64,000 nucleotides of DNA from Nanobdellati archaeon (lineage in GTDB: Archaea; Nanobdellota; Nanobdellia; CSSed11-243R1): contig JALTFL010000002.1 in NCBI GenBank assembly GCA_027007025.1, positions 167,066-231,065 on the forward strand, in the 5' to 3' direction. The stretch's first letter is position 1; every line of letters starts with the position of its first letter. The notes beneath the pieces are model-generated. The model had not been told where the DNA came from. It did no database searches and was given only the letters and a program-made list of their open reading frames with translations. Of this stretch, positions 1-64,000 are shown in pieces. Both the position numbers and the translations under genes were made by a program.

Positions 1-230
1 GACAATGTTTATTCGGTTCACAAATTTGGGACTGAGAATTTTATAGAAAAATTTGCGGAAGAGCACAACTTCAATCCCTTTCAATTGATTCAAAGAACGA
101 TAAACTTGAAGCCGACGATGGGGTTCCACGACGAGTTAAAGCATCCTGTAAAAGTTATGCTTTGGCGGTTTACGAAAAGGTAATAATATAAACCTACATT
201 TAGTTAGATATTAAACAAGGAGGCGTTAAG

Positions 231-422
231 ATGACGAATATGTCAAAAGATGAACAGGTGGGATATCACAAGGGAGCGCTTGAGTCGCTTGTCAAGGAAA
301 GGCAGGAGCTGTACAGATTAATCACAATTGTCGACCAGCTGATAAAACTTCATGCTGAGGCGCTTCAAAAGCTCGGCGTAAAGCTCACAAAAGACGAAGA
401 GGAACTGGAAAAGAAACTTTAA
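231..422 (+). CDS. hypothetical small coiled-coil protein (63 aa)
   Basis: ORF preceded by an AAGGAGG SD at 217-223. No recognisable family. Confidence 0.3.
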   Translation: MTNMSKDEQVGYHKGALESLVKERQELYRLITIVDQLIKLHAEALQKLGVKLTKDEEELEKKL

Positions 423-823
423 CTATACATTGGGTCAAACTTATCTTCTTTTTTGGTTTGTTTAGATTGAGACTCCTTTGTCTTTTGTTCAAGTATTTTC
501 TTGGCCAATTTTTGGGTCACAAAATAAGGGTCATATTTTTCTTTAATCATCTTAAGGATGTTATTTTCGGTTATCCTCAATTTCAATCTTTCGAAGTATT
601 GTACAATTTCATCCTCCAGCGGGTTATAACCAGATTCCTCTTCATACCAACTTATCTTTTTGTAGATTCCTAATCCACGTTCTAGCTCGGCTTGGAGTAT
701 GATTATGCTTCTTCCTTTGTTTAAATATTCATCAGGATTGTAGTCATTCCAATCATCTGGAAATTCCTCAAGTTCTTTCTCCAGATGGGACAATTGATTT
801 TTGAGTAGAGTTGTATAACACAT
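419..823 (-). CDS. hypothetical protein (134 aa)
   Basis: Intact ORF convergent with 231..422. No motif recognised. Confidence 0.3.
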   Translation of the reverse strand: MCYTTLLKNQLSHLEKELEEFPDDWNDYNPDEYLNKGRSIIILQAELERGLGIYKKISWYEEESGYNPLEDEIVQYFERLKLRITENNILKMIKEKYDPYFVTQKLAKKILEQKTKESQSKQTKKEDKFDPMYS

Positions 824-885
824 ATTTCATATGAATTTCGTAAGGTATATATATTTTATTATTTTAACTACTTCTTGATAGTATT

Positions 886-1656
886 ATGAGGAGTCCAGTA
901 ACATCATTTAAACACACAACTAAAGTCCAGAAGGCGTATGGCTTAAATGAAAATCTAAAAAAGGATATTATATCCAAAAGTGAGTTTTCGGAATATCCCG
1001 GCGATTACACCAATGATGTCCTCCTTGGAATGGGATTGGATTATGTTTTTGACAAAAGGGAATTGGGAGATGATGACACCTTATTCATTGTTGAAGGTGG
1101 ATTTCCACACATTCCTTTCATATCATGCGCATTGAGATATAACAATGTCGAGCCCTTTTTGTGGGTTGAAACTATCAAGCCAGACCTTAAGAGGACATAT
1201 TACTCAAACTTCGCGTATTTTAGCGAACAATTCAACAAATTGGAGCGCGGCAGTTTTCCTGCCCGAGTTTTTGACACTCACAGCAGCATTGACAGGAGCG
1301 ACTTGATACCAATGAACGGCGATTTAAAAGAGATGGGTGTTGAGACAGTCGTTTTTTTGATGGAAGGGGTTCTGCCTCTTGACAGCGAATATAACACCGA
1401 CAATGAACTTACCAAATTGTTTTCCGAGGAGAGAGAGTCGTATACCTCTTTGTATCGCTCGCTTAAGAGACGCTTTGATGTGAAGATATATGAGATTGAC
1501 CCTCGCACGACATCGCATGGTTTTGACAAGTTAGTCGAGCACATTGAATCGGACGATGACAAGATGAACTTTTTAGTTGAAGTGTGGGGGCACAATGAGC
1601 ATAGCTGGGATGAGTTGCGAAAAATCCTTTCGAAATTCAAGAAAAGTTTCTTTTAA
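886..1656 (+). CDS. hypothetical protein (256 aa)
   Basis: Long ORF with locally higher GC. No family recognised. Confidence 0.4.
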   Translation: MRSPVTSFKHTTKVQKAYGLNENLKKDIISKSEFSEYPGDYTNDVLLGMGLDYVFDKRELGDDDTLFIVEGGFPHIPFISCALRYNNVEPFLWVETIKPDLKRTYYSNFAYFSEQFNKLERGSFPARVFDTHSSIDRSDLIPMNGDLKEMGVETVVFLMEGVLPLDSEYNTDNELTKLFSEERESYTSLYRSLKRRFDVKIYEIDPRTTSHGFDKLVEHIESDDDKMNFLVEVWGHNEHSWDELRKILSKFKKSFF

Positions 1657-2328
1657 TCAATGTGTGATATCATATTTTAATCTATTCTTTTCTTTCGGCA
1701 CCCAATGCTTTTTTATGCCTTCCGTAAATTCTTTTGGAACATATTTTGCTCTATAAATGTTGTAATTTTCATCGTCAATCCTTATAACCAACCCTTCTTT
1801 TTTTGACGCTCCAAAATTGGAATTTTCGATTAAATGTTCAAGGTTATCCTTTCCATTTATACTTCCTTCGTAGATTGGTTGGTTATACACAATTTTTGTA
1901 TTATTTAGTATTCTAGACACTTTTTTTTGTGACAAAAATTTTTGTTCATTAGCATCAAATATATCATATGCAATGAAATAGGATGGAAGAGATAGATAAT
2001 GTATCGAGTGTTTCCAAAATACCCATTCACCAATCAAATACAAATTTTTATCGGATATCTTTTTTATTTCTTTTTCGTGTGTTTTATACCACAAGTCGAG
2101 ACTTTTGAATTTTGTGTCATAACCTGTAACAATACTACTTCTGCTTTTAAAATGTGGGCCAGCTTCGTCCGCGAAAATCATTAAATTATTCCCATCAATT
2201 TTCTCTTGAATTATCACATTAGATTCTAAAAATAACTTTACTTTATCCTTGTCTAATATCTTATCTTCGCGTGTGCCCTTTGAGAATATATAGGGTGTTT
2301 TTGGAAATTTGAACTCTTGCCACTTCAT
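1657..2328 (-). CDS. ATP-dependent RNA/DNA ligase-like nucleotidyltransferase (Rnl2-like minimal domain)
   Basis: Motif I KxDG (QEKIDGNN), motif IV EGLVIR and motif V AKYVPK are in the correct order. The protein is 223 aa with no OB domain. Confidence 0.5.
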   Translation of the reverse strand: MKWQEFKFPKTPYIFSKGTREDKILDKDKVKLFLESNVIIQEKIDGNNLMIFADEAGPHFKSRSSIVTGYDTKFKSLDLWYKTHEKEIKKISDKNLYLIGEWVFWKHSIHYLSLPSYFIAYDIFDANEQKFLSQKKVSRILNNTKIVYNQPIYEGSINGKDNLEHLIENSNFGASKKEGLVIRIDDENYNIYRAKYVPKEFTEGIKKHWVPKEKNRLKYDITH

Positions 2329-2384
2329 AATAGATTAATTTATCGTTATGCCTTTATAAAATTTACTACATATTAGTAGTAAGA

Positions 2385-2885
2385 CTAATATGCTTTTAAT
2401 TCTCTTTGTATATAAATCTCAGAAGGTATAACATCAACACCTATTGTTTGGTAACCATTTAGAATCTCTTCTATGTCACTATCTGAAGATATAATTTTAA
2501 CATTGTTCTGCTGTTTTGAAAGGGTATACGCAAGTTTAAGAAGAGCTGCATCCCCAAGTCCAACTCTACTATTTTTTTTGTATGAACAGTCTCTTAACGC
2601 GCCTTCTAAACTTTTGATATCAGTGTTGGTTATACCGACGTTCACTAAAGTTATTCTATCGTTCCCTATTAACCCCCACAATTTTTCCATAAGTCTTCCT
2701 GGAACAAGCAATTTTCCATCATCGCTATGTCTATGGTCATACTGTTGATGTATTAATTCATTCAAAACTTCATTAGGGAGTATATAATTGCCATCTAGCT
2801 CTTCAAGCTTGCCCTTATTGTAGAGTGTTATAACTGCTTGAGTGTCCAGAAGATATATAGGGTTTTCATCTTGAGCATTTATCAT
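2385..2885 (-). CDS. PIN-domain nuclease
   Basis: The acidic tetrad spacing matches a PIN fold: D in IYLLDTQ, E in PNEVLNEL, D in LGDAALLKLA, D in SSDSDI. It sits directly upstream of the ligase on the same strand. Confidence 0.45.
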   Translation of the reverse strand: MINAQDENPIYLLDTQAVITLYNKGKLEELDGNYILPNEVLNELIHQQYDHRHSDDGKLLVPGRLMEKLWGLIGNDRITLVNVGITNTDIKSLEGALRDCSYKKNSRVGLGDAALLKLAYTLSKQQNNVKIISSDSDIEEILNGYQTIGVDVIPSEIYIQRELKAY

Positions 2886-3184
2886 TTGTTCCTCACCAAC
2901 ATATTAATACATCAATTGTTTATAAATGTTACTACTATTAAGTAAATACATAGAGAAAGATTTATAAATACAACACTCTTTATTTCATTGTTGAAAATGA
3001 AACCAAAAGGCGATTATCGGAATTGAATCCTTCTTTGGAGATTTGCTTAGTTATATTTCTGAATTTCAGTCATATTCTCTAAAGTTTTCAGGAGGTGAAA
3101 TTATGGAAACTAGAGTTAAGAAGACAGGTGGTCGTCGGAATCACCAAAGAAAAACATTTTAAGCGTGAGGTAGTGAAGTATTCT

Positions 3185-4453
3185 ATGGATTTTGTTGAAA
3201 TTGGAGACATTTTGGATGGAAAACACACGGGCGAGAAGGTTGCGATTCGCGGATGGGTTTACAGGGAAAGAAAGCAAAAATCTGTTTCGTTTTTTTTGAT
3301 AAGGGATGATTCAGGAATAATACAAACAGCCGTCAAGCCCGGTTCTGAGTTTTGGGAAGACTCCCAGAAGCTCACGGTTGAGTCGTCAGTTAAAGTTTGG
3401 GGAACTGTCAAGGAAGACAAGAGAGCCCCGGGTGGATACGAAATCCAAGTAGAAAAACTTGAGATAGTCGGCATTGCGGAGAGGTTCCCAATCACGAAGG
3501 ACCAGAGCGAGGAATTCCTGAGAGATGTAAGGCATCTGTGGATTCGCAGCAGAAAAATGACGCTGTTCTTCAAGATAAGGAGTTTTGTGTTCGAAGCAAT
3601 ACATGAGTTTTACAAGAAGAAAGGATTCTATGAGATTCAGGCGCCAAGCTTTACGGGCTCCGCCTGCGAGGGGGGCTCTACGTTGTTCGAGGTGAAATAC
3701 TTCGACAAGAAGGCGTATTTGACGCAGTCGTGGCAGCTGTACGGCGAAGCAATGATTTTTTCCCTTCAGAAAATATATACTATTGCTCCGAGCTTCCGAG
3801 CCGAGAAAAGTAGGACAAGGAGACATCTCGCGGAATACTGGCACCACGAAATGGAAGCCGCGTGGATGCAGTTCGACGAGCTTTTGGAATTCGAGGAAGA
3901 GTTCGTAACTTTCGTGGCACATTATGTCGCGGAAAAGTGCGGCAAGGAACTCAAGGAGCTTGGAAGGGATGTTGAGGAGCTCAAGAAACTGAAACCTCCC
4001 TTCAAGAGAATGAGATATGAAGAGGCAATCAAAAAGCTCGGGAAGGAGTGGGGCTATGACTTGACGGACGCTGACGAAAGGAAACTTGTCGCGGAAATAG
4101 GTGCGCCGGTTTTCATAACCCATTTTCCGAGGGATATGAAAGCATTTTACATGCGCCCGGACCCTAAAGATAAGAAAGTCGTGCTTGCCGCTGATTTGTT
4201 GATTCCTGGAGTTGGCGAAACAACAGGCGGAAGCGAGAGAATCTATGACTTAAAGGAATTGGAAGAATCCCTTGAATTGTTCAAGCTTGACAAGAAGGAT
4301 TATGACTGGTACATTGACTTGAGGAGATATGGAACGGTTCCCCATTCAGGATTCGGACTCGGCATTGAAAGGTTGGTTATGTGGCTCGCCGGAGCGGAGC
4401 ACATAATGGAAACAATTCCATTCCCGAGAACAATTGTCCGGTTGCACCCTTAA
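3185..4453 (+). CDS. asnS: asparaginyl-tRNA synthetase (class II)
   Basis: Class II motifs are present (FRAEKSRTRRHLAEYWHHEMEAAWM, GGSERIYD, GFGLGIERLVMWL). The N-terminus aligns with archaeal AsnRS at MDFVEIGDILDG. The ORF track extends to GTG 3095. The likely ATG is 3185, with GAGGT at 3167-3171. Confidence 0.85.
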   Translation: MDFVEIGDILDGKHTGEKVAIRGWVYRERKQKSVSFFLIRDDSGIIQTAVKPGSEFWEDSQKLTVESSVKVWGTVKEDKRAPGGYEIQVEKLEIVGIAERFPITKDQSEEFLRDVRHLWIRSRKMTLFFKIRSFVFEAIHEFYKKKGFYEIQAPSFTGSACEGGSTLFEVKYFDKKAYLTQSWQLYGEAMIFSLQKIYTIAPSFRAEKSRTRRHLAEYWHHEMEAAWMQFDELLEFEEEFVTFVAHYVAEKCGKELKELGRDVEELKKLKPPFKRMRYEEAIKKLGKEWGYDLTDADERKLVAEIGAPVFITHFPRDMKAFYMRPDPKDKKVVLAADLLIPGVGETTGGSERIYDLKELEESLELFKLDKKDYDWYIDLRRYGTVPHSGFGLGIERLVMWLAGAEHIMETIPFPRTIVRLHP

Positions 4454-4511
4454 TTTTTAATTTTTTATTTTTGGGAAACTTTATAAACGAAATAAAATAT
4501 TCAACATTTGT

Positions 4512-4688
4512 GGCCGCGTAGCTCAAGCACACCCTTCTTAAGAAGAAGCGTGTACGGAAGAAGGGGGGTGCGGCAAGGCGGTTAGAGCGGCAGCCTGTTA
4601 AAGAACCCTTTCTTAGAAAGAAAGCGTTCACGGAAAGAAGGGGTTGGCTGTAAGCTGTAGGTCGGCGGTTCGAATCCGCCCGCGGCCG
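4512..4688 (+). tRNA. tRNA-Asn(GTT), two introns
   Basis: Acceptor GGCCGCG/CGCGGCC with discriminator G. D-stem GCTC/GAGC. Anticodon stem GCAGC/GCTGT with loop CTGTTAA. Variable region AGGTC. T-arm GGCGG-TTCGAAT-CCGCC. Intron 1 is about 4529-4578 in the D-loop. Intron 2 is about 4602-4653 at 37/38. TATA CTTTATAAA at 4479-4487, about -27. Confidence 0.75.
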
Positions 4689-4708
4689 CTTTCTTAATTT
4701 ATATAAAT

Positions 4709-5866
4709 GTGAACCAGTTTCTTTTTCTTATGCCGTTTACGAATATATTTCACTGGATGCAGAAGCTGAACAAGGAACTTGAGGAAGTTTATCTGACGTT
4801 GTATCTTAGGAAATTTGCCATAACTCTCGCAGGCATATTTATTCCAATTTATCTTTATACCATAGGATACAATTTTGGCGAGGTAATTGCAGTTGTTGCT
4901 ATGATGTACGCCGCAAAGATAATCCTCTCCCCTGTTTCGCTGAAAGTGAGCGAGAAGATTGGCGTCAAGCACACTATAATACTGAATGTTCCTCTTTTGC
5001 TTTTGTTCCTTTGGATGCTTTACATGCTTCCGAATTATCCCCATTATATAGGATATTTAGTTGCTCCCTTAATCTCCGCGTCGAACATGTTTTTTTGGAT
5101 TCCCATCAACAGCATATTCGCGAGATACGCTCACAAGAAAAGAACGGGCAAGGAAACAAGCTATCTTATGCTTACGTCGCGCCTTAGCGGAGTAATAGCC
5201 CCATTAGTCGGTGGTATAATTCTAACCGAACTTTCCTTCAACTACTTGTTTGCCATTGTCGGGGCAATTATGTCATTGAGCCTTATTCCATTGTTTATGT
5301 CCAAGGATTACGGCTGCAAAAGAAAAGATGTAGGCATGAAGATGGTGGGTGAGCATTTTAAGTATTATGTCGTGTATTTTATACAGGGTATGCTTTCAGC
5401 TACAATATATCTTGTGATTCCCTTCCTTTCACTTATGCTTTTGAAATCTTATGTATCAGTCGGCTCGGTCTCAACGCTTTTGCTGGTCGGCTCGTTTTTC
5501 GTCATATTTGTTGTGGGAAAACTCACGGACAAGTTTGAAGGCAAGCACCTCATAAAAATCGGCGGTGTTGTTCTTTCAGCGTCCCTCTTGATTTTGGCTT
5601 ACGCTAAGTCACCGTGGGTGGTTTATCTTTCGGTTCTTCTTGTAGGTATCGGCGTGGTGATGGTGTTTCTTCCAATTTTTGCGATTTCATCTCTGATTGC
5701 CAAGAAATACAACGAAACAGAGTTCATGATGATGCGGGAAATTTTCCTAGCCGCCGGCTCCACGACTTTTCTTTTGTCACTGCTCATTTTCCCAGATTCT
5801 CTTAAAATAATGGCGGGACTTTTAGTATCCGCTTTGGTTTCGGTTTACTTTGTTTTTTTCAGGTGA
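4709..5866 (+). CDS. MFS-type membrane transporter (about 12 TM)
   Basis: Hydrophobic helices throughout. Start uncertain. Confidence 0.45.
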   Translation: MNQFLFLMPFTNIFHWMQKLNKELEEVYLTLYLRKFAITLAGIFIPIYLYTIGYNFGEVIAVVAMMYAAKIILSPVSLKVSEKIGVKHTIILNVPLLLLFLWMLYMLPNYPHYIGYLVAPLISASNMFFWIPINSIFARYAHKKRTGKETSYLMLTSRLSGVIAPLVGGIILTELSFNYLFAIVGAIMSLSLIPLFMSKDYGCKRKDVGMKMVGEHFKYYVVYFIQGMLSATIYLVIPFLSLMLLKSYVSVGSVSTLLLVGSFFVIFVVGKLTDKFEGKHLIKIGGVVLSASLLILAYAKSPWVVYLSVLLVGIGVVMVFLPIFAISSLIAKKYNETEFMMMREIFLAAGSTTFLLSLLIFPDSLKIMAGLLVSALVSVYFVFFR

Positions 5867-6089
5867 TATGATGGAAAAGAAGATGAAAATTGCAGCTTCA
5901 AAGACGGCTTTTGTTTTTGGGCTCCTTGTTTGGATTTATGTAATCGCGATGCAGATAGCACATCCAGAAAGCGTCAGCTGGACATTTACATCTTGGCTTA
6001 GAATTAGAATGGACTTTGTCGGAGAAATTTCATTTTTGATTTCCATAATCAGTTTTTTTGTTTGGCAACTAGTAACGCTTAAAAAGTAG
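5850..6089 (+). CDS. small membrane protein
   Basis: 79 aa with 2 predicted TM helices. Overlaps the upstream stop. Confidence 0.3.
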   Translation: MFFSGDMMEKKMKIAASKTAFVFGLLVWIYVIAMQIAHPESVSWTFTSWLRIRMDFVGEISFLISIISFFVWQLVTLKK

Positions 6090-6106
6090 TGATTTTTTAA
6101 CTCATT

Positions 6107-6817
6107 ATGGGGAAACTTGAAGAAATAACTACGGAGATAGCATCGGTAGATAATGTAAAAGGAATTGTTATCTTTGGTTCATACGTCACTTCTTTGTCGC
6201 CCAGAGATATTGATGTTTTGGTTGTGTTGGGCTCGGATTTTTTTTTAACAAATCCGGAGGATTACAAGCAAATTGCGTCGTCATTGTTTAAACATTCCAT
6301 ATTTCCATCATTAGATATAACAATAAAAACGGATAAGGAATTTGAGATTACAAATATTGTTTCCCTTTCAAGGGGTTTCCTCCAGCACTTAAACAATGTA
6401 GGCAACATAATCTATGATGAGATTGGTCTTGAGAAAAATATACTCAAGCGACTTACGGAATTAAAATCAATGGACGGGTACTGGAATGAACTTGGCGACT
6501 CGCTTTCAATAAGAAAAGAGTACCTTTCAAGTTTATTGGGCAAGGATTACTCGCTTTCAGCTAGATTTTACCAGCAGGCAGTTAGAGAAGTGATGAAACT
6601 GGAGTTTCCAGAAGAGTTAGATACCAAAGATAGTATAATCCAACTTTTTTATGATACTCTTTTTGAAAAAGTGGATTATGCTTCGTTTTTTGGAGAATCT
6701 CCTGAGTTTACAGTATATAGAGTTTTGAATGCATTTAGATATAATAACCCTAGTGTGTTAAAAGATGAGATTGAAAAGGCAATGTTTGCCATGAATTCAT
6801 ATCTTGTATCTGAGTAA
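6107..6817 (+). CDS. nucleotidyltransferase-domain protein (Pol-beta superfamily)
   Basis: GS...DxD motif: IVIFGSYVTSLSPRDIDVLVVLGSD. Confidence 0.55.
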   Translation: MGKLEEITTEIASVDNVKGIVIFGSYVTSLSPRDIDVLVVLGSDFFLTNPEDYKQIASSLFKHSIFPSLDITIKTDKEFEITNIVSLSRGFLQHLNNVGNIIYDEIGLEKNILKRLTELKSMDGYWNELGDSLSIRKEYLSSLLGKDYSLSARFYQQAVREVMKLEFPEELDTKDSIIQLFYDTLFEKVDYASFFGESPEFTVYRVLNAFRYNNPSVLKDEIEKAMFAMNSYLVSE

Positions 6818-7858
6818 TGCTCCAACTTGCATTTCAGCGAATCTCTCTCCGGCTTCGTGCTCCTGGGAAATAATCGTCACGCTTGCCCCGTTTTTTTCGG
6901 CGTTTTCCATCAAGTTATTCAGTTCATCAAACTTGTTTTCCTCTTTGAGCTTTTCGATGTAACTGTCTGATACCAGTAAAGACCCCACCGCTCCGTATTC
7001 GACTGCTTTCTTGACTTCCTTGAGTCCATACGTCGCGAGCCCATCTTTTGAAACTTCCTCGAAGAATTTTTCAACTAACTTAGTCTCCTCGGAAATTCTT
7101 CCGCCTCTTGCGACTTTTTCAACGGCGCCTCTCTTGATGAGTTCGTTTATGCCTGTTTTCCCATGAGTGGATATCTTGAATAGGTTAATCTTTTTCTTGA
7201 GCTCAGGAAATTTTTCGATTATCTTTTTGAAATTTTCTGACAGGAACCCGACTCCGCCGAACACTATTTTGTTGACATTGTTGTGCTTCGCAGTTTCCTC
7301 GAGAAGTCTTGCTAGTTCAGTTAGAAATTCCTCTCTGCTTTTGTCGTAGAGCTTTTGTGCTTCCTTCTTTTTTCCGGGAAGCGACTTTGTCAAGTCTGTT
7401 ATATATTCAATTCCGAATTCCTTAAGCAGTGCGATTGTAGCGTCGCCGTAATCTGCCGCGCACAAAATCAGTTTCGGCTTTTTAGTCGATTCGACAGCAT
7501 CTTTTATTCTTTTAATCTGCCAGTTCTGCCAGTTTTCTTTTTTTATTGACAAAATATTTCCCCTTTCAACTGTGATGGTGTGAAACACTCCGTGTGGAAC
7601 ATTTTGATTTGATGATTCCACAATAGTTCCAAGAAGCCTAAGGGTGTTTTTTTGGAATTCAACTTTTTCGACTTTCAGCTTAACCCTCAATTTTACTCTT
7701 TTTCCCTCTTGCTCATCTGTCTTTTTCACAATTCTTGTCGTTTCGCTTTCAATCTCGTCGTCTTTGTCTATTATTCTTGAGAGCACCCAAATGTCATCAA
7801 GAGTGTCCACCTTAACTTTTAGGATTCCCTCTTTTTTATCCTCAAATATTATTTTCAT
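6797..7858 (-). CDS. pelA: Pelota/Dom34 mRNA surveillance factor
   Basis: N-terminus MKIIFEDKKEGILKVKVDTLDDIWVLSRII is Pelota-like. Length 353 aa. No GGQ, so not aRF1. Confidence 0.7.
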   Translation of the reverse strand: MKIIFEDKKEGILKVKVDTLDDIWVLSRIIDKDDEIESETTRIVKKTDEQEGKRVKLRVKLKVEKVEFQKNTLRLLGTIVESSNQNVPHGVFHTITVERGNILSIKKENWQNWQIKRIKDAVESTKKPKLILCAADYGDATIALLKEFGIEYITDLTKSLPGKKKEAQKLYDKSREEFLTELARLLEETAKHNNVNKIVFGGVGFLSENFKKIIEKFPELKKKINLFKISTHGKTGINELIKRGAVEKVARGGRISEETKLVEKFFEEVSKDGLATYGLKEVKKAVEYGAVGSLLVSDSYIEKLKEENKFDELNNLMENAEKNGASVTIISQEHEAGERFAEMQVGALLRYKI

Positions 7859-7946
7859 GTTTAATTTTATTCCTATGGTATATATAAACTAAACTCTATT
7901 TTGGCGTCATAAAACTTTTATAAAAGATAAACTCCTTTTTCATTTT

Positions 7947-8078
7947 ATGGTGAGAGACGAGGAAAGTTTGGTATGCCCGAACTGTGGTTCTAAAGAAATT
8001 GTTTTGCTTGAGTCTACAGGCGAAATGTACTGCAAAAAATGCGGCACCATACTTGAAGAAGAGTTGTTGAGGGCATAG
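7947..8078 (+). CDS. small zinc-ribbon protein (TFIIB-type CxxC...CxxC, 43 aa)
   Basis: Missed by the ORF track. MVRDEESLVCPNCGSKEIVLLESTGEMYCKKCGTILEEELLRA. Confidence 0.45.
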   Translation: MVRDEESLVCPNCGSKEIVLLESTGEMYCKKCGTILEEELLRA

Positions 8079-8160
8079 ATTTATAGGAAAAGCCCAATAT
8101 TGTTTTTAATAGATTTTTTCATCCACTAAGTTTATTAACTTCAGGTTAATTCTAATTCAT

Positions 8161-8412
8161 ATGTGTCTAAAACAATGGAAAAAAATGGAACCCTGGATGC
8201 AGGATGGAACGGTAGGCTTCGCAGTCGGATTGGTTCTTTACATTCTTAGACTGTTAGGGATTACATTTCCGTACTTGTCCAACTGGAACGCCGCAAATTT
8301 ATCGTTGGGAGCAGTAGGAGTAACAATGGTTGTCGCATACACCATCATTGGTATTTTTATTGGAGAACTAATTGAGCAAACGACAGGCATTAAAAGAAAA
8401 CGAAAGAAGTAA
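8161..8412 (+). CDS. small membrane protein
   Basis: 83 aa, 2 TM. Confidence 0.3.
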   Translation: MCLKQWKKMEPWMQDGTVGFAVGLVLYILRLLGITFPYLSNWNAANLSLGAVGVTMVVAYTIIGIFIGELIEQTTGIKRKRKK

Positions 8413-9516
8413 TTACTTAATTAACATCAATGTTTGGTATAAAATACCAGTGGTAAAGATAAGAATAGAATAATATATCGGTAAGTTTCCGCCTGGAATA
8501 ATCTTTTTGAATTTCTTCGTTTTTCTTGCTTTTAGGGCCATTACCATAGTCAACAAGCCGAGCATTCCGCCGGCGTATGTACCTGAGATTTGAAGGAATG
8601 TTATGAAACCCAATTTGACATACACATAAATTAGAAATGGTATGAACGCTGAAAGGAACCATGACATCCTTTTGTCAAGTCCAAAGTCGTTTACATACAC
8701 ATGTTTTATCGCGTCAGACAATGCTATGAACGGAACACCCATTGCGATTAGCACGAACAAATCCCCCAATATTCTGTAATGGGGCAGTCCAACAACAGCG
8801 ACTTCATTTACGCCAGTTCCCAAGCTGCCGACAAAAACATACGAGAACAAGGCATATGTTGACAACACTATTAGCATTGCAATTGTGCTTGCGGTTATTA
8901 CCTTTCTTTTGTCTTTTCCAAGGACTTTTTTCATTTCAGGAATTACATTGTAACCCAGACATGAGAATAATACAATCCCGAAAGGAATGAATATCTTTGA
9001 TGAGCTTAAAATGAAATTCTGTGAATTGCTTGCAGATGGAATGAAAACTGCTATCAAAAACACCAGCAGAATGATTTTTAGCGCCGCAATCGACAAATCA
9101 AGCTTGTTGAACCTCTTGAAGCCGAACAAAATCAAAGCCGCAGCAAACACGAAGAATGCAGTTCCCATTATCAATGGGCTTCCGCCAAGCATGTCCGCAA
9201 GGGCATATCCAATTGCTATAAGGTATGCTATTATCGCGGTATATATACCGAACGTTTCTGTCGCGAGCGTGAAAAATTTTCCTTTTCTTCCGAAATACTT
9301 CTTGGCGAGTCCGGATATCATATGCTCCTTTTTTTCGTTAAGCGACAATTCTGCGATATAAAGAGTCATAAATGTTGTCGCAATTCCGACGATGATGATA
9401 GTCACTAAACCTGTCAAAAATCCAATTTGTGAAAAAATATAGGGAAATCCAAGAATTGAAGCGCCGGCCACTGTGCTGACCATGAGTGCAACTGCAGTAA
9501 AAAGCTTCGAGTTCAT
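8413..9516 (-). CDS. amino acid permease (Trp/Tyr-permease / AAAP-like)
   Basis: Polytopic protein similar to aromatic amino acid permeases. The start is trimmed to an internal Met (MNSKLF) because the longer ORF would overlap the tRNA 5' end at 9560. Confidence 0.5.
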   Translation of the reverse strand: MNSKLFTAVALMVSTVAGASILGFPYIFSQIGFLTGLVTIIIVGIATTFMTLYIAELSLNEKKEHMISGLAKKYFGRKGKFFTLATETFGIYTAIIAYLIAIGYALADMLGGSPLIMGTAFFVFAAALILFGFKRFNKLDLSIAALKIILLVFLIAVFIPSASNSQNFILSSSKIFIPFGIVLFSCLGYNVIPEMKKVLGKDKRKVITASTIAMLIVLSTYALFSYVFVGSLGTGVNEVAVVGLPHYRILGDLFVLIAMGVPFIALSDAIKHVYVNDFGLDKRMSWFLSAFIPFLIYVYVKLGFITFLQISGTYAGGMLGLLTMVMALKARKTKKFKKIIPGGNLPIYYSILIFTTGILYQTLMLIK

Positions 9517-9559
9517 ACATAGTAAAGCTTTTAATATATTTATATTATTTTCTAAGTAT

Positions 9560-9812
9560 GCTCCCATAGTCTAGGAACCCTTTCTTGGGAAGAAAGCGTT
9601 CACGGAAAGAACCAAGAGAGGGATGGACATTCCGGTCAAGGATGCTGGACTCTCGCAACACCCTTTCTTAAAAGAAAGCGTGTACGGAAAGAACTTCCGT
9701 GGTGTTGGGGATATCCAGTGACCCGGGTTCAAAAGCACTTTCTCTCTTTGAAAAGAGAGAACCTGCGCTAAGAGAGAAACTTGGCGAGTGTTTGAAAGTC
9801 CCGGTGGGAGCA
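9560..9812 (+). tRNA. tRNA-Glu(CTC) (probable), three introns
   Basis: Acceptor GCTCCCA/TGGGAGC with discriminator A. D-stem GTCT/GGAT. Anticodon stem CTGGA/TCCAG with loop CTCTCG..A. T-arm CCGGG-TTCAAA..-CCCGG. Introns about 9576-9633 (D-loop), 9656-9712 (anticodon loop) and 9734-9797 (T-loop). TATA-like AT tract 9526-9545. T-tract after 9812. Confidence 0.6.
9718..9804 (+). repeat. 87-nt T-arm+T-loop-intron module, identical to 24327..24413
   Basis: GTGACCCGGGTTCAAAAGCAC...GTTTGAAAGTCCCGG reads identically in tRNA-Glu and tRNA-Gly(TCC). A diverged copy on the minus strand lies at about 38235..38292. Confidence 0.8.
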
Positions 9813-9884
9813 TTTTTTCTTTTTAGAAAATGTAAAATTTTATGAAGAATTAAATAAAAGGTATTTAATTATAATAAGAAGTAG

Positions 9885-10232
9885 GTGATGATTATCAGTG
9901 GGTTTGGATATGGTATCAAAAAGAGTACAAGCGAAGTAATTACTGGAGTTGTTGCCACCTCAGTTTATGGAGTGTTAGCAAACATGGGATTAATTCCATA
10001 TGAGATAGTTTTAGTATTTAATGTATTATCTATACTAGGGGTAATATTCCTTATAGAGAAAGCTCCATTTTGGTCGCTAACTTACTTAATTGGCTGGGTA
10101 ATTGGTATAATTTTTATGATATCTGTGGGTCTCTTGAGTTGGGTTGATATTACCATTTATATTGCTGTATCAATAGTATCTATTATGATAAAACTGGGTG
10201 TTCTTAACAGTCACTCTTCTCACTCTATATAA
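9885..10232 (+). CDS. small membrane protein
   Basis: 115 aa, 3 TM. Confidence 0.3.
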   Translation: MMIISGFGYGIKKSTSEVITGVVATSVYGVLANMGLIPYEIVLVFNVLSILGVIFLIEKAPFWSLTYLIGWVIGIIFMISVGLLSWVDITIYIAVSIVSIMIKLGVLNSHSSHSI

Positions 10233-10292
10233 TTATTTATGGTATCATTACCTCAAGGAAATTGAAAATACTTTTCAATGTATAAAAAAGTT

Positions 10293-10520
10293 TTATCTAA
10301 TTTTTTTATACATATCACATAAGTAATCATATAATGAGAACATAAATAAAAATCCTACTGTTTCACCCATGAGCCCACCTAAAAATTCAGCAGATAAAAA
10401 ATATGATACTGTTGCGCCGCCAAGTACGGAAAGGAAGGTAGTGATGATAAATGCTAATCCTATAGAGATATACACTCTTACTTTTAATCTACTTTTGAAT
10501 GTTTCAGTTGTATTTTTCAT
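10293..10520 (-). CDS. small membrane protein
   Basis: 75 aa, 2 TM. Confidence 0.25.
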   Translation of the reverse strand: MKNTTETFKSRLKVRVYISIGLAFIITTFLSVLGGATVSYFLSAEFLGGLMGETVGFLFMFSLYDYLCDMYKKIR

Positions 10521-10593
10521 GTTAATGATTAAATGGTTTGAATTATTTAAATATTTTGATGTATGTCAATAATCTATTTTGTGAAGTAGTATT

Positions 10594-11742
10594 TCACTTT
10601 TTAACAAACGCTATTAACATCACACTTGCGGCTGCGGATGTTATTGCGGCGTAGATGAACGGTGCGCTAGCCCCAACCGAATCCCAAAGAGCCCCCGCAA
10701 TCACGCTTGCTGGAAGGATAGCCAATCCTGACGCTGTCTGGTATATCCCGAGCGCAGTTCCCTTTTCGCTTTTTGGGGACAAGTCGGAAACAAATGCTCT
10801 TGACGTCCCGTCGACGAACGCAATCTGCAGCCCGTAAATGGCGAAGATAATCCATACAAGCGCATTTGAGGTTATGAATGAAAATGCTATCGCCGTCGCC
10901 CCGAGCAATACATAACCCAGCAATATTACATTTTTTCTTCCTATCTTGTCTGACCACATGCCTGCGGGCATTGAAAACACAGCATAGAAAACGTTGTATG
11001 TCAAGTAAAGCAGTGGTATAAAAGCGACGAATATTCCGAGATTCTCGGCTTTAAGTATGTAAAAAGCATAGCTGAAGTTTCCGAGGTTGAACACGACAGA
11101 TGTCAATATAAACAATTTGTAATTTCTGCTGAAATTTTTTAGAGAGAACTTTATCTTGTCCCCTATTTTGTGCCCTACATCTTTTACGAAAAACAAGATG
11201 ACTATAATTGAAAGGAAGGCAGGTATTGTGGCGTACCAGAAGATAGTCCTGTAATTTGTGGTTATATATCTCAGGAGCAAGAACGCGATTATGGTCCCTA
11301 TTATCGCCCCGCTTCTGTCCATCATCCTGTGGAACCCGAACCACTTTCCCCTTCTTTGCTTGCGTATGGATTCTGAAATCAGCGCGTCCCTCGGCGCGTC
11401 CCTTATTCCTTTCCCTATCCTGTCAGATAACCTTACCAAAAACACTTCAGCGACGTTGTTAGCTATTGCAAAAAATGGCTTTGACAGCGCTGAAAGGGAA
11501 TATCCAATTAAAACTAAAATTTTTCTTTTTTTGATTCTGTCAGAAATATGTCCTGAAAACGCCTTGAGTATCGACGCCGTGCTTGTGGCTATTCCTTCTA
11601 TTAGTCCTATTAATGACTTTGGTATTCCAAGAGTGTTGGCTAGAAATAAAGGTAAAAGCGGAAAAATCATATCGCTGCTGATGTCCGTGAATAAACTTAC
11701 CCATCCGAGAGCAATCACGTTCTTTTTAGCGTCTTTCTTCAT
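10594..11742 (-). CDS. MFS transporter
   Basis: MFS N-terminal signature (WVSLFTDISSDMIFPLLPLF), about 12 TM. Start set to the internal Met MKKDAKK. The ORF track extends to 11913. Confidence 0.6.
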   Translation of the reverse strand: MKKDAKKNVIALGWVSLFTDISSDMIFPLLPLFLANTLGIPKSLIGLIEGIATSTASILKAFSGHISDRIKKRKILVLIGYSLSALSKPFFAIANNVAEVFLVRLSDRIGKGIRDAPRDALISESIRKQRRGKWFGFHRMMDRSGAIIGTIIAFLLLRYITTNYRTIFWYATIPAFLSIIVILFFVKDVGHKIGDKIKFSLKNFSRNYKLFILTSVVFNLGNFSYAFYILKAENLGIFVAFIPLLYLTYNVFYAVFSMPAGMWSDKIGRKNVILLGYVLLGATAIAFSFITSNALVWIIFAIYGLQIAFVDGTSRAFVSDLSPKSEKGTALGIYQTASGLAILPASVIAGALWDSVGASAPFIYAAITSAAASVMLIAFVKK

Positions 11743-12100
11743 AGTTAGATAATGGCGCAAAGATGTTATTAAATGTATCGAATCCCTCTGCGACATAAAG
11801 AACATTATCTTTGACTTCAGCGATTTCTCCCCTTTTTGAAGGAAGTCCGCTGTTGGATTCAACAATGTTTTTGTAAATACCCTTAACAGATATGTTCTCT
11901 TTTGTGTTTTCAAGAGGTATCTCTGTGTAATTCACTCCGAGACTTGTTTTGCTGCGATTGTATACTACTAATTTCCCATCATCAGTTAATTCTATTGCGG
12001 AGTTCCAATCTCCTTCATAAAGCCTTTTTTCTATCTTGGACATCTTCTTGTTATCTTTTCCACCAAGGAGCTTAATTAACTCCTCATCAGTAGTAACCAT
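11726..12100 (-). CDS. hypothetical protein
   Basis: 124 aa soluble ORF. Confidence 0.35.
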   Translation of the reverse strand: MVTTDEELIKLLGGKDNKKMSKIEKRLYEGDWNSAIELTDDGKLVVYNRSKTSLGVNYTEIPLENTKENISVKGIYKNIVESNSGLPSKRGEIAEVKDNVLYVAEGFDTFNNIFAPLSNYEERR

Positions 12101-12172
12101 ACTATTTGAGAAGCATAACTCTTTTATAAACTTAACTATTTGGAAATTTAATAATCAGTCGGAGGTGATTAG

Positions 12173-12766
12173 ATGGTAGATTATGTAAAAGCAGTTAAGA
12201 GACCGTTCAGTGACTTGGCAAAGTTGTTAATTTATATTGTAATAAGTGTAATACCAATAGTGAATTTTATCAGTAGCGGTTATTTGCTTGATGTTGCTCA
12301 AACATCGATGAGACGGAAGAGTAAATTACCAGAGTTCAATGATTATACACGCTTATTTATAGAAGGAATAAAGATGATTATAATTGGATTTATTTATATG
12401 ATACCAGCATTAATTATTATGGTGCTTGCAGGGGTATCTATTGGATTTAAAATTACATCTTTAGCCACTTTTGGAGTGGGTATGATATTGGCGATAATAA
12501 CAGCATTGATTATGGCTTATATCAGCACTGGAGCAATATTGAGATATGCGGAGAAGAGGAACATAAAAGAAGCATTTAATTGTAGGGCAATTGGAAAGAA
12601 GATATTTAACTCTAAATTCTTCGTAGGCTGGATAATTGCGTTAGTGATAGCAGTGGTAATTGATGTTGTGCTTGGTATTATCCCATTGATTGGCGCATTG
12701 CTTGGAGCAGCGATAGGAGGAATTTTTTACATGAGTGTTATGGGAGAAATTTACGCTGAGGCGTAA
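12173..12766 (+). CDS. membrane protein of unknown function
   Basis: 4 TM. Preceded by an SD (GGAGGTGA). Confidence 0.4.
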   Translation: MVDYVKAVKRPFSDLAKLLIYIVISVIPIVNFISSGYLLDVAQTSMRRKSKLPEFNDYTRLFIEGIKMIIIGFIYMIPALIIMVLAGVSIGFKITSLATFGVGMILAIITALIMAYISTGAILRYAEKRNIKEAFNCRAIGKKIFNSKFFVGWIIALVIAVVIDVVLGIIPLIGALLGAAIGGIFYMSVMGEIYAEA

Positions 12767-12837
12767 TCCCCTTTCTTTTATTTTTTGCTTAGTAAACTTT
12801 TTAAGCGATTGTCACTCCTAATAAGTTAGGGTTTACA

Positions 12838-13488
12838 ATGAGTGATTCACTAACTGTTGCTGAAATTAAAAATATGAGCTTGGATGAATTAGTTCTAAAC
12901 AAAGATAAACTCCCTGACGTGGTAGATATATCTGAATTAACCTCCGATAATTTTGAGGATTTTAAATTTTGGCTTGATTACATAGACTGCAAAGAAGATG
13001 ACAATCCTGTCAAGAGTGTTAATTTTAACTTTGGAGATTCTACGAGGTATTTTCTTTCAGCTTATGGTGGAATGCCAGCCCTTATTGCCGCACATGAAGG
13101 CCTCCACGCTTTTGGGGGATTAGTTTCTGGAGCGACTATAGAGAAGATAGGTGTTAATTCCACAGGATTTTATGTTACGATGAGTGGGGATAATGTTGCT
13201 CGTTTTGTTTCTTCGATTGCACCGAACGCTGTTCTTCCGATTTTTGGTTTTTATTACATTAAAAAAGGAATTGATGAAAATGATACCGCCTATCTTGGAA
13301 TTGGTGCCTCTGCCACGCTGCTAAATTTTGGTTCAATATTTTTAGATTATGGGGACTTCGCAAATTTGACCGGTAGCGGGATAATTGGAAGATTATCTGC
13401 TTTGGGTATTGGTTTAGCAACTTATGGTATTGCATATGTTATTTCTTCTTTTGCCTACAAGCGAAGTAAAAGATTTAAAAACAAATAA
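12838..13488 (+). CDS. hypothetical protein with C-terminal TM
   Basis: 216 aa. Confidence 0.4.
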   Translation: MSDSLTVAEIKNMSLDELVLNKDKLPDVVDISELTSDNFEDFKFWLDYIDCKEDDNPVKSVNFNFGDSTRYFLSAYGGMPALIAAHEGLHAFGGLVSGATIEKIGVNSTGFYVTMSGDNVARFVSSIAPNAVLPIFGFYYIKKGIDENDTAYLGIGASATLLNFGSIFLDYGDFANLTGSGIIGRLSALGIGLATYGIAYVISSFAYKRSKRFKNK

Positions 13489-13505
13489 AGGGTAAAAATT
13501 TACAT

Positions 13506-13772
13506 GCGGGGGTGCCGGAGAGCCTTTCTTTCCGCCTTCTTAAAAAGAAGGCAGGTTGCCAAGAAGGAAAGAAAGAGCACGGAACGGTCAAACGGGCTGG
13601 GCTTAGGCGCATCTTTTCTTAAGAAGAAAAGCTGCACCAAAAGAAATCATTTTGGTGGATGCGTGGAAACCCAGTGGGTTAGTCCCTACGCGAGTAAGCC
13701 TTTTCTTGCGAAGAAAAGCCTTAAGGGAAAAGAAGCAGGATGGCTTCGCGATTTCGAATCTCGTCCCCCGCA
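13506..13772 (+). tRNA. tRNA-Leu(TAG), class II, three or more introns
   Basis: Acceptor GCGGGGG/CCCCCGC with discriminator A. Ser/Leu-type D-region (GCCGGAG...CGGTCAAACGGG). Anticodon stem CTGGG/CCCAG with loop CTTAGG..A. Long variable hairpin GGGTTAGTCCC. TTCGAAT T-loop. Introns about 13521-13584 (D-loop, looks nested), 13608-13668 (37/38) and 13695-13743 (T-stem/loop junction, with a clear 3-nt AGT bulge between CGCG and AAGCC/GGCTT helices). The T-stem has one mismatch. Confidence 0.6.
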
Positions 13773-13782
13773 TTTCATTATT

Positions 13783-13968
13783 ATGGCAAAGTGCAAATGG
13801 TACAATGTTTGTCCTATCGTGAGGTTTGTTGAGGAAGGCAGGCTCGATAGGAAGTGGGTTGAGAAATACTGCCTTGTTGGCAACAAAAAATGCATCCGTT
13901 ACCAAATGGAGGAAAAGGACGAGCCCCATCCTGACAATTTGCTTCCGGATGGAACTTACTTAAAGTAG
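13783..13968 (+). CDS. small Cys-rich protein (CxxxC...CxxxxxC)
   Basis: ATG directly after the tRNA. MAKCKWYNVCPIV...YCLVGNKKC. The longer track ORF 13504..13968 is an artefact that reads through the tRNA. Confidence 0.45.
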   Translation: MAKCKWYNVCPIVRFVEEGRLDRKWVEKYCLVGNKKCIRYQMEEKDEPHPDNLLPDGTYLK

Positions 13969-14002
13969 TTAACTTTTTAATTTAAGACTTCTTTTAGCTT
14001 TT

Positions 14003-16282
14003 ATGTCGCTTGAAGGGATTGAATTACAACTTATTAGAAATATATCAGTTCTTGAGCAAATCTTCTCAAAGCATGAAAGTTTCTTAGAGAGATTAGGTTC
14101 TTCTATAGCGAAATATGTGGAAGTTGCAGATATATCAAAGCCGCTTGTTGAAGCGGCAGGGGCGGAGATTGAATCAAAGGGAAGGGCATCTAGAAGAACG
14201 GTTTATGGAAGAAGAGGTGCATTTGGGAAGGGAAAAAGAGGCAAGGGAATTGTTCAATATCTTAGCGAGAAAAGCTGGGTGCTTGGCAATTTGATTCGTC
14301 TTGTTAAGGTTGAAAGGGCAGAGGCAGCTGAACAAGCAAGGTATCTTTATGTCACTTTAAGAGAAGTTAATTTAGAGGAAAAAAATGAAAAGTCTGAGGA
14401 GAGTAAAGAATCTAAGAAACTGAAGGCGAGAATAAAGAAAGTTGAAAAATTGACTCTTGCATGTGAGAAAGTTTTAGACAAAGAAGCAACACGGGATAAA
14501 AAATTAGCAAAAGTAACTGCAAAAGAAGTTGCCGCTTTAACTACAGCATATCACCTTTCTATGCGTGAAGGTATTTTTGCAAGGCGGCTTTTAAGTATTA
14601 TTGGCGCATCGGGAGCACTTAAAAGATTAGACATACTCTTTCAGAAAGAAGAGATCTTCTTTGCCAAGTTTATGAAGGAAGAAAATTGGATTGTTGATGA
14701 CATCGCTAATGATCTTAAAGGTATATTTAAATTAATAAAAGAAAATGAGAAAATCGAAAAGTTGATCGGTGGATCTACAGCTAAAATTAAGGGAGAAGAA
14801 AAACAGGCAAAGAAAGAAGAGAAAGTCTCTATGAGGATTAGGAGATTGATGAATTCGCTTGAGAAAATACAGAAACATTTAGAAAAAGTCAAAAAAGGTG
14901 CTGCAAAATATGGCATTAAAATTGAAAAATCAATTGTTATGCTTAATACGGAAGAAAAAGAGGTTCTTAAAGGGGAAAAGGAGGAAGAGAGAGATTTAGG
15001 TGATATTGAAAATCTATTTGAGAATATGAGAAGGTTTTCTTTGATGATTTCTAGATTTGATAATTCAATTTCCATAGCTGAGATTAGATTAGAGCCACAG
15101 ATTAAGTGGATAAACACAGCATTGATAAGTGCATACAAATTATCGAAAAAGAATCCTGCCGGTGTTACTTCCTTTTTGGGAAAAGTTGGAAATTTTGCTG
15201 GAAAAGCATTGGTTCCCTCGCTTAAGCGTATAGATGAAGAAAGAAGAGAATTGTTTAAGGAATTTGTTGGTGAAGAAGGTGTAATTAAAAGCTTGGAAAA
15301 GGATATGAGTAAGATGTATCAGCTTGAGAACAACGGTTTTGTCAGGGAATTAAAAAAGATGGAAACAAGTTTAGTAAAAATTGAGAAAAATGTCGTTGCC
15401 GGCAACAGAAAGGCAGTCGCGGATTTGAAAAAGGACATTGCTGAGTTAAGAGGCTCTTTGAGGGAAGAAAAAACGGTTGTTAAGGAAGAAGCACAATCTG
15501 GAGCTCAAAAAACAGCAGGTGAGGAAACTGAGACAAGGGCAAAGATTGCAGAATTAAACAAAAGAATTCTGGAAATTAAATCTAAATTTAGGGATATGAA
15601 GAGAGAATTTGACCCCGCTGTTAGGAAGTTTAAGCAGGCAGTTAAGGACGCACCTGAATTTAAGTTTGCAAATAAGACTTTGTTTGGGGTGTTTGGTAAG
15701 AATGTTGAGGCTAGAATGATAAAAGATGTTGACATAGCTGGGCATTATTTGAGGGATGAGGAGGATGTGGATTCCAAGGAGATTACAGCGCTTCGTAGAT
15801 GGACAGAGAATGTTACTGAGATTGACAATTATGCCTTGTTTGTTCGAGAGGTATATAAATCATTTCAAGATGAAAATCGGATGTTGAAAAGGATGATTTT
15901 CTTTTACAAAGACATTGCTCTATTTGAAAAAGATTTCTCTCTTGATGTGAGGAAGGCAGAAAAAACAATAGCAGACTTGGAAGCTGCAGTAAGGGATATA
16001 GAGGAAGTTATGAATAGGCACGCAGATATGTTTGGCGAGGAAGAAAGAGAGATGTTCACAGAGTTTAGGGAAATTTTCAGTAATTCTACTGCCATGTTGA
16101 ATGAGTTAAAAAGGACTGAAAATGCGCTTCTAGTGTATGCCCATAGCCTTCCGCAGATGATAGAAGCGAGCAAACGGGCAGAAGAATATGTGAATGATAT
16201 AAAAAAGTTGCTTAAGGAATCAGTGAAAAATGCAGTCAAACTCAAGAAAATCATGAGCAAAGGAATTCAGGCAAGATTATAG
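14003..16282 (+). CDS. large K/E-rich coiled-coil protein (759 aa)
   Basis: Heptad-like low-complexity sequence throughout. No NTPase motifs. Confidence 0.5.
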   Translation: MSLEGIELQLIRNISVLEQIFSKHESFLERLGSSIAKYVEVADISKPLVEAAGAEIESKGRASRRTVYGRRGAFGKGKRGKGIVQYLSEKSWVLGNLIRLVKVERAEAAEQARYLYVTLREVNLEEKNEKSEESKESKKLKARIKKVEKLTLACEKVLDKEATRDKKLAKVTAKEVAALTTAYHLSMREGIFARRLLSIIGASGALKRLDILFQKEEIFFAKFMKEENWIVDDIANDLKGIFKLIKENEKIEKLIGGSTAKIKGEEKQAKKEEKVSMRIRRLMNSLEKIQKHLEKVKKGAAKYGIKIEKSIVMLNTEEKEVLKGEKEEERDLGDIENLFENMRRFSLMISRFDNSISIAEIRLEPQIKWINTALISAYKLSKKNPAGVTSFLGKVGNFAGKALVPSLKRIDEERRELFKEFVGEEGVIKSLEKDMSKMYQLENNGFVRELKKMETSLVKIEKNVVAGNRKAVADLKKDIAELRGSLREEKTVVKEEAQSGAQKTAGEETETRAKIAELNKRILEIKSKFRDMKREFDPAVRKFKQAVKDAPEFKFANKTLFGVFGKNVEARMIKDVDIAGHYLRDEEDVDSKEITALRRWTENVTEIDNYALFVREVYKSFQDENRMLKRMIFFYKDIALFEKDFSLDVRKAEKTIADLEAAVRDIEEVMNRHADMFGEEEREMFTEFREIFSNSTAMLNELKRTENALLVYAHSLPQMIEASKRAEEYVNDIKKLLKESVKNAVKLKKIMSKGIQARL

Positions 16283-16311
16283 TAAATTATTAAATTATTC
16301 AGCTTCTTGAA

Positions 16312-16914
16312 ATGTTAATGGGAACATATGTCAAAAAATTGGAAGACTTTGAAAAACAGTTGGACTTGAAAAAGGAAGGCTTAACCATTACTGTTTCTGG
16401 GCTCTCAGGCTCTGGGAAATCCACTATTGGCAAGGCAATTGCGAAGGCATTTGGATTGGAACTGAAAAGCATGGGCGACGTCTTTCGTGATAGCGCGAAA
16501 GAAAAAGGTATTTCTATTGAGGAATTTTCAAAGTCGCGCAGCGAGGAAACAGATATCCTGCTTGACAAAAAAACTCTTGAGTTTGCCAAGAAGGGAAATG
16601 TTGTCCTTATCGGAAGGCTGACCGCGTGGGTCGCTGGCGACAACGCGGATGTCAAGCTTTGGGTTGACTGCGACAAGCAAACAAGAATCAAGAGGGTTGC
16701 TAAAAGAGAAAATATTTCCGAGGAAGAAGCAAAAAGGCGAATTGAGGAAAGGGACACTGCCGACGCCGAGAGATATAGTGAACTTTATGGAATTGACGTA
16801 AATGACAAGGGAGTTTATGACATCTTATTCGACAACACTGACGCGACATTTGAAGAAGCAATTACAAAACCCGTCGAGGCAATAAAAATATTACTGGACA
16901 GCACCTCAAACTAA
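16312..16914 (+). CDS. cmk: cytidylate kinase, archaeal type
   Basis: P-loop ITVSGLSGSGKSTIGKAIA. Archaeal CMK size and lid region. Confidence 0.7.
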   Translation: MLMGTYVKKLEDFEKQLDLKKEGLTITVSGLSGSGKSTIGKAIAKAFGLELKSMGDVFRDSAKEKGISIEEFSKSRSEETDILLDKKTLEFAKKGNVVLIGRLTAWVAGDNADVKLWVDCDKQTRIKRVAKRENISEEEAKRRIEERDTADAERYSELYGIDVNDKGVYDILFDNTDATFEEAITKPVEAIKILLDSTSN

Positions 16915-16932
16915 ATAAATACTGCTAGTATT

Positions 16933-17535
16933 ATGTTTTGTATGATTGATATAAATGGAAATAAAATAACACTTAAACGCCCTCTAACTCACTTGGATAA
17001 GTTTGTATTAAAGTTTATATCTGTACTTGATAAACTTAAGATAAAATATGTGATTGTTTCTGGATATGTTTCTATTTTATTGGGGAGGGCAAGAATGACA
17101 GAGGATGTTGATATTTTAATAGAAAAGTTAAGTGCACCTGATTTTACCAAGTTAGTTAAGGATATCGTGAAAAGTGGTTTTTGGTGTTTAAATTCGGATG
17201 ATTTATCTGAACTCTTTGAACTTATGAAAACTGGTCATTCTATCCGGTTTGCTGAAAAGGGGATTGTTATTCCAAATATAGAACTTAGGTTTGTTGATAA
17301 TTCTATCGACTTAGGTGCTTTGAAGAATCGTTTAGTTGTTAAATTAAGTGAGCATCGATTAAATATTTCTTCATTAGAGCTTCAGATAGCGTACAAGCTT
17401 TATCTTGGTAGCGATAAAGACGTTGAAGATGCGAGATATCTTTATAAGTTATTCGGCAATTTCATTAATAAGCGGAAGCTTAATGATTTTGTGGATATAT
17501 TAAAAGTCAAGGATAAGGTGAAGTACCTTGAATAG
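16933..17535 (+). CDS. nucleotidyltransferase-fold protein
   Basis: VSGYVSILLGRARMTEDVDIL resembles the minimal NTase motif. Confidence 0.4.
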   Translation: MFCMIDINGNKITLKRPLTHLDKFVLKFISVLDKLKIKYVIVSGYVSILLGRARMTEDVDILIEKLSAPDFTKLVKDIVKSGFWCLNSDDLSELFELMKTGHSIRFAEKGIVIPNIELRFVDNSIDLGALKNRLVVKLSEHRLNISSLELQIAYKLYLGSDKDVEDARYLYKLFGNFINKRKLNDFVDILKVKDKVKYLE

Positions 17536-17678
17536 TTTGTTAACTCAATTGAAAAAGCAAAAGGAAAAAAATTTTGAGGATAGGCTTAGATTTATTGATA
17601 TATGGGTAAATTTTGTGAAAAAACATCCTAAGAAAAGCAGCAAGCAGTATAAAAAATTATTAGATAGTTTGTATTAAA

Positions 17679-18878
17679 ATGGTTGCTCCGGCGAATCTTT
17701 GCGTGATATGTAAGGGAACAAAGCACCTGTGCGGAATAAATCCCTGCCCGCTTCTTGCTAAATTCAACGTCAAGCCAAAAATGAATATTGACAAGGAATT
17801 CTCGGGTCCATCGACGTCGGTTTTTGTGGGGCACTCAAATTATCCAAATGTTTTTGTCGGCCCGATAGGCGCCCTTGAAAACGAAAACATTGTTGACAAT
17901 CCCGCAAAATGGTTCGGCATGGAGTATGACAAAATAATTGAGATGCGTTCCCTCACAATCCGCTCGAAGTCTATCCAGAATGTAAAGTCAAAAGGAAAAT
18001 TTGTTGAGGAAAATCAGCTTCTTGCCATGTCAAAGAAGCCGACTGATGTTGACTTGAAATTTTTTAAGAAGCCAAATTTTAGAGTGAGTTTTTCGGATGT
18101 AACTCAGCCGATGGGTGCCTCCGCGCCAATTGAAAAATTGAAAATCATTGATAATCCCAAAATACCCCATAAAGTTGAAAAAGTTGTGGATGACGAATTA
18201 AAGGCGGTGGAGCAGGTTAACATACTGAAAAATAATTTTGACATCTATTACATCACCAACATATTCTCGAGCGGAGCCCTTGGCAAACATGAAAATCAAA
18301 AACTTGTCCCCACGAGATGGAGTATAACTGCTGTCGATGATATTCTCGCGAAGGAGATGATTAAAAGAATCAAAGATTATCCAAAGATAAATTCCTATTC
18401 TGTTTATGAGTCAAAATATCTGGACAACCATTTCATCATTTTGTTAATGCCCGGCAGATGGGAGTACGAAAACTTTGAGGCTTGGGCTCCCGGTTCGTCA
18501 TGGGCGCAGCAGGCAAAAGAAACGATAATCCTTGAAGAGTATGAGCCGTTTGACGGAAGGAAGAAATACGCCGACAAGGAGGCGGGTGGATATTACGCCG
18601 CGAGGTTTGCTGTGTGCGAGGCACTGGACAAAATGAAAAGGCAGGCGAGAGTCATTGTCTTCCGCGAGGTTTCTGAAGGATATATTGTGCCATTGGGAGT
18701 CTGGCAGGTAAGGGAAAATGTGAGAAACGCTATGAATTCACACCCGATTAAGTTTGATTCTCTTAATGAAGCACTTTTATATATACACTCTAAATTGAGA
18801 ATCCCGATTTTTGAATACAGGAAACAAAGCAGGATACTTCAGCAGAAAAACTTGCTTGATTTTTACCGAAAGATTTAA
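17679..18878 (+). CDS. Nre-family (COG1602-like) protein with N-terminal Cys cluster, putative DNA-repair associated
   Basis: N-terminal CxxCxG..C..C, about 400 aa, with an archaeal NreA-like C-terminal region. Assignment is from memory of the family pattern. Confidence 0.35.
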   Translation: MVAPANLCVICKGTKHLCGINPCPLLAKFNVKPKMNIDKEFSGPSTSVFVGHSNYPNVFVGPIGALENENIVDNPAKWFGMEYDKIIEMRSLTIRSKSIQNVKSKGKFVEENQLLAMSKKPTDVDLKFFKKPNFRVSFSDVTQPMGASAPIEKLKIIDNPKIPHKVEKVVDDELKAVEQVNILKNNFDIYYITNIFSSGALGKHENQKLVPTRWSITAVDDILAKEMIKRIKDYPKINSYSVYESKYLDNHFIILLMPGRWEYENFEAWAPGSSWAQQAKETIILEEYEPFDGRKKYADKEAGGYYAARFAVCEALDKMKRQARVIVFREVSEGYIVPLGVWQVRENVRNAMNSHPIKFDSLNEALLYIHSKLRIPIFEYRKQSRILQQKNLLDFYRKI

Positions 18879-18897
18879 AAGTGCCATTTTAGAGTAG

Positions 18898-19461
18898 TTG
18901 CATATGGGAATTGGGGAAGCTTTGAAAACACTCTTTGGCGAAAGTGAAGATAAAACACTAAATTCTATTCTTGAAATAAGCTCCATATTCACGAATGCAT
19001 TTGACAAATTTACATTAACCGGACGCCTGGCGGTTGATTTACATTTTGATAAAATGTTCCCTGCCGCTAGTGAGGTTGAATTATTGAGCACTATTAATAA
19101 AATCAATCCTGCCGTTAATCACATACTTGATAGGGGTTACAAAATTCAGTCAGTTGTACATGGCGATGAATTTTACAAAGTTAACCTTGGGAAAGAAAGG
19201 TATAACATTACTATTTATGCGTTTTCCGCTTTGCCGAATACAATAAAGGACTCTGAAAAGAAGATGATTAAATACAATGATACGGCGTATGATATTTTGC
19301 TCGCAAGCCCGGAGGACATTTTTTTGGTAGGGTTGCTTTATGATAAAACTTATCATACTTTAATGAACGAAATAAACAAGGAGAAACTCTTTAAAAAATA
19401 TAATAACTTTTCAGAAGACTTAAAGGATAGAATGGATAAAAACTTTAATCTAAATCAATAG
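18898..19461 (+). CDS. hypothetical protein
   Basis: 187 aa. Confidence 0.35.
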   Translation: MHMGIGEALKTLFGESEDKTLNSILEISSIFTNAFDKFTLTGRLAVDLHFDKMFPAASEVELLSTINKINPAVNHILDRGYKIQSVVHGDEFYKVNLGKERYNITIYAFSALPNTIKDSEKKMIKYNDTAYDILLASPEDIFLVGLLYDKTYHTLMNEINKEKLFKKYNNFSEDLKDRMDKNFNLNQ

Positions 19462-20433
19462 TTTCCCTTTGTCATATATCAACCTAAAATTGCCTTTTTT
19501 TATCGCTATTAACTTAGCGTTTGTTAACAAATAATCCTCATGGTCGTTACAGTAATAAATCGAGCCGAATTCTCTGCTTGGTCCCCTTGCGATGTGCAAT
19601 CCTCTTTTCTCGCTTTCGAGGATTTCTGCGGTTGGATTTGAGTTTATGTTAAATCCAAGTCCAAGTTCGCCAATAACATCCCCATACTTGTACATTTTAG
19701 CGCCCTCTTTTAGGATTTTTTCCATCTCTTTGTCTTTGCTTTCAATGTTCACAACTTTTCCGTTCTCCCATGTGACAATTACTGGCTCTTTTAAGAGATG
19801 TTCCCCTGCTCGATATTCGACATACATCTTTCCGTTTGTCATATCCTCAATTGGTCCCGTGAATATTTCTCCGGCGGGGAGATTTCCAAATCCTCTTTCT
19901 TCGACAGTTAAATCATCAAGCCATCTCCTGTCGCCTATGAATAGATCTAGCTCATACTCTCTATTCGGTCCAGATAGAACTTTGAAGACATTGTAATTTT
20001 TCAGAATATTCTTTAGCCTAAGAGCATCTTGCTTCATTTGAGTATAATTTATATCAAATGGACCATTATTTCTGAGCATTTCTTCAGTTATACCGGGGCA
20101 GTGCGCAATTTTCCCTATTTTTTCCAATTCTGTTAGCAGTTGAATTCTCATTGGGCGCTCTTCCGAAAATGCTTCAAATAGTGTGATTGTTAAGTCCGGC
20201 TGTATTTCATTTATTATATGATCTAATTCTGTTGGAATTTCCTTAAGAGGTCTTTTGTAATTATCAATTTCAAAATTAGTTATCTCTCCATCAAATTTGC
20301 TTTTAAGGATTGCATCTTCGAAGGCGTCAACAACAGCTTTTTTATGTTTGTCTTGAACTATTAAAATTCTCTTCGTATTTTGAATTTCGTAAATCGCCTC
20401 AAGTGCGCTTTTTAACCCTTCAGTAACACTCAT
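19450..20433 (-). CDS. aminopeptidase, M29 (AmpS/aminopeptidase T)-like
   Basis: C-terminal LGLGFNINSNPTAEILESEKRGLHIARG resembles M29 family motifs. Confidence 0.45.
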   Translation of the reverse strand: MSVTEGLKSALEAIYEIQNTKRILIVQDKHKKAVVDAFEDAILKSKFDGEITNFEIDNYKRPLKEIPTELDHIINEIQPDLTITLFEAFSEERPMRIQLLTELEKIGKIAHCPGITEEMLRNNGPFDINYTQMKQDALRLKNILKNYNVFKVLSGPNREYELDLFIGDRRWLDDLTVEERGFGNLPAGEIFTGPIEDMTNGKMYVEYRAGEHLLKEPVIVTWENGKVVNIESKDKEMEKILKEGAKMYKYGDVIGELGLGFNINSNPTAEILESEKRGLHIARGPSREFGSIYYCNDHEDYLLTNAKLIAIKKGNFRLIYDKGKLLI

Positions 20434-20494
20434 AAAAACACCCCTATTACTATATATCAGTAACTAATTTATATTTATTCCCATTTTAGCTATT

Positions 20495-20713
20495 ATGATA
20501 ATCAAAGTAAAAGTTGTTCCAAAATCCTCAAAAGTCTCTGTTGAGCAAAGAGACGATGTTCTCCATGTCAAGTTAACCGCTCCTCCGGACAAGGGCAAGG
20601 CAAACAAGCAGTTGGTTGAAGTTTTAGCCCGACATTTCGGCGTCAAGAAGCAAATGGTTAAAATTTTAAAAGGCGAAACATCTCATAATAAAGTAATTGA
20701 AATTGAAATTTAA
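20495..20713 (+). CDS. DUF167/YggU (UPF0235) protein
   Basis: KVKVVPKSSK...VKLTAPPDKGKANKQLVEVLARHFGV is diagnostic for the family. Confidence 0.7.
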   Translation: MIIKVKVVPKSSKVSVEQRDDVLHVKLTAPPDKGKANKQLVEVLARHFGVKKQMVKILKGETSHNKVIEIEI

Positions 20714-20786
20714 TGCCTCAGCACCGCCTTCTTAGGAAGAAGGTAGGTTGCCAAGAAATGCCTCGGTGGCATGATGTTGAGGTGAT
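20714..20786 (+). other. structured tRNA-Thr 5' leader with intron-like motif and pseudo 5'-half
   Basis: GCCTCAGCA (20715-23) can pair with TGTTGAGGT (20775-83). It encloses CCTTCTTAGGAAGAAGG-TAGGTTGCCAAGAA, a homolog of the element inside the tRNA-Leu D-loop intron. It also carries a duplicate of the tRNA 5' end, GCCTCGGTGGC, at 20760-70. Confidence 0.5.
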
Positions 20787-20940
20787 GCCTCGGTGGCGCA
20801 GTCGGTAGCGCGTAAGCCTTTTCTTTCCGTAAGAAAAGCATTAAGGGAAAAGAGATGGCTGTGCAGTTGCTTGGTAATTGGCTGCGTTTGGAAGCTTTCC
20901 AATGAGCAAAAGGTCGTGGGTTCGAATCCCACCCGAGGCT
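20787..20940 (+). tRNA. tRNA-Thr(GGT), two introns
   Basis: Acceptor GCCTCGG/CCGAGGC with discriminator T. D-arm GCGC-AGTCGGTA-GCGC. Intron 1 about 20813-20865, after position 26. Anticodon stem GTTGC/GCAAA with loop TTGGTAA. Intron 2 about 20878-20905 (28 nt, 37/38). Variable region AGGTC. T-arm GTGGG-TTCGAAT-CCCAC. Confidence 0.6.
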
Positions 20941-21030
20941 TTTATATATGCACTGTCTTATGTTAATTTTAACATTTTACAAGTGGTTACAAATAATAAT
21001 GCTTATAAATCAGCATTTTGTTATCCAACT

Positions 21031-21264
21031 ATGGGGCAAAAAGAGTTAGAAACTTTATTGAAAGAAGCAGGAATTGAAAAAGGAGATTTTGTTAAAATTT
21101 CTTTGAGGAATAAAGATTATCCAGTTTTTGGATATGTTAGATATATTTCTAATCGTCCTGTAAGCACAATTGTGTTTAATAAGGAAATAAACCAATATGA
21201 ATTTGGTGAAGAGGGTTATTTTGTTTATCTTGCTTTGTATCCTCCGGAAGAACTTAACCAATAA
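21031..21264 (+). CDS. hypothetical small protein (78 aa)
   Basis: Internal ATG downstream of the tRNA. The upstream part of track ORF 20878..21264 overlaps the tRNA. Confidence 0.35.
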   Translation: MGQKELETLLKEAGIEKGDFVKISLRNKDYPVFGYVRYISNRPVSTIVFNKEINQYEFGEEGYFVYLALYPPEELNQ

Positions 21265-21403
21265 CACATATATTATCAATGATTTCTGAAAATGCATATG
21301 GTGTGTTTTTTGATAGGAATATAAAATCTATAAAAAAGATAAACCCAAATATTTTGGAAGAATTATGATAATTTTGGTTTAACCCAACGCTTTATTATTC
21401 TTC

Positions 21404-21814
21404 ATGGTGATAACATTTTTAAACAGAAATTCTTTGTGTTACTTTATGACTTATTTGCAATTTATAATGGGTATTGGAAATCCTATTGTTGATGGGATAT
21501 ACTTCCCTCTGTACTTTGAGAACCACAAGGAGTTTGTACAATATATAAAAAGTAATCATCTTACTTATTTAAGATATGAGGAACTTCCTGCTTTGACGTT
21601 GGAATCCACATTCGCCGAAAAGGATGAAGAGATTAAAAAAATACTTAACGAGGCGTCCGCGGACACGTCTATAGTGGAAGTTTTGCATAAAGGTAGCAGA
21701 CTTTTTCCAAAGAGTATGGGAAGATATGTGGCAGATGTAACACCAATTAAGTTTAATCTAAATGAAAATTTTATAAAAATGAGTGGTATTTCAATGAAGT
21801 TGTCTGATTATTAA
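21404..21814 (+). CDS. hypothetical protein
   Basis: 136 aa. Confidence 0.35.
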   Translation: MVITFLNRNSLCYFMTYLQFIMGIGNPIVDGIYFPLYFENHKEFVQYIKSNHLTYLRYEELPALTLESTFAEKDEEIKKILNEASADTSIVEVLHKGSRLFPKSMGRYVADVTPIKFNLNENFIKMSGISMKLSDY

Positions 21815-21948
21815 ATGCTCTAGTTGAGTTTTATTTTATTCTTGAAGCGTAAGTCATATAAACCTATGCAAAGTGGATTATTTGTCGTAAGGCGCTAAAG
21901 CGCGTGCTAGTTCTTTGCGGCGGAAAAATTAGTAAAAGGTGAAAAATT

Positions 21949-22146
21949 TTGGAAGGAACTGTAAAATTTTATAACAGCAAAAAAAGATTCGGATTTATAT
22001 CCGGAGATGACGGAAAAGATTACTTCTTCCACTTTAGTGGAATAGAAAGAGGGGAGTTTGTCAAAGACAACGACAAAGTTTCCTTTGAGGTAGTAGAGGG
22101 CGACAAAGGTCCTAAAGCAGAACACGTGAAAGTAATTAAAGAGTGA
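21949..22146 (+). CDS. csp: cold-shock protein (CspA family)
   Basis: GTVKFYNSKKRFGFISGDDGKDYFFHFSGI matches the RNP1/RNP2 motifs. TTG start, with AGGTGA SD 8 nt upstream. Confidence 0.8.
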   Translation: MEGTVKFYNSKKRFGFISGDDGKDYFFHFSGIERGEFVKDNDKVSFEVVEGDKGPKAEHVKVIKE

Positions 22147-22187
22147 ATTATATTTTCTTTAAATTTTTTATTTTTTTATAGCTTTTG

Positions 22188-22817
22188 CTAAATATCTTGA
22201 AGTAGGATAGCATCTAAGTTAATTGGTATAACATTTCCATTTTTATCTATTAATCCTTTTTTCTTTAGTCTGTTTATACTTTCATCCTCTATTGGGATAC
22301 CATTACGTACGGCTTTATATTCTTCAAAAAGTCTAGGTGTTTCTTCACGCACGTATATTACAGATGAGTAGGCATTCACAAGTTCACTGTTGATTATTAA
22401 CTTTCCTCCTTGTCTCTTAAGTAATTCTAACTCCAATGCTGTAGAAACTGTTGGGTCATTTCTACTCTTGTAAGTGTCATTACCGCTATCAATCATCATT
22501 CTTAGTATACCAACAATAGATTTAATTGATTTGTATCTTCTCCTTTTGCTTGCTACTTCTTTTTTTATTGATTCTACTTCCTTATATGGCAAAAATTTTT
22601 CTATTTCGTATAGCTCATCATCTATTTTTTCAAGAATTCCAACGTCATTTAGAATTGTGATTAGTCGTTTAACATAGTCCCTACTTACTTTTTCATTTGG
22701 CTTTGAAATTTTTCTTAGATAATTTAAGAGCTCATCTTCTGAAAATTTTGTTATCCCATTGTCTTTAATAAAATTGTATAATTTTTCTATAGTCTCCTGT
22801 GGTGAGTGATACCCCAT
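22188..22817 (-). CDS. hypothetical protein
   Basis: 209 aa. Confidence 0.35.
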   Translation of the reverse strand: MGYHSPQETIEKLYNFIKDNGITKFSEDELLNYLRKISKPNEKVSRDYVKRLITILNDVGILEKIDDELYEIEKFLPYKEVESIKKEVASKRRRYKSIKSIVGILRMMIDSGNDTYKSRNDPTVSTALELELLKRQGGKLIINSELVNAYSSVIYVREETPRLFEEYKAVRNGIPIEDESINRLKKKGLIDKNGNVIPINLDAILLQDI

Positions 22818-22858
22818 ACATCCATCAAGGGGTATACTATTTTAAAACTTTACTATTC

Positions 22859-23287
22859 CTAAGAGATGACATCAATGACTTTTATTTTAAAATTTAGTGT
22901 CTTACCTGCTAGTGGAGGATTCAAGTCAACAGTTACTTTTTCATCCCCTATCTTTGTAATTCTCGCGGGCAATTGTCCCAAGTTTGGAACATCAATTCCA
23001 ATCGTCGCTCCTTCCTTCAATTCCATACTTTCGGGGAACTGCTTTTTTGGTATCTCAGCTATAAGCTCTGGGTTTGGCTGCCCGTACGCCTTTTCAGGAG
23101 GCAATTTAACATCCTTTTCTTCTCCCTTTTCCATACCTATTACAGCTTCTTCAAATCCTTTTATCAAGCTGCCGTCTCCGACCTTGAACTCCAGGGGCTG
23201 CTGCCCTTTGTTTGTGTCAAATACAGTCCCGTCTTCTAGTGTTCCTGTATACTCTACTTTTACTATATCTCCTTCCTTAATAGCCAT
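22859..23287 (-). CDS. FKBP-type peptidyl-prolyl cis-trans isomerase
   Basis: MAIKEGDIVKVEYTGTLEDGTVFDTN...FKVGDGSLIKGFEEAVIGM. Start set to the internal ATG with AAGGAG SD. The track extends to 23362. Confidence 0.75.
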   Translation of the reverse strand: MAIKEGDIVKVEYTGTLEDGTVFDTNKGQQPLEFKVGDGSLIKGFEEAVIGMEKGEEKDVKLPPEKAYGQPNPELIAEIPKKQFPESMELKEGATIGIDVPNLGQLPARITKIGDEKVTVDLNPPLAGKTLNFKIKVIDVIS

Positions 23288-23300
23288 TATATCAACTCCT

Positions 23301-23603
23301 TTACTTCCCAAGAATTTTTGAGAAAAATGATTTTTTGGTTTGTGGATGTAACTTTCTGTCAATTAAATCCACTACTTTCTCTTCAGTTATCTCTCCTCTT
23401 ATCATCTCACCATCAACAAACACCGCTGGAACTCCGAGCAAGTCATATCTTGCTGCCTTTGCCTTTCCTTCAGGTGTTGTTGTTCTATACTTATGAAAAT
23501 CTATTTCATCTCCCTTAAACTTTTTTCTTGCCTTCGCCACGGCGAGCTTAGCCGCTGGACAATGAGGGCAATTTGGAGAAACGAACAATTCCACTAATAC
23601 CAT
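23301..23603 (-). CDS. thioredoxin/glutaredoxin-like protein
   Basis: CPHC active site, then VPAVFVDG. Confidence 0.65.
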   Translation of the reverse strand: MVLVELFVSPNCPHCPAAKLAVAKARKKFKGDEIDFHKYRTTTPEGKAKAARYDLLGVPAVFVDGEMIRGEITEEKVVDLIDRKLHPQTKKSFFSKILGK

Positions 23604-23629
23604 ACTACTTTTTCCAAATTAACTCTTTA

Positions 23630-23845
23630 TTAATCTTTTGTAAAACTTCTCTTTGCGCCGCATTTCGGGCAAACCTGGGGAGGAATAGATGGTGCCCTTT
23701 GGTATGGTAATACATAACCACATTTTTTACATCGCCATTCTGCCATAGACGTTACTTTATTGTCATCCTTTAAATCATTTGTGTGAGAATCTTTGATAAT
23801 TTGTCCCTCTTTGGTGAAATTATAACTTGTATCAATATAAATCAC
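23630..23845 (-). CDS. rubredoxin-like zinc-ribbon protein
   Basis: CKKCGY...CPKCGA pair of CxxC knuckles. Confidence 0.4.
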   Translation of the reverse strand: MIYIDTSYNFTKEGQIIKDSHTNDLKDDNKVTSMAEWRCKKCGYVLPYQRAPSIPPQVCPKCGAKRSFTKD

Positions 23846-23888
23846 AACATTTAAAAAATGTCAATTTAATTTTTAGTTTGGTGATAAA

Positions 23889-24173
23889 GTGGCAGTAGTT
23901 GAGAGAGTGTTTTATGTTGAGAAGAAAGATGTATTTGACAATGATGCGCTGAAAATGCTTGGGTTTAAGTATGAAAGCGCGGCAACTTTGGGCGAGGACA
24001 AGTCCGGATATTTTATGATAATAAAAGCAGATGAAAACGAGTTTGACAAAGAAGAAATAAAATCCGCTCTTAAGGACACAACGGAATTGAGCGGAGAAGA
24101 AAAACAGAAAATAATAAATAAGTTTAAAGAAATTGAAGATAATGCAGCAAGCGGCTTTGCCATGTTTGATTGA
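23889..24173 (+). CDS. hypothetical protein
   Basis: 94 aa, acidic. Confidence 0.35.
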   Translation: MAVVERVFYVEKKDVFDNDALKMLGFKYESAATLGEDKSGYFMIIKADENEFDKEEIKSALKDTTELSGEEKQKIINKFKEIEDNAASGFAMFD

Positions 24174-24182
24174 TGTTTTTGT

Positions 24183-24421
24183 GCGCCGTTAGTCTAGCGA
24201 CCTTTTCTCTCGAGAAAAGCTCGACCAAAAGAGAGAAGGTTGGACAATGGTTAGGATCCGAGCCTTCCACCAACCCTTTCTTTCCAAAAGAAAGCGTTGA
24301 CGGAAAGAAAGGTAGGAGGTGAGCTCGTGACCCGGGTTCAAAAGCACTTTCTCTCTTTGAAAAGAGAGAACCTGCGCTAAGAGAGAAACTTGGCGAGTGT
24401 TTGAAAGTCCCGGACGGCGCA
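24183..24421 (+). tRNA. tRNA-Gly(TCC), three introns
   Basis: Acceptor GCGCCGT/ACGGCGC with discriminator A. D GTCT-AGC..GGTTA-GGAT. Anticodon stem CGAGC/GCTCG with loop CTTCCA..A. Variable region TGAC. T-arm CCGGG-TTCAAA..-CCCGG. Introns about 24199-24248 (D-loop), 24270-24321 (37/38) and 24343-24407 (T-loop). T7 tract after 24421. Confidence 0.7.
24327..24413 (+). repeat. second copy of the 87-nt T-arm+intron module
   Basis: See 9718..9804. Confidence 0.8.
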
Positions 24422-24477
24422 TTTTTTTCTTTTTTAAAAAACCAAAATTTAAAAAGAGGGTTAGTTGTTGATTTAAT

Positions 24478-25257
24478 GTGGAAAATCTGAGGGATTTGTT
24501 CAGCGAAGTAAAGAATCTAAGAGACAAAAAAAGGAACATGCTTGATAAGATTAGAGTAATTAATAATTCTATTCATACAAAGATGGAAAAAAAGAAGGAA
24601 ATTGCCAAGATTGTCAAGAAAAACAAAGGAGAGCGAGATAGAATTGTAGAAGAAATCAAGAAATTGATGGAGAAATTAAAAAGCATACCAAAGTCAGATA
24701 TCAAAGAGGATCCTAGAAGGATAAGAAAATTGATTGAAAGACTTGACTGGAAAATCCAGACAGAAGTTATGCCATACAAGAAGGAGCAGGAGCTCACGAA
24801 GAAGATAAAGGAACTACAGGTGCAGGCGGAGGAGCTTGAAAAGAAATACATAGGCATGAGAGAAAGGGGCAAAATAGAAAACGAAATCAAGCATCTGGAA
24901 CAGGAAAAGAGACTGCTTCATTCAACAGTCATCTCATATTCAAAGCAGTGGAAGGAGATTCATTCTGAAATCGAAAGTTTGATGGAAAAGAAAAACGAGC
25001 TTTTCAAGAAGATGGATGAGATTAATTCTAAAGTAAAAGAAATTGATGCCAAGATAGATTCTGTTAAGAAGGAAATTGGCAGGGAAAAAGCCAAAAGGAT
25101 AGAAGCCGAAGTTTTGGAGAGGGAAAAACGCAGCAAGATAATCAAAGACAAAATAAATGAAAAATTGCTTGAAGTCAAGGAAAAATTCAAGCATAAGAAG
25201 AAGCTGACAAAAGATGATTTGATGATACTCCAAGCGGCAGACGAAGGAATAATCTAA
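24478..25257 (+). CDS. K/E-rich coiled-coil protein
   Basis: 259 aa of heptad-like low complexity. Confidence 0.4.
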   Translation: MENLRDLFSEVKNLRDKKRNMLDKIRVINNSIHTKMEKKKEIAKIVKKNKGERDRIVEEIKKLMEKLKSIPKSDIKEDPRRIRKLIERLDWKIQTEVMPYKKEQELTKKIKELQVQAEELEKKYIGMRERGKIENEIKHLEQEKRLLHSTVISYSKQWKEIHSEIESLMEKKNELFKKMDEINSKVKEIDAKIDSVKKEIGREKAKRIEAEVLEREKRSKIIKDKINEKLLEVKEKFKHKKKLTKDDLMILQAADEGII

Positions 25258-25333
25258 AAGCACCTTCTTAAAGAGAAGCTGCACCAAGAAAAGAAAGTTT
25301 TATCAAAGAAATTATTTATAATAAATACTAAAA
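25258..25333 (+). other. intron-like element between ORF stop and tRNA-Gly(CCC)
   Basis: CCTTCTTAAAGAGAAGCTGCACCAAGAAAAGAAAG is homologous to the anticodon-loop intron of tRNA-Leu (13611-13648). Confidence 0.5.
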
Positions 25334-25454
25334 GCGCCACTAGTCTATTGGTAGGATACGAGCTTCCCAAGACCTTTTCTTTGGGAAAGAAAAGCTCTAC
25401 CAAAAGAAAGGTTGTAAACAGCTCGGGAGCCGGGTTCGATTCCCGGGTGGCGCA
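25334..25454 (+). tRNA. tRNA-Gly(CCC), one canonical anticodon-loop intron
   Basis: Acceptor GCGCCAC/GTGGCGC with discriminator A. D GTCT-ATTGGTA-GGAT. Anticodon stem CGAGC/GCTCG with loop TTCCCAA. Intron about 25371-25420 (50 nt, 37/38). Variable region GGAG. T-arm CCGGG-TTCGATT-CCCGG. Confidence 0.8.
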
Positions 25455-25545
25455 TTCTTCAGAAATATTTATATTTGATGATTACTTATTATATGATATC
25501 ACCATTTCTTTGCGTTTGGCGTTTAAATTACAAAGGGGGTAGATT

Positions 25546-26043
25546 ATGAAAAGATACGATAAAATAGATATAAGCTTAGATGAAAGAGGGGAATTATTGG
25601 ATGAACAACTTGGGGAAGATTTGTTAAGTGATACGACTTTGGTTTACATACAACAGATTGTTTCTGAAAAGATGTATTTTGGCAATAATGAAGTGGTGGA
25701 AGATGTAATGGGAAATGCTATGTTTGAGTACGATTTTGGTAATGAAGAAGTAAATATCCCATCAAGAGAAGAAGTAAATATCCCATCAAAAGAAGAAGAT
25801 ATGGACTACAATGTAAACCATACAAATTTGAGATATATGTTTCATCCATTGAGTGCTGTGTTTGATCATGCTGTAGAAACAGAGGAAGAGAAGAAGTGGA
25901 AGGATGAAAAGGAACTCGAAGGTATGGATTCATTATTGAATCCAGATAAGAACCATGCTGAAGAAACCAACTCTATATTCAGTGGACCAGAAATAGACAA
26001 TCCTGGATGGGAAGACCCTCCAGAAGATGACGACGACGAGTAA
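25546..26043 (+). CDS. acidic protein with internal tandem repeat
   Basis: D/E-rich. Contains a 27-nt tandem duplication (EEVNIPSRE/EEVNIPSKE) at about 25746-25799. Confidence 0.4.
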   Translation: MKRYDKIDISLDERGELLDEQLGEDLLSDTTLVYIQQIVSEKMYFGNNEVVEDVMGNAMFEYDFGNEEVNIPSREEVNIPSKEEDMDYNVNHTNLRYMFHPLSAVFDHAVETEEEKKWKDEKELEGMDSLLNPDKNHAEETNSIFSGPEIDNPGWEDPPEDDDDE

Positions 26044-26144
26044 TTGCATTGCTGGTGAGTGATGTGTACACATTCACCCCTCATTTGAGGGGTTTTTTTC
26101 TATAAATAGTATACATTAAGTTTATTGTTATAATATTATTCTTA

Positions 26145-26375
26145 GTGATTTTTAGGTGTAAATGGATAATTTTATTAATCATTGAAGACAGTAACTTCAT
26201 AAAACTTAAGGAGGATGTGAAAGAAATGTATGAATTTGGAGAATTTAAAGGAAGAAAAACTATAAAGCTTATGCGGACGCCAGACGACAAATATCCATTC
26301 ATATTTGGAAGGGCAAAAGCAAAGCTAATTGTTGAGAATTATGAGGTAATAAAGAAGTTTGCTGAGGAAGAATAA
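26145..26375 (+). CDS. hypothetical small protein
   Basis: 76 aa. Start uncertain. Confidence 0.25.
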   Translation: MIFRCKWIILLIIEDSNFIKLKEDVKEMYEFGEFKGRKTIKLMRTPDDKYPFIFGRAKAKLIVENYEVIKKFAEEE

Positions 26376-26538
26376 TTATTTTTCCTTTCTTCTTTTCCTT
26401 CTTGCCCTTCTTATTTTATCGTAACTTCCAGTTCTTCTTTTTCCTCTTCCTGCTTTTGACATAAATTTTTGAATGAGAGTAAGCTTTATTTAGCTTTCTA
26501 TCGCCAATTTTAAAAGACAGCAATGCTAATCAAATACT

Positions 26539-27051
26539 ATGAAACTTGTTGCTGTTTTGGCAATCGTACTGATAGTTTTTTCGCTTGGATGCGTTTCAAG
26601 TGGGAGACATGATGGAGGTGTCACCATGAAGGTTGAAAGTTCAGACTTGGGGGAATTTGTCCCAAAGCAATTCACATGCGACGGAGAGGGCATAAGCCCT
26701 TCTTTAAGTTGGAGCGGTTTCCCAAACGAGACAAAGTCATTTGCAATTGCGGTTAAAGACCCTGACGCGCCAATGGGAACATGGATTCATTGGCTCGTTT
26801 ACAACATCCCAAAAAATAAGACACATATCGCGCAAAACGAAATTCCGGGAACAGAAGTTATAAACGACTTCAAAAAGGAGCACTATGGGGGACCATGCCC
26901 GCCGTCCGGAACGCACAGGTATTATTTCATTGTTTATGCCCTTGATGTAGCTGACTTGGGGAAGATAAGTGACAAAAATGAATTTTTCGAAAAAGTTGAA
27001 TCCCATACAATTGCAAAGGGAGAATTAATGAGTAAGTATAGTAGGGAATAA
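26539..27051 (+). CDS. PEBP/YbhB-family lipoprotein
   Basis: Signal peptide with Cys (FSLGC), then the PEBP core DPDAP...HW, GPCPP, HRYYF. Confidence 0.75.
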   Translation: MKLVAVLAIVLIVFSLGCVSSGRHDGGVTMKVESSDLGEFVPKQFTCDGEGISPSLSWSGFPNETKSFAIAVKDPDAPMGTWIHWLVYNIPKNKTHIAQNEIPGTEVINDFKKEHYGGPCPPSGTHRYYFIVYALDVADLGKISDKNEFFEKVESHTIAKGELMSKYSRE

Positions 27052-27053
27052 TT

Positions 27054-27680
27054 TTGGAAGTCATTTACGAGAATAAGACAAATGAGATTAGGCTCATTAT
27101 CTCAAATCTAGTCATCATCTTAGTGTTTGGTATCCCTATGATTAGATTAAAAAACATGTTCCTCCCACTGCTCACTATTGTGCTGTTCTCAACAACAATA
27201 ATATTCGTTTTAGTAATTAGGGTATTAATAAGATCAAAGATATATTTCTCTGACAACGGAATCAAGATAGTCGATGTAAACAAAGAAATTCAAATACCCA
27301 AAGAAATAATAAGAAGCATAAACAAGGTGAGATTAACGTTCAACAACTATAACAGGTACATAGATATCCTTGGAATCTGTACCACTAGAATACCCTATGC
27401 AAAAATTGAATCAAAAAGAGGTATATTAGTTTCGATATACAATCTATTTGAGATACTACTACAAAAAGTAAATCTAACAGACTATGTTGAAATGCAATCG
27501 ATGTTCACACAAAACAAAGAGTTAAGTGGGTGTGACATAACTATCCCTCAAACATTCGACTACAAACTGCTGATGAAAAAGTTCAAAGAATACTTTCCAG
27601 AAAAAGTAACTGACAAAATCGTGGTAAAAAAGCAAAAAATAAATTTTAATAATATATCACTTAAAAAGGTATTAAAATGA
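27054..27680 (+). CDS. hypothetical membrane protein
   Basis: 208 aa, 2 TM. Confidence 0.3.
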   Translation: MEVIYENKTNEIRLIISNLVIILVFGIPMIRLKNMFLPLLTIVLFSTTIIFVLVIRVLIRSKIYFSDNGIKIVDVNKEIQIPKEIIRSINKVRLTFNNYNRYIDILGICTTRIPYAKIESKRGILVSIYNLFEILLQKVNLTDYVEMQSMFTQNKELSGCDITIPQTFDYKLLMKKFKEYFPEKVTDKIVVKKQKINFNNISLKKVLK

Positions 27681-28240
27681 AATTTGAAGAAATAAAAAAG
27701 CAAGCTGAAAATTGTAGGAAATGTGATTTGTGGAAGACGCGCACAAATGTAGTCTTCGGTGAAGGTCCAACTAATGCAAAAGTGATGTTTATAGGTGAAG
27801 CCCCTGGTTTCAACGAGGACAAGCAGGGGAAACCTTTCGTGGGAAGGGCGGGAAAGTTTCTCGACGAACTTCTGACTGCCGCCGGGTTGAAACGTGAAGA
27901 TGTATACATCACAAACATTGTTAAGTGCCGTCCGCCAAACAACAGGGACCCGACAGACAGCGAGATAAAAGCGTGTTATCCTTATCTTGATTTTCAGATA
28001 AGCCACATAAATCCGAAGATTATTGTTCCTCTCGGCAGGCACGCTTCCAAAGTCATTTTTGAGAGATACAAATTACCTTTTGAAGGGATTTCTAAGGAGC
28101 ATGGAAAAACGAGGGAAATTTCAAATTTATTTGGAAAGCTGAAAATTATTCCTATGTATCATCCCGCGGCGGCAATTTACAACCAGTCGCTTAAAGGCGT
28201 TTTAATCGAGGATTTCAAAAAGGCGCTTGGAAATGTGTGA
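27677..28240 (+). CDS. udg: uracil-DNA glycosylase, family 4
   Basis: CxKCxL cluster, GEGP..AKVMFIGEAPG, FVGRAGKFL, ITNIVKCRPP. Confidence 0.8.
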   Translation: MKFEEIKKQAENCRKCDLWKTRTNVVFGEGPTNAKVMFIGEAPGFNEDKQGKPFVGRAGKFLDELLTAAGLKREDVYITNIVKCRPPNNRDPTDSEIKACYPYLDFQISHINPKIIVPLGRHASKVIFERYKLPFEGISKEHGKTREISNLFGKLKIIPMYHPAAAIYNQSLKGVLIEDFKKALGNV

Positions 28241-28796
28241 TATAAAAGAAGCCAAAAAGCTGCTGAAAAGCAAATCTAATAAAAAGGCAAAAGAGAGTTA
28301 CAAAAAACTAATTCCAACAGCTGAGAAAGTTTATGGCGTCTATTCTAAGGAATTTAACAAGATTGTTTCTCGATTCAAAAATTGTGACTTTAATTTTGTA
28401 GAAAAACTTTGGAAAGGAAATTATTTAGAAGAAAAAATTTTGGCTGCAAAAATTCTTGGTAAAATCTGCAACAAAAATCCAGAACTAACATTAAAATTAG
28501 TGAAAAGGTTTGTAAAGGATATAGATAATTGGGCTGTTTGTGATGTTCTTGCCACGCAAGGCATAAGGAGAATTGCCAAAGAAAAACAAAGAGAACTATT
28601 CGGTTTGTCAAGGAAACTAATTAAATCAAAGAATCCTTGGGAGAGGAGATTTGCCATTGTGCTGCTTATTAATTTTGCAAAAGATTTTACTCACAAAAAT
28701 GAAATAAAACAAATAATAAAACAAGCCGAAAAAGACAAAGAGAATTGTGTTAAGAAAGCGCTTGATTGGCTGAAAAGAAAGCTCGGAAATGTTTAA
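28227..28796 (+). CDS. DNA alkylation repair enzyme (AlkD-like HEAT-repeat glycosylase)
   Basis: NWAVCDVL and WERRFAIVLLINF are typical of the family. Confidence 0.6.
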   Translation: MEMCDIKEAKKLLKSKSNKKAKESYKKLIPTAEKVYGVYSKEFNKIVSRFKNCDFNFVEKLWKGNYLEEKILAAKILGKICNKNPELTLKLVKRFVKDIDNWAVCDVLATQGIRRIAKEKQRELFGLSRKLIKSKNPWERRFAIVLLINFAKDFTHKNEIKQIIKQAEKDKENCVKKALDWLKRKLGNV

Positions 28797-29040
28797 ATAC
28801 TACTTGTGCCTAAGAAAGAGCTGGCAAGTCGGGGGCGAGAAACGAAGTGTCAAATTTTCTGTGAGTAGTTTTACCTTAGCTTATGCTCTTTAGATTATGT
28901 TATAAAAAGAGGAGGTGCCGGAATGGCAAAGAAAAAGAAGCAAGGCAAGAAAAAATAATTTCTCTCACGAATTCAATTTTTTATCATTTTTTTCTTTTTT
29001 TGTTTTGAATATATATCCGAAACATTTATATATAAGTTAT

Positions 29041-29090
29041 GAATACATATTCTTAATATATATTCAAAATGAATATATAGAATATCTTCA
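29041..29090 (+). promoter_or_regulatory. AT-rich inverted-repeat operator-like region upstream of the DUF5320 operon
   Basis: GAATACATATTC palindrome, plus AATATATATTC / GAATATATAG inverted pair and a further GAATATATA at 29009. Confidence 0.3.
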
Positions 29091-29109
29091 AAAAATGGGG
29101 GTGGTAATT

Positions 29110-29397
29110 ATGCCATACGGAGATAGAACAGGTCCGGAAGGAAAAGGACCAAGAACTGGAAGAGGACTTGGATACTGCGGCGGATACGACAGCCCAGGAT
29201 ACACAAGAGGAACACCAAGAGGAATGGGTTACGGAAGAGGTGCAGGCAGGGGCTTCGGAAGAGGCTTCGGCTGGAACAGAGCACCTGTAAACCAGACAAC
29301 GACTCAATCAACAAATGACGACTCATTGAAAGAGGAAGTAAGTGCATTGAAAAAAATGGTTGAGGAATTGAAAAAGAAAATAGATGAACTTAAATAA
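29110..29397 (+). CDS. DUF5320-like GRG-repeat protein
   Basis: MPYGDRTGPEGKGPRTGRGLGYCGG then RGxGxGRG repeats and a C-terminal coiled coil. GGGGTGG SD. The track ORF from 28915 is an extension. Confidence 0.6.
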   Translation: MPYGDRTGPEGKGPRTGRGLGYCGGYDSPGYTRGTPRGMGYGRGAGRGFGRGFGWNRAPVNQTTTQSTNDDSLKEEVSALKKMVEELKKKIDELK

Positions 29398-29419
29398 TCG
29401 GGGCTGCTAGGTAAACACA

Positions 29420-29845
29420 ATGGAAACCAAAGTCATTAAGGAAGTACTAATTAAATCTGCTAAAAGCATTTACAACAGCTTACCAATCTTGATAGGCGCG
29501 ATTTTGCTTATAGGGTTGGTAAGCGCTGCAGTTCCCAAATCATACTATGGAATGCTTTTCAGCAAAAATCCGGTCATTGATTCTTTTATAGGAAGCGGCA
29601 TAGGGAGTATCTTAGCAGGAAACCCCGTGACAAGTTACATACTCGGCGGTGAGTTTTTGAAGCAGGGAGTCAGCCTTGTTGCTGTAACCGCGTTTTTGGT
29701 TGCATGGGTTACTGTAGGTATTGTCCAATATCCCGCGGAAGCGATTTTGCTTGGAAAGAAATTCGCACTATATAGAAACATAAGCGCGTTTTTCCTCGCG
29801 ATAGTCGTGGCGATTATAACTGTCGTGGTGGTGAGAGTCATATGA
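29420..29845 (+). CDS. predicted permease subunit (DUF318-like)
   Basis: 4 TM. Start overlaps the next gene. Confidence 0.45.
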   Translation: METKVIKEVLIKSAKSIYNSLPILIGAILLIGLVSAAVPKSYYGMLFSKNPVIDSFIGSGIGSILAGNPVTSYILGGEFLKQGVSLVAVTAFLVAWVTVGIVQYPAEAILLGKKFALYRNISAFFLAIVVAIITVVVVRVI

Positions 29846-30348
29846 AACGCACCGAAAAAAGCATGGCGGGATGGTACTTTTTGATTTCAGTAATCATACT
29901 TTACGTAATCTCATTTTTCATAAGCAAAAAAATTACGCTAAACGGATTAAGATATACTATTAAGATTTTTGAAAAGGTAATCCCAATCTTCGTGCTGATT
30001 TATGTTTTGCTTGTGTTAATCAACTACTTTGTCAAGCCGAAATCCCTGGCAAAGCATCTTGGCGAGGGCTCCGGAATAAAGGGATGGACAATCGCAGTTG
30101 TCGCGGGAATACTTTCAAGCGGACCAATTTATATGTGGTATCCATTGCTAAATGAGTTGCAAAAGCACGGAGTAAGGAATGGTTTGATTGCAGTATTCCT
30201 TTACAACAGAGCTGTTAAGCCGGCGCTTTTGCCATTGATAATCTTTTACTTTGGATTGAAATTTACAATTGTTTTGACAATTGTAATGATTGGTGTTTCC
30301 ATAATCCAAGGTATGATGATAGATAAATTTGTGGAGGTGAAATCATGA
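29842..30348 (+). CDS. predicted permease subunit
   Basis: 5 TM. Translationally coupled (ATGA overlap). Confidence 0.45.
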   Translation: MKRTEKSMAGWYFLISVIILYVISFFISKKITLNGLRYTIKIFEKVIPIFVLIYVLLVLINYFVKPKSLAKHLGEGSGIKGWTIAVVAGILSSGPIYMWYPLLNELQKHGVRNGLIAVFLYNRAVKPALLPLIIFYFGLKFTIVLTIVMIGVSIIQGMMIDKFVEVKS

Positions 30349-30656
30349 AAATTGCCGTATCATCTGAGGGAGATAATGAAAATACACAAGTGAGCATGGT
30401 AAGCGGAAGGGCGCCGTATTATTTAATTTTTGAAGACGAAAATCTTGTCGAAGCTGTAAAAAACCCATTTGCCCTTGGGGGGGGTGGAGCCGGATTTGGA
30501 GTAGCACAAATGCTTGCGAATAAGGGTGTTGAAATTGTCGTAAGTGGAAAGTTCGGCCCAAATATGAGTTCCTCACTTCAGTCGAAAGGAATAAAAATTG
30601 TTGAAATGTCTGGATTAACAGCAAAAGAGGCGGTAAAGAGGGTCTTAAATGCCTAG
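30345..30656 (+). CDS. NifX/NifB-like dinitrogenase FeMo-cofactor-binding domain protein
   Basis: [10 protein letters not shown]...[12 protein letters not shown]...[23 protein letters not shown] matches the PF02579-type pattern. Confidence 0.7.
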
Positions 30657-31005
30657 ACCTATAAAATTCAGAAGAGTTGGATTCAACCCAGGTGCAATTT
30701 ATTTCAAACCTGTAGGTATACCCATGTCAACTTTGGAAGAAGTTATCTTGACAATGGAAGAATTTGAGGCAATTAGGCTTAAGGACTTGGAAGGACTTGA
30801 CCAAACAGAAGCTGCCAAAAAAATGAATGTCTCCCAGCCCACATTCAACAGAATTTTAAACTCTGCAAGAAGCAAAATAGCCGATGCATTAACAAATGGT
30901 AAGGCAATCCGTATAGAAGGTGGAAATTATGAATTTGTTGGCGGCGGAAGAGGTATGGGTAGGGGCTTTGGTAGAGGAAGAGGTATGGGGCGTGGTAGAG
31001 GATAA
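30649..31005 (+). CDS. DUF134 (UPF0251) predicted DNA-binding protein with GRG-repeat tail
   Basis: [17 protein letters not shown]...[35 protein letters not shown]-terminus [21 protein letters not shown]. Confidence 0.7.
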
Positions 31006-31007
31006 TT

Positions 31008-31738
31008 ATGGAACCCAAAATTAAGGCTAAAAATGTTACTTTGATAACTATTTATGACAACTATCAATATAACCCTAAATTAAAAACAGGGTGGGGCTTT
31101 TCTTGCCTAGTAAAAGTGAATGGAAAAAATATTTTGTTTGATACAGGAGGAAATGATTCTATCCTGTTAGGTAACATGGAAAAGATGAACATTGATCCAA
31201 ATCAAATAGATATTGTTGTATTATCACATATTCATGGAGACCATACTGGTGGGTTAACCGAATTTCTAGAAAAAATAGCAATGTAACTGTTTATGTGCCA
31301 CACGCCTTTCCCAAAAGCTTTAAAGCCAATGTTAAAAGTAGGGGAGTAAAAGTGATTGACGTCGATAAACCAATAAAAATTTTTAATTCTATTTACACAA
31401 CTGGCGAGCTTGGAACATTCATCAAAGAACAATCCTTAGTAATAACATCAGACAAAGGCTTAATTATTGTAACTGGTTGTTCTCACCCAGGTATTGTTAA
31501 TATTGTAAAAAAGGCCGAAGAAATTTTTGACAAAGAAGTTTATTTAGTTATAGGCGGATTTCATTTAATTGGAAGTTCCGATTCTGAATTAAAGAGTATC
31601 ATATCTGATTTTAGAAAACTTGGTGTCAAAAATGTAGCCCCTTGTCACTGCAGTGGAGATAGAGCAAGAGAATTATTTCGAGAGGAATATGGAGAGAACT
31701 TTATAAATAATGGCGTAGGAAAAATTATTAAAGTGTAG
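31008..31738 (+). pseudogene. MBL-fold metallo-hydrolase interrupted by a frameshift at an A6 run
   Basis: Two ORFs (31008..31286 and 31295..31738) form one MBL protein (HIHGDH motif in part 1). The frames rejoin if the A6 run at 31270-31275 is read as A7 (..FLEKNSNVTVYVPHAF..). Confidence 0.55.
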
Positions 31739-31757
31739 AAAATTCAGGTGATTAAAA

Positions 31758-32081
31758 ATGGTAAAAGTGGATAGAGAAAAATGTATTGGCTGCGGTGTCT
31801 GTGTAAGCGTTTGTCCTGAAGGCTTTGAAATTGTAGAAGGAAAATCAAGAGTAAAAAATGAGAATGCCAAATGTATTGCTGAAGCAGCTGCTAAATGCCC
31901 TATGAAAGCAATTTTATTAAATGAAAATGAAGAAAAAAGTTCCTCACAACCGCAACAACAATCTCAACAAAAACCATCCCAACCATTAGAAAGAGGTATG
32001 AGACGTGGCAGAGGAAGAGGCATGGGAAGAGGACTCGGCAGGGGACGCGGAATGGGGCGCGGAAGAGGCGGTAAGTTTTGA
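31758..32081 (+). CDS. 4Fe-4S ferredoxin-domain protein with GRG-repeat tail
   Basis: CIGCGVCVSVCP and CPMKA cysteine motifs. C-terminal [22 protein letters not shown]. Confidence 0.6.
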   Translation: MVKVDREKCIGCGVCVSVCPEGFEIVEGKSRVKNENAKCIAEAAAKCPMKAILLNENEEKSSSQPQQQSQQKPSQPLERGMRRGRGRGMGRGLGRGRGMGRGRGGKF

Positions 32082-32818
32082 ATATTTTGCTTTTGATTTT
32101 TATAGCGACTATGATTGATGGACTTGTCGCATTGATAGGTGTCTTCACGCTTATTTTTAATCCAAAAGTGCTTAACAAAATAATTTACGGGCTTGTCGCT
32201 TTCTCGGCGGGGGCTCTTTTCAGCGGGGCGCTGCTTCACATGATTCCCGAAACGTTGGGAAAGGCTTCTTCAAATATGATTTTTGGATTGGTGATAATTG
32301 GGTTTGCCGTTTTTTATTTGATGGAGCGGCTTCTTCACTGGCACCACTGCCACAAGGACAAGTGCGAAGTCCATTCATTCAGCTATCTAATTTTATTTGG
32401 AGACGGGATTCACAATTTCATAGATGGCTTGATAATCGCCGCGGGCTTTGCTGTCGGCATTCCATTTGGTATTATAACAACTTTGCTCATAATTGGACAT
32501 GAGATACCGCAGGAGCTCGGCGACTTCGGCGTTTTGGTTTACGGCGGGTTCAAGCCAAAGAAAGCGCTTTTATATAACTACATCTCGCAGCTTACCTGTG
32601 TGATTGGAGGGTTTATAGGGTATTTATTTTCATATTCTTCGCAGATGTTTTCAACTTATCTTCTGCCGTTTGCAGCTGGAGGATTCATTTACATATCGGC
32701 GTCCGATTTGATTCCCTCGCTTCACACAGAAAAGAACGTCGGCAAGTCCATGATTGCGTTTGTAGTATTTTTAACAGGTGTTCTTTTGATGGCTGGGCTC
32801 AAATTTGTTTTGCAGTAA
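32078..32818 (+). CDS. zupT: ZIP-family zinc/iron permease
   Basis: GHEIPQELGDFGVL motif. 8 TM. Confidence 0.7.
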   Translation: MNILLLIFIATMIDGLVALIGVFTLIFNPKVLNKIIYGLVAFSAGALFSGALLHMIPETLGKASSNMIFGLVIIGFAVFYLMERLLHWHHCHKDKCEVHSFSYLILFGDGIHNFIDGLIIAAGFAVGIPFGIITTLLIIGHEIPQELGDFGVLVYGGFKPKKALLYNYISQLTCVIGGFIGYLFSYSSQMFSTYLLPFAAGGFIYISASDLIPSLHTEKNVGKSMIAFVVFLTGVLLMAGLKFVLQ

Positions 32819-32885
32819 ATTGTCAATATAAGCATTACTGGACAACACCCTAAACTATAAAAAGGAAAATTTGGTAGTAATTTTC

Positions 32886-33923
32886 ATGGCAAAGAAATCT
32901 CCTAAAGAGGAAAAAGAAATTATTGAAGAAAAGGCAACTGATGTTGAAACAGCTCCAGAGCAAGTAACGGAGCCGGAGGAGAAATTTGAAATAGAAGATA
33001 TTCCTGGAGTCGGCGCGACGACAGCCCGGAAGATGAGGAGCGCCGGTTATGATGATCCAATGGGAATTGCCACGTCTAATCCTCTAAGCCTTGCGGAAGT
33101 TTGTGAGATTGGTGAGGCGACCGCAAGGAAGATTATACAAGCCGCACGCACTCATCTTAAGATGGATTTTGTAACTGGTGCGGAAATGCTCGAACGTATG
33201 AAAAAGATAAAAAAGATAACAACAGGTTCAAAGGCACTTGATAGTTTAATCGGCGGGGGAATAGAAACCCAAGCCATAACAGAAGCGTACGGCGCTTACG
33301 GAAGCGGAAAGTCACAGATGGCTTTTCAGCTCGCTATTAATGCACAACTTCCAGAGGAACAGGGAGGTTTGAATGGTGATGTAGTTTGGGTGGACACCGA
33401 AGGAACATTCCGTCCGAACAGAGTAATACAGCTTGCCGAAGCAAAAGGGTTGAATCCGAAGGAAGCCCTTGAAAGAATTCATGTCGCGAGAGCTTTTTCA
33501 GCGGACCATCAGATTTTGCTTGTTGAAAAGATACCTGAACTTTTCAAGAAATATCCTAACATAAAATTAATCATAGTTGATTCTCTCACTTCTATCTTTA
33601 GAAGCGAGTATGTGGGCAGGGGGACTCTTGCTGAGAGGCAGCAAAAACTCAACAAACACATACATACTTTGCAGAGATTGGCAGACAGGTATAATGTCGC
33701 AGTTTACATAACCAATCAGGTTATGGCAAAGCCTGATATGTTCTTTGGAGATCCGACACAAGCTGTAGGTGGACACGTGCTTGGTCACGCATCAACATAT
33801 AGGATTTATTTAAGGCATTCGAAAGGCGACAAGAGAGTAGCCAAACTTGTTGACTCACCGTGTTTACCAGAAGGCGAATGCGCGTTTAGGATAACAGAAG
33901 AAGGAATTCAAGATATTGATTAA
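32886..33923 (+). CDS. radA: DNA repair and recombination protein RadA
   Basis: HhH ([15 protein letters not shown]), Walker [10 protein letters not shown], Walker B LIIVDSL. ATG 32886. The track starts at TTG 32871. Confidence 0.85.
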
Positions 33924-35707
33924 TGGCGCTTTTTAAAAATAATATATACTCCACCAGCGAGTATTGTTATTAATAATATTAATATTGATAGCGATGACTT
34001 TCCATCTTCAAATATGAACAATCCCGTGAGGGATGGATTATTTTTTGATATTATGAATTGATAATCTTTTGAAATTATAGTTCCATCTTTGCTGCCAATT
34101 TTGAGGGTTGTATTATATACTCCTGTTTTGGTAAACTTGAGGATATACTCAAGCTTTGCTGTTTGATTAGGACATAATGTTGTTGAGTTAAATCTTTTAT
34201 CTACCATTGTAAACTTAATTGGCAATAGCGAAGAATTCAGCCCGAAAATTGTTTCGTTTGTCGGGTTTTCTATGTTGACTGAAACTGCCGTTGGTGTGTT
34301 AACATATGAATATACTTTTGTTGTGTTGTCTTTATAGATTGATGATTTGTTTATGGTAACTGTTTGATTGACAGTCTTGCTTGGTGAAGAAACACTTGTA
34401 AAAGTTTTGTCTATAATTTTTGTTTTCTGAAGTTCGAGCAAGTGAATGTCTGACAATTCAAATGGTCGCTTAACTTTCAATTTTATATCTCCTTCATAAT
34501 TGAGGCAACTGTTGTTTGCGGGAGCAATTAATATAATATTATTGTATTTTTTGAGCATATGTTGTTTTTGTGTGAGAATAATACTATCGTTTACAATCCC
34601 TTTTAAAATGCTGGATGTGTAATCTTTCGCAAAAGAAATTGTTTTGAAATCATTGTTGTCAAAATAAATAGCGAAACTGGTGTTTCTCATTCCAAATGCT
34701 TTTGCGGTGATTTTAACTTTAATAATACTTCCGTTAGCATATACCAGTCTGTTAGGATTTATTGACAATATCATTTTTGGAGACATATCAAACGAGAATG
34801 TTTTGTTTTTTGAAAATTTATCTGCGTTTATGTGAAAATTGAAATTTGTGTCAGGGCATCCTTTGCCGTCGTTATACATCCTGAAGTTGATTATTCTGCT
34901 TGACTTTCCCTCGGGGATGCTGTCAATTGGATTGTACTGTATGAACCACCCTTCATCATAATCAACCGAAATGTTTGGATAATAATTGTAATTTAAGGTA
35001 TCTATCTTGAACTGCAGCGGCATACCAATTGAAACATTTTTCTGCAATGGGGTGATGTTAACTTCAAAAATTTTGTTGTATACCTTCACAGTTGTATTGC
35101 TGCAAGTGTCGGCGCAAATCTCCAATGTGATTGTGCTTGTTTTTCTGTTTGGGTTTGTGGACTTGAATGGGATACTCACCTTTTTTGTGAACGAGCCGCT
35201 GCCCACAAAAATTTCATCGCTGGGTGTGTTGAATTCCATTTTGTTGAAATGTAATTTTATAACTACATTGTTGACATTCATAGCGTATGCTGTCGCGTTT
35301 ATGAAAAAAGAATTTCCTTTTTCAACTGTAAAACTGTTCGGGGCTGTTACTCTTGCGTATTTCGGCTTGACATTCACGAACAATATGTCGCTCTCATTGC
35401 CAATTGTAAACTTTATGCTAGTTTTTCCTGGAGTCAAAGCCGTAAAGTGATAACCGAGCGTTCCCGAGAATCCCCCATTTCCGAAGTCGACAACTTGGCT
35501 GGGAGAATCTAAACTTATGGCGCTTTCGTTGAAACTTGTTACAAGGAATATATGGTTTGATGTGTTTGTTGAAAATGAAACATTAATGCTGAAGGAATCT
35601 CCGTCAAGTACTTCAACGATGTCTTTTGAGGTAGACAAATATGGCTTTGCCACTGAAAGAATCATAAACACCAAACAAATTACCAATGCCGCCCTAACTT
35701 TATCCAT
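33920..35707 (-). CDS. secreted surface protein with C-terminal membrane anchor (adhesin/S-layer-like)
   Basis: N-terminal signal peptide. 595 aa rich in N/S/T. C-terminal TM plus KKRH. Confidence 0.45.
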
Positions 35708-35800
35708 TTCTCTTTCCGCCTTAGCGAGCGACTTTTCCCCCCTTTTAGAGGATAATTCTGGGGATTATAAAGGTTTTCCTAATATTTAGATAAGTTTATA

Positions 35801-36214
35801 TTGCTCTTTTTGTTAAATAATATTATGGAACTCAAAATTTTGATATTGTTTGTGGTCTTAGCATTAGCAGTTGTATCATTGGGATGTATTGGAGGCGAAA
35901 AACAGACGCCAATAAATTCAAATGTTAGCCACAATAATGAGATGCCTGTGACTAATGTAACAACATCAGAAAAGCAGATATACCAGTGTCCTTTAGATTC
36001 TAACAAAATAAATTATGACTGCGAAACCGATGCGGACTGTAAGATGGTAACATGCCATTCTGGCGCGGGAGATGTTGATGCGTGCGTGAGCGTGGATTCT
36101 GGATATGAAGGAGTTCATTCAACACACTGCGTCTGTAAGGTCACAGGCACATACACCTCTTTTGAGAATGGTACTACGACCACAGGGGAAATCAAAAACT
36201 GTAAGCATATCTGA
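35801..36214 (+). CDS. secreted Cys-rich small lipoprotein-like protein
   Basis: Signal peptide with LGC. At least 8 Cys in the mature part. Confidence 0.4.
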   Translation: MLFLLNNIMELKILILFVVLALAVVSLGCIGGEKQTPINSNVSHNNEMPVTNVTTSEKQIYQCPLDSNKINYDCETDADCKMVTCHSGAGDVDACVSVDSGYEGVHSTHCVCKVTGTYTSFENGTTTTGEIKNCKHI

Positions 36215-36219
36215 AGGGG

Positions 36220-36648
36220 GTGATACCTTTGTTTGAGGACATCTTTGGAGAATTTAGTAAGATGCAAAAGGATATGGAGAAATTGTTTTCTAAAATGTCA
36301 AATCAATTCAAAGAGTATGCCATTAGAGACGTACCCGCAGACATTTCTGAGTCAAATGGCGATGTGATTGTGAAGTTAGACATGCCTGGCGTCAACAAGA
36401 ATGACATAGATTTAGCAGTTACCGAGGATAGCATTTCTGTGAAAGCCAAACGTAAGGATATTCTTGAAGAAAATAAGGAAGGGATATATAGACAGGAAAG
36501 GGTGTCAAAGGGGTACAACTTTTACACCGAGCTTCCCGTGAGGGTGGAGCCGGAGACGGCTGAAGCAAAATACGAGAACGGTGTCTTGACTGTGAATATA
36601 AAAAAGGCAGAGAAGCAAAAGAATTCCAAAAAAGTGAAAGTGGAGTAA
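36220..36648 (+). CDS. hsp20: small heat shock protein (Hsp20/alpha-crystallin)
   Basis: Alpha-crystallin domain (VKLDMPGVNKNDIDLAV...AEAKYENGVLTVNI). Confidence 0.8.
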   Translation: MIPLFEDIFGEFSKMQKDMEKLFSKMSNQFKEYAIRDVPADISESNGDVIVKLDMPGVNKNDIDLAVTEDSISVKAKRKDILEENKEGIYRQERVSKGYNFYTELPVRVEPETAEAKYENGVLTVNIKKAEKQKNSKKVKVE

Positions 36649-36649
36649 T

Positions 36650-36958
36650 TTATTTTGTTATTATTTTTGTATATCTTTCTAGTAATGTTATAATAGTCGC
36701 GATTATTGTCAACCCTATTGTCCAGCTTAAAAGGACTTCCTCAAGTTTTTTCCATCCGAACTCTTGGTACATTATGATTGATGCTATGACTCCTATTATA
36801 ATAGGAATAGATATTACGCTTTTGAAGTGTGTTACTATAAATTTCAAGGATTCTTCTCTTTTGAGCCGCTCGTAGCTTTCGCCGTGCTTGTATCTCTCAG
36901 CTTTTTTTAGTTTGTATTTTTCCCATGAATTTTTCAGCATTCTATCGAGGTTGCTCAT
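36650..36958 (-). CDS. small membrane protein
   Basis: 102 aa, 2 TM. Confidence 0.3.
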   Translation of the reverse strand: MSNLDRMLKNSWEKYKLKKAERYKHGESYERLKREESLKFIVTHFKSVISIPIIIGVIASIIMYQEFGWKKLEEVLLSWTIGLTIIATIITLLERYTKIITK

Positions 36959-37015
36959 GTCAATTCCAATAAAGATTTATATTTTAAACCTTTCTAAGAT
37001 AATAGGGGGTATGAT

Positions 37016-37480
37016 ATGTTGGTGAGTTGTAGTATATGTGGCAAAAGAGATGCGACTGTTATAGCGGTTATTGAAGGAGTTTCTCTTGAAGTTTGCGACG
37101 AGTGCGCAAAGCTTGGAAGGGTGTCAAAAAGAATAGCCGAAAAGAAGGTAGTCAAGAAGACGAAGCCTGTTCCTCTGCGAAGGGAAGTGGAGGAATCAAT
37201 AGTTCTGGACTTCGCCGGAAAAATAAAGTCCGTCCGCGAGAAGAACGGCATGACTCAAGAAGATTTTGCTAAAACCCTGAATGAGAAGCTAAGCGTCATG
37301 AAGCACGTCGAAAACGGAAACCTGGTTCCGAGCCTCAAACTCGCCAGAAAGATAGAAGACAAGTTTGGCATTCAACTGATTGAGGAACAAGGAGAGGTCG
37401 GCGGAGGCGGAGCATCATTCGGCGCGTCGGAAAAGGCCACGCTGGGCGACTTGATTGAGATAAAAAGAAGAAAGAAATAA
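37016..37480 (+). CDS. mbf1: archaeal MBF1 homolog (zinc ribbon + HTH-XRE)
   Basis: N-terminal CSICG..CDEC Zn ribbon, then HTH (GMTQEDFAKTLNEKLSVMKHVENG). Confidence 0.65.
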   Translation: MLVSCSICGKRDATVIAVIEGVSLEVCDECAKLGRVSKRIAEKKVVKKTKPVPLRREVEESIVLDFAGKIKSVREKNGMTQEDFAKTLNEKLSVMKHVENGNLVPSLKLARKIEDKFGIQLIEEQGEVGGGGASFGASEKATLGDLIEIKRRKK

Positions 37481-37567
37481 TTACTGTTTTAATATTTCTT
37501 TTTTTGTTTTCATATAATTTTACATCACACCGAATGTTATAAAAAATACAAAAGAGTTAATTGATAT

Positions 37568-37906
37568 ATGCCATTTACAATTGTATCAACGCCAGCATTC
37601 ATGAGAAGAGTGAAGAAATTAAAAAAAGATCATAAGAATAGAATTAAAAAGTTTATAGAAAAAATCGAAAAAGAAGGATTGCATACCCTAAAGATTCTAA
37701 CCACTCAAAATGATTATATCCTTGGAGAAATAAAATCATCAAAGCCACCTTATAGATTATATGTTGTGTATGATCAAAAAACAAAAATATTCTACGCCTT
37801 ATTGTGGGAATCCAAAAACAAACAGAAGAAAATAATACGAAAATTAACTAAACAGCTAAAAATGGGTGTTGATATAGGGATAAATTATATATTTGGAGAA
37901 GAATAA
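37568..37906 (+). CDS. RelE/ParE-like toxin-fold protein (solo)
   Basis: The pattern ..KKFIEKIEKEGLHTLKIL..PPYRLYVVYDQKTKIFYALLWESKNKQ resembles the RelE superfamily. No antitoxin ORF is upstream. Confidence 0.3.
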   Translation: MPFTIVSTPAFMRRVKKLKKDHKNRIKKFIEKIEKEGLHTLKILTTQNDYILGEIKSSKPPYRLYVVYDQKTKIFYALLWESKNKQKKIIRKLTKQLKMGVDIGINYIFGEE

Positions 37907-37913
37907 AAAAAGA

Positions 37914-38144
37914 TTAGCCTAGTGCTTCTTTAAGTTCTTTTGCGGAGACTACTTTTATTTTTCCTGATTTTATTGCATCTACTTCTGCACCAAGCTTAAG
38001 CAATAAAAGTCTGTGGTAAAATTCAGTTGCAAAAGATTCTACAAGCTGTTTAGACATATTTCTAAGCATTTCCTTATCAAATTGTAGGACATCACCTTCT
38101 ATTTTTGCCACACCTTTCATCATTTTCACCTTGTAAATTAACAA
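37914..38144 (-). CDS. hypothetical protein
   Basis: 76 aa. Confidence 0.3.
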   Translation of the reverse strand: MLIYKVKMMKGVAKIEGDVLQFDKEMLRNMSKQLVESFATEFYHRLLLLKLGAEVDAIKSGKIKVVSAKELKEALG

Positions 38145-38201
38145 TCAAAGTGCTAAATATAAAGTTTTGCTTTATTATACACCGCTGACAAAAAGTTTAA
38201 G

Positions 38202-38393
38202 CGCCGGGACTGGGACTTCCACGCACCGCCAAGAGTTTCTCTCTTAGCGCAGGTTCTCTCTTTTCAAAGAGAGAAAGTGCTTTTGAACCCAGACATCCCG
38301 AAGGAAACAGGCTCTCGTAGACTTCTTTGGTCGAGCTTTCTTCCAAAGAAAGGTCATTCCAGGCCTGCGCAATACCAAGTTATGCGATCCCGG
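38202..38393 (-). tRNA. tRNA-Ser(GGA), class II, two introns
   Basis: Minus strand. Acceptor GCCGGGA/TCCCGGC with discriminator G. Anticodon stem CAGGC/GCCTG with loop CTGGAA(A/T). Long variable arm TTTCCTTCGGGATGT. T-arm CTGGG-TTCAAA..-CCCAG. Introns at 37/38 (about 43 nt) and in the T-loop (about 65 nt). TATA TTTATAAAAC on the minus strand at 38419-38428, about -30. T5 tract downstream. Confidence 0.7.
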
Positions 38394-38420
38394 CACTAAA
38401 CATAAAGAAATAAATCTGTT

Positions 38421-38735
38421 TTATAAAGTTTTATTTATCTCGTATTGCAACACCGGCAGGATTAGTGTGTTTCCAAATAGGATTAGTAAGAACCACAATA
38501 CCGGTTGATTGTCTTTCGTGACTTTTTTTGAAAACACTTCAGAGAAGCGGTAAATCCAGTATAAATTGACTATTGGTATTATGAGGAGCCACGCAGTTGG
38601 TATTTTGCCGCCCTTTTTGTTTAGTATATCCTTTGTCACAACAAACCAATAGAGAGCGTATATGCCGAATGTTATAATTGACAGAATGAATACAACAATA
38701 GGGTCTCTTTTTTCTATTTTTCTTTTCTTTGCCAT
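38421..38735 (-). CDS. small membrane protein
   Basis: 104 aa, 3 TM. Confidence 0.3.
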   Translation of the reverse strand: MAKKRKIEKRDPIVVFILSIITFGIYALYWFVVTKDILNKKGGKIPTAWLLIIPIVNLYWIYRFSEVFSKKVTKDNQPVLWFLLILFGNTLILPVLQYEINKTL

Positions 38736-38749
38736 GTTGTTCTATATAC

Positions 38750-39376
38750 CTATTTGTTTTTATTTGTTTTGATGCTTTTGTACACCCAGTATCCCGCTTT
38801 TTTTCCGAGAACCTCCAAGTTTCCGAAAAGCTCTTCCATATGCTCTGCTATTCTTTCCCCGCCGTGCCGCTTCCTGACTACGACTTGCAGATTTCCTTTT
38901 TCGTTAAGGTGCTCGTACGCACCATCAATTAATTTATAACAATTTTCAAGCCCGGCAGTCTGCGGGGGATTCAGGAGAACGATGTCAAACACTTCATTCT
39001 TTAATCCGGAGAAAAAGTAGCTTTGCTTTGCGGCGGCGTTTTTTACATTGTTTATCTTTATGTTTTTCTTTGCGCAGTCCACTGCCCTCTCGTTTATGTC
39101 CGCCATTGTCACGCTGCAAGTTGGACACATCTTCGCGGCGGCTATACCTATTGCTCCGTAGCCGCACCCCAAGTCAAGAATTTTACTTTCCTTTCTCAAT
39201 TCCATATATGTTATTAATGTCATTGTTCCCAAATCAATCTTCCTGGGCGAAAAAATTCCCGACGCGGTTATGAAATTCATGGGTATTCCCGCTATGACTG
39301 CGTGGAATTTGTATTCTATCCTTTTTGACTTCGGTTTTTTGACGTAGTAATGTTCATGCCTCGAAAGCCTAACCAT
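38750..39376 (-). CDS. SAM-dependent methyltransferase (MTS/RsmC-like small domain)
   Basis: Motif I ILDLGCGYGAIG and motif IV-like LLNPPQ. Confidence 0.6.
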   Translation of the reverse strand: MVRLSRHEHYYVKKPKSKRIEYKFHAVIAGIPMNFITASGIFSPRKIDLGTMTLITYMELRKESKILDLGCGYGAIGIAAAKMCPTCSVTMADINERAVDCAKKNIKINNVKNAAAKQSYFFSGLKNEVFDIVLLNPPQTAGLENCYKLIDGAYEHLNEKGNLQVVVRKRHGGERIAEHMEELFGNLEVLGKKAGYWVYKSIKTNKNK

Positions 39377-39479
39377 AAATGGAATTAGAATTAAAGGGTT
39401 TATTAATTTATTTAATCGTGATTACTTCAAAATGGGCAATTATATATATTCTAAGTGACTTATAAAATATGGGGGTGAT

Positions 39480-39737
39480 GTGATGAGTGTAGTTGCCTAT
39501 GTGCTTTTGAATGTAAGAAAAGGTGGAAATAATAACGTAGCGGAATTGTTAAGGAATATGCAAGGCATCATTGACGTCACCGAGCTTTATGGAGAGTATG
39601 ACATCATAGCAAAAGTCGAGAAGGAGAACATGGAAGAATTGCAAAGATTTTTAATAAACAACATACGTTCTATAAAAGAAATAGAGCAAACCGCTACCAT
39701 GATTGCAACAAGTGAAAAATATGGCATCAATAGATGA
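39480..39737 (+). CDS. stand-alone Lrp/AsnC RAM-domain protein
   Basis: 85 aa with a beta-alpha-beta-beta-alpha-beta pattern, typical of the AsnC C-terminal domain. Confidence 0.5.
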   Translation: MMSVVAYVLLNVRKGGNNNVAELLRNMQGIIDVTELYGEYDIIAKVEKENMEELQRFLINNIRSIKEIEQTATMIATSEKYGINR

Positions 39738-40050
39738 CTTCCAAAAATTAGACATTCGTGTGGGCAAGATATTGTCTGCTGAATTGCATGAAAAGGCAAG
39801 AAAGCCTATGTACAAATTAGTTATTGATTTCGGCGAAGAAATAGGTAGAAAAAATGCCGTCGCCGGGGTAACGGAATTTTACAGCAGGGACGAGCTTGTT
39901 GGAAAAATTGTAGTCGCGATAGTCAATCTCGAGCCTAAAACCATTGCGGGGTTTACTTCTGAATGTATGACGCTTGGGGCGCTTGATGAGGATAAGTTCG
40001 CGCTTCTAATGCCCGACAAAGAAGTAAAGCTAGGTAGTAAAATTTATTAA
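39703..40050 (+). CDS. csaA: tRNA-binding protein (CsaA/Trbp111 OB-fold)
   Basis: LDIRVGKILSAELHEKARKPMYKLVIDFGEE...VGKIVVAIVNLEPKTIAGFTSECMTLGA. Possible start at 39721. Confidence 0.7.
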   Translation: MQQVKNMASIDDFQKLDIRVGKILSAELHEKARKPMYKLVIDFGEEIGRKNAVAGVTEFYSRDELVGKIVVAIVNLEPKTIAGFTSECMTLGALDEDKFALLMPDKEVKLGSKIY

Positions 40051-40071
40051 CTATATAGTAATAAATAAATT

Positions 40072-40716
40072 ATGAGAAAACAACTTGAGGATATGCTTGG
40101 TATTCACACACGTGAAGAATTTCTAAAAGTAATTGAAGAAAAATATAAAAAAGACCCAGATTATAGATTATCTCTTGATCCATCTCTATATAGGTTGGGG
40201 TATAAGAGACGCTTTGATTGGAATCTTGCTGATTCAGAAGGAAATTTCTCTCTAAGTAGGTTGGAAGAAGAAATTGTTGGGAAATCTAGAAGAGAAACTA
40301 ATGTTGTTTGGACAAAAGAAACAATTTTGTATTGCGTAAAATATTTTGTTGATAAGAGTATGTTTAGCTCAGAAAATCCAATGAATGTAGAAATTAGACT
40401 TCCGAGTGGGGATTTGGTTAATGTTTCTCCAAAGAAAGTTTATAACATTGCTTCAAAAAAAAGAAAGATGTTTTCAAGAAATAATAGATTCGTTGGTTTG
40501 AGTGGTTTAGTGAACATGGCATGTGGGGAATATATTGAACCTAATAATATGGACTTAAAAGAGGAAGTAGTTAGGTGGTGGTATTCCACTCACGGTTTTT
40601 TTGGAGTTGATAAGATGATGATTTCTCCAGAGATGTCATGGGCGCAAATTGAAAAACATACAGGTAGAACAAGGCGGCAAATTATCAGTGAGATGGGTAA
40701 ACACCAACAGGCATAG
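40072..40716 (+). CDS. hypothetical protein
   Basis: 214 aa. Confidence 0.35.
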   Translation: MRKQLEDMLGIHTREEFLKVIEEKYKKDPDYRLSLDPSLYRLGYKRRFDWNLADSEGNFSLSRLEEEIVGKSRRETNVVWTKETILYCVKYFVDKSMFSSENPMNVEIRLPSGDLVNVSPKKVYNIASKKRKMFSRNNRFVGLSGLVNMACGEYIEPNNMDLKEEVVRWWYSTHGFFGVDKMMISPEMSWAQIEKHTGRTRRQIISEMGKHQQA

Positions 40717-41671
40717 TAACCCTGTCAAGTTTTACCGCTATTCCCTTTTCAGCCTCAACCATGCCCTGCGAGCGCATTTGTGCAAATCCGATACCTACAA
40801 GCTCGTTCTTTAATGTCATTACTGCAACTTCATTTCCTTTTTTTATACCCTCTTCGACTTTTGAGATTCCAGGGACTCCAAGGGGCGCGCCGTGAGTAAG
40901 GGAATCAACTGTAGAATCAAATACCCATACCTTCGGCACGAGCTTTGTGACATTTTCCATTGGCTGCATGACATACCTCAAATATTTTTCGTTGCCCTCT
41001 TCCTTCCAGAAGGCGTATGCATCCTCCAAGTCCTGAAGGGTTGCCATTCTTTCGTCTTCTTTGAATCCGCCTGCCTTTGTTCTTCTCAATTCTGCCATGT
41101 GAGCGCGGGTTCCAGCCATCGAGCCGAGCTGCTCGCAAAGTCTTCGTATGTATGTTCCCTTTTCAGTTCCGGCTCTGAATAACACATCTCTTCCTTTTTT
41201 CTCTATGAATTCCAAATAATAAATCTCCCTTTCTCTGACTACACGCTTCACGTGGGAGCGCTTTGGCGGGAGTTGTTCTATCTTGCCTATGAATTTTTTC
41301 ATGGCATCTCTTATTTTTCCCTCATGTATGTCAGAGTGCAGGTGCATGAGCGCGACATATTCCTTTCCGGACAGCAGAAACAATCTCATTATCTTCGTGG
41401 CGTTGTTTATTGCAATTGGAAGGACTCCTGTTACTGCCGGGTCCAGCGTCCCTCCGTGCCCTGCCTTTTTGGCGTGAAGTATTTTTTTTACCCAGTCGCT
41501 TACCTGGTGGCTTGTGGGTCCCTTCGGCTTGTCAAGATTTATGATTCCATTTTTTAAATATTCATCAATTGGCCTCTTTTCAGGAATGTAACCATAGCTA
41601 AAGTCAGTCTCATCTTCCTTGCGGATGAGTATTTCTCTTTTTTCCATTTTCTCGTACGGCAGTTGTCCCAT
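40685..41671 (-). CDS. cbf5: H/ACA RNP pseudouridine synthase Cbf5 (TruB family)
   Basis: Catalytic GHGGTLDP motif. KPKGPTSH. C-terminal PUA domain. Confidence 0.85.
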   Translation of the reverse strand: MGQLPYEKMEKREILIRKEDETDFSYGYIPEKRPIDEYLKNGIINLDKPKGPTSHQVSDWVKKILHAKKAGHGGTLDPAVTGVLPIAINNATKIMRLFLLSGKEYVALMHLHSDIHEGKIRDAMKKFIGKIEQLPPKRSHVKRVVREREIYYLEFIEKKGRDVLFRAGTEKGTYIRRLCEQLGSMAGTRAHMAELRRTKAGGFKEDERMATLQDLEDAYAFWKEEGNEKYLRYVMQPMENVTKLVPKVWVFDSTVDSLTHGAPLGVPGISKVEEGIKKGNEVAVMTLKNELVGIGFAQMRSQGMVEAEKGIAVKLDRVTMPVGVYPSH

Positions 41672-41713
41672 TGTAAAAAATTTAAATACTAGTAAGTATT
41701 TAATAATTACCCC

Positions 41714-42601
41714 ATGAAAGCGAAGAAAGCGGTTGTCGTAGGCAACTTAGCGATACGGAATGAAATAAAAGGCAGGAAGAAGGTAACCACTCTAGCAGGT
41801 TCTTATTTTGCGGCGCTACAGCTTGCTAAACTAGGATATGACGTAACCTTAGTGTCGCGTTTGGCGTCAAATTTCCCAGAAAAGTATTTGAAGATGATTA
41901 AATCCGCGAAGATTCACCTGCTGAAGCAGCCGTCTTGGGAAACTACAGAGTATGATGTAACATACCATAAGGACGAATCTAAAACAGCATTTGTCCATTC
42001 CGATGCCGGACCCATAATGAGCGTCCCGCGCATTGATGCAGATTTGGTAATCATAACTTCTTACATAGGGCACATAGGAATTGACGTTTTGAAAAACTTG
42101 AAGAGGGAGGAAAATATACTTGCGCTTGATGTCCAGGGATTTACCAAGTACAAGCACCAAAATGGTGAGTTGACTTACGTCCCATGGCTTGAAAAAGAAG
42201 AGTACCTAAAATATGCAGACATTGTCAAACTTAATGCCGCTGAATTGTATTATTTAACTGGGAAAACTACCATAAATTCTGCTTCCGAGCTCTTAAAACT
42301 CGGTCCGAAAGTTGTCATGCTGACATTGGGGAACAGAGGTGCATACGTTTTCCACGACAAGAAATACATGAAGATACCTGTATATAAAGACGTCAAGTTA
42401 AAAGACAAAGTCGGCGTTGGAGATGTTTACACAGCTGCATTTGCCTCAAAGTATTCCGAAAGCGAGGATATAGTCAAGGCATCTTACTTTGCTTCAGCCG
42501 CGGCGTCATTCTGTGTAGAAAAAGTCGGCGCTGAGGGAATAGCAAACGAGAAAAAAATAAACAAAAGATATAAAGTTCTAAAAGATATTTTTTTAGTTTG
42601 A
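41714..42601 (+). CDS. PfkB-family carbohydrate/nucleoside kinase
   Basis: GGxGxN-like N-terminus and the C-terminal VGVGDVYTAAF anion-hole motif. Confidence 0.7.
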   Translation: MKAKKAVVVGNLAIRNEIKGRKKVTTLAGSYFAALQLAKLGYDVTLVSRLASNFPEKYLKMIKSAKIHLLKQPSWETTEYDVTYHKDESKTAFVHSDAGPIMSVPRIDADLVIITSYIGHIGIDVLKNLKREENILALDVQGFTKYKHQNGELTYVPWLEKEEYLKYADIVKLNAAELYYLTGKTTINSASELLKLGPKVVMLTLGNRGAYVFHDKKYMKIPVYKDVKLKDKVGVGDVYTAAFASKYSESEDIVKASYFASAAASFCVEKVGAEGIANEKKINKRYKVLKDIFLV

Positions 42602-42997
42602 TTTTGTTGCTTCTGCGGATTTCAATGCTTCTTCGACAATTTCATCTTCTGTCTTTTTAGATTTCTTCTTTGACTTTGCTTCTGGTGCCTTTTTCTTCAA
42701 TGGTCTTATCTTCTTTGGCTTTTCTCCGCCCTTTCTCGCTCGTTTTTCTTTTACTTTCGGCTCATGTTTTTCCAAAATGCCTTTTTCTTCAAATATCTTT
42801 TTGACTTCCTCTGTTGTTGCTCCCTTTTTTACGTCTATTTTTTCAGGAAGCAACTCAATGTGGTTTATATTACATTTTCTTCTTTTGACATTGCCATCTA
42901 TAATCACGAATTTGTTATCAACTACATCCACAATGACTGCTTTTTTTCCGGCTTCTCTCCCGGCTATTTTCATGCATAGTCTTCCGATTTCTATCAT
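42593..42997 (-). CDS. rpl14e: ribosomal protein L14e with K-rich C-terminal extension
   Basis: KOW core IEIGRLCMKIAGREAGKKAVIVDVVD. Confidence 0.75.
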   Translation of the reverse strand: MIEIGRLCMKIAGREAGKKAVIVDVVDNKFVIIDGNVKRRKCNINHIELLPEKIDVKKGATTEEVKKIFEEKGILEKHEPKVKEKRARKGGEKPKKIRPLKKKAPEAKSKKKSKKTEDEIVEEALKSAEATKSN

Positions 42998-43251
42998 AAT
43001 CCTCCCCTCACTCTAGATACCATCTCTTTTCTCATGCATTTCGGACACAAGTCCGGCATGATTCTTGAAGGTCTCTTCTTTGATTTTGTGCTGCTTCGCT
43101 CTATACCATGTAGTGGTTTCCCACAAATTCTACACTTACGTTCAGTTTTTTCAGTCTTTTTGTAATGCGTTTTTGACTTTCCGCCAGGTGTTTTCAATCT
43201 TTTTTGGGTTTTGCTTCTTGATCTTAACATAGGTTTTACCATCATTCCCAC
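42994..43251 (-). CDS. rpl34e: ribosomal protein L34e
   Basis: RSRSKTQKRLKTPGGK...CRICGKPLHG. Confidence 0.75.
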   Translation of the reverse strand: MGMMVKPMLRSRSKTQKRLKTPGGKSKTHYKKTEKTERKCRICGKPLHGIERSSTKSKKRPSRIMPDLCPKCMRKEMVSRVRGGL

Positions 43252-43919
43252 TTCCTTAAATAAACATTTTTCAATGCTTTATTTAAAATAGATGATGTCA
43301 CTAATGATATTAAAATGTATGTCCCAAGCCATCCAATCTCGCTTCCCATCCATGGGAGACTAAATGGCAGTTTGATAAACACTAATTTGTGGGGCGTTAT
43401 CTTTACTGTTAAATTATCCTTAGCTATATTCACTACTTTGCTTGCACCTAATATTGACGTGTTTACCTCATTTCCGTTTATAAAAACCTTGCAGTCACTT
43501 GAGTTGATTGTGGCATCCATACTCTGTGATTTACTGAATGTTTCGTTTATGCCTGCGCATGGAATTGCTAAGTGCCCATTACCGCTTATGTCAAAATGTA
43601 TTTGGGAGCCAACTCCTATTGGAGCATACGCGAACGATGCTCCTATAATATAAAACACAATTATATACGGTAAAAATGTTATGAACATCGGCTTGAACTG
43701 CTGCTTCATGATTGTCATGTTTATATTGAGCAGTTCATCCTGTTTTTCATGATATTCCTTGCTTTTTGGGTCGACTTCTTTTAACTCCTTCTGAAGTTTT
43801 TTCATCCTTTCTCTTGAGTCATTTACTAATTTTTCATTTATAAGTAATTTATTGATTAAGATAGTTATAACGGAAAGTCCAATTGCTATTCCACTTACCG
43901 CTAATAAATCACTAACCAT
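43242..43919 (-). CDS. DUF106 family membrane protein (archaeal Oxa1/YidC-like insertase)
   Basis: TM1, coiled coil, TM2, TM3 topology. Conserved position next to secY. Confidence 0.5.
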   Translation of the reverse strand: MVSDLLAVSGIAIGLSVITILINKLLINEKLVNDSRERMKKLQKELKEVDPKSKEYHEKQDELLNINMTIMKQQFKPMFITFLPYIIVFYIIGASFAYAPIGVGSQIHFDISGNGHLAIPCAGINETFSKSQSMDATINSSDCKVFINGNEVNTSILGASKVVNIAKDNLTVKITPHKLVFIKLPFSLPWMGSEIGWLGTYILISLVTSSILNKALKNVYLRKWE

Positions 43920-43920
43920 A

Positions 43921-45315
43921 TTATCCCATCACCTTTCTTACCATAGGATTCATTTCAGCCATATGTGCCTTTTGAAGGTCCTCATATATCTTGTATATAA
44001 TCATTACTGTCAAGATTATACCTGTCCCTCTGCTGAGGGCGTTGAATACATCCGCAACTGCGGCAAGCGCACCTACTGTGATTCCACCAAGAATTGTAAG
44101 CGGTATTATGTACCTCGCTAGAACTTTTTCTAATATTCTTTTGTCTCTTCTGAACCCTGGCATGCTCAGTCCAGAGCTTAATATCTGGTCTGCCACGTCG
44201 CTGGGACTGCTTTTGCCCACGTTCAGCCATAAATATGAGAAGAATATGGAACCTATAATCATAAATGATGCGTAGAAAATGGTTGACTTTAATGCAACCA
44301 TGTTTAATCCATTAACGAAGATTGATGAGATTGATGGATGTTGGATATACTTAGCTATCCCGGAAATTGGCACCTGCGTGTACCTGCCCCCTCCCATTTG
44401 GACTGTTTCAAATTCACCTAGCCATGGAAGACCCGCGTTGAACATCATCAATGCCCACATCTGAAGGCTGGCGATGAGCGCTGCTGTTAATATAACAGGT
44501 ATATTCGAAGTGTAAAACCATTTGATGGGCCATTTTATACCATATCCTCTGACCTTACCGAAGGATAAAGGAATGTTAATCTGCACACCTGAGAAATATA
44601 CCGCCATTAAGAACACCACTATTGTTGACACTATACTTATGAACGGCCAAAATGCAAGGGATGAATTTCCGCTTGATACAAGTGCTATTATTTTGGGTAC
44701 GGCTCCTACGGGGTATTGCGTTCTGGGGTCAAGCAATGGAGATAACCCTTTTGTTATTATTTGTCTGGATACCCCTGCTGCGATGAACAATGATATACCT
44801 GAGCCGACACCCCATTTGCTTGTTACTTCATCAAGAAGCATAAGTATTGAACCGCCTGCAATTAATTGTACTATTAGAATTGTTGCACCTACCAGTCCTG
44901 GAACTGCAGGTGGAAGTGCACCAGATAGTACATATGCAGCGTTTTCGAATATTATAAAAAATAGCGAAAAGAATTTTTGATATCCTTGGTATTTTTTTCT
45001 ACCTTCGGGTGTTTTCAAGTCGACTTTTATAACTTCCGCACCTGAAAGCAATTGAAGCATGATTGATCCAGTTACTATAGGACCAATACCAAGTGATATC
45101 AATGAGCCGAAGTTAGCGGCGAGTAAAATTGAAAGAGTTTCAAATTGGGCGACATAATTTCTGTTAAGGCCATATAATGGTGTTAAAGATAGAATAAAAT
45201 AAAGTGTTAGCGCTACTCCCGTCCATATTAACTTTTCTTTAAGCGTGAGCTTCTTTATAGGTTTTACAACCTCTGGAAAGCTCGAAAAAATTTTTTCAAA
45301 TCCCATTTTATTCAC
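43921..45315 (-). CDS. secY: preprotein translocase subunit SecY
   Basis: 10-TM SecY signature. Positioned after L15. Confidence 0.9.
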   Translation of the reverse strand: MNKMGFEKIFSSFPEVVKPIKKLTLKEKLIWTGVALTLYFILSLTPLYGLNRNYVAQFETLSILLAANFGSLISLGIGPIVTGSIMLQLLSGAEVIKVDLKTPEGRKKYQGYQKFFSLFFIIFENAAYVLSGALPPAVPGLVGATILIVQLIAGGSILMLLDEVTSKWGVGSGISLFIAAGVSRQIITKGLSPLLDPRTQYPVGAVPKIIALVSSGNSSLAFWPFISIVSTIVVFLMAVYFSGVQINIPLSFGKVRGYGIKWPIKWFYTSNIPVILTAALIASLQMWALMMFNAGLPWLGEFETVQMGGGRYTQVPISGIAKYIQHPSISSIFVNGLNMVALKSTIFYASFMIIGSIFFSYLWLNVGKSSPSDVADQILSSGLSMPGFRRDKRILEKVLARYIIPLTILGGITVGALAAVADVFNALSRGTGIILTVMIIYKIYEDLQKAHMAEMNPMVRKVMG

Positions 45316-45721
45316 TTAATATCTTTCCGCCGGCAGCTTCTATTTTATTTTTGGCTTTTTCTGTGAAAATTTTTACTTTTACCATAAGTTTTTTTGTGAC
45401 TTTACCGCTTCCCAATAATTTTTGGTAGCCAAGCTTTGACAAGTCTATTTCGTTGCCTATCTTTGAAGCCATTTTGTCCAGGCTGCCGATATTTGTTGCC
45501 TTTGGGTGGAAATCCTGCTTTTGTTTTACGCTTGTGAATCCTTTTCCATGCGAGCTTAATTCGGGATGTTTAATTAAGAGGGTTCTTTTATGGGCTGCTC
45601 TTTTGTTTATGCCCGCCTTTCCTCTTCCTCCTCTGTTACCTGCTCCTCGGGCTCTCTTGCCGCTGCCTCTGCCTGTTTTTCTTCCTCTAATTCTTTTGGA
45701 TTTCTTTCTGTGTCTTATCAT
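45308..45721 (-). CDS. rpl15: ribosomal protein L15 (uL15)
   Basis: RKKSKRIRGRKTGRGSGKRARGAGNRGGRGKAG. Confidence 0.85.
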   Translation of the reverse strand: MIRHRKKSKRIRGRKTGRGSGKRARGAGNRGGRGKAGINKRAAHKRTLLIKHPELSSHGKGFTSVKQKQDFHPKATNIGSLDKMASKIGNEIDLSKLGYQKLLGSGKVTKKLMVKVKIFTEKAKNKIEAAGGKILSE

Positions 45722-46194
45722 ATCATCCTCTCCAAAAGCGCGTTAATTTCTTTTCCGCGGTATCCAAATACTCCGCCAAGTGAATATGGTTTCTTTAACC
45801 CTTTTCTTTCAAATCCTTTTGTTGGGGGTTTCAACTTGAAGAATTGTTTTAACCCAGGGATATCTTTTAGTCTAATCTTTTCTTCTGTGACTTCTTTGGC
45901 AATTTCATCAACACCTTTGCCCGTCTTTTCTTTTATATACTCAGGTGTGATTTTCTTGTTGCCTGGGAGCTTGCCTCTCTTTTCAATGAGTTTCTTTGCG
46001 ATTTTTTCGTCAAGTTCTCCCCATGCGATATATCTATCAACTTTTTTTAGCATACCAATTATTTCTTTTTTATTTGGCAATATTGTGCAATGGTGTTTCT
46101 TGTACAGCTTAAGCAGCTGCAATGTTTTTTCTACTTCTTTCTTAACATTCACTTTCCCTTTTATTCTAACGACTGCTATTGCCATATTAATCAC
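45718..46194 (-). CDS. rpl30: ribosomal protein L30 (uL30)
   Basis: AVVRIKGKVNVKKEVEKTLQLLKL. Archaeal long form. Confidence 0.85.
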   Translation of the reverse strand: MINMAIAVVRIKGKVNVKKEVEKTLQLLKLYKKHHCTILPNKKEIIGMLKKVDRYIAWGELDEKIAKKLIEKRGKLPGNKKITPEYIKEKTGKGVDEIAKEVTEEKIRLKDIPGLKQFFKLKPPTKGFERKGLKKPYSLGGVFGYRGKEINALLERMI

Positions 46195-46885
46195 TTAAGT
46201 TTCCCTCTTTCATACCTGATTGCTTTTTGAAACTTTCATTTACTTTTGTTCCGGTTAATTGCTTGAGCGCATTAAAACATGCAAATGCAAGATTTATTCT
46301 TGTGGATGTCTGCCCGAAAGTTTTGCTCCAGACATCATTTACACCTGCCAATCTAAGTATCTTCTTACATTCATCCGCTATGCATAATCTAAGTCCTTTT
46401 GGAGCGGGTTTAATTATTATCCTTGAACTTCCCATCTTACCTTCTATAGTAAATGGTATTGAATGTGGTTCTCCACATGCACATTCCCAGCTTCCACATC
46501 CTCTTTTTATTTTGATTATGTTCAATTTGGCGTTTCTAATCGCCTTTTCCTTTGCCGGGACTGTTTCTCCTGAAGAGCCAAGTCCGATTCCAACATATCC
46601 GTCTTTGTTTCCGACTGCTGCCAGACATGTAAACTTGATTTTGGAGCCGTCACCTGTTTTCTTTTGGGTTTGCTTGAATGCTCTTCTTTTTCCACCACCA
46701 AACTTACCTTTTGATTGCCCTATGAGTATCAAGTCAGTTTCAAGATTTGGAAGTAAGAGGTCTACTATTTCCGGCTCTTTTATTTTCAGTCCCTTGTCTA
46801 TTATTTCATCTATACTTTTTATCTCGCCGTTCTTTACCATTCTTCCAAGTTTTGTTTTTGGAATCCATTCTTCTGAACTATTCAT
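46187..46885 (-). CDS. rps5: ribosomal protein S5 (uS5)
   Basis: Conserved uS5 core (FKQTQKKTGDGSKIKFTCLAAVGNKDGYVGIGLG). Confidence 0.85.
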   Translation of the reverse strand: MNSSEEWIPKTKLGRMVKNGEIKSIDEIIDKGLKIKEPEIVDLLLPNLETDLILIGQSKGKFGGGKRRAFKQTQKKTGDGSKIKFTCLAAVGNKDGYVGIGLGSSGETVPAKEKAIRNAKLNIIKIKRGCGSWECACGEPHSIPFTIEGKMGSSRIIIKPAPKGLRLCIADECKKILRLAGVNDVWSKTFGQTSTRINLAFACFNALKQLTGTKVNESFKKQSGMKEGNLSD

Positions 46886-47472
46886 CCGTGTTCACCACTT
46901 ATTCTTTTTTTGACTTCCTGGAAGTGTTCCACAAACTTATCTGGTTCCAGCTTGTTTTTTAAAACTTCTGAAAATTTCTTTTCATATTCTTCCGGATTTT
47001 CCGCCTTTAAAATTTTGGCGTAATCTTCAATATGATACCCCTGAATTACCCTTTCTTTAGGGAATACTTTCTCGTCGTGAGGTATGTTCAATTCTCCATC
47101 GACAGCGCCTTTTAAGGCAGCGTAAATTTTACACCCTTTTGTTAAATTATATAACCCTGTATCCAATATCGCGTCTTTTATTCCTTTCTTAATTGCTTTA
47201 AGGGCGCAAAGGTATCCTGTAAGGTATGCTGCTGGTATATTGCTTGTGTTTCCTTTGTATCCATATTGTTTTAGCTGAAGGGATGAAACCGAGACTTTTA
47301 CCTCATCTCCTTTTGGATTATATTTTACTATTTGACAGGTTATGCTATTATTTGATTTCCTCACTACGAATCTCATCTTGCCTGACTTCAAGAGAGTTAG
47401 TCTCTTCTTGTAATTAGTCAATCCTTTTCTTCTTCGTTTATACTTTACTATGTATCTTGGTCCTTCAGCCAT
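46882..47472 (-). CDS. rpl18: ribosomal protein L18 (uL18)
   Basis: Operon position and the RFVVRKSNNSITCQIV motif. Confidence 0.85.
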   Translation of the reverse strand: MAEGPRYIVKYKRRRKGLTNYKKRLTLLKSGKMRFVVRKSNNSITCQIVKYNPKGDEVKVSVSSLQLKQYGYKGNTSNIPAAYLTGYLCALKAIKKGIKDAILDTGLYNLTKGCKIYAALKGAVDGELNIPHDEKVFPKERVIQGYHIEDYAKILKAENPEEYEKKFSEVLKNKLEPDKFVEHFQEVKKRISGEHG

Positions 47473-47473
47473 T

Positions 47474-47917
47474 TTATTCCCTCATTAATTTTTCCAGGTA
47501 TGTTCTCAGATGTGATGCGCTTCTGAAAAAGTTACCTTTTACTTTTGAGTATAAATTTCTATGTGTCTTCGAATCAATTTTTCCTGACATCTTTATTGAC
47601 TTAAGCACTCCTCTTAGCGGACGCACTTTATTTATCCATTCTCTTTTCTTGTTGGTTCTTGCCTTTTCCGCACCTTTTCTTCTTCCGTGTCCCTTTCTTC
47701 TCCCTTTCTTCCTTTGGGCTTTAAGCATTCTTGCTCTGGCACGGCTAACACCTACTTTTGGTTTTGCTTTTATCATGCCTTGCTTAATCAATCCTCTGAT
47801 GTCTTCTTTTGTTATCGCCTTGGAAATTTCCTCCGCGCTATCTGGGTCTATCCAGATGCGTTTTTCTCCAACCTTCAATATTTTTGCCGCGATTCTTCTT
47901 TGCAAGTTGAGCTTCAT
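47474..47917 (-). CDS. rpl19e: ribosomal protein L19e
   Basis: MKLNLQRRIAAKILKVGEKRIWIDP. Confidence 0.85.
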   Translation of the reverse strand: MKLNLQRRIAAKILKVGEKRIWIDPDSAEEISKAITKEDIRGLIKQGMIKAKPKVGVSRARARMLKAQRKKGRRKGHGRRKGAEKARTNKKREWINKVRPLRGVLKSIKMSGKIDSKTHRNLYSKVKGNFFRSASHLRTYLEKLMRE

Positions 47918-48333
47918 TTCTTAGCCTCTTTTTTGTTTTTCTTTAAATATTCTTCAGGTTTTCTAACATTTACAATCTTTATTTTTTTGCTGAGTGCTTT
48001 TTCTATTACGGCTATTTTCTTTTTCTTGCCTATGTTCGCAATCTTGATTGCATCTGTTGCTGGATTTACCTTTTCTAATTGAACGAGATTTTTAATATCA
48101 ATAATCTTAAGCCCGCTTGTATGTGTCCCTCTTAGCTTTTTCGGGGACGCGTAACCAATATCTGGTGCAGCACCTTTGTGGTAGCTGAGCAATTTCTTTA
48201 CTCTGCCATGCATTCCTTTGGCTTTTCTCCATATAGATTTTATTCTTTTTCTTGAAGCGCCAAGCCTAGGGAACTTTGGTTTCTTCTTTCTCATGTTTTT
48301 TATTTTGCTTGTCATTTTACTTACCTTTTTCAA
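47914..48333 (-). CDS. rpl32e: ribosomal protein L32e
   Basis: Operon position and a basic core. Confidence 0.8.
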   Translation of the reverse strand: MKKVSKMTSKIKNMRKKKPKFPRLGASRKRIKSIWRKAKGMHGRVKKLLSYHKGAAPDIGYASPKKLRGTHTSGLKIIDIKNLVQLEKVNPATDAIKIANIGKKKKIAVIEKALSKKIKIVNVRKPEEYLKKNKKEAKK

Positions 48334-48838
48334 CTATAAATATGCCGTCCTGGAATATCCTTCTGTCTTTTCCAACAATTCTTGTTGTACGCTCTATATT
48401 CGCGGCTGTCTGCGCGACTGCATCTAGGTTTATTCCGGTTACGGTTATGTCTTGCTTTTGGATTTTTACTTCAGCACCTGGCAATATCTTCGCTTTTCTT
48501 GGTGCTCTTTCTCCTATGAAGTTTTCGATTACCACTTTGTCCCCATCAACTTTGACAGTTGTTGGGAAGTGGGTGTATACGACCTTTAGTTTGTATGTGA
48601 ATCCTTCAGTGCTCCCTTTTATCATATTGTTTATGTGGGCCACAAATGTTTTTATAAGCCTCTTGTCCTTTCTACTTTCTCCAGATGTTGTAAGTTTTAT
48701 TTCGTCTCCTTTAACACTAATCTTAACTATTGGATGAGACAATTTCTTTTTTACCTCACCCAATTTTCCTACGACTATCATATTGCCTTTCTCGTATTTT
48801 GCTTGCATGCCTTCTGGCAGTTTGATTATCTCTTCCAT
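48317..48838 (-). CDS. rpl6: ribosomal protein L6 (uL6)
   Basis: Two-domain uL6 pattern, in operon position. Confidence 0.85.
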   Translation of the reverse strand: MEEIIKLPEGMQAKYEKGNMIVVGKLGEVKKKLSHPIVKISVKGDEIKLTTSGESRKDKRLIKTFVAHINNMIKGSTEGFTYKLKVVYTHFPTTVKVDGDKVVIENFIGERAPRKAKILPGAEVKIQKQDITVTGINLDAVAQTAANIERTTRIVGKDRRIFQDGIFIVEKGK

Positions 48839-48847
48839 TTTTATCCC

Positions 48848-49231
48848 TTAGTATATATACGCTAAAAGCTGTCCTCCAATTTTTTCTTTCTTTGCTTTTT
48901 CCTGTGTCATTATACCTTTTGTCGTTGAGATTATCAACATCCCAAATCCTTTTGCCGGAAGATATCTCTTCTCGAACTTTTCAAAGTTCAAAGCTGAGGT
49001 TGAGAATCTTGGCTTTATAGCTCCGCAGTTGTTGATTGCACCCTTTAGCTTTATTTTTGCTATTCCTCCCTTGTTGTCGTCGATTATCTCAAATTCGTCA
49101 ATATATCCTTTTTCATGTATGAGTGTCAATATGTTTTTTAGCAATTTGGATATTGGCTTGACTATGCATTCTGATTTTCCCTTCTTTTCTGCATTTTTTA
49201 TCTGCGAGAGCGCATGTGCAAGTATATCCAT
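48848..49231 (-). CDS. rps8: ribosomal protein S8 (uS8)
   Basis: MDILAHALSQIKNAEKKGK. Confidence 0.85.
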   Translation of the reverse strand: MDILAHALSQIKNAEKKGKSECIVKPISKLLKNILTLIHEKGYIDEFEIIDDNKGGIAKIKLKGAINNCGAIKPRFSTSALNFEKFEKRYLPAKGFGMLIISTTKGIMTQEKAKKEKIGGQLLAYIY

Positions 49232-49233
49232 TT

Positions 49234-49473
49234 TTACACCTCATGTCCATACTTCTTGAATCCTAAGTCGGATGACAAATCTCTGAAGCACTGCCTACAC
49301 AAATTAAGCCCATATTTTCTTATATGTGCCGTGTGCTTGCCACACCTTTCGCATTTTCTTGTGGCAATTCCATGGCTTCTTTTCTTTGGCTTGCTGTGTT
49401 TCAAAAATCTCTCCTTCTTTGCAGGTTTGTGTTCGATTTGTTTCAACAATTTCTCATAACTTTTTATAGTCAA
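49234..49473 (-). CDS. rps14: ribosomal protein S14 (uS14, zinc-binding type)
   Basis: CERCGKHTAHIRKYGLNLCRQCFR. Confidence 0.85.
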   Translation of the reverse strand: MTIKSYEKLLKQIEHKPAKKERFLKHSKPKKRSHGIATRKCERCGKHTAHIRKYGLNLCRQCFRDLSSDLGFKKYGHEV

Positions 49474-49483
49474 TTATATCACC

Positions 49484-50041
49484 TTAAAAATATGTTGTCC
49501 TCTTTCTTTTTCCAACTTGGATTTCAAATTTATTTTTGAAAAATTCTATGGATTCATCTTTTGTTATCCTGTGATGAGTTCCTATCTTCGCACGTCTATA
49601 TGCCTTTCTTTTTGTTCTATACCCACCTTTTCTTTTTAGCGTAATGCTTACATCTAATCCAATTATACCAAGTGATGGGTCATATCTGACGTCTGGTATG
49701 TGGATATATTCATTTATTCCGAATGAAAGGTTTCCTTCCTCGTCAAACTGGCTCGGTTCGACTGTATTGTCAACCGCCTTGAACAACCTTTTCAGCAATG
49801 CTATTGCTTCTTTTCCTCTTAATGTTGTTTTTACACCCAATGCAAGCCCAGGTCTTACTCCCCAGCTTGGGATTCTTTTTTTGGAGCGAGTCACTACAAC
49901 TTTGGTGCCTGCGATTCTTTCCAGGAGAACTTTTGCCTTTTCCAATTTGTCACCTGCTTCACCTACTCCAACGTTTAGGGTAATCTTGTCAATCATTATT
50001 TCTCTCATTGGATTTTCTTTTTCGTCACTCACTTTCTTCAC
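49484..50041 (-). CDS. rpl5: ribosomal protein L5 (uL5)
   Basis: KITLNVGVGEAGDKLEKA. Confidence 0.85.
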   Translation of the reverse strand: MKKVSDEKENPMREIMIDKITLNVGVGEAGDKLEKAKVLLERIAGTKVVVTRSKKRIPSWGVRPGLALGVKTTLRGKEAIALLKRLFKAVDNTVEPSQFDEEGNLSFGINEYIHIPDVRYDPSLGIIGLDVSITLKRKGGYRTKRKAYRRAKIGTHHRITKDESIEFFKNKFEIQVGKRKRTTYF

Positions 50042-50747
50042 CCGGCAGTTTTATTTCAGGCTTGTCTTTTCCAATTACAAAAATATATTTCTTAAGTGTC
50101 TCGAATGACTTTCCGTCATTTGTCTGCAATGCCACTCTGTCCTGGTTTGAACCTGGCATCGACTTGAACTCAATAATTTTTGCTGTTTCGCCAATGTGTG
50201 TTCCATCTGTAATATAAACATAAACATCTTTTTCAAGAGGCAAGTGTTTCTTTATTTCCTGGTTTGGAAGGGATATCTCAATAGTGTCCCCCGTGTTGAA
50301 TTTCTTTTCATCAATTAGTATGTTTCTTCCATCATGCAATGTGATTTGTATCTTTCCTTTTTTAGCGGCTTTTTTATTCTTTATTTTGCACAGTTTTATC
50401 TTAGCTTCATTTTCACTTATCTTCACGAGTTTTACCTTTCCTTTTTCGTCAAACAAAAATCTGTAATTGCTGTTTATTGATGGAATTGATATAACATCCA
50501 TAAGCCCGACAGGGAACTTGTAATCCTTTCTTATCTTTTGGTCAACAAGCACGCTGTTCGCGTTCAATATTTTTTTTGCTTCTTTTGCACTTTTTGTTAA
50601 TCTCATTAAGTCACGTAAAATTACCGCTAGTGGTAGGCTATTGTCTTTCGGATGAGGTCCAGGATTAGCTCTAATTATATAGTGTGCCTCTTTCTTAAGT
50701 ACTGGATATATTTTTGGTGATGCTAATCTGTGAATATGTCTGCTCAT
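50025..50747 (-). CDS. rps4e: ribosomal protein S4e
   Basis: HIHRLASPKIYPVLKKEAHYIIRANPGPH. Confidence 0.85.
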   Translation of the reverse strand: MSRHIHRLASPKIYPVLKKEAHYIIRANPGPHPKDNSLPLAVILRDLMRLTKSAKEAKKILNANSVLVDQKIRKDYKFPVGLMDVISIPSINSNYRFLFDEKGKVKLVKISENEAKIKLCKIKNKKAAKKGKIQITLHDGRNILIDEKKFNTGDTIEISLPNQEIKKHLPLEKDVYVYITDGTHIGETAKIIEFKSMPGSNQDRVALQTNDGKSFETLKKYIFVIGKDKPEIKLPGEESE

Positions 50748-51109
50748 TTCTTTTCACCCTTTGTTTTATTTTCAATTTTTGATTTTCTAAGCTTGTCACT
50801 TAAATCCAAGCCGGTTATTATTAAATTTGATGGGTTTATTGGAACTTTTGTGTTTGTCCCGTCTGCTTTTTGTATTTGAATACTCTCGATGTAAACTTTG
50901 CCTTTGTTTGGAATTATTCTCTCAACTTTGTTTATTTTTCCCTTGAATTTTCCTCTCACAATTTTTACTTCATCTCCTTTTCTTAATCCAAAAGTTCTCA
51001 ATTTGTATTTTGCGCGGAGATCTTTTGATAGATAAACCATGACTCCTTTTATGGTTGATTTTTTACTCATTCTTTTCCTATTTTTGGATGGGTTTTTTGT
51101 TTTTGACAT
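50744..51109 (-). CDS. rpl24: ribosomal protein L24 (uL24)
   Basis: KOW motif GDEVKIVRGKFKGKINKV. Confidence 0.85.
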   Translation of the reverse strand: MSKTKNPSKNRKRMSKKSTIKGVMVYLSKDLRAKYKLRTFGLRKGDEVKIVRGKFKGKINKVERIIPNKGKVYIESIQIQKADGTNTKVPINPSNLIITGLDLSDKLRKSKIENKTKGEKK

Positions 51110-51110
51110 A

Positions 51111-51515
51111 TTATACCACCATATTTGAAATTCTAGTCACAAGCGAAAATCTTTCAATTACTTCTCTTGCAACGGGACCTTTTATTACGGTTCCCTTTGG
51201 TTCCCCTTTCTTTAAGTCTTTCATGACAATTGCGGCATTGTCTTCAAATTTTATTCTTGTTCCATTTTTCCTTCTGTATTCTTTCTTCTGTCTTATTATT
51301 ACGCATGGAACTATTGTGTGTTTCATATCCGGCGTACCCACCTTAACTGCTCCGAGTACAACATCTCCAACACCGCACTTTGGAAGTCTTGACCTTACTC
51401 CCTTATACCCTTTTACTGCAATTATCTCTATCTCTTTGGCTCCTGAGTTGTCAGCTATCTTAACTCTGCTTCCAACCTGCAGTCCTCTTGTTACTTTTGC
51501 CTTTAGTCCTTTCAT
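51111..51515 (-). CDS. rpl14: ribosomal protein L14 (uL14)
   Basis: VGSRVKIADNSGAKEIEII. Confidence 0.9.
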   Translation of the reverse strand: MKGLKAKVTRGLQVGSRVKIADNSGAKEIEIIAVKGYKGVRSRLPKCGVGDVVLGAVKVGTPDMKHTIVPCVIIRQKKEYRRKNGTRIKFEDNAAIVMKDLKKGEPKGTVIKGPVAREVIERFSLVTRISNMVV

Positions 51516-51859
51516 TTTTTATTCACTTTTCCAATCACTACGAATTTTTTTGTTTTGGATATTGGGCGACATTCTCCAATAATTACCTTGTCGCCTTCTT
51601 TTATGTGTATACATGGGGGTTTGTGAGCATTAACTTTGGTGAATTTCTTTTCAAATCTTTCATACTTTGGGAAATATACCATTCTCTCCCATTTAATTAT
51701 GGCAGTTCTTGATGACTTCACGCTTTCAACTACACCTTCAAAGATTCTCCCCCTTATACTTAAATTCCCATGAAACGGGCAATTAATGTCATTACAAGTT
51801 TCACTAGGGGGTTCTATCCCAGGTATCCCAACATTTTTTTTCTTTATCTTTTCCGTCAT
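51512..51859 (-). CDS. rps17: ribosomal protein S17 (uS17)
   Basis: GRIFEGVVESVKSSRTAIIKWER. Confidence 0.85.
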   Translation of the reverse strand: MTEKIKKKNVGIPGIEPPSETCNDINCPFHGNLSIRGRIFEGVVESVKSSRTAIIKWERMVYFPKYERFEKKFTKVNAHKPPCIHIKEGDKVIIGECRPISKTKKFVVIGKVNKK

Positions 51860-51860
51860 T

Positions 51861-52142
51861 TCAAATCCTCTTTTTTGGAATTGATTTTTTGATTCTTTTT
51901 TCGGGGTTTCCGCTTAAGAGCGTACCTTCGATTTTGACAATTCCTTTGTCGGTTTTTATCTTCAGGGTGCATTCCCTTTTTATTATTTTTTTTTCACCTT
52001 TCTTTGTTTTTATTGTGAGCATGTTTTTTGTTTCGTCGACTATTTTTCCTTTCAAGCCGACGAGACTTTTGTTTTTGCTTTCTTCAATCTCGGCTTCAAG
52101 CCCAATCAACTCGTGTTTTATGAGGTTTTTTGGAGTTATCAT
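51861..52142 (-). CDS. rnp1: RNase P protein subunit Rpp29 (Pop4)
   Basis: Conserved position between SUI1 and S17. Sm-like LIGLEAEIEESKNKSLVGLKGKIVDETKNMLTI. Confidence 0.7.
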   Translation of the reverse strand: MITPKNLIKHELIGLEAEIEESKNKSLVGLKGKIVDETKNMLTIKTKKGEKKIIKRECTLKIKTDKGIVKIEGTLLSGNPEKRIKKSIPKKRI

Positions 52143-52466
52143 TTACCTCACTTCGATTTGGTCTTCCGTGAATCCGGATTTCACGAGCACTTCTTTTGCC
52201 TTTTGTTTGTGTTCGCCTTGGAGTTCGATTGCGTTATCTTTGCTTGTTCCACCACATGCGAGTTCGGATTTGAATTTCTTAGCCAATTTTTTCACGTCAA
52301 TATCTTTTGGGTCAAATCCTTCGATGATGGTTGTTATTTTTCCATATCTTCTCTTCACAGTTCTTATGCGTATTTTTTGTTTTTCCTTTGCTATTGTCTC
52401 GCAAACGCATAATTCCTTGGGCAAACCACATTTTGGGCAAACTTCTGCCATGTTACTTTGAAACAC
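52143..52466 (-). CDS. sui1: translation initiation factor SUI1 (aIF1)
   Basis: N-terminal CPKCG..CVC zinc knuckle and the SUI1 domain. Confidence 0.8.
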
Positions 52467-52659
52467 CTCTCTCTCTTTTTACTGTTAAAATCCTGGCGAT
52501 TGTTTTTCTTATCTCTCTTATCTTACCAGGATTATCTGGAGCAGCACCTTGTGATATTTTTGTTCTCGCTTTCATGAGCTCTTTTTTCAAGTCAAATAGC
52601 TTCTTATCAAGTTCTTCATCTTTCATTTTCTTTATATCTTTGATGTGTAATATTGCCAT
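52453..52659 (-). CDS. rpl29: ribosomal protein L29 (uL29)
   Basis: [18 protein letters not shown]. Confidence 0.8.
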
Positions 52660-52661
52660 TT

Positions 52662-53297
52662 TTACTTTGCCTCTTCCTCGGGTACTTCTTCGACTTTTAT
52701 TTCTTTTGAATATACTTGGTCAGGCATCTTTATCCCTGGTGGTAATAGATTGACTGTTATGCCGACTACGCCAGGTTTTAGCTTGACGACTTTGTATCCT
52801 TTCTTTACCTTGCTTATCGCGATATCACCGCACTTTGGAAGGTGTCCCGCGTAAAATCTCCAGCTTCTAGCACGAGAGCTTGGTATCTTCCCGGACAATC
52901 TTATCTCCGCGCCTACTGCTCCTGCTCTCAGCATTTTTTCAATTGACTTGTGTCCAATTGCTTTAAATCTTGATACACCGAATTTCATTATTTGCGAACC
53001 AATTCTTTCAGCCATAACCTGTGCGTCAAGCTCTGGAATGTCAACTTCTCTTACTTCTACCACCGGTGATTCCAGTTTGAATTTCTTTTGAAGAGTTTCT
53101 TGGATTGATCTTATGTTTATTCCTCTCCTTCCGACAATCAATCCGGGTTTTGATGAGTAGATTATTATGCTATACCCTACAGGTGTCTTTTGAATATCCA
53201 CATGTGAAAATCCAACTCTATCTAATTTATTTTCAAGATATTCTTTAATTGAGTGCTCGTTTATCTTGTCTTTGATGAATTTCCTTTCTACGACCAT
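52662..53297 (-). CDS. rps3: ribosomal protein S3 (uS3)
   Basis: KH domain GLIVGRRGINIRSIQETL. Confidence 0.9.
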   Translation of the reverse strand: MVVERKFIKDKINEHSIKEYLENKLDRVGFSHVDIQKTPVGYSIIIYSSKPGLIVGRRGINIRSIQETLQKKFKLESPVVEVREVDIPELDAQVMAERIGSQIMKFGVSRFKAIGHKSIEKMLRAGAVGAEIRLSGKIPSSRARSWRFYAGHLPKCGDIAISKVKKGYKVVKLKPGVVGITVNLLPPGIKMPDQVYSKEIKVEEVPEEEAK

Positions 53298-53298
53298 T

Positions 53299-53895
53299 TT
53301 ACTTCTTCACCTTTTTCTTTGTTGGTTTTTTCTCTTTTTCTCTTTCAGCAACAATGATTTCTATATTTGAATATCTTCCTTTCTTTTCTTTTGATATCAC
53401 ACGCTCGCTACGCGCTATTTTGACATAAAGTCTTTCCGGGTCCATATTAAGGTATGTTGCGTTTGCAATTGCGTTCTCCAAGACTTCAAGTATATATTTT
53501 GAAACTTTTACGGGATATCTGCCCGCGCCAAAACCCTTTCCAGGCTTGTGAGGCGTGTCCTTTTTGTACCTGTAGTATCTTATTGGTCTCTTCAATTCAA
53601 TTGCGTCTTTGAGTATTTTTTTTGCATTTTCAACAGGTTGTCCCTTTATTGCTCTGCAGACTTCTACTGATATCTTTGGGGATATCGGAAGGTAAGATCC
53701 TTTTCCTTTGATTTCACTTACCTTTGGTTTTTTTATTTCTGCTTTTTTCTTTGTTTCTTTCTTTTTGGTTTCTTTTGGAGCTCCTTCAGCTGCTGCTTCT
53801 TTTTCTTCCTTCTTCTTTCTAGCTTTTTCTTCCAATTTTTCCTTTGTCTTTTCCTGTCTTGCTTCAAGCTTTGAACTTGTCATAATTTGCCTCAT
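53299..53895 (-). CDS. rpl22: ribosomal protein L22 (uL22) with about 55-aa K/E-rich N-terminal extension
   Basis: Core YLPISPKISVEVCRAIKGQPVENAKKIL. The N-terminus is a lysine-rich low-complexity addition. Confidence 0.85.
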   Translation of the reverse strand: MRQIMTSSKLEARQEKTKEKLEEKARKKKEEKEAAAEGAPKETKKKETKKKAEIKKPKVSEIKGKGSYLPISPKISVEVCRAIKGQPVENAKKILKDAIELKRPIRYYRYKKDTPHKPGKGFGAGRYPVKVSKYILEVLENAIANATYLNMDPERLYVKIARSERVISKEKKGRYSNIEIIVAEREKEKKPTKKKVKK

Positions 53896-54311
53896 TACTT
53901 AGTTGGTACAAACGCCGAACCACGTGTAGCTCCAACTCCTGGTGAATTGTGCTGAACTTTTTTTCTTGTTATTGCAAATTCTCCAAGATAATGTCCGAGC
54001 ATTTCGGGTGTAACATCAAGTTTTACAAACTCCTTCCCATTATGTATTCCAAATGTAAGTCCTACCATTATTGGAAGTGTAACCATGCTTCTGCAGTGTG
54101 TTTTTATCATCTTTGGTTCTTTTCCAGATTCAGCTTCCTTTCTTGCCTTCTTTATTTTAATCAACAATTTCTTTTCTTCGTCGGTCATTCCTTTCTTTAT
54201 GCTTCTTCTTTGCCTTGATGGAATTAAATTTATAAATTCATTTATGTCCATTTTTTTAAGTTCACTGAATGTGTATCCTCTATATGTGAAATCTTCTGCC
54301 AACATGATCAC
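53895..54311 (-). CDS. rps19: ribosomal protein S19 (uS19)
   Basis: [19 protein letters not shown]. Confidence 0.9.
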
Positions 54312-55039
54312 CTTTTCTTCCTACCTGTTCTCTTGGAAGCTATGCTTCCGACTTTTCTTCCAGGTGGAGCATTTCTTGGAGCAACTTTCTTCTTTGAACT
54401 CTGGGTTGACCTTCTCTTACCTCCAAATGGATGCGAAACCGCGTTCATTGCCACACCTGATACTTTTGGCCAGTATTTTCCTCTTGCCTTCTTTATGAAA
54501 AAATTCTTACCTGCTTTGACAAGCGGTTTTTCTTTTCTTCCGAAGCCCGCAACCAAACCTATTGTTGCCCTACAGTTTGGATTCAACTGCTTCAATTTTT
54601 TGCTTGGTAATTTGACTATAACCCTATTCTCTTCGTGTGCTACAACCTTAGCAGCGCTCCCGCTTGTTCTTACTATCTTTCCGCCATCACCGGGTGCCAA
54701 TTCCAAGTTGTATATCTGGGTACCCGCGGGTATGCTTTTTAATGGAAGTATGTTTCCTGTTTTCACAGATGCTGCTGCACCCGCTTCTACTTTGTCACCC
54801 ACTTTGATGCCATATGGCGCAGGAAGTATAGCCTGAGCGCCTGATTTGTATTCTACAAGCATGACTGGCGCGGTTCTTGCGGTGTCATTAACTATATTCA
54901 ATACTTTTCCTTCTATCTTGCCTTCTCTTTCATCTTCATCAAGCGGCTTGTATCTTGATTGGAATCTGTACCTGAAGCTAGGTGCACTAAATGCTGTTGT
55001 TCCTTTTCCAGCTCTTTGTTGTCTCATTCGCTTTGGCAT
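54308..55039 (-). CDS. rpl2: ribosomal protein L2 (uL2)
   Basis: uL2 core ([26 protein letters not shown]). Confidence 0.9.
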
Positions 55040-55048
55040 AATTCACAC

Positions 55049-55300
55049 CTACATCAAACCTAATTGGGTGGCTATGTCAATTGCAGGATATTCCTTTTGC
55101 AATCTTACATAAGCCTTTTTTCTTCCCTTTTGGTCTATTAACACTCTTACTTCCTTAACCTTGACTTTGAATCTGTCTTCAAGTTCTTTTTTTATCTTGC
55201 TTCTTGTTGCAGTTTTATCTGCTACGAAAGTTATAACATTATCTGATTCAAGCATTCTTATTGCTTTTTCAGTTGATATTGGATATTTTAATACTTCCAT
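55049..55300 (-). CDS. rpl23: ribosomal protein L23 (uL23)
   Basis: KYPISTEKAIRMLESDNVITFVAD. Confidence 0.85.
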   Translation of the reverse strand: MEVLKYPISTEKAIRMLESDNVITFVADKTATRSKIKKELEDRFKVKVKEVRVLIDQKGRKKAYVRLQKEYPAIDIATQLGLM

Positions 55301-55306
55301 TTTTTA

Positions 55307-56116
55307 TCACATGAACAATTTTTTTTCTCCAAGTGTTTTGATTGCTTCTTCGCTCCATATGACAATCCTTCCAGGATGTGTTCCCGGAGCAAGCACTTCT
55401 GCGTTCAAATCTTTTACAACATAAACGTCTGCGCCTGCAATATTCTTTGCGGATTTTGACAAGTCACATTTCTTTGAAACGACAAAAAGAGGACCTACTT
55501 TTTTCTTATATCTTCTTCCTCTCATTGTTCCTTTTCCTGCTCTTACTTTCTTTTCTTTTGCCCTTTCTATTTCTTCTTTCAAACCGACTTTCTCAAGAAG
55601 CTCTTTAATCTCTTTGGCTTTTTTCACATTTTCAATTTTGGATTCTATAATGATTGGGATTTCTTTTACGTTTTCAATTTTGTGTCCGCGTGACAACACG
55701 ATTTCCTTTACGGCTGTTGCCGCTATAGCGCTTCTTATTGCTTTCTTTCTCTCCTTGTTGTTTATCTTTTCGGCAAGCACCTTTTCAACCTTAGGTGGGT
55801 GAGCCACCCTTCCGCCGACAGTGTTTGGAGCTGTTGCACCAAGAGTAATGAACCTGCTTCCCTGTCTAACTGTTATCTTTCTTGGAGTTCTTGACTGTCC
55901 GAATCCATAGGTTGTCCTATATTCCCTTCTTCTTTTTGAGAATTCAGATGAATATCTATTCCCTGCGTTTTCTTTTAACCCATGAGGCTGCATTTTGTGG
56001 GATTGAATCGCAAGAACAGTGCGCCTAATCAAGTCTGGCCTGACTTCCTCGCTGAACTGTGCTGGAAGTTTTATATCTCCCTTGGCTTCTCCTTTGATTG
56101 AAAGTACTTTCGTCAT
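55307..56116 (-). CDS. rpl4: ribosomal protein L4 (uL4)
   Basis: Operon position and uL4 core. Confidence 0.85.
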   Translation of the reverse strand: MTKVLSIKGEAKGDIKLPAQFSEEVRPDLIRRTVLAIQSHKMQPHGLKENAGNRYSSEFSKRRREYRTTYGFGQSRTPRKITVRQGSRFITLGATAPNTVGGRVAHPPKVEKVLAEKINNKERKKAIRSAIAATAVKEIVLSRGHKIENVKEIPIIIESKIENVKKAKEIKELLEKVGLKEEIERAKEKKVRAGKGTMRGRRYKKKVGPLFVVSKKCDLSKSAKNIAGADVYVVKDLNAEVLAPGTHPGRIVIWSEEAIKTLGEKKLFM

Positions 56117-57108
56117 TTCTTAACACCATCGATTTGGATTATATCCGGGGCTTGTGATGGAACGCTGCTTTTTGGGTTTATGGCAAATCTCATCCTCACC
56201 GGTCTCTTTGATGAGCCCGGTATAGAACCCTTTACAATTATATAATCTCCTTTGATAATCCCGTAGTTTTGAAATCCACCTTTCGGGGCGATTCCTTCAT
56301 TTCCAATACCTATTATCCATTTATTGTAATCGTACCTGTTGTGGAATCCCATCTGTCCAGGCATTGGAATCGTCCATCTTACCTTTCTTGGGACATCCGG
56401 ACCTATTGATGCGACTCCTCTTCTTTTTCTGTCTGTCTTTTTGGATTCCAGTTTTACGCCAAATCTTTTGATGGTTCCCTGAAATCCTTTTCCTTTTGTG
56501 ACTGCGATTATGTCAACTTGGTCTCCCGGCTTTAACACGTCTGAAGCCGAAATTTCATTTCCCAATATTGACTTTGCATACTCAAATTTGCTAGAAACAT
56601 CTTTGCCGCCGATTCCAATTTCAAATATTTCAGGCTTCTTCTTGTTGGCTCTTCCTTTTGGTAATGTGTAAACAAGAACTGTGACTTCAATTACTTCATC
56701 CAATTTGACTTTTGAAATTTGCTCTTCGATTTTCTTTTCTTTTTTTGGAGGTGTTATCTTTTTCTTCAGCTCCTTGTCAAGTTTTTCGGTCCAAATTTCT
56801 GTGAGAACTTTCTTGAATCCTCTAGCATCTTTTTTGTATAATCTTATTGCTGCAATTTTCATCTTTGGAGAATCCAAGATTGTGACTGGGATTGAAATGA
56901 CTTCGCCTTTTGTCGGCGAGTGTGGAGAATTATCGACGAAGGAAATTTGTGTCATACCTGCTTTGTATGCGGCAAAGCCAAGAAGTTTTGGTTCGTCGGA
57001 ATGAGGCCAGTTTTTTATTCTTGGATAAATTCTTTTAGCCCTAACTTTAGGTACAAATGCTCTACTTCCTCTTGTTGGTCTTTCTTTTTGTCCGACTTGA
57101 TGTCCCAT
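56113..57108 (-). CDS. rpl3: ribosomal protein L3 (uL3)
   Basis: First gene of the cluster. Core FKGTIKRFGV... Confidence 0.9.
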   Translation of the reverse strand: MGHQVGQKERPTRGSRAFVPKVRAKRIYPRIKNWPHSDEPKLLGFAAYKAGMTQISFVDNSPHSPTKGEVISIPVTILDSPKMKIAAIRLYKKDARGFKKVLTEIWTEKLDKELKKKITPPKKEKKIEEQISKVKLDEVIEVTVLVYTLPKGRANKKKPEIFEIGIGGKDVSSKFEYAKSILGNEISASDVLKPGDQVDIIAVTKGKGFQGTIKRFGVKLESKKTDRKRRGVASIGPDVPRKVRWTIPMPGQMGFHNRYDYNKWIIGIGNEGIAPKGGFQNYGIIKGDYIIVKGSIPGSSKRPVRMRFAINPKSSVPSQAPDIIQIDGVKK

Positions 57109-57247
57109 TTATTCACCTTTTGATGTGTTTTTTCATATTCCAGGGGTTTTTAAAGCTTACTTATGTGTCTAAGGGCCCTATTTTGCAGAAAACGACTTGT
57201 AACGGTTTTTTAACGGCTGATCAGTACACTAAACACCAATCTTATGC

Positions 57248-57257
57248 TTTATAAATA
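57248..57257 (+). promoter_or_regulatory. TATA-box candidate for the P-type ATPase gene
   Basis: CTTTATAAATA about 60 nt upstream of ATG 57314, in the divergent region with the r-protein operon. TTTAAAAA on the other strand at about 57144-57155 may serve rpl3. Confidence 0.3.
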
Positions 57258-57313
57258 TTTCCCAAATAAAATCTCCAAAAAACCTTTTAAGGAATTACTA
57301 ACTTTATTTGCTC

Positions 57314-59821
57314 ATGAAATACAAGGGATTGTCTTCAATTGAGGCGCAAAAGCTGCTTGAGGAGTATGGTCCAAATGAACTGAAGCGCACAAAAAAAGTC
57401 AGTCCAGTTAAAATATTTATTTCTCAATTCACTTCGCCTATTATACTGCTGTTAATTGCCGCCGCGATTATTTCATTTGCAATGGGATACCTTCCAGGAC
57501 AAGAATCTAACACAGTGGATACAACATTAATTTTGATTATAGTTTTTGCGTCAGGCATAGCAGGTTTTGTTCAGGATTACAAGGCGGAAAAGGCAGTCGC
57601 CGCCCTTCAAAAAATGGCACAACCTAAGGCGATAGTTATCAGGGATGGAAGACAAATACAAATTCCATCTTCGCAGGTTGTTCCGGGAGATATACTCATT
57701 TTAAATGCGGGGGATGTAATTGCTGCCGACGCGGTTGTTTTGGAAACTGCTAAGTTGAAAGTAAACGAATCCGCGCTTACTGGTGAGTCCAAAGCTGTTA
57801 CTAAAAAAGAAAAGGATCATGTCTTCAAGAATACTTATGTTTATGTCGGAGAGGCTGTCGCGAAAGTTGTCGCGACTGGAATGAAAACAAAGATTGGGCA
57901 GATAGCAAGCAAGCTTCAAGAGATAAAAGAAGAAAAAACTCCGTTTCAGGATGAGATGGCAAGTTTGAGCAAAAAGCTTGTTTACTTAACAGTTGGTATA
58001 ATTATTGTGACTCTTATATTCTCTGTTTTCAAATATAGTTTGTATGAATCTTTGCTCACTTCGATTTCTCTTGCTGTCGCGGCAATTCCAGAAGGGCTTC
58101 CAGCGGTTGTAACATTGTCTCTTGCGCTTGGAGCGAGCATAATGGCAAAGGAGAACAGTTTGGCGAGAAAGCTTTCGACTGTGGAATCAATTGGCGCGGT
58201 GGATGTTATATGCACCGACAAGACGGGGACAATAACCAAGAATGAGATGACTGTGACTAAGCTTTATACTTCTGAAGAAATGGATGCCAATCATCTAAAG
58301 TTCAGCCGAAGCACCAAGCAGCTTTTGCTTTGTGGCGGACTCTGTAATGACGCCGAAATGAATGAGGAAGGAAACTACATTGGAGACCCGACGGAAATCG
58401 CTTTGCTGAAAATTTCCAAGAAATATATTGATGATGAGATAAATTCTTTTTCAAGAGTTGATGAGGTTCCATTTTCCTCGGAAAGAAAGATGATGAGTGT
58501 TGTCGTGAAGAAAAAAGGAAGCAAGGATTTATTAGTATACTCAAAGGGCGCCCCTGAAGTTTTGATTAAAAAATGCACCCGCATATTTGAGGATGGAAAA
58601 ACAAGAAGGATTACCCAAAAAGATAAGAAAAAAATACTGTCGCAGAACAAGAAGTTCGCGTCCGCTGGATTGAGGGTTTTGGGATTTGCCTTCAAGCAGA
58701 CTAAGTCTAAGAAAAACGTGGAATCCGGATTAATTTGGATTGGGCTCCAGGCTATGATAGACCCGCCTCATCCTGAAGTAAAGGACGCGCTTGTTAAGTG
58801 TAGGACAGCAGGAATTCGTGTCATAATGATTACGGGTGATAGTCCAATAACCGCCAGTGCTATTGCCCGCGAGGTTGGACTTGAAAGCAAGGGAGTTTTG
58901 ACGGGAGATCAACTCAAAAAAATGAGCGACTACGAGCTTGAAGAAAAGTTAAATAATGACTATAATATATTCGCCCGTGTTGACCCATTTCACAAGCTTA
59001 AAATTCTTGAGATTCTGAGAAAAAACAAAAGGGTTGCTATGACCGGCGACGGCGTGAATGACGCCTTGGCAATAAAGCGTGCAGATGTCGGGATTGCGAT
59101 GGGCATAAACGGAACAGAGGTTGCAAAGCAGGCGAGCGACATGATTCTTCTTGACGACAATTTCGCGACTATCGTCACGGCAATAAAAGAAGGAAGAAGA
59201 ATATTTGACAACATACGCTCGTTTGTTGATTACTTATTAACCACAAATACTGCTGAAGTTATGCTTGTTCTGCTGGCGACGATATTTTTGACACTTAAAT
59301 ATCCTATTCTGCTTCCGGTTCAGCTTTTGTGGATAAATCTTCTTACTGATGGACTTCCGGCTTTGGCTCTTGGGGTTGAACCTCCACGAAAGGACATCAT
59401 GAATGAGAAGCCGAGAAAAAAAGGGGAGCCAATCTTGAACAGGCAGTTGATGTGGTTGATAGGTGCTATAGGGACAAAGAAAACGATTCTGGTATTCCTT
59501 ACTTTCTTTTTGGCTCTGCCGTTCGGAGTTGACGTCGCAAGAACAACGTTATTTACAGGTATAATATTGTATGAGTTTGTCAGGATTGGCGCCATTAAAT
59601 ATATGAACAAGCAAAGCTGGCTTTCCAACAAGTGGCTTCTTGCGGCTCTTGGCGGTTCTGTTGTGGCACAACTAGTAATTTTATACACGCCATTAAACAG
59701 CTATTTTCATATAGTCCCGCTTGGACTGGTTCCTTGGATAATAATAATCGGAGGAGTAACTGTTGGTTACATCCTTGCAATAATAATAACAGAAATAATA
59801 ATGAAAAAAATAAAAGATTAG
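57314..59821 (+). CDS. P-type cation-transporting ATPase (type II, Ca2+/Mg2+-like)
   Basis: DKTGTITKN phosphorylation site, TGDSPITA, and the TGDGVNDALAIKRADVGIAMG hinge. ATG 57314. The track begins at TTG 57308. Confidence 0.85.
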   Translation: MKYKGLSSIEAQKLLEEYGPNELKRTKKVSPVKIFISQFTSPIILLLIAAAIISFAMGYLPGQESNTVDTTLILIIVFASGIAGFVQDYKAEKAVAALQKMAQPKAIVIRDGRQIQIPSSQVVPGDILILNAGDVIAADAVVLETAKLKVNESALTGESKAVTKKEKDHVFKNTYVYVGEAVAKVVATGMKTKIGQIASKLQEIKEEKTPFQDEMASLSKKLVYLTVGIIIVTLIFSVFKYSLYESLLTSISLAVAAIPEGLPAVVTLSLALGASIMAKENSLARKLSTVESIGAVDVICTDKTGTITKNEMTVTKLYTSEEMDANHLKFSRSTKQLLLCGGLCNDAEMNEEGNYIGDPTEIALLKISKKYIDDEINSFSRVDEVPFSSERKMMSVVVKKKGSKDLLVYSKGAPEVLIKKCTRIFEDGKTRRITQKDKKKILSQNKKFASAGLRVLGFAFKQTKSKKNVESGLIWIGLQAMIDPPHPEVKDALVKCRTAGIRVIMITGDSPITASAIAREVGLESKGVLTGDQLKKMSDYELEEKLNNDYNIFARVDPFHKLKILEILRKNKRVAMTGDGVNDALAIKRADVGIAMGINGTEVAKQASDMILLDDNFATIVTAIKEGRRIFDNIRSFVDYLLTTNTAEVMLVLLATIFLTLKYPILLPVQLLWINLLTDGLPALALGVEPPRKDIMNEKPRKKGEPILNRQLMWLIGAIGTKKTILVFLTFFLALPFGVDVARTTLFTGIILYEFVRIGAIKYMNKQSWLSNKWLLAALGGSVVAQLVILYTPLNSYFHIVPLGLVPWIIIIGGVTVGYILAIIITEIIMKKIKD

Positions 59822-59822
59822 A

Positions 59823-60194
59823 TTAATATTTTTTTTTAGACTCTTTTATGAACCTGTTATATGTGTCTCCGTCAATTTCTGTTATGTCCATTACTGCAAC
59901 TTTCTTTAATTCCCCACTTTCTTTGTCTTTATATGGGCGTATTGTTATATCTATATGATAAAATGATGGTGTATACTCCTCTTTTTGTGTTTGGTATGGT
60001 GCGTTGTCAGGGTCATCCAATGCGTATAATCTATTTTCTATTTCGTCGGGCATTTTGAGTCCAACAACTTTGTGTTTTGCGCCTATCCCACTGTCACCAA
60101 TAGACATAACTTTTGTTCCCTTATTTAACTCAAGTTCTCTAAGAATTTCATCTAAACTGATTTTGTTTTCGAAAGGTATTGCCTTTTTAGCCAT
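59823..60194 (-). CDS. hypothetical protein
   Basis: 123 aa. Confidence 0.35.
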   Translation of the reverse strand: MAKKAIPFENKISLDEILRELELNKGTKVMSIGDSGIGAKHKVVGLKMPDEIENRLYALDDPDNAPYQTQKEEYTPSFYHIDITIRPYKDKESGELKKVAVMDITEIDGDTYNRFIKESKKKY

Positions 60195-60212
60195 TTTCTC
60201 ACCTCTAATTTA

Positions 60213-60740
60213 TTATGCAACTTTTCGTTTATAAACCTTTCTATTTTTACTACTATAAAATGACGATAAATTATGCTTTATGTGGATAATATCCTTCCTG
60301 TCAGCAAAAAGCTCGTAGGCATTCAATATTCCAACCAAATATGGCAGTTCTTCATCATAATTAATTATTCTGCTGCAACTTAATTTTTTGTCAAACTCAA
60401 GTAGAGCATACACCTTTCCTCCTTGTTCATCGATGTAATACATAGTTAAGTTAGGTATGTTGTTTCCTACCTTTCGCAACCCAATCAATGATGTATCTTC
60501 TCTTATTGAGTGGTTTATCTGTAGGGTGTAATATGTATCATACCCCTTTCTCATCCTGACTTTACCGTCCCAATTCGCCTCGTGTTCCTTGTCCAGGAGT
60601 ATTGACGGCGGGGTGTCCATTGCTATCGCGAACAATATATTATACGCGTTCATTCCGTTAATCGTCTTTAAGAATCTTTTTTTGTTCCGATTAAGAATTG
60701 TCTCGAGTAAACTTTCGCTTGCTTCAAAATCTTTTTTCAT
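60213..60740 (-). CDS. hypothetical protein
   Basis: 175 aa. Confidence 0.35.
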   Translation of the reverse strand: MKKDFEASESLLETILNRNKKRFLKTINGMNAYNILFAIAMDTPPSILLDKEHEANWDGKVRMRKGYDTYYTLQINHSIREDTSLIGLRKVGNNIPNLTMYYIDEQGGKVYALLEFDKKLSCSRIINYDEELPYLVGILNAYELFADRKDIIHIKHNLSSFYSSKNRKVYKRKVA

Positions 60741-60797
60741 TTTTTAATCTATGAATATTAAAATATAATAGTTAATAAAATTTACTACTTTTTAGTG

Positions 60798-62261
60798 TTA
60801 TCCTTTGACAACACCAAGGGGCTTCAGTCTTGCGACAAGATTTCCTATTCCTGCCTCTTGACTGACTCTTGCGACTTCGTCGATGTCTTTGTAGGCGCCC
60901 GGCGCTTCCTCCGCAACCCCACGCTTTGACGCTGATTTTATTATAATGCCTCTTTCTCCAAGCTGCTTCTTAATGATATCTGCTTGATACTGTCGCATTG
61001 CGGCGTGCCTGCTCATCAACCTTCCAGCCCCGTGCGCAGTTGAGCCGAACGTCTTTTCCATTGATGTTGAGCTTCCAGCCAGTACGTAGCTTGCGGTTCC
61101 CATACTTCCGGGAATAAGCACAGGTTGCCCAACATCCCTATAATCTATTGGTATCTCAGGGCGCCCTGGACCAAATGCCCGGGTTGCGCCCTTCCTGTGA
61201 ACATAAACTTTTCTCAATTTTCCGTTAATCTTATGCTCTTCGACTTTTGCGAGGTTGTGAGCTACGTCATATACGAGTTCCATGCCGAGGGATTCCCAGT
61301 CTTTTTTGAAAACTTCTTCGAATGCCTGCCTACTCCAGTGCATAATCATCTGTCTGTTTGTCCACGCGAAGTTTGCCGCCGCGCTCATTGCCTTGAAATA
61401 TTTTTCAGCGAGCTCGCTTCCTGACGGCGCGTAAATCAATTCCCTGTCGGGTAAAGTTTTAATTATGTCCGGAAATGTTTTTTCCATCTCGCGGAGGTAG
61501 TCTGAACATACTTGGTGTCCGAATCCGCGGCTACCCGTGTGAATCATCAACGTTGCTTGTCCTTCCTCAAGCCCGAATGCCTTGGCTGCTTTTTTGTCAA
61601 ATATTTTTTCGACATATTGAACTTCAAGGAAATGGTTTCCTGCTCCGAGGCTTCCTAGTTGTGGCATACCTCTCTTTTTGGCTTCCTTGCTGGTGTATCT
61701 CGGGTCCGCGATTTTCAATCTTCCATTTTCTTCTATGTGTTTCAAGTCCCTTTCGGCACCGTATTCATTTTCAACAGCCCACTCAACACCATATTTCAAG
61801 ACTTTGTTAAACTCATCGACGTTTTTTATTCTAGTGAGTCCCTTGCTGCCGAGCCCGCTTGGAACATTCTTAAACAGGGCGTTTAGAATTGGTTTCATAT
61901 TATCTTCGGCATCTTTTTTTGTTAGGTTTGTTCTTATCAATCTAACTCCACAATTTATATCATAACCAATTCCGCCCGGCGATATCCCACCGTTTTCATA
62001 GTCGAGTGCCGCGACTCCACCTATTGGGAATCCATATCCCTCGTGTCCGTCTGGAAGAATTATGGAATACTTGTAAATGCCCGGCAGTGTCGCTACCCCC
62101 GCGCCCTGCGTTAGTGTCCTGTCTTGTTTCATTTTGTTCAACAATTTTTCAGACGCAAAAACTCTTCCTGGAACGTTCATATTTGGCACGGTTCCAACTG
62201 GGATTTCCCATTCGACGTCGCTTATTTTCTTCAATTCCAAATTATTGATTTCTTTCATCAT
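60798..62261 (-). CDS. rtcB: RNA-splicing ligase RtcB (tRNA 3'-phosphate/5'-OH ligase)
   Basis: Metal-binding GYDINCG, NHF, HTGSRGFGHQV, HNLA motifs. Start at ATGATG after the GAGGTGG SD. The track extends to TTG 62285. Confidence 0.9.
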   Translation of the reverse strand: MMKEINNLELKKISDVEWEIPVGTVPNMNVPGRVFASEKLLNKMKQDRTLTQGAGVATLPGIYKYSIILPDGHEGYGFPIGGVAALDYENGGISPGGIGYDINCGVRLIRTNLTKKDAEDNMKPILNALFKNVPSGLGSKGLTRIKNVDEFNKVLKYGVEWAVENEYGAERDLKHIEENGRLKIADPRYTSKEAKKRGMPQLGSLGAGNHFLEVQYVEKIFDKKAAKAFGLEEGQATLMIHTGSRGFGHQVCSDYLREMEKTFPDIIKTLPDRELIYAPSGSELAEKYFKAMSAAANFAWTNRQMIMHWSRQAFEEVFKKDWESLGMELVYDVAHNLAKVEEHKINGKLRKVYVHRKGATRAFGPGRPEIPIDYRDVGQPVLIPGSMGTASYVLAGSSTSMEKTFGSTAHGAGRLMSRHAAMRQYQADIIKKQLGERGIIIKSASKRGVAEEAPGAYKDIDEVARVSQEAGIGNLVARLKPLGVVKG

Positions 62262-62274
62262 TACCACCTCAGAA

Positions 62275-62709
62275 TCATATATCAATTAACACCTTTATTA
62301 TGTATTTATTATTTTCTTTTTTTATTTCCATATAATGATATGTTATTGCCTTTACATGAGTGCCTTCCTCGTGCTTTTCAGGGTTGTACTTTTCGCCCCC
62401 CGCCTCTGCTCTAAGATACCATTTTCCTTCTTTTTCATCGATTTTTTTAACTTTGACATTATGGAACACCAACCCTTCGGCGTCCTGCAGTATTAGAAAT
62501 TGCGAGAGGAAATCAAACAAGAGAGATTCCTTATCCTCTGACGAAATATGGATGGTTTTTTTCACGTTTTTGCCCACATTGTCCGAAACCACAATCGCAT
62601 AGCCTAATCCCACAGCCGCGTTTTCAAATGCTTCTTCTAGTGTATCTCCCCACGATTCAATATACATGTCCGCCGTGTGCTCCAAAAACCTGAATTTTTT
62701 TTTGCTCAT
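62275..62709 (-). CDS. archease (RtcB activator)
   Basis: FRFLEHTADMYIESWG N-terminal archease signature. Directly upstream of rtcB. Confidence 0.8.
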   Translation of the reverse strand: MSKKKFRFLEHTADMYIESWGDTLEEAFENAAVGLGYAIVVSDNVGKNVKKTIHISSEDKESLLFDFLSQFLILQDAEGLVFHNVKVKKIDEKEGKWYLRAEAGGEKYNPEKHEEGTHVKAITYHYMEIKKENNKYIIKVLIDI

Positions 62710-62743
62710 ACACTTTTTAAATTATCATTCTATTAAAAACTTA

Positions 62744-63247
62744 ATGAAATCCGAAGATTACTACAACAAAATCGCGAAAGGATACAACGAGCTTTACGGG
62801 AGAGAGCAGATGAACAAGTGGCATATAGCCAAAAAGATGATTCCCCTGTCAAAGGAAGATGTCGTCCTTGATTTGGGTAGCGGCACGGGCATAATACTTC
62901 CGGAGCTTTCGAAGATGGTTCGCTATGTTTTCGCAGTGGACAGCTCAATAAGTATGTTAACTAAATCTCCAAAACTTGAAAACGTGAAGTATATCCAGGC
63001 GGACGCCGAAAAGCTTCCATTTCCAGACAAGCATATTGACAAGACAATTTCCCTTTCAATGATGCAGGATGTTGACGATTGGGACAAGGTGCTAAGGGAA
63101 ATAAAGAGAGTGACTCGCGGATATGTCTTGATTTCAATGATAAAACGCAACAAGGATTTAAACAACGTAAAAGAAAAACTTTCTAAGTATTTTAATATTC
63201 AAAAATTCGTTGAGGAAGAAAAAGATTTCATATTCCTACTTTTGTAG
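62744..63247 (+). CDS. class I SAM-dependent methyltransferase (Methyltransf_11-like)
   Basis: VLDLGSGTG motif I. Start at MKSEDYY. The track ORF extension would overlap archease. Confidence 0.65.
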   Translation: MKSEDYYNKIAKGYNELYGREQMNKWHIAKKMIPLSKEDVVLDLGSGTGIILPELSKMVRYVFAVDSSISMLTKSPKLENVKYIQADAEKLPFPDKHIDKTISLSMMQDVDDWDKVLREIKRVTRGYVLISMIKRNKDLNNVKEKLSKYFNIQKFVEEEKDFIFLLL

Positions 63248-63964
63248 TCATTTTCTTCTGTACCATAACCTTACTTTATTAGGGGATATGTTTATTGTTT
63301 GTTTGGCTTCCATTTCAGCAAATGTTCTCATCAATTTTAATCTCAAATAATTTTTTATGGTAACTTTTGTGTAACCTGTCGCCTTTGATATTTTGTTAAG
63401 TGATATGTGTGGATTTTCTAACATCATATCATATACCACTTTTTCAAGCGCGATTTTTTTTATCTCTTTTATAGATGTGAATCCGTAACTCTCGTAATGA
63501 ATCCCCAATTCTTCTCTCATTTTCTTTTGAGTAATTCTTCTTCCGTTTTCAATTTCGTTTAGGGCGTAGTCAATAATCATCCTCCTTCCTTCCATATAAT
63601 CATACTTTCTTTTGTTGAACTCACTCACTGGAAGCCCGGCAGCTTTCTTCAATTCTGCCCAGCTTTCAAAGTAAGAATCAAATCCAATTCCAAAGAGGGC
63701 ATTAAATAGTGAAGGTGTGATATTTGGGCGCTTTTTAAGTTCATCAATAAGGTATAATTTAATTTTTTCTTTTTCTTCTTCGTCTGGGGAGATAACCCAT
63801 TGTTTTCTTCTTTCTTTTCCTATGTCCTTTCTGACTACTTTTGCCAGCTCGCTTTCGTTCATTTCCAATAAAGATGATAAATACTCCTTTTCTAAAAGCA
63901 AAGTTACATCTTCTTCTGTGAATTTTCCATAGTACTCCTTTAGGAATTCATCAATATTATGCAT
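63248..63964 (-). CDS. hypothetical protein, possible C-terminal HTH
   Basis: 238 aa. Confidence 0.35.
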   Translation of the reverse strand: MHNIDEFLKEYYGKFTEEDVTLLLEKEYLSSLLEMNESELAKVVRKDIGKERRKQWVISPDEEEKEKIKLYLIDELKKRPNITPSLFNALFGIGFDSYFESWAELKKAAGLPVSEFNKRKYDYMEGRRMIIDYALNEIENGRRITQKKMREELGIHYESYGFTSIKEIKKIALEKVVYDMMLENPHISLNKISKATGYTKVTIKNYLRLKLMRTFAEMEAKQTINISPNKVRLWYRRK

Positions 63965-64000
63965 AATTTAACATATATTTTATAAGATATAAATTTGTCG

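Follow-up and report, generated by a model that had tools for sequence, protein, structure and literature searches.

A PIN-fold protein gene beside a minimal RNA ligase gene in DPANN archaea: a candidate RNA cut-and-seal module

The stretch of DNA analyzed here, 64,000 nucleotides of a Nanobdellati archaeon contig and referred to below as the window, encodes two unrelated RNA end-joining systems, an archease-RtcB operon and a pair of small genes for a PIN-fold protein and an ATP-dependent RNA ligase. The locus raises the question of what the second system might do, and whether its two genes form a nuclease-ligase module or are uncoupled neighbors.

Two RNA end-joining systems in the window

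The features of the two systems are listed below.

60798..62285, minus strand: RtcB, a 3'-phosphate/5'-OH RNA ligase (PF01139), 495 aa from a TTG start
62275..62709, minus strand: archease, the RtcB activator (PF01951), 144 aa, first gene of the archease-RtcB operon
1657..2328, minus strand: ATP-dependent RNA ligase, nucleotidyltransferase domain only (PF09414), 223 aa
2329..2384, minus strand: spacer of 56 nt between the PIN gene and the ligase gene
2385..2885, minus strand: predicted PIN-fold metallonuclease, 166 aa (AlphaFold model with Foldseek, alignment, Pfam matches of relatives)
2886..3094, no strand: promoter region separating the divergent PIN and class-II aminoacyl-tRNA synthetase genes
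3095..4453, plus strand: AsnRS/AspRS-type class-II aminoacyl-tRNA synthetase (tRNA_anti-codon and tRNA-synt_2 domains)

Archease-RtcB is the usual system by which archaea join 2',3'-cyclic-phosphate/5'-OH ends, with a role in tRNA splicing. The RtcB translation, in which the DINCGVR and HGAGR motifs are readable, matches PF01139 over model positions 3–426 of 426 in a Pfam profile search (E 6.7e-175, 582.8 bits, cut-off 27), and its length indicates that it carries no intein. Archease matches both PF01951 (E 2e-43, 148.4 bits, cut-off 25) and NF001617 (136.3 bits, cut-off 126). The two genes lie on the same strand and overlap by 11 nt if RtcB begins at the TTG, or are separated by 13 nt if it begins at the ATG at 62261, which is the more likely start. 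With both profile matches above their cut-offs and the genes adjacent on one strand, this is the tRNA-splicing ligase operon that the first-pass annotation had expected, a standard arrangement with nothing notable about it. Its chemistry and its position are unrelated to those of the PIN-ligase pair, which lies ~58 kb away, and the two parts of what had been described as a single end-joining repertoire at 60798–62709 are therefore joined by theme only; the archease-RtcB operon is indeed located there, but the pair of interest is found at 1657–2885. All four gene calls were nevertheless correct, with an open reading frame present in each place. The other tRNA-related features that had been pointed out in the window were also recovered, namely the CsaA-like tRNA-binding protein (39703–40050, encoding a tRNA_bind domain protein), Cbf5 (40685–41671), and tRNA introns, with intron-bearing tRNA genes at 20787–20940 and ~4512–4688. 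A presumed ribosomal-protein cluster at 28–33 kb was considered as a place for RNase P protein genes and rejected, the ORFs there being unrelated.

The PIN gene and the ligase gene are co-oriented, the PIN gene lying 56 nt upstream. The spacer between them contains a BRE/TATA element, GTAGTAAATTTTATAAA, at ~2353–2369, about 32 nt upstream of the ligase ATG, which is also conserved in the spacers of loci L001, L104, L008, and L022. A further BRE/TATA element at ~2919–2936 serves the PIN gene, and a GGTGAGG Shine-Dalgarno-like site precedes its ATG. As each gene has its own BRE/TATA in the window lineage, co-transcription is not required, and the earlier description of the pair as a cassette is not borne out here in the sense of an obligatory operon, although the genes overlap by 4–14 nt in relatives. 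The occurrence of GTAGTAAC-TTTATAAA upstream of both genes was considered as a dedicated shared operator and rejected, AGTAA-n-TTTAWA being the generic BRE/TATA of many window genes. The divergent class-II synthetase neighbor of the PIN gene is kept in L104 and L022, and the L104 neighbor shares a 90% cluster with a protein named asparaginyl-tRNA synthetase. The adjacency of the PIN gene to synthetase genes is only suggestive as a hint to the substrate.

A bare catalytic-domain ligase and its PIN-fold neighbor

The 223-aa ligase matches PF09414 (RNA_ligase) with an E-value of 1.1e-24 (87.9 bits, cut-off 27) and phrog_24030 ("RNA ligase") with an E-value of 4e-19. All nucleotidyltransferase motifs are present: motif I (EKIDGNN) with lysine K43, motif III with E101, motif IIIa with D122, motif IV with E178-G179, and motif V with R193/K195. 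In an alignment of 11 paired ligases, E42-K43-x-D45-G46, E101, D122, E178-G179, and R193/K195 are invariant, and every one of the 11 proteins consists of the catalytic domain only. The window ligase has ~36 residues before motif I and ~28 after motif V, and its length and alignment indicate that the C-terminal helical domain of Rnl2 and the N-terminal OB module of Rnl5 are both absent. These matches bear out the earlier description of a minimal KxDG ligase of the 5'-phosphate type, and the best profile matches are to PF09414 and Rnl3 catalytic domains, with no placement in a DNA-ligase or mRNA-capping clade.

Among solved structures, the best profile matches are to the Rnl3 enzymes, a family represented by PabRnl (2VUG), MthRnl (5D1P), PpaRnl (8UCE), and Aquifex (3QWU), with which the ligase shares motifs I, III, IIIa, IV, and V. 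The Aquifex protein is matched best (E 6e-11), followed by PpaRnl (9e-4), PabRnl (8e-3), the Rnl5 enzyme NgrRnl (0.035), and T4 Rnl2 (0.19). By sequence, the catalytic domain is thus closer to Rnl3 than to the other Rnl families. The match to Aquifex, however, covers only residues 65–233 of 370, corresponding to the catalytic domain. Rnl3 enzymes are homodimers of four domains, N-terminal, catalytic, dimerization, and C-terminal (domain limits from PMC11040149), three of which are missing from the 223-aa ligase, which scores 21.5 bits against the Rnl3 equivalog TIGR01209, far below the cut-off of 136.9. Lacking the dimerization domain, it cannot adopt an Rnl3-like homodimeric architecture, and what remains, as judged from these comparisons, most nearly resembles an Rnl3 catalytic core on its own. 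The adenylyltransferase domain of T4 Rnl2 (residues 1–249, PDB 1S68) and Rnl5 (NgrRnl, DraRnl) belong to the same PF09414 superfamily, and a stand-alone catalytic domain of similar size is known there as an experimental truncation. Their profile similarity to the window ligase is weak, however (E 0.035–0.19), and in nature Rnl2 has an additional C-terminal domain and Rnl5 an OB domain at its N terminus. Structure prediction of the ligase from a three-sequence alignment gave a pLDDT of 41.

The 166-aa ORF has no Pfam family match above threshold, the best being PF01850 at E 0.11 (13.6 bits, cut-off 23.6). Its AlphaFold model (pLDDT 83.3, pTM 0.80) shows alternating β-α elements, and Foldseek comparison with the PDB places VapC, Rrp44-PIN, SMG6-PIN, and PAE2754 among the top matches, with E-values down to 4e-5 and a probability of 1.00. 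Seventeen PDB matches reach E ≤ 1e-3; VapC, Rrp44-PIN, and Pyrococcus PIN proteins head this list, and SMG6-PIN narrowly misses the cut-off. In an alignment of 28 family members D14, E43, D135, and D137 are invariant and D/E112, N105, and R107 are conserved. The family has invariant motifs of its own, N-S-R-x-G-x-G-D and D-S-D, and a conserved loop with R52, G57, and P62, and relatives match the Pfam families PIN_4 (E 8.9e-6), PIN (2.2e-5), and PIN_12. It is rare, with 37 clusters among 1.84 billion representatives. None of the members is fused to a ligase, the longer proteins P0022, P0027, P0038, and P0017 being without a ligase domain. Predicted fold, acidic residues, and relatives agree in identifying the ORF as a PIN nuclease, and the first-pass PIN assignment therefore does not appear to be spurious.

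Conservation of the gene pair across DPANN lineages

Word-index homologue searches returned 2–3 close relatives each, a genome-contig scan with the ligase recovered only the known Nanoarchaeota MAG, and a metagenome scan with a narrow alignment gave 2 loci. When lineages are defined by a mutual PIN identity of about 40% or less, the PIN gene adjoins a minimal ligase in seven of eight, as confirmed by an HMM re-scan of all loci. The pairs come from Nanoarchaeota, Woesearchaeota, and Micrarchaeota, their flanking genes vary by lineage, and in the co-oriented loci the partner is a PF09414 ligase of 223–270 aa. The IMG name of the L106 ligase is "ATP-dependent RNA circularization protein". The arrangements are as follows.

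Window clade, co-oriented pair: gaps of 56, 54, and 5 nt
P0006/L104, co-oriented pair: gap of 61 nt
P0009/L022, co-oriented pair: gap of 59 nt
P0014/L106, co-oriented pair: 14-nt overlap
P0011/L105, co-oriented pair: gap of 53 nt
P0023/L010, co-oriented pair: 4-nt overlap
Three Micrarchaeota loci, divergent pair: genes 111–140 nt apart

Conservation of the pair in related genomes, which had been proposed as a check, is thus strongly positive across DPANN phyla and supports a functional nuclease-ligase module. From sequence comparison, the conserved adjacency suggests a module dedicated to cutting and sealing RNA. This linkage of a PIN family with a minimal ligase is the new result of the comparative analysis, and a literature search for a PIN-ligase module in DPANN archaea or Woesearchaeota found nothing.

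The two genes could instead be uncoupled housekeeping neighbors, with a ligase that needs no partner and serves, for instance, in nick-sealing repair or as an RNA/DNA 5'-adenylyltransferase. The separate promoters of the window lineage would fit this explanation, as would the generally well kept synteny among close relatives and the known ability of Rnl3 enzymes to adenylylate both DNA and RNA while ligating weakly (PMC12153264). In addition, for one PIN lineage (P0007, whose contig also has a sigma-70 gene) no ligase is found in the available sequence, which covers 3 kb upstream and ~0.6 kb downstream to the contig end. A hidden divergent ligase in this exceptional locus (L020) was considered and rejected, the neighbors of its PIN gene giving an hhalign probability of at most 0.3% against the ligase profile. 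We nonetheless consider uncoupled genes quite unlikely, as the two genes have stayed adjacent across three phyla although everything flanking them was replaced and their relative orientation was inverted, the overlaps of 4 and 14 nt between stop and start imply that their translation is coupled, and the HMM re-scan of the loci never found the PIN family beside other PF09414 ligases.

A toxin-antidote or conflict module must also be weighed, in which the PIN protein would be a VapC-like ribotoxin whose cuts are repaired or neutralized by the ligase as "antitoxin", or in which the two would form a defense/counter-defense pair as the first-pass annotation had offered as one option. VapC toxins are the best structural matches of the PIN model and share its fold and active-site acidic residues, as do the eukaryotic PIN_4 nucleases SMG6 and Rrp44 PIN. 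About one fifth of PIN proteins occur in toxin-antitoxin systems, and operons of PIN_3 with a ligase have been suggested to be conflict systems, the ligase neutralizing nucleases (PMC5499597); a toxin-antitoxin view has been discussed for HARP-Rnl3 as well (PMC12153264), and an integrase lies ~7 kb away in the ERZ relative of the window genome. Unlike VapC toxins, however, the PIN family here has invariant motifs of its own, and no VapB-type antitoxin or small HTH gene is present in the 209 nt upstream of the PIN ATG, where promoter elements are followed by the divergent synthetase gene. PADLOC gave no match for the ligase and two weak sub-threshold matches for the PIN protein (E 0.012 and 0.029), and the PIN gene is single-copy in the window. 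The two proteins also co-diverge, their pairwise identities being correlated with r = 0.89 over 45 pairs, and synteny with Pelota, aminoacyl-tRNA synthetase, and methyltransferase genes is kept between lineages with only 32% PIN identity. No viral relatives of the PIN protein were found, none of 80 viral loci with PF09414 ligases has this PIN, and the pair, missing from viral contigs, persists in genomes of ~0.5–1 Mb. Vertical co-divergence and housekeeping synteny, together with the lack of an antitoxin, of viral copies, and of PADLOC matches above threshold, disfavor the defense option, and a conflict role of either kind is in our view unlikely.

The HARP-Rnl3 precedent and a proposed mechanism

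HARP forms assemblies from tetramer to dodecamer and cleaves the 5' leader of pre-tRNA. As the closest precedent for the present pair, genomic linkage of HARP (PIN_5, PF08745, a protein-only RNase P) with Rnl3 (TIGR01209/COG1423) has been described (Seshadri & Gopalan, mBio 2025, PMC12153264), an initial observation of it going back to Matelska et al. 2017 (PMC5499597); the two genes are usually divergent, and 5' processing with circularization has been hypothesized for that pair (PMC12153264, PMC5499597). Given this precedent, the proposal of a nuclease-ligase pair is less novel than it looked in the first-pass annotation. Both systems place a small PIN-superfamily metallonuclease gene beside an ATP-dependent RNA ligase with an Rnl3-type catalytic domain, and they share an often divergent order, a patchy lineage-restricted distribution, nearby tRNA-related genes, and, as predicted here, compatible ends (5'-phosphate, 3'-OH). 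In contrast to the HARP pairs of halophiles and thermophiles, the present pair occurs in DPANN archaea, its genes mostly point the same way and are separated by short gaps or overlap, and its ligase has 223 aa compared with ~380 aa, without the N-terminal, dimerization, and C-terminal domains.

These similarities raise the possibility that the PIN protein is a divergent HARP-like protein-only RNase P or another tRNA-end nuclease, and the pair a true miniaturized DPANN orthologue of HARP-Rnl3. The ligase is indeed closest to Rnl3 catalytic domains, above all that of Aquifex, the divergent order typical of HARP-Rnl3 is seen in the Micrarchaeota loci, and the DT and DSD motifs resemble D7-T8 and D138-S139 of HARP (PMC12217051). 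PIN_5 has been reported with RNA ligase, tRNA methyltransferase, and tRNA synthetase genes (PMC5499597), and here a synthetase gene flanks the PIN gene in two phyla, with a methyltransferase gene near. However, none of the 28 PIN-family members matches PF08745 at E-values up to 10, PIN_4, PIN_12, and PIN being matched instead, and there is no NCBIfam match either. No HARP chain is found among the PDB sequence-profile matches (E up to 10) or the top 50 Foldseek matches. The protruding-helix/spike-helix of HARP, which is inserted in the nuclease domain, mediates dimerization, and reads the tRNA elbow (PMC12217051), has no long counterpart in the PIN model, which has only short helices at 38–49 and 63–74. 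True orthology with HARP-Rnl3 is accordingly very unlikely.

We therefore return to the dedicated cut-and-seal module, for which the following mechanism is proposed. The PIN protein would be a Mg/Mn endoribonuclease acting on a structured cellular RNA that it recognizes, the most plausible target being the precursor of a tRNA or small RNA. Its cut would probably leave 5'-phosphate and 3'-OH ends, as HARP cleavage likewise leaves a 5'-phosphate (PMC12217051). Such ends could be used by an ATP-dependent ligase without end-healing, and the ligase would seal or circularize the cut product by way of a lysine-AMP at K43, AppRNA, and the phosphodiester. In Rnl enzymes, substrate specificity resides in an extra domain, and Rnl2 requires its C-terminal domain to adenylylate RNA (PMC11040149). 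As the present ligase lacks every accessory RNA-binding or dimerization domain known from Rnl1–6, it probably relies on the PIN partner, joined to it in a complex, for substrate binding in trans. The module would then be a vertically inherited DPANN housekeeping function and a miniature, non-orthologous counterpart of HARP-Rnl3. That the two genes serve housekeeping RNA cutting and sealing or circularization, with the PIN protein giving substrate recognition, is a functional assignment to which we give an even chance. A more specific form of it is held only tentatively, namely that PIN protein and domain-less ligase constitute a heteromeric DPANN enzyme, an independent mini HARP-Rnl3 in which the nuclease takes the place of the substrate-binding domains that the ligase lacks, and which processes and circularizes or re-joins small structured RNAs such as tRNA and C/D-box sRNA precursors; it could possibly replace RNase-P-type 5' processing in some reduced genomes.

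The role of archaeal ATP-dependent RNA ligases and the reason why HARP travels with Rnl3 are questions that were raised in 2025. The PIN-ligase pair provides a second example, in which a PIN family unrelated to HARP at the family level is combined with an Rnl3-like catalytic core. DPANN genomes keep little dispensable content, and the retention of the pair in them argues that coupling a nuclease to a ligase is a general design favored by selection, and not a coincidence confined to the genomes of extremophiles. With proteins of 166 and 223 aa, the pair is also a much simpler two-protein system for probing such coupling, and its bare catalytic-domain ligase would represent a naturally minimal RNA ligase, with a specificity that may come in trans.

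The PIN-fold protein and the minimal ligase

The gene pair consists of two adjacent, co-oriented genes:

1657-2328, minus strand, RNA ligase, 223 aa (PF09414 RNA_ligase, 87.9 bits against a cut-off of 27)
2385-2885, minus strand, putative PIN-fold nuclease, 166 aa (from predicted fold, relatives and acidic residues)

The 166-aa protein gave no above-threshold family match in Pfam, NCBIfam, PHROGs or PADLOC (best Pfam PIN model PF01850, E 0.11) and no PDB sequence match. The AlphaFold model, confident although built from a two-sequence alignment (pLDDT 83.3, pTM 0.80), has the alternating strand-helix order typical of PIN domains, and Foldseek matched it in the PDB to VapC, Rrp44-PIN, SMG6-PIN and PIN proteins of Pyrococcus and Pyrobaculum with probability 1.00 (best E 4e-5). 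HMMER, run exhaustively over 1.84 billion cluster representatives, returned only 37 relatives, 11 of them at E <= 1e-10. Among 28 aligned members, Pfam matched PIN_4 in 11, PIN_12 in 9 and PIN in 5, and the family profile weakly matched the PIN domains of MJ1533, AF0591, Utp24 and VapC6 in the PDB. Residues D14-T15, E43, N105, R107, D135 and D137 are invariant in the family alignment and position 112 is acidic, combining the canonical acidic set with the family-specific motifs N-S-R-x-G-x-G-D and D-S-D. On the basis of its predicted fold, relatives and active-site residues the protein is identified as a PIN nuclease, in agreement with the motif-based call of the first-pass annotation.

The phage family phrog_24030 'RNA ligase' is a further match of the 223-aa protein, and Pfam and NCBIfam profile searches gave no meaningful match to a DNA-ligase or capping model. 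Residues E42-K43-x-D45-G46 (motif I), E101 (III), D122 (IIIa), E178-G179 (IV) and R193/K195 (V) are invariant in 11 orthologues from paired loci. The profile of this 11-orthologue alignment was ranked against all PDB sequences, with Rnl3 catalytic domains at the top.

PDB matches of the ligase profile
3QWU (Aquifex), Rnl3 homologue, E 6e-11
PpaRnl, Rnl3, E 9e-4
PabRnl, Rnl3, E 8e-3
NgrRnl, Rnl5, E 0.035
T4 Rnl2, Rnl2, E 0.19

3QWU is the Aquifex aeolicus homologue of Rnl3, which is laid out as N-terminal (1-63), catalytic (64-241), dimerisation (242-312) and C-terminal (313-380) domains (PMC11040149). Since the match is confined to residues 65-233 of the 370-aa 3QWU chain, and the Rnl3 equivalog model TIGR01209 scores 21.5 bits against a cut-off of 136.9, these profiles identify the ligase as a bare Rnl3-like catalytic core and not an Rnl3, consistent with its earlier description as a minimal KxDG ligase. 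The structure predicted from a shallow alignment had a pLDDT of 41. In the Micrarchaeota ligases (L013:4165-4860, L014:2634-3320, L017:3212-3889) the stretch between motifs I and III is shorter by about 37 residues, the part where the other ligases have motif Ia (K-S-R), and an insertion of about 13 residues follows further on; catalytic residues are otherwise retained.

Linkage of the two genes and their transcription

The pair is present in seven of eight lineages, defined by at most about 40% mutual PIN identity, across DPANN phyla, a clearly positive outcome for the conservation check proposed in the first-pass annotation. The calls were upheld by an HMM re-scan of all six-frame ORFs at every locus.

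Gene arrangement at paired loci (percentages, PIN identity to the query; P, members of the PIN family; L, loci)
Window clade (51-100%): window, L001, L003; PIN then ligase, gaps of 56, 54 and 5 nt
P0006 (38-39%): L104, L008; PIN then ligase, 61 nt
P0009 (32%): L022; PIN then ligase, 59 nt
P0014, Woesearchaeota: L106; 14-nt overlap
P0011, Woesearchaeota: L105; 53 nt
P0023 (28%), Woesearchaeota by its TFIIB neighbour: L010; 4-nt overlap
Three Micrarchaeota loci (24-26%): L013-L019; divergent, 111-140 nt apart

The truncated ORF downstream of PIN in L008 begins MEFKEFSFPHTPH, the counterpart in the query ligase being MKWQEFKFPKTPY. All paired ligases are 223-270 aa long, corresponding to the catalytic domain only. 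The sole exception, P0007, lies on a 7-kb contig that also bears a sigma-70 gene and has no ligase in the 3 kb upstream of PIN or in the roughly 0.6 kb downstream that reach the contig end; a hidden ligase among its neighbours was rejected, as none resembles one. Pairwise PIN and ligase identities co-vary (r = 0.89 over 45 non-independent pairs), which is consistent with co-inheritance. A 256-aa ORF (886-1656, plus strand) ends exactly at the end of the convergent ligase gene; close relatives keep this ORF, at 262 aa in L001, and searches of Pfam, NCBIfam, PHROGs and PADLOC gave no match to it.

About 32 nt ahead of the ligase start codon (ATG), the 56-nt spacer of the window contains GTAGTAAATTTTATAAA, an element kept in the spacers of L001, L104, L008 and L022. 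Upstream of PIN, GTAGTAACATTTATAAA stands about 41 nt from the ATG, accompanied by a GGTGAGG ribosome-binding site. A special operator was rejected because the same generic BRE/TATA, with the consensus AGTAA(A/C)-n-TTTAWAA, stands about 25-45 nt before the start codons of many window genes (e.g. 2353-2369, 2919-2936, 60773-60789 and 40034-40049), a spacing that implies short leaders or leaderless transcripts. With its own BRE/TATA the ligase can be transcribed alone in the window lineage, and read-through from PIN is also possible, as no oligo-T terminator lies between the two genes there. The pair is co-oriented and conserved, but an obligatory operon is not supported in this lineage. The separate promoter would suit two neighbouring genes that are functionally uncoupled; we consider this improbable given the 4-14-nt overlaps and the adjacency despite fully different flanking genes. 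In other lineages, these overlaps and the 5-nt gap imply, from gene layout, co-transcription and translational coupling.

Flanking genes are entirely different between most pair-bearing lineages, and the position beside Pelota, an aminoacyl-tRNA synthetase (aaRS) and a methyltransferase is kept between lineages with 32% PIN identity. An aaRS gene flanks PIN in two DPANN phyla: an AsnRS-type gene is divergent from it in the Nanoarchaeota/Woesearchaeota-type loci (window 3095-4453, L104, L022), and in Micrarchaeota (L013-L019) a co-oriented GlyRS gene lies about 40 nt downstream. This adjacency is a weak hint of a tRNA-related substrate.

Archease-RtcB, interrupted tRNA genes and the host

The features on the tRNA-splicing side are:

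60798-62285, minus strand, RtcB (PF01139 end to end, E 6.7e-175)
62275-62709, minus strand, archease (PF01951, E 2e-43; NF001617 over its cut-off)
20787-20940, tRNA gene with an intron (Rfam match spread over 154 nt)
about 4512-4688, plus strand, tRNA gene with two inserted segments (about 4528-4570 and 4601-4645; by eye)

The archease gene immediately precedes RtcB and is co-oriented with it, either overlapping the RtcB TTG start by 11 nt or ending 13 nt before an ATG at 62261, and the RtcB translation contains DINCGVR and HGAGR. This is the standard operon for a ligase of 3'-phosphate/5'-OH ends; the earlier claim is correct, unremarkable and already known. The operon lies about 58 kb from the PIN/ligase genes (1657-2885).

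Intron-bearing tRNA genes were likewise confirmed. The gene at about 4512-4688, immediately downstream of the AsnRS-type gene, was missed by default ARAGORN and by the Rfam gathering threshold; ARAGORN in intron mode reported 4512-4689 with the intron wrongly placed. Its anticodon loop, read by eye as CTGTTAA, suggests tRNA-Asn(GUU). The inserts at 4528-4570, 4601-4645 and 20812-20870 have in common a hairpin-like sequence about 40 nt long (CCCTTTCTT..AAGAAAG..GGAAAGAAGGGG) and may be a related intron family or mobile intron-like elements; a similar string lies upstream of the ORF at 8413-9567. A weak tRNA-like match at 25351-25447 (plus strand; reported as tmRNA, 18.8 bits, E 0.0015) is probably a further tRNA gene, disrupted or intron-bearing, missed by standard finders.

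The host is a DPANN archaeon. Both pair proteins have 100% identical counterparts on a 528-kb scaffold (ENA ERZ23495180) and in GCA_015522785.1, and the closest relatives with a name carry the label 'Nanoarchaeota archaeon'. The window is densely coding with 38% G+C, and matches the scaffold at 98.6% identity only up to position 9813, past which the scaffold has a 406-aa tyrosine integrase absent from the window (L004 1-515 compared). An 85-nt piece adjoining this integrase has two copies in the window (24327-24413 and 38209-38290, 95% identity) and could be a repeat of attachment-site or tRNA-related type; if so, an integrated element that varies between strains would lie about 7 kb from the pair. 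Two neighbouring ORFs at 29420-30348 both match one N-terminal part of the ArsP_1 permease model, and the match of a 92-aa ORF (31008-31286) to a metallo-beta-lactamase domain is limited to the start of that domain; gene splitting or decay may account for these cases.

Proposed function and relation to HARP-Rnl3

Metal-dependent PIN-like nucleases leave 5'-phosphate and 3'-OH ends, which ATP-dependent ligases join via lysine-AMP and AppRNA intermediates; RtcB instead joins 3'-phosphate/5'-OH ends. Judged from their sequences, both proteins retain full sets of catalytic motifs; the two genes are linked, and co-diverge, across DPANN phyla. A defined cellular RNA would be cut by the PIN protein, which would also, within a complex, guide the ligase in sealing or circularising the product. 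We hold with moderate confidence, at about an even chance, that the two genes are coupled in function as an RNA cut-and-seal module. In Rnl1-6 substrate specificity resides in an extra domain, and the Rnl2 C-terminal domain is required for RNA adenylylation (PMC11040149).

The first-pass annotation had offered cut-and-rejoin RNA processing, repair or editing, or defence/counter-defence, for the pair; protein identities and pair conservation stood, the function is what we infer, and defence is disfavoured. A toxin and its antidote would be an unlikely description: no antitoxin gene, significant PADLOC match or viral copy of the pair was found, the PIN family being absent both from 80 control viral contigs encoding PF09414 ligases and from a viral-contig scan with the PIN alignment. 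For the same reasons, and because the pair is retained in 0.5-1 Mb genomes and its Pelota/aaRS/methyltransferase position is conserved at 32% PIN identity, the module is likely housekeeping rather than defensive.

Linkage of a PIN nuclease with an RNA ligase is in general already published. Matelska et al. (PMC5499597) noted the co-occurrence of PIN_5 (PF08745) with the TIGR01209 ligase and also with a tRNA methyltransferase and a tRNA synthetase; the aaRS beside our PIN gene echoes this. Of genomes carrying HARP, the PIN_5 protein-only RNase P, 89% also carry Rnl3, the genes being often adjacent and usually divergent, in halophiles and thermophiles; 5' processing and circularisation of C/D-box sRNAs was proposed, or alternatively a toxin-antitoxin pair or removal of 5'-adenylylated leaders (Seshadri and Gopalan, PMC12153264). 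The mature 5' end made by HARP bears a phosphate, and its protruding-helix/spike-helix domain serves dimerisation and reading of the tRNA elbow (PMC12217051). The window pair resembles HARP-Rnl3 in its logic and type of ligase core, but its hosts are DPANN archaea and neither partner groups with its counterpart. The Rnl3-type core could indicate a true miniaturised HARP/RNase P system, which we regard as very improbable, as no PIN family member matches PIN_5 even at E <= 10, the PIN model has no protruding-helix or spike-helix domain, and the ligase is without three of the four Rnl3 domains.

No description of a DPANN PIN-minimal-ligase module was found in the literature covered, a search whose coverage was incomplete. 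With this module the HARP-Rnl3 puzzle extends to another, second PIN family; for RNA-processing specialists, the two proteins make up a very small system for testing it.
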